The notes below the pieces were generated by a model. That model worked only from the letters and a program-made list of their open reading frames with translations. It was not told the DNA's origin and ran no database searches. The position numbers were made by a program, and so were the translations under genes. A stretch of DNA of 23,875 nucleotides, counting the filler, from an uncultured bacterium (GTDB lineage: Bacteria; UBA8481), in the NCBI GenBank assembly GCA_964499705.1. It is 3 parts of 3 records of this genome, joined end to end, with 100 filler letters (N's around TTAATTAATTAA, not from the genome) between each part and the next. Parts side by side here need not be neighbours in the genome. Positions count along the whole stretch, not along the records: positions 10,276 to 17,888 come from CAZCME010000042.1; 2 more parts are not named here. One strand, written 5' to 3'. How positions within the stretch are numbered: the stretch's first letter is position 1; each line of letters begins with the position of its first letter. This document shows positions 1 to 23,875 of this stretch, in pieces.

Positions 1-638
1 ACGAACTGCGTGTAGCGGGGATAGCCCTCATATTCGCGCGTGGATTTGTTGTAGCGGAGGAGGCTGTCTTCTCCCGGAAAATTCGGATCGCGGATCCGGT
101 AGTTTATGTGATCGTCATCTTCATCGACGCCCTGGACCATGACCGCATGAGCTTCATTCCTCTCGTTCCGCATGAGCAGAACCTGAGGATTTTCGGGCGA
201 GACATCCGCGGAAGTCATGCTGCCGGCCATGTCGCGCGGCGTGCTCGGGTTGCCGGTGTAGATTTCATTCCAATCCCTGTTGCGCGTCGTGTATTCCTGG
301 GCCAGCGCGGCGAACTGCTCCACGAAGATGTGGTCGCTTGTCTTGGCCAGTTGATTCGCGACCGGATCGGATTGTTCGGAAGCGGATACGGAGCGTGTTG
401 TCGCGGGAGTGGCGACCTCGCGAAACGGCCGGACATGATGAAGACCGAGCCGCATGTACTCGATTTCAGCCCGGACCATCCCGTAGCAGTTGCCGTTCCA
501 GCCCATCGCGCCCGCCGCGGAGGATCCGGAGTAATAGGGAGTGCCGGTGTTGACGACCCCCCAGCCGGTGACCTCCGCGCGGGTCGCCGCCGTACAGCAA
601 ACCAGGCCCATGGCCAGCGCCATCATGAACCGTTTCAT
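1..638 (-). CDS. Secreted papain-like (Cys-His-Asp/Asn) domain protein, 3' end runs off the window
   Basis: Hand translation of the minus strand from ATG 638 is open to the window edge: MKRFMMALAMGLVCCTAATRA (signal peptide), GNCYGM, EAHAVMV, YRIRDPNFPG. Third codon positions are GC-rich. It is absent from the ORF track because no stop codon lies in the window. Confidence 0.8.
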   Translation of the reverse strand, partial: MKRFMMALAMGLVCCTAATRAEVTGWGVVNTGTPYYSGSSAAGAMGWNGNCYGMVRAEIEYMRLGLHHVRPFREVATPATTRSVSASEQSDPVANQLAKTSDHIFVEQFAALAQEYTTRNRDWNEIYTGNPSTPRDMAGSMTSADVSPENPQVLLMRNERNEAHAVMVQGVDEDDDHINYRIRDPNFPGEDSLLRYNKSTREYEGYPRYTQF

Positions 639-713
639 AAGTGTAGTGTGTCACACCGTTGCCCTGTTGCAAGAACGCATCTGTCGTAATTGCAGCTCGC
701 GTACGCCTCGGCC

Positions 714-748
714 CGCGATGTGACATCGCGCAAACGCTCTGATAGAAT
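714..748 (+). promoter_or_regulatory. Sigma70-type promoter with an overlapping palindromic operator
   Basis: GTGACA (720-725), 17 bp spacer, TAGAAT (743-748), with extended TG at 740-741. The palindrome CGCGATGT-G-ACATCGCG (714-730) covers the -35. Confidence 0.55.
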
Positions 749-757
749 GTCTTCACG

Positions 758-994
758 ATGCAGATAGGAAAGCGCGATCTCCACCGTGAAAGGGCGTCCG
801 CAAATTACTTTCTTCGCCAGGTGGAACGCCGGAGCAGCAGCGAGGTATCCTGGGAGATTGTCGAAGCGGACACCGGCCTGACCGTTCTCTCGGGCATCGC
901 CGATCGCGAAGAGGCGCTGCGCGTCATCAAGGCGTGGGAAGCGCTGAGCCGCAAGCGCGAAAAACCGCTCCAGAATCACAGATTCGTCCATTGA
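758..994 (+). CDS. Small hypothetical protein (78 aa), first gene of the GH15 operon
   Basis: Starts 9 nt after a good -10, has GC3-biased codons, and stops 2 nt before the glucoamylase ATG at 997. Preferred over the antisense ORF 635..991. Confidence 0.55.
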   Translation: MQIGKRDLHRERASANYFLRQVERRSSSEVSWEIVEADTGLTVLSGIADREEALRVIKAWEALSRKREKPLQNHRFVH

Positions 995-996
995 AA

Positions 997-3606
997 ATGT
1001 GTCACGCGTTGCTTGCGGCGTGCATTGCGCTGTTCTCCTTGGGCACGGCGAACGCCGATGTGAAGGAAGCGCCGGATGGCCCCGGAATCGCGTCGACGTA
1101 TCAGAGCGGAGGCAAGGAGGGATTCGGCACGTCCATCACGAACGCCTCGCGCGTGTGGTTTACGCTCACGAAGGGGATGGTGAGCGAAGTGTATTGCGGG
1201 CTGATCTCGAACCCGATGATCCGCGGCATCGAGTTCGCGGTGAGCGACGGGAATAGCTTTGTCGATCTGGAGTCCCTGGACATGACCTCCAGCGTGTCGC
1301 TCGTCGATTCGCGCGCCTTGTGCTACGACGTGATTTCATCTCATCCCGATCGCGGATACACGCTCCGGAAGAGGATTTTCACGGACCCGGCCGGGCAGGC
1401 GCTCATCGTGAAGGTGCGCTTCGAGCGATTCCGGGACGATCACCAGCTCTATGTATTGGTCGATCCGATGGGAAATGGATCCGGTGACAGTGATACCGGC
1501 ATCGTGGTCGACGGAGCGTTTGTCCTGCGGGATACGGATTGCATGGTTGTCACGACCGAGGGTGGATTCAAGGACGCGACCGTCGGATATCGCGGCGTCA
1601 ATGACGGCGCGGCCCAGCTGGGCCGATTTCTTCGCCTGGAGAATATTCACTCGGGAGCCCATGGCGGCAACATCGCCTTCGCGGGCCGCATGGAATTCTC
1701 GGGGCTTGCGGCGGAGCGGACTCTCGTTGTCGGATTCGGCCCTGATGAGAACGAGGCGCGCGCGGCCGCGGACGCGGTTCGAGGCCGCGACATGGATCAG
1801 ATCGAGCGGGAATACATTTCCGGTTGGAATAATTTCTGCGCCTCGATCAAACCGCCGCCGGTCGAGGATCCCCTGTATTATTCCAGCGCGATGATACTTC
1901 GGGCCTGCGAGGACAAGGCGAATCCCGGAGCCTTTATCGCATCGCCCTCGATGGGATGGGGAGATATCGGCGGGCCATGGGGCGATTTTCGCGGCGACAC
2001 GAATGATCAATATTACTTCAAGATATGGAGCAGGGATCTGTATCAGACCGCGACGGCGCTGGCGGAGATCGGAGACACCTCATCGGCGATGCGGGCGCTA
2101 TTGTTCCTGGATGAGAAGCAGCAGCTTCCCGACGGGAGTTTCCCGCAGAATTCGGATGTGACCGGCCGGATGTTCTGGCGGACGATCCAGATGGACCAGG
2201 TCGCGTTTCCGATTCTTCTCGCGCACCGGCTGTATTCTCTTGGCGCGCTTTCGGCGGAACGGCATTGGAAGTCGCTTATCAGCCCGGCTGCGGAGTACAT
2301 CGTGGAACACGGACCGTTCACGCGGAACGAGAGGTGGGAGAATCGAGAAGGGTTTTCCCCGGCGTCGATCGCAGCCCAGATCGCCGGCCTCTTCTGCGCG
2401 GCCGATTTCGCGGACCATAACGGCGATGAGACCGTGGCGTTTCGCTATCGCGAAGTGGCATCCCGGTGGGACAGATCGCTCGATCTCTGGACGTACACGT
2501 TCCGATCGAATCGGTTCGACACCGCCGGGCACTACGTGAGGATCGATCCGAACGGCGAGCCGAACGAGAAGTCGACGAACGATGAGGATATCGATATCAG
2601 TTACCTGGAGACGGTTCGATTGGGAGCGCGACAACCGGACGATCCTCTCGTGCGGAACACGATGCTCGCCTGCGACAGGAATCTGGCGAAGGATGTCCGC
2701 GGCCGCGAAGGCTGGCTCCGCTTCACCGGCGACGATTATGGAGAAATGCGCAAAGGAAGAATCTGGCCGCTGCTTTCAGGCGAACGTGGTCATATGGAGA
2801 TCGCCCTGGGACGATCCGCCCGGGATGAAATCGAAGCGATGCGGGACTTCTCGAACGGGATCATTCTTTCGGAACAAGTCTGGGATGAGGGCGAAGAAGC
2901 GGGTCGTGCGACCGGCTCGTGCGCTCCATTGGCCTGGGCCCATGCGGAGTATATCAAGCTGGTTCTTTCCGAGAGCCACGGCCGGATCGTCGATATGCCC
3001 GCGCCGATGCGCGCGCGGCTTGCGGGGGCTCCAGCACACGCCCTTCACCTCTTTCCGTCGTCGATGCAGATAAGCTCGGCGGGAGAGACGTTCGGGATCC
3101 GATTCCATGTGATTACGGATCGCGCGATGGAGCCGCTGGATGTTCGGCTGGATGGAATTCAGGTGGATTACGAATGGAGCAGCGCTGAGCTGCTTGTGAA
3201 ACTGCCGTACGCGACGAAGGATTCGGTGCTTTCCGTCTGGGACACGGCAAGCCGCATGATTTTCGAAGCGAGACCGATCGCGGATGCCGAGGCGGCGGCG
3301 GAGCGGAGCCGGATTCGATACCTGGCGGTCGCGGGATCGTTCAATTCGTGGAACACGGCGGACTCATCGACCGTGATGGCCATGGACAGCGATGGAGCCT
3401 ATCGCCTGATGATCCACCTCAGCCCCGGAAATTACGAATACAAGTATGCCGCCAACGGACGCTGGGAGATCAACTACGGCGGGGAGGCGGAGAAGATCTG
3501 GCAGGACGGCCCGAACTTCCGGCTGACGGTCGCCGAGGAAGGAGACTATTATTTCTCGCTGTCGGAGGAGAGAGGCCAGAGCGTAATATCAGCAGAATAT
3601 AAATAA
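997..3606 (+). CDS. Secreted GH15 glucan 1,4-alpha-glucosidase (glucodextranase-N + GH15 + C-terminal starch-binding CBM48/X25-like module)
   Basis: Signal peptide MCHALLAACIALFSLGTANA. N-domain motifs APDGPG..K.GFGT..SRVWFT..G.VSEVY. GH15 motifs WSRD, QMDQ, RWE, LSEQVWD, PLAWAHAEY. C-terminal VAGSFNSWN...L.PGNYEYK.A.NG.W..NYG. Start is 997 (or TTG 991) rather than 934. Confidence 0.9.
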   Translation: MCHALLAACIALFSLGTANADVKEAPDGPGIASTYQSGGKEGFGTSITNASRVWFTLTKGMVSEVYCGLISNPMIRGIEFAVSDGNSFVDLESLDMTSSVSLVDSRALCYDVISSHPDRGYTLRKRIFTDPAGQALIVKVRFERFRDDHQLYVLVDPMGNGSGDSDTGIVVDGAFVLRDTDCMVVTTEGGFKDATVGYRGVNDGAAQLGRFLRLENIHSGAHGGNIAFAGRMEFSGLAAERTLVVGFGPDENEARAAADAVRGRDMDQIEREYISGWNNFCASIKPPPVEDPLYYSSAMILRACEDKANPGAFIASPSMGWGDIGGPWGDFRGDTNDQYYFKIWSRDLYQTATALAEIGDTSSAMRALLFLDEKQQLPDGSFPQNSDVTGRMFWRTIQMDQVAFPILLAHRLYSLGALSAERHWKSLISPAAEYIVEHGPFTRNERWENREGFSPASIAAQIAGLFCAADFADHNGDETVAFRYREVASRWDRSLDLWTYTFRSNRFDTAGHYVRIDPNGEPNEKSTNDEDIDISYLETVRLGARQPDDPLVRNTMLACDRNLAKDVRGREGWLRFTGDDYGEMRKGRIWPLLSGERGHMEIALGRSARDEIEAMRDFSNGIILSEQVWDEGEEAGRATGSCAPLAWAHAEYIKLVLSESHGRIVDMPAPMRARLAGAPAHALHLFPSSMQISSAGETFGIRFHVITDRAMEPLDVRLDGIQVDYEWSSAELLVKLPYATKDSVLSVWDTASRMIFEARPIADAEAAAERSRIRYLAVAGSFNSWNTADSSTVMAMDSDGAYRLMIHLSPGNYEYKYAANGRWEINYGGEAEKIWQDGPNFRLTVAEEGDYYFSLSEERGQSVISAEYK

Positions 3607-4679
3607 TGAAGTCCTTCATCCCTCATCCCTCATCCCTCATCCCTCATCCTTTTCCCACGATGATCATCGAGCTTTGTCGCAGGGCCATGAAGGAGCACGG
3701 CATTCCGGGCCTCTCGATTGGAATCATTCGGAATGGCCGGCCGTGGCTGGTGGAGGGACTGGGGCGGCAGCGGCTAGGGGAACGCCGGATGGTGGACGGT
3801 GGGACGCTGTTTCACATGGCGTCGATCACGAAGATGTTCACGGGCACCGCGATCATGCAGCTCGTCGAGGAAGATCGCGTCGGGCTGGAGGACAAGGTCT
3901 TGAAGATTATTCCGCGATTTCGGCTGAATGATCCGCGGTTCCGGCGGATCACTCTTCGCCATCTTCTGAAACATACTTCCGGTTTGCCTGACGTGACGGA
4001 TTTCGGCTGGGATCGGCCGGAATACGACGATGGAGCCCTGATGAGGCACATCGATGGCATGTCCGCGCTGCGCCTGCAGAGCGAGCCGGGGAAGAAATAT
4101 TCATACAGCGATCTGGGTTTTGAAGTGCTGGGCGGGGTGATCGCCGCCGTGTCCGGATTGGCGTACGAAGAATATCTCCGCCGCCATGTTCTTGCTCCGG
4201 CGGGAATGACGGAGAGCACGTTCCTTTTGACGGAGGTGGATCATCGGCACCTCGCACGACCGCATGTCCGCGATGCGACAGGAAAGATCAGGCCGAGCGA
4301 GATCTTTCCGTATAACAGGAGGCATGCTCCCAGTTCCACGCTCTATTCCAGCGCGAGCGACATGGTGAAATGGATGAAGGTGCTCGTCGAAAAGGGGAAA
4401 GGTCTCCAGGGGAGAATCCTTCCGCGCTCGGCCTATGGAGACATGTGGCGGCGATCCAATCTCACGCATGGCGTCTTCTGGCTGGAAGTCGGGATGGGAT
4501 TCTTCGCTGGGCGGTACAAGAGGATGCGATTTGTGGGGCATGAGGGGAGCGACCGGGGATTTCGGTCGAGCATGGTCGTGTTTCCCAGATCCGGGTTGGG
4601 GATTTCGATTGCCGTGAATCACGACGGGGAGCATCTCAAGGGCTTGATGGAGTCGATTTTCGAGATTCTTCCTGCCTAG
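3606..4679 (+). CDS. Serine hydrolase, beta-lactamase class C/AmpC-like family
   Basis: PGLSIGI, ASITK (SxxK), LLKHTSGL, YSYSD (YxN variant), GHEG. No signal peptide. TAATG overlap with the upstream stop; alternative start ATG 3660. Confidence 0.88.
   Translation: MKSFIPHPSSLIPHPFPTMIIELCRRAMKEHGIPGLSIGIIRNGRPWLVEGLGRQRLGERRMVDGGTLFHMASITKMFTGTAIMQLVEEDRVGLEDKVLKIIPRFRLNDPRFRRITLRHLLKHTSGLPDVTDFGWDRPEYDDGALMRHIDGMSALRLQSEPGKKYSYSDLGFEVLGGVIAAVSGLAYEEYLRRHVLAPAGMTESTFLLTEVDHRHLARPHVRDATGKIRPSEIFPYNRRHAPSSTLYSSASDMVKWMKVLVEKGKGLQGRILPRSAYGDMWRRSNLTHGVFWLEVGMGFFAGRYKRMRFVGHEGSDRGFRSSMVVFPRSGLGISIAVNHDGEHLKGLMESIFEILPA
3616..3650 (+). repeat. Heptamer tandem repeat (TCATCCC)x4 + TCATCCT
   Basis: Read directly from the sequence; encodes IPHPSSLIPHP if ATG 3606 is the start. 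Confidence 0.95.
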
Positions 4680-4799
4680 GTTGGGCATCTTCCCGCTTCC
4701 TGGGCGACGCGGCCCGCACAGATGCGCTTCGAAACAGCATCTTCGACTTCGAGGCCTTCGACGCCTCCTTGACAATACAAGGGTTTGGCGCATGCGGCG

Positions 4800-4828
4800 T
4801 TGCAACGGCGAGACCCTCCCCGTATGAT
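4800..4828 (+). promoter_or_regulatory. Sigma70-type promoter for the sugar ABC/pil operon
   Basis: TTGCAA, 17 bp spacer, TATGAT, 45 nt upstream of ATG 4874, which has a GGAG Shine-Dalgarno. Confidence 0.6.
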
Positions 4829-4873
4829 GCCTTGCTAGCTGGTCAGTCGAAATTCACTTTCACCGGAGCATCC

Positions 4874-6391
4874 ATGAGCTATCTCGAACTTCGCAATATC
4901 ATCAAGGATTTTCCCGGGGTACGCGCTCTTGACGGAGTCTCGCTTACGGTCGACAAGGGGCGCATTCTCGCGCTTTGCGGGGAAAATGGCGCCGGCAAGT
5001 CGACGCTCATGAAGGTTCTCTCCGGCGTGTACCCGCACGGCGAATACGAGGGCGAGATCGTGATCGACGGAGAAGCTCGCGCGTTCAAGGGAACGCGGGA
5101 AGCGGAGGACCAGGGCGTCGCCATCATCCACCAGGAACTCAATCTCTTCAGCGAGCTGACCGTCGCGGAGAATCTCTTCATAGGGCATGAATCGTCGCGC
5201 GGGGGGATCGTCGACTGGGGCGAATCCTACAGCCGTGCGTTCGCGCTGATGCGCGAGTACAACCTCGATCTCGATCCCGCCGCGCATGTCAACGAATTGA
5301 AGCTGGGGCAGATGCAGCTTGTCGAGATCGTGAAGGCGCTCGAGCGGAAGGCGAAGATCCTTGTCCTCGATGAGCCGACGTCGGCGCTGTCGGACACGGA
5401 AGTGGACAAGCTCTTCACGATCATGCGCCGCCTTCGTGACGACGGCGTCACGATGGTCTACATCTCCCACAAGATCGACGAGCTGAAACGGATCTGCGAC
5501 GAGGTGGCGGTTCTTCGCGATGGACGCAGCGTGCTGGCTCCGACGCCGACGGCAGGGATGACCAAGGACGACATCGTGCGGGCCATGGTGGGGCGCGAGA
5601 TCACCGATCGGTATCCGCATGTCGAAACGGCGCCCGGCCGGCCCGTCTTGGAAGTGGAGGACTGGCAGGTGCGGCATCCGCTTCTGCCCGGAGAATTCCT
5701 CGTGGCCGATGTCGCCTTCCAGGTGCGCGCGGGCGAGATCTTCGGAATCTACGGGCTCATGGGCAGCGGCAGAACGGAGATCCTGACGAGCATCTTCGCG
5801 GGATTTCCGGCCGAATGCTGGGACGGCAAGATCCGGATTGACGGGCAGACGGTCCAGTATACAACTCCCGGCGAAGCCATCGACGCCGGGGTAGCTCTCG
5901 TCACGGAGGACAGGAAGCTCTTTGGACTCATCCTGGGGCTCTCCGTCGGAGCCAACATTTCCATCGCCTCGCTGAATCGCGTCTCCCATAACGGCGTCAT
6001 CGACGACGCGGCCGAGTGGAACAAGAACGAGCGGCTCATCAAGGAACTGAAGATCAAGACGCCGTCCGCCGACCAGATCGTCCGCAATCTCTCGGGCGGC
6101 AATCAGCAGAAGGTCGTCCTGGCGAAGTGGCTCGCGACCGGCCCTAAAGTTCTCCTGATGGACGAGCCGACAAGGGGTGTCGACGTCGGAGCCAAGCAGG
6201 AGATCTACAACCTCATCAACGAATTGAAGAAGCAGGGCGTCGCCATCGTCATGGTGACGAGCGAATTACCGGAGCTGCTGGGCATGAGCGACCGGGTGAT
6301 GGTGATGCACGAGGGCTGGCAGGTCGGGACGTTCGCGCGGGGAGAGATCGACGCGGAAAAGCTCGGCGCTCTGGCGACCGGAAATGCATGA
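4874..6391 (+). CDS. xylG: Monosaccharide (xylose-type, CUT2) ABC transporter ATP-binding protein
   Basis: Tandem NBDs: GENGAGKSTLMKVLSGVYPHG.YEGEI, LDEPT, EDRK, LSGGNQQKVVLAKWL, DEPTRGVDVGAK. The YPHG.YEGEI signature is typical of XylG/GguA. Confidence 0.9.
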   Translation: MSYLELRNIIKDFPGVRALDGVSLTVDKGRILALCGENGAGKSTLMKVLSGVYPHGEYEGEIVIDGEARAFKGTREAEDQGVAIIHQELNLFSELTVAENLFIGHESSRGGIVDWGESYSRAFALMREYNLDLDPAAHVNELKLGQMQLVEIVKALERKAKILVLDEPTSALSDTEVDKLFTIMRRLRDDGVTMVYISHKIDELKRICDEVAVLRDGRSVLAPTPTAGMTKDDIVRAMVGREITDRYPHVETAPGRPVLEVEDWQVRHPLLPGEFLVADVAFQVRAGEIFGIYGLMGSGRTEILTSIFAGFPAECWDGKIRIDGQTVQYTTPGEAIDAGVALVTEDRKLFGLILGLSVGANISIASLNRVSHNGVIDDAAEWNKNERLIKELKIKTPSADQIVRNLSGGNQQKVVLAKWLATGPKVLLMDEPTRGVDVGAKQEIYNLINELKKQGVAIVMVTSELPELLGMSDRVMVMHEGWQVGTFARGEIDAEKLGALATGNA

Positions 6392-6403
6392 GGACGGAAC
6401 AAT

Positions 6404-7690
6404 ATGAAAATCGCAGGCGAAAAGGATGGTGAATCGCGGATGAAGGCTAAAGGATTTTTAAGGGAGAACGGCATGTTCTTCTCGATGCTCATGATCTTCT
6501 TCGTGATGTCGCTCGTCACGAAATGGTGGACCGGCGACTGGACCTTCATCTCCGCGGAAAATCTCTCCAATCTCTCCCAGCAGGTCACCGTCACCGGCAT
6601 CCTCGCCATCGGCATGACGATGGTGATTCTCATCGGCGGCATCGATCTCGGAGTAGGCTCCGTTCTCGCGCTCTCCGCCGCGGTCCTGGCGCTCACGGTC
6701 GATCCTGTCAACGTGGAGCAGGCCGTGAAGAACCCGGGCCTGAAGAACGCGCTCCAGTCTGTCGCAAATCCCGCCACGGGAATTCTGCTGGCATTGGCCG
6801 CGGGAGCGCTGATCGGAGCGTGGAACGGATTCATCGTCTCCCGCTTCAAGCTCCTCTCGTTCGTCGTCACGCTCGCCACGCTCACCATGGCGCGCGGTCT
6901 GGCGTATCTCGTCTCCGGATCGCAATCCCTGACGGTGAAGGCCGATGTCTTCCGGACGCTCGGTGTGTACAGTCTCGACAAGCTCTGCTACGAATGGTGG
7001 TACAAGGCCAAGGGACTGCCCGTTCCGGCCGAGACTTTTCCCGGATTCTCGATAGCGTTCCTCATCCTTGTCTTCGTGGTCTGGGCAAAGCTGCACATGA
7101 ACAAGCGCGATCACCTCATGATGCACGGGCACCCCGTGGAGTCCTCGCAGGCGATGACCGGACGGATCGCACTGAAGGCGGCCGGATGCGCCGCGCTGGG
7201 CCTGCTTTTCGCCTCGCACCAGGGGATTCCCGTCATGGTGATCTTCTTCGCCGCGCTCGCCACGATCGCGCACTTCGTCCTGAACCACACGGTCTTCGGC
7301 CGCCACCTGTATGCCATCGGCGGCAACAAGGATGCGGCGCGTCTCTCGGGCATCCAGGTCGAACGATACACCTTCCTCGTGTTTCTCATCATGGGAGTCA
7401 TGTCCGCGCTCGCCGGCATCGTGGCGACCTCTCGCGCGCAGGCCGCGTCTCCCGCGACGCAGGGCGTCCTCTCCGAACTGGAAGCGATCGCGGCCGTCGT
7501 CGTCGGTGGCACGTCGCTCATGGGAGGCATCGGCACGATCGGAGGCACGGTCATCGGCGTTCTCATCATCGGCATCGTCGTGAACGGCATGATCCTGATG
7601 GCGCTCCCGAATCCCGTTCAGCTCATCTTCAAGGGGCTCCTCATCATGGCCGCCGTGCTGATCGACATGAGAACGAAGGCGCGAAAGTGA
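6404..7690 (+). CDS. xylH: Monosaccharide ABC transporter permease (XylH/GguB type)
   Basis: GMTMVILIGGIDLGVGS, FVVTLA, TVFGRHLYAIGGNKDAARLSGI, ELEAIAAVVVGGTSLMGGIG; many TM helices. Confidence 0.88.
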   Translation: MKIAGEKDGESRMKAKGFLRENGMFFSMLMIFFVMSLVTKWWTGDWTFISAENLSNLSQQVTVTGILAIGMTMVILIGGIDLGVGSVLALSAAVLALTVDPVNVEQAVKNPGLKNALQSVANPATGILLALAAGALIGAWNGFIVSRFKLLSFVVTLATLTMARGLAYLVSGSQSLTVKADVFRTLGVYSLDKLCYEWWYKAKGLPVPAETFPGFSIAFLILVFVVWAKLHMNKRDHLMMHGHPVESSQAMTGRIALKAAGCAALGLLFASHQGIPVMVIFFAALATIAHFVLNHTVFGRHLYAIGGNKDAARLSGIQVERYTFLVFLIMGVMSALAGIVATSRAQAASPATQGVLSELEAIAAVVVGGTSLMGGIGTIGGTVIGVLIIGIVVNGMILMALPNPVQLIFKGLLIMAAVLIDMRTKARK

Positions 7691-7703
7691 AGCGGCTCGC
7701 CTG

Positions 7704-9494
7704 ATGGACTCGAACCAGAACATGCAGGACACCGGAGCGCCTGTCGGGGAAGTGGAGGAGCAGGGCGGGCGCCTGGGAGACATCCTCGTGTCGCAGGGCG
7801 TCATCACGTCCTATCAGCTGACGCAGGTGCTCGCCCTTCAGCGCGAATCCTCCATGAAGCTCGGAGAACTCCTCGTCGCCTACAACATGATCACGGAGGA
7901 ATCCCTGGCGCGCGCTCTCTGCGTCCAGTTCGGGCATCACTACATCGGCGCCATCGACGTCAGCCGCGTGGATCCGACGATCGGCGAGCTGATCCCGGCG
8001 CGGATGGTGAAGGAACAGCTCGTCTTTCCGTATGAGCGGGAAGGAAACATCCTGAGGATCGTCATGACGGATCCGACGAATCTCTATCTCCTCGACGACC
8101 TCCGGCTCATCACTGGATTCCAGGATATCGAGATCTACATCACGACGCCGACGCATCTGAACAAGGCCATCGCCGATTTCTACGACGCGTCGAACACGAT
8201 GACGGCCCTGCTGGGGGAAATGGACGACGACGACATCAAGGTCGTCGAGGACCAGGACGATAACGTCTCTGCGGCGGAGCTACGCGCGCAGGTCGAGGAT
8301 ACTCCGATCATCAAGATGGTGAATCTCATCATCAAGGAGGCGTTGAAGGCGAAGGCGACGGACATCCATCTCGAACCCTACGAACATAACTTCCGCGTCC
8401 GGTACAGGATCGACGGCATGCTCTGCGAAGTGCCGTCGCCTCCGAAAAAATACCAGGGCGCGATCATATCCAGGATCAAGATCATGGCGGACCTGGACAT
8501 CGCGGAAAGGCGCCTGCCGCAGGACGGCCGGTTCAAGCTCCGTCTCGCCCACAAGGAGATCGACTTCCGCATCTCGACGCTTCCGACCGTCTTCGGCGAG
8601 AAGGTGGCGCTCCGCATTCTCGACAAGTCGGGCACCGCCCGGGAAAGAACCGGCAATATCTCCGATATGGCGCAGCTCGGATTCTCCGCGGACCAGCTGG
8701 AGATCATCCGCAGGAATCTCTTCAAGCCCTTCGGCATGATTCTCGTCGTGGGGCCGACGGGAAGCGGCAAGACGACGACGCTGTACGGCTGCCTCGAGAT
8801 CCTGAACAACGTGAACAAGAATGTCCTGACCGTGGAGGATCCGGTCGAGTACATGATCCCGGGGATCAACCAGGTCGCCGCGCGTCCGCAGATCGGATTG
8901 ACCTTCGCGCATGTGCTCCGGTCGATGCTGCGGCAGGATCCGGACATCGTGATGATCGGAGAGATCCGCGACAAGGAGACGGCGGAGATCGCCATCAACG
9001 CGGCTCTGACGGGCCACGTCGTCCTCTCGACGCTCCACACGAACGATTCGCCCGGCGCCGTCGTAAGGCTCGATAACATGGGCGTGGAGCCGTATCTCGT
9101 CACATCGACCCTGCTTCTCGTCATCTCGCAGCGGCTCATGAGGAAGATCTGCCTCGCGTGCAGGGAAGCCTATACGCCGCCGCAGGATCTGCTCAACCTG
9201 ATGCCCGCGGGATCCATTCCGCAGGAAGCGGTTTTCTACCGGGGCAGGGGATGCGAGGAATGCAACGGCACGGGGTACAGGGGGCGCGTGGGAGTGTACG
9301 AGCTTCTGGAGTTGACGGAGGATGTCAAGGCGCTGGTGCTGAGGCGCGCCACGTCGTCGGAGATCAAGTCACTGATGATCGCGAACGGTTTCAGGACGCT
9401 GCGGAATTCATCGGTGGATGTCGTGATGCAGGGGCTCACGACATTTGAAGAGATGTGCCGGGTTTCAACGGAAGATTTTCTCGTCGCGGAATAA
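7704..9494 (+). CDS. pilB: Type IV pilus / T2SS assembly ATPase (PilB/GspE) with an N-terminal MshEN domain
   Basis: RLGDILVSQGVIT..QL..VL..Q / KLGELLV..NMIT (MshEN), TDIHLEP, LDIAERRLPQDGR, GPTGSGKTTTLY, LRQDPD..MIGEIRD, TGHVVLSTLHTND, CxxC...CxxC.GYRGR. Confidence 0.92.
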   Translation: MDSNQNMQDTGAPVGEVEEQGGRLGDILVSQGVITSYQLTQVLALQRESSMKLGELLVAYNMITEESLARALCVQFGHHYIGAIDVSRVDPTIGELIPARMVKEQLVFPYEREGNILRIVMTDPTNLYLLDDLRLITGFQDIEIYITTPTHLNKAIADFYDASNTMTALLGEMDDDDIKVVEDQDDNVSAAELRAQVEDTPIIKMVNLIIKEALKAKATDIHLEPYEHNFRVRYRIDGMLCEVPSPPKKYQGAIISRIKIMADLDIAERRLPQDGRFKLRLAHKEIDFRISTLPTVFGEKVALRILDKSGTARERTGNISDMAQLGFSADQLEIIRRNLFKPFGMILVVGPTGSGKTTTLYGCLEILNNVNKNVLTVEDPVEYMIPGINQVAARPQIGLTFAHVLRSMLRQDPDIVMIGEIRDKETAEIAINAALTGHVVLSTLHTNDSPGAVVRLDNMGVEPYLVTSTLLLVISQRLMRKICLACREAYTPPQDLLNLMPAGSIPQEAVFYRGRGCEECNGTGYRGRVGVYELLELTEDVKALVLRRATSSEIKSLMIANGFRTLRNSSVDVVMQGLTTFEEMCRVSTEDFLVAE

Positions 9495-9500
9495 GGCTTA

Positions 9501-10175
9501 ATGGCTCAGTTCTTCTACAAATCCTTCACCAAGGGCGGGAAACTTGTGGAAGGCATGATGGATGCGGCCACGGAGCGCGACGTTCTGATGCTGCTCCGCA
9601 AGCAGGACCTGAAAGTGCTCCTCATCAAGGAACAGCACCCGCCTCTTCTCGGGTTCATCTTCGACAGAAAGAGAAAGGTCACGACCCGCGAGCTCGTGCG
9701 CTTCACGAGCATGTTCGCGACGCTCGTGAACGCGGGAATTCCTCTCTCGGCGTGCCTGAGGACGCTCCAGGAGCAATCCGACAATCCGACGATGCAGTCG
9801 ATCCTGAAGCAGGTGATGCAGGACATCGAGGACGGCCAGGATCTCTCGACGGCTCTCTCGAAGCATCCTTCCGTCTTCGACAGGATGTATGTCGACCTCA
9901 TCCGGGCCGGAGAGGCCGGCGGCGTTCTGCACCAGGTGCTGGAGCGGCTGATGATCTACACGGAGAAATCGGAGCGATTGCGGCGGAGGGTGAAGGGCGC
10001 GCTGACGTACCCGGCCGTGGTCATTTTCATCGCGATCCTCATCGTCTGGATCATCCTGCAATTCGTGGTTCCGTCGTTCGCCGAGACATTCGCTCAGGCA
10101 GGGAAAACGCTTCCCATGCCGACGCGCATTCTTCTCGGGATTTCCGAAATGGTGAGAAATTACTACTACCTGATT
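9501..10175 (+). CDS. pilC: Type IV pilus / T2SS inner-membrane platform protein (PilC/GspF), truncated by the contig end
   Basis: FT.MFATLVNAGIPL, LS.AL.KHP.VF...YV.LIRAGE.GG.L..VL.RL, VKGALTYP, FVVP.F, LP.PT. Confidence 0.9.
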
Positions 10176-10275
10176 NNNNNNNNNNNNNNNNNNNNNNNNN
10201 NNNNNNNNNNNNNNNNNNNTTAATTAATTAANNNNNNNNNNNNNNNNNNNNNNNNNNNNNNNNNNNNNNNNNNNN
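10176..10275. other. Artificial contig-joining linker (six-frame stop spacer)
   Basis: N44-TTAATTAATTAA-N44, identical to 17889-17988. Confidence 0.97.
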
Positions 10276-10276
10276 T

Positions 10277-10330
10277 CCGGGGCGGTCCTTTCTACTTTGC
10301 AGAAGCGGAACTTACTACTTTGCGCGTACA
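10277..10330 (-). mobile_element. Terminal 54 bp of an insertion sequence (5'-TGT end, IS481/IS1202-like); body lost in the assembly break
   Basis: Exact reverse complement of 23822-23875. Identity ends at ...GTACA. Two internal 19-bp imperfect repeats. Lies at a contig edge. Confidence 0.8.
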
Positions 10331-10381
10331 ACGAAAGGCGACCGCCTTGCTCTTTCAGACAGGCCATGAGAAAATATCCGC

Positions 10382-10588
10382 ATGCCTCCCGTGGATGTGC
10401 ACCACATTCTTGTCGATGGTCAGCCGCTCTGCAAGCTGGGCGAGTCGGAACCGTGGGCGAGATTCTTCACCTGCTACTACCAGTGGGAGCCGACCGTGCG
10501 GCAGGCGGCCATGAAGATCGCCGCCATGTCCTCCAACAAAGGCAGGCGTGTCGAGGTCATAAAGGGTCGCTGCGTCTGCGGCGGCTGA
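10382..10588 (+). CDS. Small Cys/His-containing hypothetical protein (68 aa) ending in CVCGG
   Basis: Strong GC3 codon bias. A candidate promoter TTGCTC-17-GAAAAT with extended TG ends 6 nt before the ATG, suggesting a leaderless transcript. Confidence 0.65.
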   Translation: MPPVDVHHILVDGQPLCKLGESEPWARFFTCYYQWEPTVRQAAMKIAAMSSNKGRRVEVIKGRCVCGG

Positions 10589-10615
10589 TACGACCGATCG
10601 AAAAATAGGCTCCCT

Positions 10616-10891
10616 CTAAACTTTTCCTGAACCTCCGGATAACGCCGGAATGACGACCACCTCCGAGGCCGGATCCACCGGCGTATCCAGCGTCGCTTGC
10701 GTCGCGTCAACGAAGATGCGAATGTGCTCGCGGATCAGGGGACCGCTCGCGCAGATGCGGTTGCGCATCCCCGGCCACCGGATATCGAGCTCATCGATCA
10801 CGCCGCGCACTGTCGCCGCGTCGACATCCACCTCCCGGACAGCGCCGGGAAACAATTGTGTCAGAGACGACGGCAACACGACCCGGGCCAT
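10616..10891 (-). CDS. MoaD/ThiS-family ubiquitin-like protein (91 aa) with C-terminal GG-SGKV
   Basis: MARVVLPSSL...V.VDAATVRGVIDELD.RWPG...R.HIRIFVD......LDTPV...SEV.VIPALSGG. This is the C-terminal part of track ORF 10616..11353; GAGG SD before ATG 10891. Confidence 0.88.
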   Translation of the reverse strand: MARVVLPSSLTQLFPGAVREVDVDAATVRGVIDELDIRWPGMRNRICASGPLIREHIRIFVDATQATLDTPVDPASEVVVIPALSGGSGKV

Positions 10892-10901
10892 GACGGCGCC
10901 T

Positions 10902-12032
10902 CTAGACGACGGCCGCTCCGACGGAGAGAACAGGCGGCAGGTATCCGGCAACGACGTCCCAGGAATCTCCTTCGTCGGAACTGCCGAAGACTTCGCCGGT
11001 GTTGGTTCCGAAATAAACGCCGCCGGGCAGGAGCGTATCCACGGACATCGCGTCGCGCAGCACGCCGAAGAAAGCGCCGTTCTGCGGCAGCCCCTTCCCC
11101 TGGCGCGTCCAGGAGTCTCCTCCGTCGCGGCTGCGGAAGACGGCCGCCTTGCCTTCCGGCATGAAGCGGCCGTTCCCATCCAGCGGCACCACGTAGATGC
11201 TCCGATGATCGTGCGGCAGGACGGCCATCGGGAACCCGAAATCGCTCGGGAGCCCTGCGCTGATATCCTGCCAGTTTTCTCCGGCGTCCGTGCTACGATA
11301 GACACCGAAATGATTTTGCTGGTACAGCAGGTCGCGGCCTTCGCGCGGAGCAATTGCGCTCACGACATGATGCACGCAACCGCTTACTTCGTTGTCCTTG
11401 TTGACGACGTCGAAGTTGCGCGTGTTGCGGTTGCGAGGCTCCCACGTTTTTCCGCCGTCGGCCGTGTAGAAGAGACCGGCCGCCGAAGTCCCGGCCCAGA
11501 TCCTGTCGGGATCGTCCGGATGAACGACGATCGAATGGAGACAGAGACCTCCATTGCCGCCGTTCCAGCTCGGGCAGGATGGATGCTCGCGGAGCCCCGC
11601 GACATGTTTCCATGTGACTCCGCCGTCCGTGCTCTTGAAGAGCCCGGCGGGTTCCACGCCGGCATAGAGAATGCCGTGCGCGGGTTCGATGTGCCACACC
11701 TTCTCGATCTTCGGCCCGCCCTCGCCGTAGGTCAATCCTTCGGCCGAGTGCGTCCAGGTTTCCCCCGCGTCGGGACTCTTCCAGATTTCCGTCGGCACGT
11801 CCTTTCCGTACAGCATCGTTCCATCGGGCGCCATCCCGACAAAGATCCCGTGACCGCCGCCGGCGCCGGTCGCGGCGAGAACACACTTCGTCGCGGGATC
11901 GTATGCCATGTGCATCGTCCTGCGCCCCTCGCAGAACGGCCCCTTCACATTCCATTTTTTTCGCGCGACATCGCTCTCCATGATGAACGCGCCCTTGTCC
12001 GTTCCCACCAGCACCAGCACTTTCGATCCCAT
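10902..12032 (-). CDS. Asp-box (BNR/WD40-YVTN) beta-propeller protein, paralog 2
   Basis: VLVGTDKGAF; six S/T-x-D-x-G-x-x-W Asp-boxes; GGLCLH, GCVH, QQNH. Start reassigned to ATG 12032 (GGGAG SD). Confidence 0.88.
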   Translation of the reverse strand: MGSKVLVLVGTDKGAFIMESDVARKKWNVKGPFCEGRRTMHMAYDPATKCVLAATGAGGGHGIFVGMAPDGTMLYGKDVPTEIWKSPDAGETWTHSAEGLTYGEGGPKIEKVWHIEPAHGILYAGVEPAGLFKSTDGGVTWKHVAGLREHPSCPSWNGGNGGLCLHSIVVHPDDPDRIWAGTSAAGLFYTADGGKTWEPRNRNTRNFDVVNKDNEVSGCVHHVVSAIAPREGRDLLYQQNHFGVYRSTDAGENWQDISAGLPSDFGFPMAVLPHDHRSIYVVPLDGNGRFMPEGKAAVFRSRDGGDSWTRQGKGLPQNGAFFGVLRDAMSVDTLLPGGVYFGTNTGEVFGSSDEGDSWDVVAGYLPPVLSVGAAVV

Positions 12033-12054
12033 GAGTCCGCTCCCTTTCCAATGT

Positions 12055-12068
12055 GTGACTATAGTCAC
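12055..12068. promoter_or_regulatory. Perfect 14-bp palindrome GTGACTATAGTCAC between the two propeller genes
   Basis: Seen directly in the 38-bp intergenic gap; function is inferred only. Confidence 0.35.
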
Positions 12069-12070
12069 CC

Positions 12071-13180
12071 TTATGATATCTGATCGACAGCGATCGAGTA
12101 AATGGGAGGAAGGCGAAAGGGCATCTCTTTCCACAGGTCTCCTTCATCGATGCTCCAATACACCTGACCGGTTTTTGTTCCGACATAGACTCCCGCGGGA
12201 TCCAGCGCGTCCAACGCTAGCGCGCCTCGCAGGACGCTGAGCGAAGCGCGATCCTGCGGCAGTCCCCGGGAAAGCGCTTGCCAGTGCGCGCCGGCATCGC
12301 GGCTCCGCCAGACAGCCATCCTGCCGCCCGGAACGATTCGTCGCCCCGGCTGATCGCTCTCCAGCGGCACCACGTACAGTGTCTCCGGAAGTCGAGGATG
12401 AACCGCCAAAGGAAAACCGAATCGCGACGGCAGACCGGCGCTGATGTCACGCCATGAAACTCCGCCGTCGTCCGAGCGATAAACTCCGTCATGATTCCGC
12501 TGATAAAGCCGGGGATCAAGGTCTCTTCCTTGAGCGTCCGCAAGCGCCAGAGCATGCACGCAGGGATGGAGCATGGGATGGAGCGGGTCATCCGGGACGG
12601 CGTCGCATCGATTCCAGGTTCGTCCCTCATCCCCGGTATGAAAGACGCCTCCCGATGAAATACCCACCCATATACGCAACGGATCGATCGGATGAGGGAC
12701 GATCGCATGAAGGCACATACCGCCCGCGGTCGCGCGCCATGCGGACCGGGAAGGATGCGCGCGCAGTCCGGCGACATGGATCCAGGAATCGCCATCGTCC
12801 TCGCTGCGAAAAAGCCCGGCCGGCTCAACTCCGGCATAAAGCACACGACGACCGGAGGAATCGACCGAGGGAGTCACACACCAGATCTGCCTGATCTCCG
12901 GCCCCTCATCGCCATAGGTAAGACCTTCGCTCGAATGCGTCCACGTCGCGCCCAGGTCCCGGCTTCGCCACACAGCCGCCCCGTACCAGTTGCTTGCTCC
13001 TCCCGCAAAAATGGTCGGAACGGTGGTCTCGGGACCACACGGGAACGGATAAAGTGAGGCATTCAAAATCGCCCACGTGCCGCTGATCAACGGCCCGCGA
13101 ATTTCCCACGATTCGCGACGCGCATCGCTCTCGGCGACGAACAACCCCTTTCTGGTGCCCAGCAGCAGAATGACTTTCAC
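12071..13180 (-). CDS. Asp-box beta-propeller protein, paralog 1
   Basis: LLLGTRKGLF; Asp-boxes; GGMCLH, PCVH, QRNH; shares HSxEGLTYG, YAGVEPAGLF and DISAGLPSxFGFP with paralog 2. GTG start. Confidence 0.88.
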   Translation of the reverse strand: MKVILLLGTRKGLFVAESDARRESWEIRGPLISGTWAILNASLYPFPCGPETTVPTIFAGGASNWYGAAVWRSRDLGATWTHSSEGLTYGDEGPEIRQIWCVTPSVDSSGRRVLYAGVEPAGLFRSEDDGDSWIHVAGLRAHPSRSAWRATAGGMCLHAIVPHPIDPLRIWVGISSGGVFHTGDEGRTWNRCDAVPDDPLHPMLHPCVHALALADAQGRDLDPRLYQRNHDGVYRSDDGGVSWRDISAGLPSRFGFPLAVHPRLPETLYVVPLESDQPGRRIVPGGRMAVWRSRDAGAHWQALSRGLPQDRASLSVLRGALALDALDPAGVYVGTKTGQVYWSIDEGDLWKEMPFRLPPIYSIAVDQIS

Positions 13181-13307
13181 GGATTGATCCTATCCATGAA
13201 GCGCGGAGAAATAAATCTCCACTTGGCCCGCGATCGCGACACCGGTGCCTATTCCAGGGAGCGAAGTTTGTTGCGAAATGTACCCGTATGATAGGCTGCG
13301 ATTTCCC

Positions 13308-13925
13308 ATGAACGCGCGCGTGATGCTCTTTACCAGATACCCGGTTCCCGGAGCGACCAAGACACGGCTCATTCCTACCCTGGGCGCGGAAGGAGCGGCT
13401 CAACTTCATCGCGAACTGACCGAGCGGATAGCGACCTGCATGCAATCGCCCGTGCTGTCGGACATCTCCATGGAGGTTTGCTACACGGGCGGAAGCCGGG
13501 ACGAGATGGAAGAATGGCTGGGGCCCCGTTTCACATATCGCGCTCAATGCGAAGGCGATCTGGGCGATCGCCTCCGTGACGCGTTTTCAGCAGCATTTCT
13601 CGAAGGACACCGCGTCGCGATCGCCATCGGATCGGATGTTCCCGGCATCACGCCGAAAATATTCCGCCACGCCGTGGACCGGCTGAAATTCCTCGACGCC
13701 ATCATCGGTCCGGCCTCCGACGGCGGATACTATCTCATCGGGATGAACCGGTTCCTTCCCGAGCTCTTCGATGAAATCGCGTGGGGGACGGAAACCGTCT
13801 TCAAGGAGACGATGAGCCGTGTCTCCTCAAGCTCGCTGACGCACGAGGTGCTGGAGGAATTGTCGGACGTGGATCGCCCTGAGGACCTGGACCTGGTTCA
13901 GGATATGATGCTGAGGACCAGTTGA
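13308..13925 (+). CDS. TIGR04282/DUF2064 family glycosyltransferase-like protein
   Basis: FTRYPVPGATKTRL, Q.EGDLGDRL..AF, IGSD.P, GPASDGGYYLIG, IAWGT, L.DVD.PEDL. Start is probably ATG 13308. Confidence 0.9.
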   Translation: MNARVMLFTRYPVPGATKTRLIPTLGAEGAAQLHRELTERIATCMQSPVLSDISMEVCYTGGSRDEMEEWLGPRFTYRAQCEGDLGDRLRDAFSAAFLEGHRVAIAIGSDVPGITPKIFRHAVDRLKFLDAIIGPASDGGYYLIGMNRFLPELFDEIAWGTETVFKETMSRVSSSSLTHEVLEELSDVDRPEDLDLVQDMMLRTS

Positions 13926-14567
13926 CAGCTCGTAGCGATGAGCGAACCAACGCAGGTTCAAATCCCTGCCTGGCCGGCACTCGTTGAGAATGCCCGAACT
14001 CGCCTCATGGTCCCGATTCGGACCGGAAAGCATGACGCGAAGACCCTGGGAGTGGCGCTGCCAAAGCAATCTCCAGCAACCGGAAACATGATCCCGCGAA
14101 CTGCAGGCCTATGCCCGATCCCCACCATCCTCCGGCATCGTGTTACCGCCTCATTCTGCCGTTCGTGACTTTCGTCGCGGATAGCGGTCGAACCATCGTC
14201 GACCGAGTCAATGTCGACTCATCTCTTCCCAGAGAGCCCGTCGCCCTCTATGAATGCTTTGCTAGGGGCAGACTTGGGGGAATATGTGCCCCTGATCAAC
14301 ATAGTACAAGCGCACAATACGATCCCACAATGCGGCGGGTATCGTACGCGGTCTTGCGCAGACTTCACACCAATGTGGAGCGCCGGGCGAGCGGGTCGAA
14401 CGGATTTCTTCGGCCGTAAATCAATATCGTCGTCCTGGAAGGATCGAGCGCCTGTGACTATCATTTGTTGGTGATCCTACAGAAGCAGACGTTCAACCAG
14501 AACCGAAGCGCTCCGCGCTTGAGGATGCGGCGATCAGATTCGCTTGAGGTGACTGATCCATCAGTGC

Positions 14568-16568
14568 ATGGATCACAAGATGAGTGATTCGGCATCCTCC
14601 CGCGCATGGTACGAATGTGCTATTCCCGAATTCATCGCGACGAAACCGGAGGAGATCCTCGGCGTTCTGACCGCCGGAAGCGATTTCGCCGTAACCACCG
14701 AGCAAAGGAACGCTTGGCTTTACGAGACCCTGTTTCTACGGGATCGGCTTGATGGCTTCGATGGCAGAATATGCCTCGAATTCAACATCCCACGCATGGG
14801 CCGGCGCATCGACGCGGTATTACTAATTCAAGACATTGTCTTCGCTCTCGAGTTCAAGGTTGGCGAAACGAATTATGAACTTGCGGACTTGAATCAGGTC
14901 TGGGACTACGCACTCGACCTCAAGAATTTTCACAGGGCGAGTCATAGTGCCACGATCGTTCCGATCCTCATCGCGACTGCAGCGATGCATCCATTGCCCG
15001 GAGAATTAAGGACTGATGCGGATGGGGTGTACCGTCCTTCAGGCACAGATCCGACTGGATTCCGGGACCTGTTGGCCAAGGCCCTGGCCGTGATCCCGTC
15101 CGGCAAGATTGAGCCACGTGAGTGGTCAAGGTCCTCTTATCTCCCGACGCCGACCATCATCGAAGCGGCTCGATCGCTTTACGCCCGACATTCGGTCGAA
15201 GAGATCGCGCGATCCGACGCCGGCGCACGGAACCTGGCCGTCACATCACGGCGCGTGGAGGAACTCGCTGATCGAGCGAAGAACGCCGGAGCAAAGGTGA
15301 TCTGCTTCGTCACAGGAGTTCCGGGCGCGGGCAAGACGCTTGTCGGTCTCAATGTGGCGACGCGGAACAGGGACGACAGAAAGCCGACTCATGCGGTTTT
15401 TCTTTCAGGAAACGGTCCGCTCGTTCAGGTCTTGAGCGAGGCGTTGGCGCGTGATGAAGTTTCGCGCGCCAAGGCGCGCGGAGAGAATGTGCGCAAGGGA
15501 AAAGCGCGCAACGCGATTCGCGCCTTCATTCAGAACGTGCATCACTTCCGCGACGAGGGACTCGTCAATGGAGGACCTCCGGCGGATCATGTCGTGATTT
15601 TCGACGAAGCCCAACGCGCATGGAACCTCCGTATGACGGCGAACTTCATGAAACAGAAGAAAGGCATGCCCGGCTTCGACAAGTCCGAACCGGAATTTCT
15701 CATATCGTACATGGACAGGCATGTCGATTGGGCCCTCGTCACCTGCCTTGTCGGAGGCGGCCAGGAGATCAATACAGGGGAAGCCGGTATCGAGGCATGG
15801 GTCGAGGCCATCTCATTGCATTTCCCCGAGTGGGAAATGCACATCTCTTCACGCTTGACCGACAGCGAATACGGCGCCGGCCGCGTCCTTGATTTAGTTC
15901 AAAAGCGTCCCCATACCTTTTTCGATGACGACCTGCATCTGGCGGTCTCGAGGCGATCGTTTCGAGCGGAAAACGTGTCCGACTTCATCAAGGCGGTGCT
16001 CGACTGCGAAGTGGGGCGGGCAAAATCCCACCTGCAAGTGATGCGAAATCGCTATCCGATCGTGGTGACAAGAGATCTCGATCTCGCGAAACGATGGGTA
16101 CGCAACAGCGCAAGGGGCACCGAGCGAATCGGCCTGGTCGCGTCCTCCAAAGCGCAGCGACTCAGACCGCACGCGATCGACGTGCGCGTGAAGGTGGATC
16201 CCGTGCATTGGTTTCTCAACGATCGCGACGACGTCCGGTCGAGTTACTTCCTCGAGGACGCCGCGACCGAGTTCCAGGTGCAGGGGCTGGAACTGGATTG
16301 GGCCTGCGTGACATGGGACGGCGACCTGCGGCGTTCAGAAACCGGATGGAGTTTCCATGATTTTCGCGGCGACCGATGGATCAACGTGAATAACAGGGAG
16401 AACCGGGAATATCTGCGAAATGCGTATCGCGTGCTTCTGACACGCGCGAGGCAGGGCATGGCCATCTTCGTGCCGAAAGGCGACGTATCTGATCTGACCC
16501 GCCCTCCCGAATATTACGACACCACGTTTGAATATCTGGCTGAAATCGGACTGCCGGTGCTGGCGTGA
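14568..16568 (+). CDS. DUF2075 (Schlafen group-3-like SF1 helicase) with an N-terminal PD-(D/E)xK-like nuclease domain
   Basis: EF.IPRMGRRID.V...LEFK..QV.DYALDLKNFH; Walker A GVPGAGKT; Walker B IFDEAQR; GGGQEI; QGLELD; YRVLLTRARQG. Confidence 0.88.
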   Translation: MDHKMSDSASSRAWYECAIPEFIATKPEEILGVLTAGSDFAVTTEQRNAWLYETLFLRDRLDGFDGRICLEFNIPRMGRRIDAVLLIQDIVFALEFKVGETNYELADLNQVWDYALDLKNFHRASHSATIVPILIATAAMHPLPGELRTDADGVYRPSGTDPTGFRDLLAKALAVIPSGKIEPREWSRSSYLPTPTIIEAARSLYARHSVEEIARSDAGARNLAVTSRRVEELADRAKNAGAKVICFVTGVPGAGKTLVGLNVATRNRDDRKPTHAVFLSGNGPLVQVLSEALARDEVSRAKARGENVRKGKARNAIRAFIQNVHHFRDEGLVNGGPPADHVVIFDEAQRAWNLRMTANFMKQKKGMPGFDKSEPEFLISYMDRHVDWALVTCLVGGGQEINTGEAGIEAWVEAISLHFPEWEMHISSRLTDSEYGAGRVLDLVQKRPHTFFDDDLHLAVSRRSFRAENVSDFIKAVLDCEVGRAKSHLQVMRNRYPIVVTRDLDLAKRWVRNSARGTERIGLVASSKAQRLRPHAIDVRVKVDPVHWFLNDRDDVRSSYFLEDAATEFQVQGLELDWACVTWDGDLRRSETGWSFHDFRGDRWINVNNRENREYLRNAYRVLLTRARQGMAIFVPKGDVSDLTRPPEYYDTTFEYLAEIGLPVLA

Positions 16569-16689
16569 CCGGTCTGCTGCGTCCATGGCGGAGAATGGGA
16601 AAACGTCGGGAAAACGGAGCCGCTGCCGACCGACGAGGTGGTGCGGATGGACGCACGATCAAAACGGGAGCCTCTACCGAAGGGCGCGC

Positions 16690-16739
16690 TTGACAATCGT
16701 CATCCTAAGGATATCCTTAGGAACATAAGGCAAACCTTA
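16690..16739 (+). promoter_or_regulatory. Promoter with two tandem TAAGG-N4-CCTTA operators for the MNT-HEPN pair
   Basis: TTGACA (16690-16695), 16 bp spacer, TATCCT. Perfect 20-bp palindrome TCCTAAGGATATCCTTAGGA (16703-16722), then TAAGGCAAACCTTA (16726-16739). Confidence 0.75.
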
Positions 16740-17363
16740 GTGAAGAATGCTCAGCCATTGGACTTTCTCCTGGGCTCGCCGGCGCGAGTCGCTGTCCTGC
16801 GCGTCCTCGTCGCGACCCGGACAGAACTGACGGGAGGAGAAACCGCGCGACTGGCCGGCGTCTCCTGGCCACAGGCCCTTGAGGCCCTGAAGAAGTTCGT
16901 CGAGACCGGACTGGTATCCCGCAAGCGCGCTGGCGGCGGCGGATTATATCTCCTGAACCGTGACCGGGAACTGGTGCGTCGGGGCATCATCCCGCTCTTC
17001 GACACCGAGAAGGTTCTTATCGCCACAGCTCTTAAGAAGTTCGTTGGCGGTCTCTCCAGCCTCTCACCGGAATCGGTCGTGCTGTTCGGTTCAACGGCCC
17101 GCGGCGATCGTGGGCCAAGGTCGGACGTCGATGTTCTCGTGATTCTCCCCAGGAAGATCGCTCGTGCGGCTGAAGCCGTCGCCGAGAGCGCCGCGAAGGC
17201 GGGAAGTGTTGCCGGATTCCGAATTTCTCCGCTCCTCCTGTCGATTGCCGAGGTCAAGAAGGCGACAGGAAGCAAGAAGGACCTTATCGAAAACATCCGA
17301 GCCGAGGGAAAACGCCTCGCAGGCCGGGAACTGAACGAAGTGATCCGTGGCAAGAGCGCGTAA
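16740..17363 (+). CDS. wHTH-fused minimal nucleotidyltransferase (MNT) antitoxin
   Basis: N-terminal wHTH (GSPARVAVLRVL..ELTG.E.ARLAG.S...AL..L..F...GLV); LFGSTARGD....SDVDVLV (GSx10DxD). Start reassigned to GTG 16740, downstream of the promoter. Confidence 0.85.
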   Translation: MKNAQPLDFLLGSPARVAVLRVLVATRTELTGGETARLAGVSWPQALEALKKFVETGLVSRKRAGGGGLYLLNRDRELVRRGIIPLFDTEKVLIATALKKFVGGLSSLSPESVVLFGSTARGDRGPRSDVDVLVILPRKIARAAEAVAESAAKAGSVAGFRISPLLLSIAEVKKATGSKKDLIENIRAEGKRLAGRELNEVIRGKSA

Positions 17364-17745
17364 GGTTTGTTCCGGCGGTTGGAAGGATTATCACAAGAAG
17401 GCTAAGCTCCTCTTGGAGGCCAGTCATGTATGTATCGAGTTCGAACTCCACGATGCTGGCGCCATCCTCGCCATCCACAGCGCGATCCTTTTTGCCGACG
17501 CCGCGCTCACCCGGAACGCCGGCCTCCGATCGGCATCCGAGAATCACGAGGACATCATCGACCTCCTGACCTCGAACTTCCAGGATGCATCGACGGCCAT
17601 CCGTCAACTCGGCACATTGCTGGCCGCTAAGAACGAGGCCGAATACACCGGAGAGCGGATCGAGGTGTCCCGCGCACGGGACCTCTACAAGCGGGCCCAA
17701 CGATTCGCGGCGTGGTGCGAGGCGTATCTGCCAGGCACCGAATGA
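17347..17745 (+). CDS. HEPN-domain protein, toxin partner of the MNT
   Basis: Helical 132 aa; A..LAIHSAI..ADA, RS.SENH, KNEAEY; overlaps the MNT gene. Confidence 0.8.
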   Translation: MARARKVCSGGWKDYHKKAKLLLEASHVCIEFELHDAGAILAIHSAILFADAALTRNAGLRSASENHEDIIDLLTSNFQDASTAIRQLGTLLAAKNEAEYTGERIEVSRARDLYKRAQRFAAWCEAYLPGTE

Positions 17746-17829
17746 GAATCGAAAACGTCCAAAAATTAATCGTGCTACGCGATGATCCACGGATGTCTCA
17801 ACAAAATTGGGAAACGGTCTGAAAGATAA

Positions 17830-17888
17830 TGGCTGGGGGACTAGGATTCGAACCTAGATAAACGGAGTCAGAGTCCGTTGTCCTACCG
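17830..17888 (-). tRNA. tRNA-Gln (anticodon CTG), 5' part cut by the contig end
   Basis: Reverse complement CGGTAGGACA-ACGGA-CTCTGAC-TCCGT-TTAT-CTAGG-TTCGAAT-CCTAG-TCCCCCA-G-CCA shows anticodon stem-loop, T-arm and encoded CCA. Confidence 0.95.
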
Positions 17889-17988
17889 NNNNNNNNNNNN
17901 NNNNNNNNNNNNNNNNNNNNNNNNNNNNNNNNTTAATTAATTAANNNNNNNNNNNNNNNNNNNNNNNNNNNNNNNNNNNNNNNNNNNN
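17889..17988. other. Artificial contig-joining linker
   Basis: N44-TTAATTAATTAA-N44. Confidence 0.97.
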
Positions 17989-18321
17989 GCCCGCGTCGAT
18001 GACCATGATCGCCGCGTCGACCGGGGTGAGCACGCGGTAGGTGTCCTCCGAGAAATCGCGATGGCCCGGGGTGTCGAGGAGGTTGACTTTGAATCCGGAG
18101 TAATCGAACTGAAGAACCGTGGAGCTGATGGAGATGCCGCGCTGCTTTTCGAGTTCCATCCAGTCCGAGCAGGTGGCGCGCTCGTTCTTCCGCGTCGTCA
18201 CCGTGCCGGCCAGCCGCAACGCTCCGCCGTAAAGCAAAAGCTTCTCCGTCAGCGTCGTCTTGCCCGCGTCGGGATGCGAAATGATCGCGAACGTTCGCCG
18301 CTCCTGGATGTCTTCCGTCAT
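17989..18321 (-). CDS. prfC: Peptide chain release factor 3, N-terminal part (truncated by the contig end)
   Basis: [59 protein letters not shown]. Confidence 0.95.
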
Positions 18322-18344
18322 AAGTTCATCTTTCTTCCACTTCG

Positions 18345-19430
18345 TTAAATCGCGGTCGCCGCCGGACGCAAGCTGGCGCCGGATCGACGTCGCTCGGAAT
18401 TCCCGAGCTGCCCGCACGCTCCCATCAGATCCCGGCCATGCGTCACTCGCCTCTTCACGAATTGCCCGCGTTCCTTCAGGCGGTTCATGAACGCCAGGAG
18501 CACATCATCGGAGGGAGGAGCGAAGCGCGCGTCGCGTTGAGGATTGTACGGGATTACGTTGACAATGCAACGGAGAGGGCGGCACCACTCCGCGACCAGA
18601 TCGGCGTCGGATGCGGAATCGTTCACGCCCTTCATGAGCACATATTCGATGCAGTACCGACCCTTCGGGCCGAGCGGATACTCGATGAGCGCCCGCTGCA
18701 GCTCCGCCAGCGGCATTCCCCTGTTGATCGGCATCAACTCGTTCCTGACATCGTCGCGGGCCGCGTTCAGAGAGACGGCGATCCGGAGATTTCTCCAGCC
18801 GAGCGCGGCCAGCTTCCGGATACCGTCGATCCGGCCGACGGTGGAGATCGTGATGTGCGCGACCGGAAAATTCAGGCCTGCGGGATCGCTGAGGACGCTG
18901 ATCGCATGAACGACGGCGTCGAAGTTGTCGAGCGGCTCACCCATGCCCATGAAGACGATGTTGGCGATGCCGTCATCCTTGTAGCGCCACTGCCGCCAGG
19001 CGTTGTTTCCGCCCTCCGGGCCCCCGGGAAGAAGGAATCGTCGGGCGGCGATTCTCTGCGCCACGATCGCCGCCGGATCGAGATTCGCCAGCAGTCCCAT
19101 GCCGCCGTTTTCGCAGAAGGAACAAGCCATCCGGCAGCCCACCTGCGAGGAGACGCAGAGCGTCATCCAGTTGTTCCCGTGATGACCGTTCATCGGAATG
19201 ATGACCGATTCCGTCTCCAGAGAATGCCCATCCGGACCCGGCACCGGCAGGCAGAATTTCCGGACGCCGTCCTGTTCCTCCGCGCGCGTCGGTTCCGGAA
19301 TGTCAAGACCGTCCCCCGTCCGCATCATCCGGGAGTATGCGGGCCGGGCGACGCTCTCGTGCTGTTCCATCCAGCGCGCATAATCGGCCAGCCTCATGCC
19401 CATGAGCGAAGGTGCGGAAGAAGAATTCAT
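18345..19430 (-). CDS. rlmN: Radical SAM RNA methyltransferase, RlmN family
   Basis: [57 protein letters not shown]. Real start is about 19430; the 753-aa track ORF is an antisense extension. Confidence 0.9.
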
Positions 19431-19541
19431 GTGACAAGTATAACGGTTGTCACGCATCGCTCCCATGTTTTCCACCAACACGCCTGCAGCCCTTGAATTC
19501 GGCGAAGAGCGGTGACTAAACTGAATTGAAGAGGTGCGACG

Positions 19542-20597
19542 ATGACCGATCCGTTGTCCGCTAACCCGTCCGACAAATTTATTTCCAAAAGCGATTTCAC
19601 GCAGGAGAGCATGGCGATTCCCGCCGAGCCTATGGGATGCCTGTCGGATGCGCTGGCGCTTCTCATCAACCAGAAATACGCCGAGCATACGCTGCACGAG
19701 ATCCTGTATGCGCTCCGCAAATTGCTGAAGGCTCATGCCACGGTCATCCTCCTGAAGGACCCGCACTCCGACTATCTCCACATCAAGAGCCACTGCAACA
19801 TGTCGTATCGATTCGTCAACACGTACCGCCGTTCCGTCGGCAAGGGGATCGTCGGCCGCCTCTTCTACGCCGACCATTTCGTCATGACCGACGCCGACGG
19901 AAACGTGGACGACTACCAGGACCTCCGGCTCGACTTCGATTACACCGTCGCCGCCGCCGCGCGGATCGAACTGATGGGCAGGGCCGCCGGATATCTCGCG
20001 GTGTACTGGGACCGCCGACCGGACAAATACGTGTCGCTGGAAAATCTCCTGCGCGGCCTCGCCGCGACCTGCTCGATGTCGCTCCTGATGCAGGACCACG
20101 GCGAAATGATCGACCGGCTCCGTCTGATGGACCAGGATTCCGGCCTCTACCTCTTCTCCGCGTTCTGCTCGCGCCTCACGGAGGAATGGAAACGGAGCCG
20201 CCGGTATCACCAGCCCCTCGCGGTCGCGCTCCTCGACCTCGCCAATTTCAAGGAGGTCATCAACACGTACGGCCTGACGACGGGCGCCGCGCTCTATCGC
20301 GACGTCGTCTCCGTCCTGAAGTCGCTGATGCGCGACCACGACGTGATGTGCCGATTCGGAGCCGACGAAGTGATGTTCTACTTCCCGAACACCGACGCCG
20401 ACGGCGCGCGGAAACTTCTGGAGCGGATCGAGACCGAAGTCCTGTCGCGGATCTTCACGCCGGAGGGCATCCGGACGGCCCTGAACATCGGCTATGCCGT
20501 CCTCGATTCCAACGACGAACCGCACGACATCATCTGGAGATCGCAGAAAGCCCTCCACACATCCCGCGTCAGCAACCGCCCCATAGTGATGCTGTAG
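19542..20597 (+). CDS. GAF + degenerate GGDEF-domain protein
   Basis: GAF-like region (VGKGIVG); D..SGLY; DLANFKEVINTYG; RDHD-VMCRF-GADEV; GAGGTG SD. Confidence 0.85.
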   Translation: MTDPLSANPSDKFISKSDFTQESMAIPAEPMGCLSDALALLINQKYAEHTLHEILYALRKLLKAHATVILLKDPHSDYLHIKSHCNMSYRFVNTYRRSVGKGIVGRLFYADHFVMTDADGNVDDYQDLRLDFDYTVAAAARIELMGRAAGYLAVYWDRRPDKYVSLENLLRGLAATCSMSLLMQDHGEMIDRLRLMDQDSGLYLFSAFCSRLTEEWKRSRRYHQPLAVALLDLANFKEVINTYGLTTGAALYRDVVSVLKSLMRDHDVMCRFGADEVMFYFPNTDADGARKLLERIETEVLSRIFTPEGIRTALNIGYAVLDSNDEPHDIIWRSQKALHTSRVSNRPIVML

Positions 20598-20675
20598 TCG
20601 ACTCAATATAGGTGAAGGAGGTTCTGTTCCGCTGATGCTGGACTTCCATTACTGAAAATCCTATCCTGCTGCCAG

Positions 20676-21512
20676 ATGCCAAAATCGACAAAATCTGCGA
20701 GACCGACTTCTGAGCAGGCATTTCAGAGGATCCTCGATGTTACGCCCATCGCCATAAAGGACGTAAACTCTTTAACTATTCGAGTTTTTCAAACCCGGGG
20801 CGGTCGAATAGGCAGCGGGCTGGGCGGCGTAATAGAGGCTCTATGGGGTTTCTATGTCAATAAACACCTTCTCAAATCGGATTTAGGCGCCGAAATGGCC
20901 TGGATCTCGGGTCATGAATACAATGACTTTGCCGTTATCATTTGCGATGAGGATTGGGATCCACAGAAGGGTACAAGCGAATTATTTCGCGTAGAGGTTA
21001 AATCCATGGTGCGAAGCGCCAAAGAACCAAAGGCTCATTTTGACCGCTTGCGGAAGGAAATAAAACATACCGATACACTTGCCGTATTCATATGGGACTG
21101 GGTTCCCGTATCCAAGGGATCGAAGCGTTGTTACCCGAAGATTCTTGACGGCTTTGTAGGCCGGGCATCCGCGATTGCAACACTTCGCGATGAACTCCAT
21201 GTCGCGCGCGGAGGTACATTTGTTCCGAAGAATAAATGCCCGGACGGCTGCCGCATGCCCTGTTGTCACATCGACGAACCATTGAATCCTAACGGCGTAC
21301 GCGAAAGAAAAAGTGGTCCTGTGAATTCGAAGAAAGGTAAGACCACTTTTCAAGCGAATTTCGGCGGCCTCAAGCGTATGCTCGGCGTTCGAGGAGTAGA
21401 AGCAATAAAGACTCTTCAGAAGTTCGCAAAACGGAAAAATGACGCCGCACAATATGTTTCTTTCATTCAAAGGAACTTCAAGAGGGCGCCGTACCCGACA
21501 GAGGCGCCCTAG
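20676..21512 (+). CDS. Putative stand-alone type II restriction endonuclease (PD-(D/E)xK-like)
   Basis: G..IE...; YNDF...RVEVKS catalytic-like motif; Cys cluster CPDGC...CCH; converges on the M/S genes with a 4-bp CTAG overlap; AT-richer than the flanks. Confidence 0.7.
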   Translation: MPKSTKSARPTSEQAFQRILDVTPIAIKDVNSLTIRVFQTRGGRIGSGLGGVIEALWGFYVNKHLLKSDLGAEMAWISGHEYNDFAVIICDEDWDPQKGTSELFRVEVKSMVRSAKEPKAHFDRLRKEIKHTDTLAVFIWDWVPVSKGSKRCYPKILDGFVGRASAIATLRDELHVARGGTFVPKNKCPDGCRMPCCHIDEPLNPNGVRERKSGPVNSKKGKTTFQANFGGLKRMLGVRGVEAIKTLQKFAKRKNDAAQYVSFIQRNFKRAPYPTEAP

Positions 21513-22174
21513 TCATTAAGGGCCTTGGCGATATAATGCTCAAAATCGGCAGGTGCTCTCGCCACGATTACTTTCGCAGCAAGCCGTTTTTTCTTAAGTA
21601 TTTCTAGCGAACGAACAAGGCTCGCCTGCGTCCGTGGAGCAAGCAGGGGAATTTTCGTGCGCATAAGATCTCTGGAAGATACTCGCGGTAGAGCTGCTCC
21701 TGTCTGAAGTTTCGCCAACTGATTCGATACGGCTGCTGAAGCCAGAATCGCCCTTAAGAAGACAGGCGAAACGCCTTCATTCGGTCGAAGCACGATAAAC
21801 TCGGTCGAACAAAGACCTCCCTGTATTTCCGGTACAGCCAGCACCTTGCGAAGATTCGGACGCAAGCGACCATAGAGCACGTCTCCTTCGACGAACTTCT
21901 TCGACCTCGATCTTATCTCCCCGGAGCTATGATAAATATTTCCGACAAGATCACCGGTGATCGTTTCCACATTTTCCAAGCCAATATAGACGAACTTGTC
22001 GTCCTCATTATCAGGAGGATCAGATGACTCGCTGATTTCCCGGCAGAAAGATTCGAGCGACGCCATTTCCCAGCGGCTCGCGAGTACGTTCACGGCGTCG
22101 TCATCGAGATAAATCTCTACTCGCCACCGTCCTTGTTCTTCTAACCGCGCAACAGAGACAATATTCGATTTCAT
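21509..22174 (-). CDS. Half-size (single-TRD) HsdS-like specificity subunit
   Basis: YIGLENVE..TG, F..GDVLYGRLRPNL.K, CSTEFIVLRP, TGA.LPRVS, followed by a conserved-region helix. Starts immediately after the M stop (TGAATG). Confidence 0.88.
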   Translation of the reverse strand: MKSNIVSVARLEEQGRWRVEIYLDDDAVNVLASRWEMASLESFCREISESSDPPDNEDDKFVYIGLENVETITGDLVGNIYHSSGEIRSRSKKFVEGDVLYGRLRPNLRKVLAVPEIQGGLCSTEFIVLRPNEGVSPVFLRAILASAAVSNQLAKLQTGAALPRVSSRDLMRTKIPLLAPRTQASLVRSLEILKKKRLAAKVIVARAPADFEHYIAKALND

Positions 22175-23770
22175 TCACCAGCCCTCTCTTTGCAGAAAGC
22201 GGGAAGCCTCTTCCGCAGCCGCGTCCAGATCCATGCCGCGCAATTCCCTTCCGCTCGCATCGTACCCGACATTAGTAACCTGGATCATGCATACCGTCTT
22301 GCTGTCGTTTGGCTTTTCGCCCGGTTTCATCTTTTTCGCGAAGAGAATGCCCGTTTTAACATTGGCACCGTAAGGGCAGAAAGTGTCAACGGGAAGGCTG
22401 ACAATAATGCGCGGAAGGATATGTTGGAGAAGCCACGACCTGACAAACTGTGTCGAATCAGAACTCAGCACGTTGTCAGGAAGCACGATCGCGAGTTTTC
22501 CGCCGGGTCTTAGAAATTGTATCGATCGCTCGAGACCCAGGATCTCAAGAGGCGAGTTTTTTTTATTTCGCGCCAGTTCATAATGACCAAGCCCCGTCAA
22601 TGCTTCACTTCCAAGAAGCGAGCCAAAAGGGGGATTCGTGATCACTATATCGAACGAATCAGGACTAATGTCCGGATAATTCGCAAAATCGAGCAACGCA
22701 TCCGTGCAACGGATATTGCTGTGACCATCGCCGTTGAGTCTCATATCGGTCATGGCGATCCTAACCATTCGCTCACTCTTTTCGATGCCATGCAACTTAC
22801 CGAATGCAAATTCGTGAAACGCCTTCGATGTCCTGCCTTGCACGCTCGCAACGCTCCTGAGGCATTCGGTTAAAAAATGCCCGGAACCACAGAACGGATC
22901 AAGTATCAGATCCGAAACCTTAGGCACGATAATGGCGGTCATCAGCTCGCACACCGGATTCGGCGTGAAGTATTGCCCCATTCCGGATCGGATTGTTTTA
23001 CCAAGAACTTTTTGAAATGCACGCCCCTTTATGTCAGTTTGCGTCTTGGAGAGATCGTATTCTTCCAACATCTTGTAACACTTGACGAGTGCAGCACTTG
23101 AAAGCCTTATCGGTCTATTGAAGACACCACGCGACCTCTCGTATTGCGGAATTTTGAGCCGAAAAACTCTCATATCATACTCTGACGCCTCTCGATAAAA
23201 TCCTCGAATTGATGCCGCGTGTTCCTCGGTGGAACCAAAGTTCTCGGATCTCAGGACAAGCGCGCCTCGTTCCTTCGCCACTTCTTCTTCATAACTTCGT
23301 GTATAGAGAAGTTTACATAGCTCTTCAAGAGCTTCGTCCGGATGAATGCCGTCCACATCCCTCATGACACTGTGAATTTCGAAGAAGATCCCTTCTAGTT
23401 CCTTGGAAAGCGGGAGTGCGGGCCTTCGCCTTCCATACTCTAACTGCCGCGCAGGTTGGAAGTATTCGATGTCCTGAATCTCGTCCCACCCATCACCACC
23501 GAACCGTCGACGATACGCCCTATTTATTTTTTCTGCCGTCGTAATAACTACGATCCCTACCGTGTTCAGATTTTCCGCCGCGGCGAGTAATTTTTCCATT
23601 CTACCATTCATTTTCTTGTCGTCGGCAACAACAAGAAGATAGGGTGTATCCGTGGAACTATTGAGAACAGTCCCGATGATCGCCTCATCTATCTTAGCCT
23701 CAGTTGTGGAGTCTGTCGGATACAGATATTTCGAGAAAAGGGCGGATACGTTCTGCGATTTCTTAAACAT
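22175..23770 (-). CDS. N6-adenine DNA methyltransferase, type I HsdM-like subunit
   Basis: GQYFTP, LDPFCGSGHFL (motif I), ITNPPFG (motif IV), L.PGG.LAIVLPD. Confidence 0.92.
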   Translation of the reverse strand: MFKKSQNVSALFSKYLYPTDSTTEAKIDEAIIGTVLNSSTDTPYLLVVADDKKMNGRMEKLLAAAENLNTVGIVVITTAEKINRAYRRRFGGDGWDEIQDIEYFQPARQLEYGRRRPALPLSKELEGIFFEIHSVMRDVDGIHPDEALEELCKLLYTRSYEEEVAKERGALVLRSENFGSTEEHAASIRGFYREASEYDMRVFRLKIPQYERSRGVFNRPIRLSSAALVKCYKMLEEYDLSKTQTDIKGRAFQKVLGKTIRSGMGQYFTPNPVCELMTAIIVPKVSDLILDPFCGSGHFLTECLRSVASVQGRTSKAFHEFAFGKLHGIEKSERMVRIAMTDMRLNGDGHSNIRCTDALLDFANYPDISPDSFDIVITNPPFGSLLGSEALTGLGHYELARNKKNSPLEILGLERSIQFLRPGGKLAIVLPDNVLSSDSTQFVRSWLLQHILPRIIVSLPVDTFCPYGANVKTGILFAKKMKPGEKPNDSKTVCMIQVTNVGYDASGRELRGMDLDAAAEEASRFLQREGW

Positions 23771-23805
23771 GACATATTGTCGCGCATATCAAGACACTAT
23801 GTCAA
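23771..23805 (-). promoter_or_regulatory. M-S promoter overlapped by two GACN5GTC sites
   Basis: Minus strand TTGACA (23805-23800), 18 bp spacer, GACAAT (23781-23776), 5 nt, ATG. Sites are GACATATTGTC (23771-23781) and GACACTATGTC (23793-23803). Confidence 0.75.
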
Positions 23806-23821
23806 CTATTAATTTATGGCG

Positions 23822-23875
23822 TGTACGCGCAAAGTAGTAAGTTCCGCTTCTGCAAAGTAGAAAGGACCGCCCCGG
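23822..23875 (+). mobile_element. Terminal 54 bp of the same IS (TGTACGCGCAAAGTAG...)
   Basis: Inverted identity with 10277-10330; TGT terminus; repeats GCAAAGTAGtAAGttCCGC and GCAAAGTAGaAAGgaCCGC at a 23-bp period. Confidence 0.8.

Follow-up and report, generated by a model that had tools for sequence, protein, structure and literature searches.

We found that two paralogous genes for Asp-box propellers and a gene for a ubiquitin-like protein (Ubl) form a compact operon in the window, the 23,875-nucleotide stretch of DNA that we analyzed, and that the pairing of such a propeller with a Ubl is conserved across many bacteria. The spread takes in soil Chloroflexota, Alpha-, Beta-, and Gammaproteobacteria (P. 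aeruginosa and Ralstonia included), and Actinomycetota. The function of the pair is undescribed, and our literature search found no paper that connects propellers of this type, that of the structure 3b7f, with ThiS/MoaD proteins. In our judgment, the chances are about even that the three genes encode a sulfur carrier and its acceptor enzyme, a module of an undescribed type.

The operon and its propellers

The window consists of contigs chained by N/TTAATTAATTAA linkers at positions 10176-10275 and 17889-17988, and the operon begins 340 nt from the start of a 7.6-kb contig. All three genes are codirectional on the minus strand. propA (12071-13180) encodes a cytoplasmic 7-bladed Asp-box propeller of 369 aa, the more divergent paralog; propB (10902-12032) encodes a 376-aa propeller of the mainstream type of the 3b7f family; and the Ubl gene (10616-10891) encodes a CysO-like, ThiS/MoaD-family protein of 91 aa. 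The best start of propB is the ATG at 12032, with GGAAAGGGAG 7 nt upstream, and the Ubl gene starts 10 nt past the propB stop codon. propA and propB are separated by 38 nt that contain a perfect 14-nt palindrome, GTGACTATAGTCAC (12055-12068), which may serve as an operator or form a small hairpin. The three-gene operon described in the initial annotation was confirmed. A small ORF at 10382-10588 had no match in the ESM Atlas or Pfam.

PropA and PropB are 47% identical (E, 1e-109). The shared motifs GG(L/M)CLH, CVH, and Q(Q/R)NH that had been noted at first reading were found in both sequences, with PropA keeping CLH at residues 156 to 158, CVH at 207 to 209, and NH at 229 and 230. Neither protein has a signal peptide, as had also been claimed, and in the AlphaFold2 model residues 5 to 11 already form a propeller strand. 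The model of PropB (pLDDT, 93.7) has a strand pattern that gives seven blades. In Pfam, both propellers matched Sortilin-Vps10 and BNR/Asp-box, the former being the best domain match (52 bits). A profile match to 3b7f extended over 349 profile positions (E, 1.1e-98), and Foldseek aligned the two structures with TM scores of 0.87/0.89, an rmsd of 2.8 Å, and 36% identity. We concluded that the propellers are members of the 3b7f/YP_299179.1 family of 7-bladed Asp-box propellers.

The protein in 3b7f is Reut_B4987 (YP_299179.1) of Ralstonia eutropha JMP134. It likewise has seven blades with Asp-boxes, and its tunnel is open and measures 9 by 11 Å (PMC2716378). It has Lys and Asp where the propellers here have C164 and C219. 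A crystal structure from the family has been available since 2007, and its proteins are routinely misannotated as sialidase; 3b7f has no assigned function and therefore sheds no light on the role of PropA and PropB. At 50% clustering and E values up to 1e-30 the family has 4462 representatives, a count that includes multidomain BNR proteins. In the phylum of the source organism, it was present in 2/5 genomes examined, too small a sample for inference.

Database names for such proteins point to glycosidases. BNR_2, the sialidase propeller profile, scored 24.6 and 19.7 bits against its cutoff of 31.4, and these scores, together with the seven blades of the model, speak against a GH33 sialidase. 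A GH74 xyloglucanase has two tandem 7-bladed propellers in about 700 to 790 aa that form the cleft, and the proteins here are single domains; we found that matches to GH74 chains span one propeller only in both profile and fold searches. The respective blade counts are six for GH33 and 7+7 for GH74 (PMC2716378, Table 2). With BNR_2 below cutoff and a nearest structure of no known function, the suspicion that "sialidase" is a mere Asp-box label held up. Up to an E value of 1, neither Pfam nor NCBIfam gave any homology of the propellers to MoaE, ThiG, CysM/PLP enzymes, or TtuA.

The fold search also returned sortilin-peptide complexes and Ycf48. The sortilin Vps10 domain and Ycf48 are Asp-box propellers, like PropA and PropB, and both hold peptide tails. 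Sortilin differs in being 10-bladed, extracellular, and nonenzymatic. Its tunnel binds the C-terminal carboxylate of a peptide, and we know of no Cys/His core in it. Literature matches for COG4447 concern a different, Ycf48-like subfamily that occurs with RND exporters.

Linkage of propeller and Ubl

We surveyed the gene neighborhoods of 80 related loci, which come from Chloroflexota, Alphaproteobacteria, and one Verrucomicrobiae MAG. In 76/80, the propeller gene is followed immediately on the same strand by a ThiS-like ORF. This arrangement also held in all 18 of the close and in 8/12 of the more distant Chloroflexota loci. The Ubl gene was absent despite room in three of the 80 (L028, L053, and L060). 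We found the reverse order, with an annotated MoaD/ThiS gene upstream, in all three of the Burkholderia, Ralstonia, and P. aeruginosa records and in one genome of the source organism's own family. A search of representatives yielded two natural fusions, P0144 and P0184, in which ThiS precedes the propeller in a single protein. Two homologs, on Fuscovulum and Streptomyces plasmids, keep CVH, H, and NH and have no Ubl gene within 5 kb. The linkage, the reversed order, and the fusions support the earlier proposal that propeller and Ubl belong together as a conserved functional unit.

The duplication of the propeller is rare. Two propellers occur at 1/80 loci, where CVH and NH are missing from the copy of the propA type, so the suggestion that the duplicated propellers act as a heterodimer gained no support.

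When all ORFs from the 80 loci were clustered against one another, no fixed third partner gene emerged; the largest cluster after the propeller and Ubl frames was a scattered ABC ATPase (17/80). MoaD-MoaE-like genes were within 5 kb at only five of the 80 loci. By Pfam, the immediate upstream neighbors (n = 71) included MarR (7), glyoxalase/VOC (7), and DUF1579 (3), and the downstream neighbors (n = 67) included YCII, DinB, AHSA1, and DUF1905-OmdA. Beyond these small stress-type proteins and MarR, the same Pfam assignments gave no pathway theme or substrate hint, no recurrent carbohydrate-use genes, and no linked molybdopterin genes. By term search, "propeller," "sialidase," and "BNR" appear in no relevant passage of PMC1779556 or PMC1949818.

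None of the 138 immediate neighbors encodes an E1, JAB, MoaE, or ThiG protein, and the genome's own E1s and JAB, used as queries, matched none of the 6059 ORFs at the 80 loci. The initial annotation had pointed out that no such gene is adjacent. This was borne out across the related loci, but the absence of E1 and JAB at the operon itself is less informative because of the nearby contig edge. E1 genes exist in the same genome, away from the operon, and its contig C37 carries genes for a PLP enzyme, a JAB protein, and a ThiS-ThiF-Rhodanese fusion.

The last gene is indeed MoaD/ThiS-like, as first proposed. Pfam ThiS (PF02597) matched at 31.1 bits against a cutoff of 22.5 (E, 3.6e-7; profile positions 3 to 76 of 76), and the NCBIfam SAMP1 and MoaD models matched below their cutoffs. 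The profile of the Ubl was closest to 4n6e_B (E, 3.6e-13) and then to CysO, 3dwg_C (E, 4.5e-12). The entries 3dwg and 4n6e are those of the CysO-CysM and CysO-BexX carrier-acceptor pairs. The protein does not end in GG; Gly86-Gly87 (10631-10636) is followed by an SGKV tail (10619-10630) and then the stop codon. Among complete Ubls of related loci, 67/74 end exactly in GG, 5/74 have a short extension, and 2/74 lack a terminal GG. A complex prediction for PropB and the Ubl scored 0.00, which says nothing for or against binding.

A probable Cys/Sec-His site in the propeller

The conserved residues assigned to the top face of PropB are encoded at 11307-11543 on the minus strand, with C164-L-H166 at 11535-11543, C219-V-H221 at 11370-11378, and N240-H241 at 11310-11315. 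We found that H166 is conserved in 80 of 87 representatives, C219 in 67, H221 in 78, Q239 in 77, and H241 and R326 in 76 each. The first Cys (C164, in GGxCLH) is present in only 42. As judged from these alignments, the conserved core is H166, C219-x-H221, Q239, and H241, and the first Cys is variable. In the strand topology of the AlphaFold2 model, conserved residues fall at the starts of strand 1 (inner) or the ends of strand 2. Because Asp-box loops mark the bottom face of a propeller (PMC2716378), the core residues would lie on the top face, and we infer that they surround the upper mouth of the central tunnel.

Position 219 is Asp in the clade of 3b7f and the Burkholderia, Ralstonia, and Pseudomonas proteins, which keeps the Ubl. 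Asp cannot carry a persulfide, which favors a role as metal ligand or acid/base, or else a different chemistry in the Asp clade.

In some relatives, the same position appears to be occupied by selenocysteine. All nine metagenome contigs that matched the TGA pattern are family members with an in-frame TGA at the C219 column, and the Ubl is downstream in seven of them. After the TGA, the frame stays open for 154 to 167 codons in the eight uncut contigs and for 67 in L141, whose record ends early. Differences downstream of the TGA are mostly synonymous (e.g., 53 versus 6), and among the five contigs L135 to L139 synonymous differences far outnumber nonsynonymous ones. propA and propB themselves have the Cys codons TGC/TGT. 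That a conserved Cys is replaced by an in-frame TGA and that purifying selection acts downstream of it indicate selenocysteine in these nine contigs, and C219 is thus probably catalytic.

After the TGA, RNA folding predicts hairpins whose loops carry GGUC or GG(C/U). The region was no more stable in folding energy than in the Cys forms (p, 0.15), Alifold detected no covariation in the hairpin among five near-identical sequences only, and Rfam gave no relevant match for the region. We found no paper that names this propeller family a selenoprotein. Almost every natural selenoprotein is a redox enzyme, and Cys/Sec pairs occur in bacterial formate dehydrogenase and rhodanese-like sulfurtransferases, among others. 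These likewise have TGA at an otherwise conserved Cys with a constrained frame downstream; the propellers differ from them in fold and in the Ubl partner.

The initial annotation had proposed a metal or thiol site formed by conserved Cys and His residues. The His residues and a probably catalytic C219 agree with this, but the GGxCLH Cys is not part of the core and C219 gives way to Asp in one clade. The Cys/Sec alternation points to a residue for mutation and makes the question directly testable.

A possible sulfur carrier and acceptor

According to the model that we favor, the Ubl would be a CysO-like carrier. Cleavage behind Gly-Gly would take off SGKV, a step for which the JAB peptidase from another part of the genome is a plausible candidate, and the C terminus would be adenylated and thiocarboxylated in trans by the genome's MoeZ-type E1-rhodanese. 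The carrier would dock on the top face of the propeller, and its flexible tail would reach the tunnel entrance, lined by H166, C219-x-H221, Q239, H241, R289, R326, and F265/F267. C219 (Sec in some relatives) would there accept sulfur as an acyl-disulfide or persulfide; alternatively, C219 and three His may ligate a metal that binds the thiocarboxylate sulfur. The sulfur would be handed on to a small-molecule or protein substrate. The propeller would play the part that MoaE, ThiG, CysM, BexX, or TtuA plays for its carrier, with PropA as a lineage-specific second copy of the acceptor. The gene linkage, the fusions, the likeness to CysO, the conserved core, and the Cys/Sec alternation are observed; the thiocarboxylate, the docking site, the chemistry, and the substrate are predictions of the model. 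In its widest form, which we put forward tentatively and at somewhat less than an even chance, propeller and Ubl would make up an undescribed system, widespread among bacteria, for redox reactions or for the trafficking of sulfur (or selenium). The propeller would then found a new selenoprotein family and a new enzyme class that depends on a Ubl thiocarboxylate, with a Cys/Sec-His3 site at the tunnel mouth receiving the carrier tail.

Several observations count against this model. The Ubl is retained in the Asp219 clade, the Fuscovulum and Streptomyces plasmid homologs keep the site without it, and a few loci and Ubls lack the Ubl gene or the terminal GG, respectively. In the fusions and in the GG-SGKV form, GG is not free without processing. 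The propeller is unlike any known sulfur-acceptor enzyme, and the neighbors give no clue to a substrate.

An alternative is that the propeller is a metallo- or selenol/thiol-redox enzyme, such as an oxidoreductase or lyase for a stress-related small molecule, with the Ubl as a noncovalent subunit, chaperone, or regulator and no sulfur donor. Cys, Sec, and Asp alternate beside three conserved His in a manner typical of metal ligands, nearly all selenoproteins are redox enzymes, the two Ubl-less homologs retain the site, and regulators and small proteins of stress response or detoxification are frequent neighbors. A structural Ubl, however, has no need of the free GG found in most relatives, and the Ubl is nearest to true sulfur carriers. 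We consider this alternative unlikely, if the strongest of the three.

Slightly less likely again is that the Ubl is a protein tag and the propeller either a Cys-His peptidase or isopeptidase cutting after GG, to mature GG-SGKV and the fusions or to remove conjugates, or an E2-like acceptor forming a thio- or selenoester. Cleavage after GG is needed in the GG-SGKV Ubl, in the five extended relatives, and in both fusions, and the combination of C219 with several His, Q239, and N240 is reminiscent of Cys-His-Gln/Asn proteases, though this is mere resemblance. Most Ubls need no processing, however, and a cysteine protease would not be expected to have Asp219 in a whole Ubl-linked clade and Sec elsewhere. 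Neither Pfam analysis of the neighbors nor searches with the genome's own E1s and JAB turned up a linked E1 or E2 gene, and the genome already has a JAB gene beside an E1. A very improbable reading makes PropA and PropB ordinary glycoside hydrolases, of sialidase or GH74-like type, with the Ubl as an unrelated neighbor: the names "sialidase family protein" and "exo-alpha-sialidase" point that way, as do weak matches, in profile and in fold, to single propellers of GH74, but the BNR_2 scores, the single 7-bladed domain, the missing signal peptide, the lack of recurring carbohydrate-use genes nearby, and a Ubl linkage that survives a change in gene order and is backed by fusions all argue against it.

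Among known systems, molybdopterin synthase (MoaD-MoaE) has a small GG carrier encoded beside its acceptor and served in trans by an E1, and fused forms exist. The carrier is next to the putative acceptor here as well, and the natural fusions would need cleavage after GG. In contrast to MoaD-MoaE, the propellers have no MoaE domain, the MoaD models fall below cutoff on the Ubl, and no molybdopterin genes are linked. The CysO-CysM and CysO-BexX pairs (PDB 3dwg and 4n6e) provide the best profile matches to the Ubl, and their carriers end in GG. A MoeZ-type E1 encoded elsewhere and a JAB peptidase are available to them, as in the source genome. Their partner is a PLP or ThiG-like enzyme, whereas the Asp-box propeller that takes this place here resembles neither in sequence. 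Known sulfur-carrier Ubls feed few acceptors, namely, MoaE, ThiG, CysM, MetY-type enzymes, BexX, and TtuA. If the sulfur-carrier model is true, the propeller would be a seventh and structurally unrelated acceptor, pointing to a thio-metabolite, cofactor, or repair reaction that is new to science.

Gene set in the window and its propeller family

We found three minus-strand genes arranged head to tail: propA (12071-13180; 369 amino acids), propB (10902-12032; 376 amino acids), and a gene for a small ubiquitin-like protein (Ubl; 10616-10891; 91 amino acids) that starts 10 nt past the propB stop. We put the propB start at the ATG at 12032, given the GGAAAGGGAG found 7 nt upstream and the matching start of homologs. 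Both propellers match Sortilin-Vps10 and BNR/Asp-box in Pfam, and both carry the GG(L/M)CLH, CVH, and Q(Q/R)NH motifs. The 91-amino-acid protein exceeds the Pfam cut-off for ThiS and falls under the NCBIfam cut-offs for SAMP1 and MoaD. The gene calls, the Pfam matches, and the 47% identity between propA and propB bear out the initial annotation, which described two motif-bearing propellers with a ThiS-like protein. The C terminus of the Ubl differs from that description: it is GG-SGKV rather than GG.

The window is a pseudo-molecule built from three contigs. N runs flank TTAATTAATTAA linkers, which have stops in all six frames, at 10176-10275 and 17889-17988. The operon is therefore 340 nt away from the start of a 7.6-kb contig. 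Genes across the joints are not its neighbors: the pilus/type II secretion genes on the left, separated by the join at 10176, and an EF-Tu fragment and a radical SAM gene on the right.

Several other features lie on this contig. The 38-nt propA-propB spacer holds a perfect 14-nt palindrome, GTGACTATAGTCAC (12055-12068), immediately 5' of the propB ribosome-binding site; its role may be that of an operator, or of an RNA hairpin that uncouples propA from propB. A putative 68-amino-acid gene (10382-10588, plus strand), convergent with the Ubl gene and ending in CVCGG, had no match in Pfam or NCBIfam and no usable neighbor in the ESM Atlas. Divergent from propA across a 64-nt gap is a DUF2064/TIGR04282 "arsenosugar biosynthesis glycosyltransferase"-type gene (13245-13925, plus strand), which was absent beside the propeller-Ubl pair among the neighbors scanned in other loci. 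A 666-amino-acid protein with a Schlafen group 3 helicase domain (14568-16568, plus strand; PF09848, E = 3e-75) is followed by a nucleotidyltransferase-domain gene, and the two may be a defense-type pair.

A profile built from 12 propeller family members matched one solved structure at E = 1.1e-98, namely 3b7f. This Ralstonia eutropha JMP134 protein was deposited by structural genomics under the title "putative glycosyl hydrolase with BNR repeats." The AlphaFold2 model of propB (pLDDT, 93.7) superposed on 3b7f with a TM score of 0.87 to 0.89; single propellers of GH74 enzymes, DAIP, Ycf48, and sortilin ranked next. The only paper we found that discusses 3b7f is PMC2716378, which names the group the functionally uncharacterized "YP_299179.1 family" and describes seven blades and an open 9-by-11-Å tunnel. 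More than 6,000 proteins scored in a 90%-clustered collection, and 4,462 representatives did so at E values up to 1e-30 in a 50%-clustered one, multidomain BNR proteins included. One 704-amino-acid representative (P0140) has a Ser/Thr protein kinase domain fused N-terminally to a propeller of this family. Relatives are called "sialidase" or "PSII stability factor-like." Since the BNR_2 sialidase profile is under its cut-off in both propA and propB, these names rest solely on the Asp-boxes, as the initial annotation had suspected.

Linkage of the propeller and the Ubl across genomes

We surveyed the best 80 loci, with one genome per species, from Chloroflexota, Alphaproteobacteria, and one Verrucomicrobiae metagenome-assembled genome. 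A ThiS-like open reading frame (ORF) lay immediately downstream of the propeller on the same strand in 76 of the 80; the others were L036, whose record ends at the propeller's end, and L028, L053, and L060, which lack such an ORF. Leaving aside two Ubls cut by a contig end, 67 of 74 ended exactly in GG, five extended 1 to 18 residues beyond it, and two had no terminal GG. In a Chloroflexota sample, 190 of 401 genomes had a match at E values up to 1e-15, a tally that includes the unpublished genomes G047, G235, G153, and G352, which enter no other result. Judged on 30 returned loci, the Ubl was present in 18/18 of the close subfamily and in 8/12 of a more distant one, where it ends in AGG.

Gene order varies. 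In three records, from Burkholderia, Ralstonia solanacearum, and P. aeruginosa, an annotated "MoaD/ThiS family protein" is immediately upstream of a propeller that is about 30% identical, and the same order occurs in L098, a locus from the family to which the window organism belongs. Two representatives, P0144 and P0184, are single-chain fusions of a ThiS domain ending in SGG, a short linker, and a propeller. The neighborhood survey that the initial annotation had proposed revealed a link that is real and old. Its persistence despite changed gene order, and its occurrence as a fusion, are strong evidence that the propeller and the Ubl function together.

Clustering of all ORFs of the 80 loci yielded no third conserved gene. 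The initial annotation had noted no adjacent E1/ThiF, JAB, MoaE, or ThiG gene in the window; in the 80 loci, we found no E1, JAB, MoaE, or ThiG among the immediate neighbors, 71 upstream and 67 downstream, and phmmer with the window genome's E1s and JAB matched none of the 6,059 ORFs of these loci. Recurring neighbors were MarR regulators and glyoxalase/VOC proteins (7/71 each), along with DUF1579, YCII, AHSA1, DinB, and DUF1905-OmdA. They loosely share a stress or detoxification flavor and indicate no pathway.

Among the 80 loci, only that of the nearest relative (L008) had two propellers, and adjacent pairs were present in a few more Chloroflexota genomes among the matches listed (G146 and G060). 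propA corresponds to L008_b (53% identity) and propB to L008_a (59.6%), so the duplication is older than the split of the two organisms; the order of the two genes differs between them. L008_b has lost CVH and NH, and the second copy is therefore dispensable for chemistry in at least one lineage; propA in the window keeps every core residue. L008 is labeled Chloroflexota, and the window organism's phylum comprises only five genomes in the GTDB set that was searched.

The Cys/His site and a probable selenocysteine

We counted residues (propB numbering) in the 87 single-domain representatives of 300 to 480 amino acids among the 150 listed at 50% clustering. H166 was present in 80, H221 in 78, Q239 in 77, H241 and R326 in 76 each, C219 in 67 (Asp in 4), and H143 in 5. 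C164, the Cys of GGxCLH, was present in just 42, so this first Cys is not essential. 3b7f and the proteins of Burkholderia, Ralstonia, and Pseudomonas all have Asp at position 219; at position 164, 3b7f has Lys and the other three have Gly. In the strand order of the AlphaFold2 model, strand 1 starts with C164 and H166 in blade 4, with C219 and H221 in blade 5, and with F265-G-F267 in blade 6; strand 2 of blade 5 finishes at H241, and R326 comes before strand 1 of blade 7. PMC2716378 places the Asp-box loops, which link strands 3 and 4, on the bottom face. By topology, this would put C164, H166, C219, H221, H241, F265/F267, and R326 on the top face, where they are predicted to ring the tunnel mouth.

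We searched the metagenome collection with a pattern in which TGA replaces the CVH Cys codon and a YQQNH-type motif comes after; the Cys version of this pattern recovers 100 of 112 loci. Nine contigs matched, in three sequence groups: EVGHUVHR (5), (T/G)SUVHK (3), and VGAUVHK (1). All nine encode members of the family (E = 1e-77 to 1e-125), and in each the TGA falls precisely in the C219 column; seven have a Ubl downstream. The frame stays open for 154 to 167 codons to the usual C terminus (67 in L141, where the record ends). Among the five EVGHUVHR contigs, codon differences past the TGA are largely synonymous (e.g., 53 versus 6 and 33 versus 2), which shows that this region is translated and under selection. 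We read the in-frame TGA as selenocysteine, which would mark C219 as a catalytic or metal-binding residue and is the strongest support for the reactive Cys/His site of the initial annotation. That proposal is partly supported: C219, with its selenocysteine relatives, and H166, H221, and H241 are widely kept, and the GGxCLH Cys is variable.

Eight of the nine contigs have a predicted hairpin with a GGUC or GG(C/U) loop 18 to 25 nt past the UGA; Cys forms of the same subfamily lack it. The stability of the region did not exceed that in Cys forms (P = 0.15), and the hairpin had no covariation and no Rfam match. The case for a bacterial SECIS is weaker than that from the in-frame TGA. In the selenocysteine forms L135 to L139, the first Cys is replaced by Gly (GGMGLH), and Cys forms of that subfamily retain GGMCLH; L140 to L143, from two selenocysteine groups, retain the first Cys.

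The Ubl as a probable carrier and the propeller as a candidate acceptor

The profile of the Ubl matched best to 4n6e_B (E = 3.6e-13), a "ThiS/MoaD family protein," and to CysO of M. tuberculosis (3dwg; E = 4.5e-12); SAMP1 and MoaD followed. Given the two best matches, the Ubl looks like a CysO-type sulfur carrier. Short tails like its four residues past GG occur in L100 (GG-DGTGR) and a few others; such a tail would require a peptidase. The window's genome has five ThiS-family genes and two E1s. On its contig C37 (L088, 1111-3690, minus strand), a pyridoxal phosphate-dependent enzyme, a JAB peptidase, and a 470-amino-acid ThiS-ThiF-Rhodanese fusion follow in succession, and this JAB is the obvious candidate for trimming the Ubl tail.

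A GG carrier encoded beside its acceptor, with the E1 elsewhere, is the arrangement of MoaD-MoaE and CysO-CysM, and by this analogy the propeller can be read as a new acceptor enzyme for the Ubl thiocarboxylate. C219 or selenocysteine and the tunnel-mouth histidines would form the reaction center. We judge the chances of this reading to be evenly balanced. A metal site accounts for the alternation of Cys, selenocysteine, and Asp beside three histidines no less well than a persulfide carrier does, and the propeller could be a metallo- or redox enzyme, which we consider unlikely overall. A peptidase or tagging function, to which the need of some Ubls for processing points, appears slightly less probable still. 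That the propellers are ordinary glycosidases is very unlikely.

A search of open-access article texts found no paper linking a 3b7f-type propeller to ThiS/MoaD or listing it as a selenoprotein; term searches of both principal comparative studies of prokaryotic Ubls (PMC1779556 and PMC1949818) likewise found neither. The C37 cluster resembles CysM/Mec+/CysO-MoeZ, with the carrier and its own E1 in one polypeptide. Systems that pair a sulfur-carrier Ubl with an enzyme are of a known kind; what is new here is the propeller partner.

Follow-up and report, generated by a model that had tools for sequence, protein, structure and literature searches.

A restriction-modification (R-M) system entering a new cell must make its methyltransferase before its nuclease, and the textbook timing device for convergent systems such as AhdI is the C protein. 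A dimer of half-size specificity (S) subunits yields a symmetric bipartite target. AhdI, of which Eam1105I is an isoschizomer, cuts its site as GACNNN^NNGTC. AhdI recognizes GACN5GTC, is composed of two M and two S subunits, and carries the label 'Type 1 1/2' in the accessible text of two reports (PMC3874165, PMC2878638), the latter of which gives 532 aa for M and a total of 454 aa for the two S subunits. According to the accessible text of PMC2275141, one AhdI site overlaps the -10 element of the MS promoter, and when this site is methylated, transcription drops by a factor of about 2 in vitro and about 4 in vivo. This precedent (an own site over the MS promoter -10, with methylation attenuating expression), which the original prediction for the present locus had invoked, holds as described there. 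The published feedback of AhdI is weak, at 2- to 4-fold. In CfrBI, a single site lies in the shared promoter region (2025 bioRxiv, accessible text).

The locus compared here with these systems lies in a stretch of DNA of 23,875 nucleotides, filler included, from an uncultured bacterium (GCA_964499705.1); this whole stretch is called the window. The features are as follows.

20676..21512, + strand: R, Type II restriction endonuclease, 278 aa, with a PD-(D/E)XK motif
21509..22174, - strand: S, specificity subunit of half size (221 aa), a single TRD flanked by helices
22175..23770, - strand: M, gamma-class N6-adenine DNA methyltransferase subunit, 531 aa
23771..23781: proximal GACN5GTC site (GACAATATGTC, M strand), overlapping the predicted -10 GACAAT (23781-23776) and abutting the ATG
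23793..23803: distal GACN5GTC site (GACATAGTGTC, M strand), with its GAC inside the predicted -35 TTGACA (23805-23800)
23776..23805, - strand: predicted sigma-70-type MS promoter TTGACA-N18-GACAAT, a consensus match only

M (531 aa), the half-size S (221 aa) and the convergent 278-aa nuclease R form one low-GC cassette (GC 49.3% versus 59.5%), which is most likely foreign and horizontally acquired. The M stop codon (TGA) immediately adjoins the S start codon (ATG), and the stop codons of S and R, which is convergent to M-S, overlap by 4 bp; the S-R gap was -34 to +43 bp in 32 of 34 loci. A terminator scan of the S/R junction detected no terminator-like site, and a G+C hairpin within the 3' end of R is without a U tract (z = -2.1). 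The cassette has a GGDEF gene as its neighbor, separated from R by 78 bp; these 78 bp contain no ORF, and hence no C gene. No gene for an HsdR translocase-nuclease is adjacent to M and S, the partner being the 278-aa PD-(D/E)XK enzyme, and no other mad genes were found near the cassette, where the neighbors are R and the GGDEF gene. PADLOC Type II models matched all three proteins. M is thus of gamma type, S is half-size with a single TRD, and the Type II nuclease is encoded separately and convergently; the predicted combination of an HsdM-like M, a single-TRD S and a convergent nuclease was borne out by ORFs, Pfam and PADLOC.

M matched Pfam N6_Mtase over residues 246-506 (E 6.3e-28) and, at full length, PADLOC MTase_II PDLC03218 (E 2.3e-151, 503 bits), with residues 44-531 aligned to 43-532 of the 532-position profile. 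Its matches among PDB sequences were StySJI M (3e-27) and EcoKI M (6.6e-17). The N-terminus is in line with the starts of close relatives, and an in-frame TGA lies 21 nt upstream of the ATG (23791-23789), with no start codon in between. S matched PADLOC Specificity_II PDLC03590 (E 1.1e-31, residues 3-198 on 3-198 of 227), as did all nine relatives' S proteins. A family profile of S matched the HsdS structures of T. tengcongensis (3okg/5ybb) at 2e-37 in two stretches, covering both halves of the full-size 3okg; among the 174 homologues of S, the whole TRD is conserved. For this T. tengcongensis HsdS, the best solved relative of S, no recognition sequence was found in the accessible text of PMC3047542. 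We also considered membership of MADS, since MAD2 and MAD5 were the best NCBIfam matches of M (173 bits) and S (29.1 bits). This was rejected: both scores are far below the cut-offs of 720 and 400, mad genes are absent nearby, and on M the PADLOC Type II model scored 503 bits against 128.7 bits for mad2. The NCBIfam hsdM model gave 29.8 bits on M, against a cut-off of 242.75.

R matched PADLOC REase_II PDLC03408 (E 1.6e-61, 206.5 bits), as did ten of ten relatives' R proteins, and no Pfam or NCBIfam family. Its motif is D84 ... E107-V-K109, and an alignment of 34 homologues shows no variation at D84, E107 and K109. In structural comparison of its AF2 model (pLDDT 88.9), the best match was R.SwaI (Z 9.3, rmsd 4.7, 153 aligned), followed by HincII (Z 7.4) and EcoRV (Z 7.3), and Foldseek ranked EcoRV at the top (5.9e-4); the predicted fold is EcoRV/SwaI-like. 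The R profile gave no matches to PDB sequences at E up to 10, and R had no match among 72,556 plasmids. R co-occurs with M and S in relatives: of 80 genome loci retained, 34 have R together with an M of at least 40% identity. Inspection by eye of the region upstream of R in 22 loci revealed no conserved motif. Translations of 45-130 aa upstream of R, likewise judged by eye, contained a C-protein ORF in only one of 36 related loci (L030), where an HTH ORF matches C.BclI (1.9e-13) and C.AhdI (9.4e-11); no other regulator gene is conserved within the cassette.

Directly upstream of the M ATG (23770-23768), two exact GACN5GTC sites (23771-23781 and 23793-23803), with starts 22 bp apart, fill 33 bp, confirming the predicted pair of palindromes at exact coordinates. 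The M strand reads TTGACA-N18-GACAAT-ATGTC-ATG, in which the promoter scan scored TTGACA-N18-GACAAT as a 10/12 match; promoter-like sites in the region numbered 3, against 3.2 in shuffles, and thus show no excess. The M ATG has no Shine-Dalgarno sequence. Because only 5 nt separate the -10 from the ATG and a purine-rich stretch is absent, the M mRNA probably has little or no leader. In the whole window, GACN5GTC occurs 7 times, against 8.98 +/- 2.74 expected, or about once per 3.4 kb, close to the chance frequency of about 1 per 4 kb given beforehand. As the whole window is not enriched, the significance of the pair rests on relatives and not on the window alone.

Of 50 related M-S-R loci, 25 carry a GACN5GTC pair with a spacing of exactly 22 bp shortly before the M gene. 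Across the 50 loci, the spacing between neighboring sites was 22 bp in 25 cases and 23, 42 and 198 bp in one case each, and no 22-bp pair was present in 46 unrelated S loci (361 kb). The 26 loci with the pair, including the window, comprise 23 distinct 33-mers, in which the 11 bp between the sites are not conserved. Where only one exact site was present, five of nine loci had a one-mismatch partner at exactly +/-22 bp. In 34 genome loci, the promoter windows (13,634 bp) contained 37 sites and the remaining 256,290 bp contained 16 (Poisson P below 1e-29), compared with 1-13 and 26-163, respectively, for fourteen control words. On the R tree, the pair-bearing loci fall in at least seven named phyla, and the M-S-R family, from which the C protein is mostly absent, spans at least a dozen. 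These comparisons indicate that the pair is evidently not a chance occurrence. A limited literature search, which proves no absence, turned up no published account of the 22-bp pair, including under GACNNNNNGTC.

The position of the pair within the promoter varies. Consensus scans placed the best -35/-10 match at four offsets from site 1: -2 in the window, -10 or -11 in L088, L089, L030, L040, L027, L026 and L024, +11 in L007, and +20 in L014, L016 and L021. The junction of GTC with the start codon recurs in L081/L082, L088, L089, L004, L013 and a sister clade with GACN4GTC promoters (the N4 clade). In the nearest relatives, L081/L082, site 2 is TGA-CATACT-GTC. The target adenines proposed originally, one in the -35 and the other at -11, would therefore stand for the window and its nearest relative, but not for other relatives, in which the pair lies elsewhere relative to the -35 and -10. 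Across the family, the conserved feature appears to be the pair and its spacing, not the two adenines. Promoter sites are also biased to GACR...YGTC, with R at position 4 in 44 of 46 and Y at position 8 in 42 of 46; in our reading of those listed, the remaining genome sites of Nostoc sp. DedVER02 do not show this bias. The inner five bases of the two sites in a locus had a mean best identity of 2.65, against 2.28 in shuffles, a weak effect (P 0.026).

Avoidance of GACN5GTC was then measured in relatives' genomes as the ratio of GACN5GTC to GACN8GTC counts (N5/N8). The ratios were 0.47, 0.85, 0.66, 0.58, 0.90, 0.71, 0.53, 0.53, 1.02 and 0.06 in ten host genomes, and 1.04, 0.98, 1.14, 1.01 and 0.79 in five control genomes in which the R query had no match (one-sided Mann-Whitney P 0.006). 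A ratio of 0.85 or less was found in 8 of 10 hosts versus 1 of 5 controls (0.79); two hosts showed little or no depletion (0.90 and 1.02). In the group with N5 promoters, N5/N8 was 0.71, 0.53, 0.53, 1.02 and 0.06, and N4/N7 was not consistently low. The 7.6-Mb genome of Nostoc sp. DedVER02 contains GACN5GTC only 36 times, compared with 582 N4 and 581 N8 sites; two of the 36 are its own M-promoter pair. A narrower target, GACRNNNYGTC, was considered and rejected: by our own count, about 10 of the 25 distinct listed Nostoc sites are of the R...Y form, and therefore all N5 sites seem to be avoided. In the window, no GACN5GTC site lies inside the three genes. Its host flank is not depleted, with five non-promoter sites in 20.6 kb versus 7 for N8 and 5 for N2, which fits recent acquisition and gives avoidance no support. 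Two independent, indirect lines of sequence evidence back the predicted GACN5GTC specificity: the promoter sites are conserved throughout the family, and host genomes are depleted of the word.

The sister clade (10 loci, with Ectothiorhodospira magna B7-7 among its members) has GACN4GTC at the same promoter positions. In its five tested genomes, N5 is avoided and N4 is not (N4/N7 0.86-0.99; controls 0.84-1.06), and therefore palindrome and restriction target may not always coincide. The S subunits have no clade-specific indel in the helices that set the half-site spacing. A switch of this clade to GACN4GTC was considered and is unsupported by genome counts, S-helix lengths or a separate PADLOC model. 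The earlier proposal that specificity can be read from the promoter is accordingly unsafe as a general rule, since the N4 clade combines GACN4GTC promoters with hosts that avoid GACN5GTC.

Several explanations of the pair were weighed. In the window by itself, the two sites could be a functionless coincidence in an AT-rich intergenic stretch, given that 7 sites were found against 9 expected and that TTGACA and GACAAT both contain GAC; however, 25 related loci with unrelated intervening sequence repeat the pair at this position and spacing, against 0 of 46 others, and with the promoter-window enrichment (P below 1e-29) chance retains a negligible probability. It is improbable that the palindromes are something other than the restriction target, the pair being an operator for another factor or a relic of the architecture, and the enzyme reading GACN4GTC, as in PshAI, or another word. 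The disagreement in the sister clade between palindrome (N4) and avoided word (N5) speaks for this reading, as does the accessible text of PMC3874165, in which M.PshAI (GACN4GTC) has the same 2M + 2[GAC] make-up as M.AhdI. Against it, palindrome and avoided word are the same in the N5-promoter group, the S helices contain no clade-specific indel, and the loci offer no other conserved regulator gene, a C-protein ORF being present in just 1 of 36.

A doubtful but real possibility is that the paired sites are mainly a putative operator, where occupancy by M2S2 would block RNA polymerase and methylation would be secondary; two M2S2, or one higher-order complex, would lie on the same helix face, two turns apart. 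Such an operator is compatible with the main explanation, and the two can coexist. A purely methyl-sensitive polymerase contact would be expected to hold a fixed place relative to the promoter elements, yet the 22-bp spacing is kept in 25 of 28 close neighbor pairs with the -35/-10 at four offsets. The symmetric GACR...YGTC bias of promoter sites, absent from the listed Nostoc sites, suggests selection for strong binding sites, and in the published account available to us the effect of AhdI in vivo (4-fold) exceeds that of methylation alone in vitro (2-fold). However, the promoter offsets rest on consensus scans, whose thresholds left 9 of the 23 distinct pairs unmatched; common descent with strong selection against promoter indels could also keep the spacing; and two 170-kDa complexes would have to fit 22 bp apart. 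An extension of the operator to a timer is, taken as a whole, unlikely. Two methyltransferase complexes would bind next to each other on the same DNA face. While unmethylated, the MS promoter would be strong, send polymerases antisense through R and keep the nuclease off, a read-through suggested because M-S and R converge, their ends overlap and a terminator is absent. When the methyltransferase closed its own promoter, interference would end and R would come on. The GACN4GTC near-sites of the sister clade would be inert, that is, operator versions that can be neither cut nor methylated, and the arrangement would constitute a C-protein-free establishment timer widespread across phyla.

We favor, at a probability of roughly two in three (about 0.68), a Type II R-M cassette of the AhdI kind ('Type 1 1/2') with the target GACN5GTC and a promoter pair through which M-S would limit itself. 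The adenine methyltransferase is most likely an M2S2 complex of M and the half-size S, and the separate nuclease of predicted EcoRV/SwaI fold, probably a homodimer, would cut target sites, most likely GACN5GTC, that lack methylation. Two targets 22 bp apart are built into the putative M-S promoter, in the window one in the -35 and one in the -10. As methyltransferase accumulated, it would mark, and perhaps occupy, both sites and turn down its own operon, a negative feedback modeled on the single AhdI site. With the target word standing twice in the on-switch of M in dozens of relatives, the target may be read from it, and the enzyme probably limits its own production. Taken together, the promoter pair, the avoidance, the PADLOC matches and the fold give good support to the reading of this cassette as AhdI-type, with GACN5GTC as its specificity and with M limiting its own expression, a regulation proposed by analogy.

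A family mostly without a C protein keeps two probable targets, at a fixed distance, in its methyltransferase promoter. If the pair works as proposed, it would be a second means, and a widespread one, of timing and restraining R-M expression, and it would supply an annotation rule by which unstudied specificities are read from conserved promoter palindromes; the N4 clade is the place where this rule may fail. Occupancy and methylation could then be distinguished directly with simple reporters.

Among known systems, Type I enzymes (EcoKI, EcoR124I and the engineered half-S EcoR124I-NT) share a homologous M catalytic domain and S TRD fold. They differ in their HsdR translocase, whereas cleavage here falls to a small separate PD-(D/E)XK enzyme. 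CfrBI, named as an analogue in the accessible text of PMC2275141, has C-protein-independent control through a methylated site in its own promoter; it is a single-polypeptide m4C enzyme with divergent genes and one site, whereas the present system has a predicted m6A M+S enzyme, convergent genes and two sites. PshAI (GACN4GTC; 2M + 2[GAC]; Loenen et al. 2014, PMC3874165, accessible text) has the same make-up and the same GAC half-site. Its target is N4 and the window sites are N5; the sister clade has N4 promoters, but its hosts avoid N5.

AhdI of Aeromonas hydrophila (Bogdanova et al. 2008, PMC2275141; Callow et al. 2007, PMC2878638) also has a separate M and a half-size S, with published subunit lengths close to those found here (M 532/531 aa, S 227/221 aa), and the PADLOC M and S profiles, of 532 and 227 positions, equal the published AhdI lengths. 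The likeness extends to an M-S operon convergent with R, the target word over the -10 of the MS promoter, which is a predicted one here, and, probably, GACN5GTC recognition. TGA-CATACT-GTC of L081/L082 corresponds to the elements that PMC2275141, in its accessible text, names for the AhdI -10 region. The probable kinship to the AhdI proteins rests on PADLOC models with unnamed seed sequences; AhdI was not among the source names of the matches listed. The AhdI system includes a C protein, with a C-box that precedes R, and a hairpin lies between its two operons; the original prediction mentioned neither. The present locus lacks a C gene and a terminator, and its S and R genes share 4 bp. The AhdI MS transcript begins with a 26-nt leader, whereas in this locus the proximal site directly adjoins the ATG. 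A single promoter site is present in AhdI and two at a fixed 22 bp in this locus, and, unlike the single AhdI site, the pair varies among relatives in its position relative to the -35 and -10. What sets this locus apart from AhdI is the absence of a C protein and a terminator, together with two sites held at a fixed spacing.

The restriction-modification (R-M) genes occupied the final 3.2 kb of the window, with a methyltransferase subunit (M), a half-size specificity subunit (S) and a convergent nuclease (R) arranged as in the original prediction. The two exact GACN5GTC sites noted upstream of M, whose starts are 22 bp apart, were also confirmed.

20676-21512, plus strand: R, 278 aa
21509-22174, minus strand: S, 221 aa
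22175-23770, minus strand: M, 531 aa
23771-23781: GACN5GTC site, exact
23793-23803: GACN5GTC site, exact

The S start adjoins the M stop directly, and the S and R stop codons share 4 bp. The cassette looks acquired, because its G+C content is 49.3%, against 59.5% in the remaining window. A promoter-like TAGTCA-16-TATAAT (10/12; 21510-21537, plus strand) begins at the R stop, antisense into S and M, and may be a chance match. The genes upstream were ordinary chromosomal ones plus two PADLOC candidate-defence matches: a 666-aa Schlafen-group-3/DUF2075-type helicase protein (14568-16568, plus strand; PDC-S41, 908 bits, almost end to end) and, next after it, a nucleotidyltransferase with PDC-S09/PDC-M05A matches (16638-17363, plus strand). 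Together with the cassette, these two genes look like a small defence island. A GGDEF gene (E 2.8e-22) ends 78 bp before R and may be co-transcribed with it. This gene and a 352-aa ORF (plus strand, 18438-19496 and 19542-20597) are overlapped by a 753-aa minus-strand ORF (18345-20606) with a weak Radical_SAM match; at least part of the latter must be spurious, or its true start must lie further in.

M carries Pfam N6_Mtase (residues 246-506) and matched Type I M subunits in a PDB sequence search, and neither S nor R matched a Pfam family at E up to 10. PADLOC Type II models recognized all three proteins: MTase_II aligned end to end with M (503 bits, 532-position profile), 'Type II specificity subunit' matched S (227-position profile, E 1.1e-31) and REase_II matched R (206.5 bits). 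The NCBIfam MADS models matched only below their cut-offs (MAD2, 173 vs 720 bits; MAD5, 29 vs 400 bits). Since AhdI M has 532 aa and two AhdI S together 454 aa (available part of PMC2878638), the PADLOC profile lengths fit AhdI, which is consistent with membership but not proof, because the PADLOC models come with no named seed sequences. The S family profile aligned with each half of the T. tengcongensis HsdS structure (2e-37). In R, D84, E107 and K109 were invariant across 34 homologues, and nearly all structural matches of a confident AF2 model (pLDDT 88.9, pTM 0.87) were EcoRV-branch Type II endonucleases: R.SwaI (Z 9.3, rmsd 4.7 over 153 aligned residues), HincII (Z 7.4), EcoRV (Z 7.3) and NlaIV (Z 6.7). 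Foldseek ranked EcoRV first (E 5.9e-4), and ESM Atlas look-alikes, taken as leads only, agreed. The R family is compact (85 of 1.84 billion cluster representatives at E 1e-3), and no functional name appeared among the representatives listed. These results point to an AhdI-type Type II R-M cassette, as had been proposed.

The M strand reads TTGACA-N18-GACAAT-ATGTC-ATG. TTGACA-N18-GACAAT scored 10/12 in a promoter scan, in a region with 3 promoter-like matches in total vs 3.2 in shuffles. The window holds seven GACN5GTC sites vs nine expected, so the significance of the pair is not demonstrable from the window alone. The M ATG matches the N-termini of close relatives in alignment, and between it and an in-frame TGA, 21 nt further upstream, there is no other start codon. 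Because no Shine-Dalgarno-like stretch precedes this ATG, it is a reasonable inference that the M transcript is leaderless or nearly so.

We therefore consider the pair across relatives. Conservation among 174 S homologues spans the whole TRD, suggesting one specificity type. Scanning one genome per species with S gave 350 relatives; 34 of the best 80 loci also held M (at least 40% identity) and R homologues, in the order M, S, convergent R. Another 16 loci came from scanning metagenomes with M, making a family set of 50. Titled records with an S-R pair (34 also with M) covered Verrucomicrobiota, Pseudomonadota, Planctomycetota, Gemmatimonadota, Chloroflexota and Cyanobacteriota, and further Acidobacteriota, Bacteroidota, Deinococcota, Bacillota, Lentisphaeria, Armatimonadota and one archaeon.

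An exact 22-bp GACN5GTC pair lay directly 5' of M in 14 of the 34 genome loci and in 11/16 metagenome loci; the other metagenome loci had a 23-bp pair (one), a single site (two, both identical), no upstream sequence (one) or zero sites with a partial M match (one). The 26 carriers, including the window, comprise 23 distinct 33-mers, whose 11-bp spacers are unrelated among loci. In the family set of 50, adjacent sites no more than 200 bp apart were spaced by 22 bp 25 times and by 23, 42 and 198 bp once each; the 22-bp spacing was absent from 46 other S loci (361 kb). Five of nine single-exact-site loci examined had, at +/-22 bp exactly, a partner with one mismatch. The promoter windows of the 34 genome loci, 13,634 bp together, held 37 GACN5GTC sites vs 16 in the other 256,290 bp, and fourteen control words gave 1-13 and 26-163, respectively. 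One relative (L007:2105-2179) has a third site 42 bp past the second, the three being roughly in helical phase, and three others (L021:4151, L026:4160, L027:4160) share a site inside the S gene, roughly 150 bp in.

We then counted GAC-Nx-GTC words in ten host genomes and five controls (genomes without an R query match), comparing N5 with N8, which has equal codon phase. N5/N8 was 0.47, 0.85, 0.66, 0.58, 0.90, 0.71, 0.53, 0.53, 1.02 and 0.06 in hosts, and 1.04, 0.98, 1.14, 1.01 and 0.79 in controls (one-sided Mann-Whitney P 0.006). Each host had one R homologue; two of the ten showed little or no depletion, and none was seen in the window's own flank. Nostoc sp. DedVER02 (G010, locus L014; 7.6 Mb) had 36 N5, 582 N4, 581 N7 and 581 N8 words, a roughly 16-fold, spacing-specific avoidance, and its own M-promoter pair accounts for 2 of the 36. 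We put the probability that the target is GACN5GTC at about 0.8.

Pair conservation and host avoidance back the predicted GACN5GTC specificity, but the rule of reading specificity from a system's own promoter is limited by a sister clade. The R tree groups ten loci (L002, L003, L004, L005, L008, L009, L011, L012, L013 and L023) in a single well-supported clade, whose sister is the window together with its relative L082. Their M promoters (about 2255-2310 in most loci) read TTGAC-GAC-N4-GTC ... TA(C/T)-GAT-N4-GTC-ATG, with GACN4GTC and another copy, which is often GAT-N4-GTC, at the N5-pair positions and a spacing of 21 bp; in L013, one site is N4 and the other N5. The inner four bases are similar between copies of one locus and different among loci. 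The clade may have moved to a PshAI-like specificity with no genomic trace left; M.AhdI (GACN5GTC) and M.PshAI (GACN4GTC) are both described as 2M + 2[GAC], 'Type 1 1/2' (Loenen et al., PMC3874165, available part). Yet five of its genomes avoid N5 (N5/N8 0.47-0.90, P 0.016 vs controls) and not N4 (N4/N7 0.86-0.99, P 0.35), its S helices show no clade-specific indel, and its proteins match the same PADLOC models. The N4 sites could also be uncuttable near-sites retained for binding.

Among relatives, the offset between the pair and the best -35/-10 match took four different values, and 9/23 distinct pairs had no match at the thresholds used. Sites in the 23 distinct pairs, including the window's (23771-23803), were symmetrically biased to GACR...YGTC (R 44/46, Y 42/46); the bases next after site 2 are usually AT. 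Fixed spacing, varying promoter offset and this bias suggest that a protein reads both sites together, so methyltransferase occupancy of the pair would be the leading alternative, or addition, to a switch that works by methylation alone. The switch has the precedent originally invoked: in the available part of PMC2275141, the strong AhdI MS promoter has a single site, which overlaps its -10, and methylation lowers transcription ~2-fold in vitro and ~4-fold in vivo. In L081 and L082, the window's nearest relatives (M 66%, R 64% identity), TTGACA accompanies the first site, and the second, TGA-CATACT-GTC, is followed directly by a GTG start; TGA, CATACT and then GTC are also AhdI MS promoter elements in that source. 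M would likely limit its own production through the promoter pair.

According to the same source, AhdI R depends on a C protein made from a leaderless mRNA, and the two operons are separated by a hairpin. In contrast, the window has no ORF between the upstream GGDEF gene and R, and no terminator-like site at its S-R junction. By eye, from translations, an HTH ORF 5' of R was found in only one of 36 related loci, the Lachnospiraceae L030 (L030:5201-5407, minus strand), where it is a typical C protein (C.BclI 1.9e-13, C.AhdI 9.4e-11). L030 retains the 22-bp pair, and its S-R gap is the largest (43 bp; range -34 to +43 bp in 32/34 loci); with its C gene, it thus comes closest to the AhdI layout as published. 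Whereas the AhdI promoter has one site, the window's has two, at a fixed spacing. The system is not a new kind of system, but its conserved 22-bp doublet, without C protein or terminator, represents a new form of a known regulatory design.
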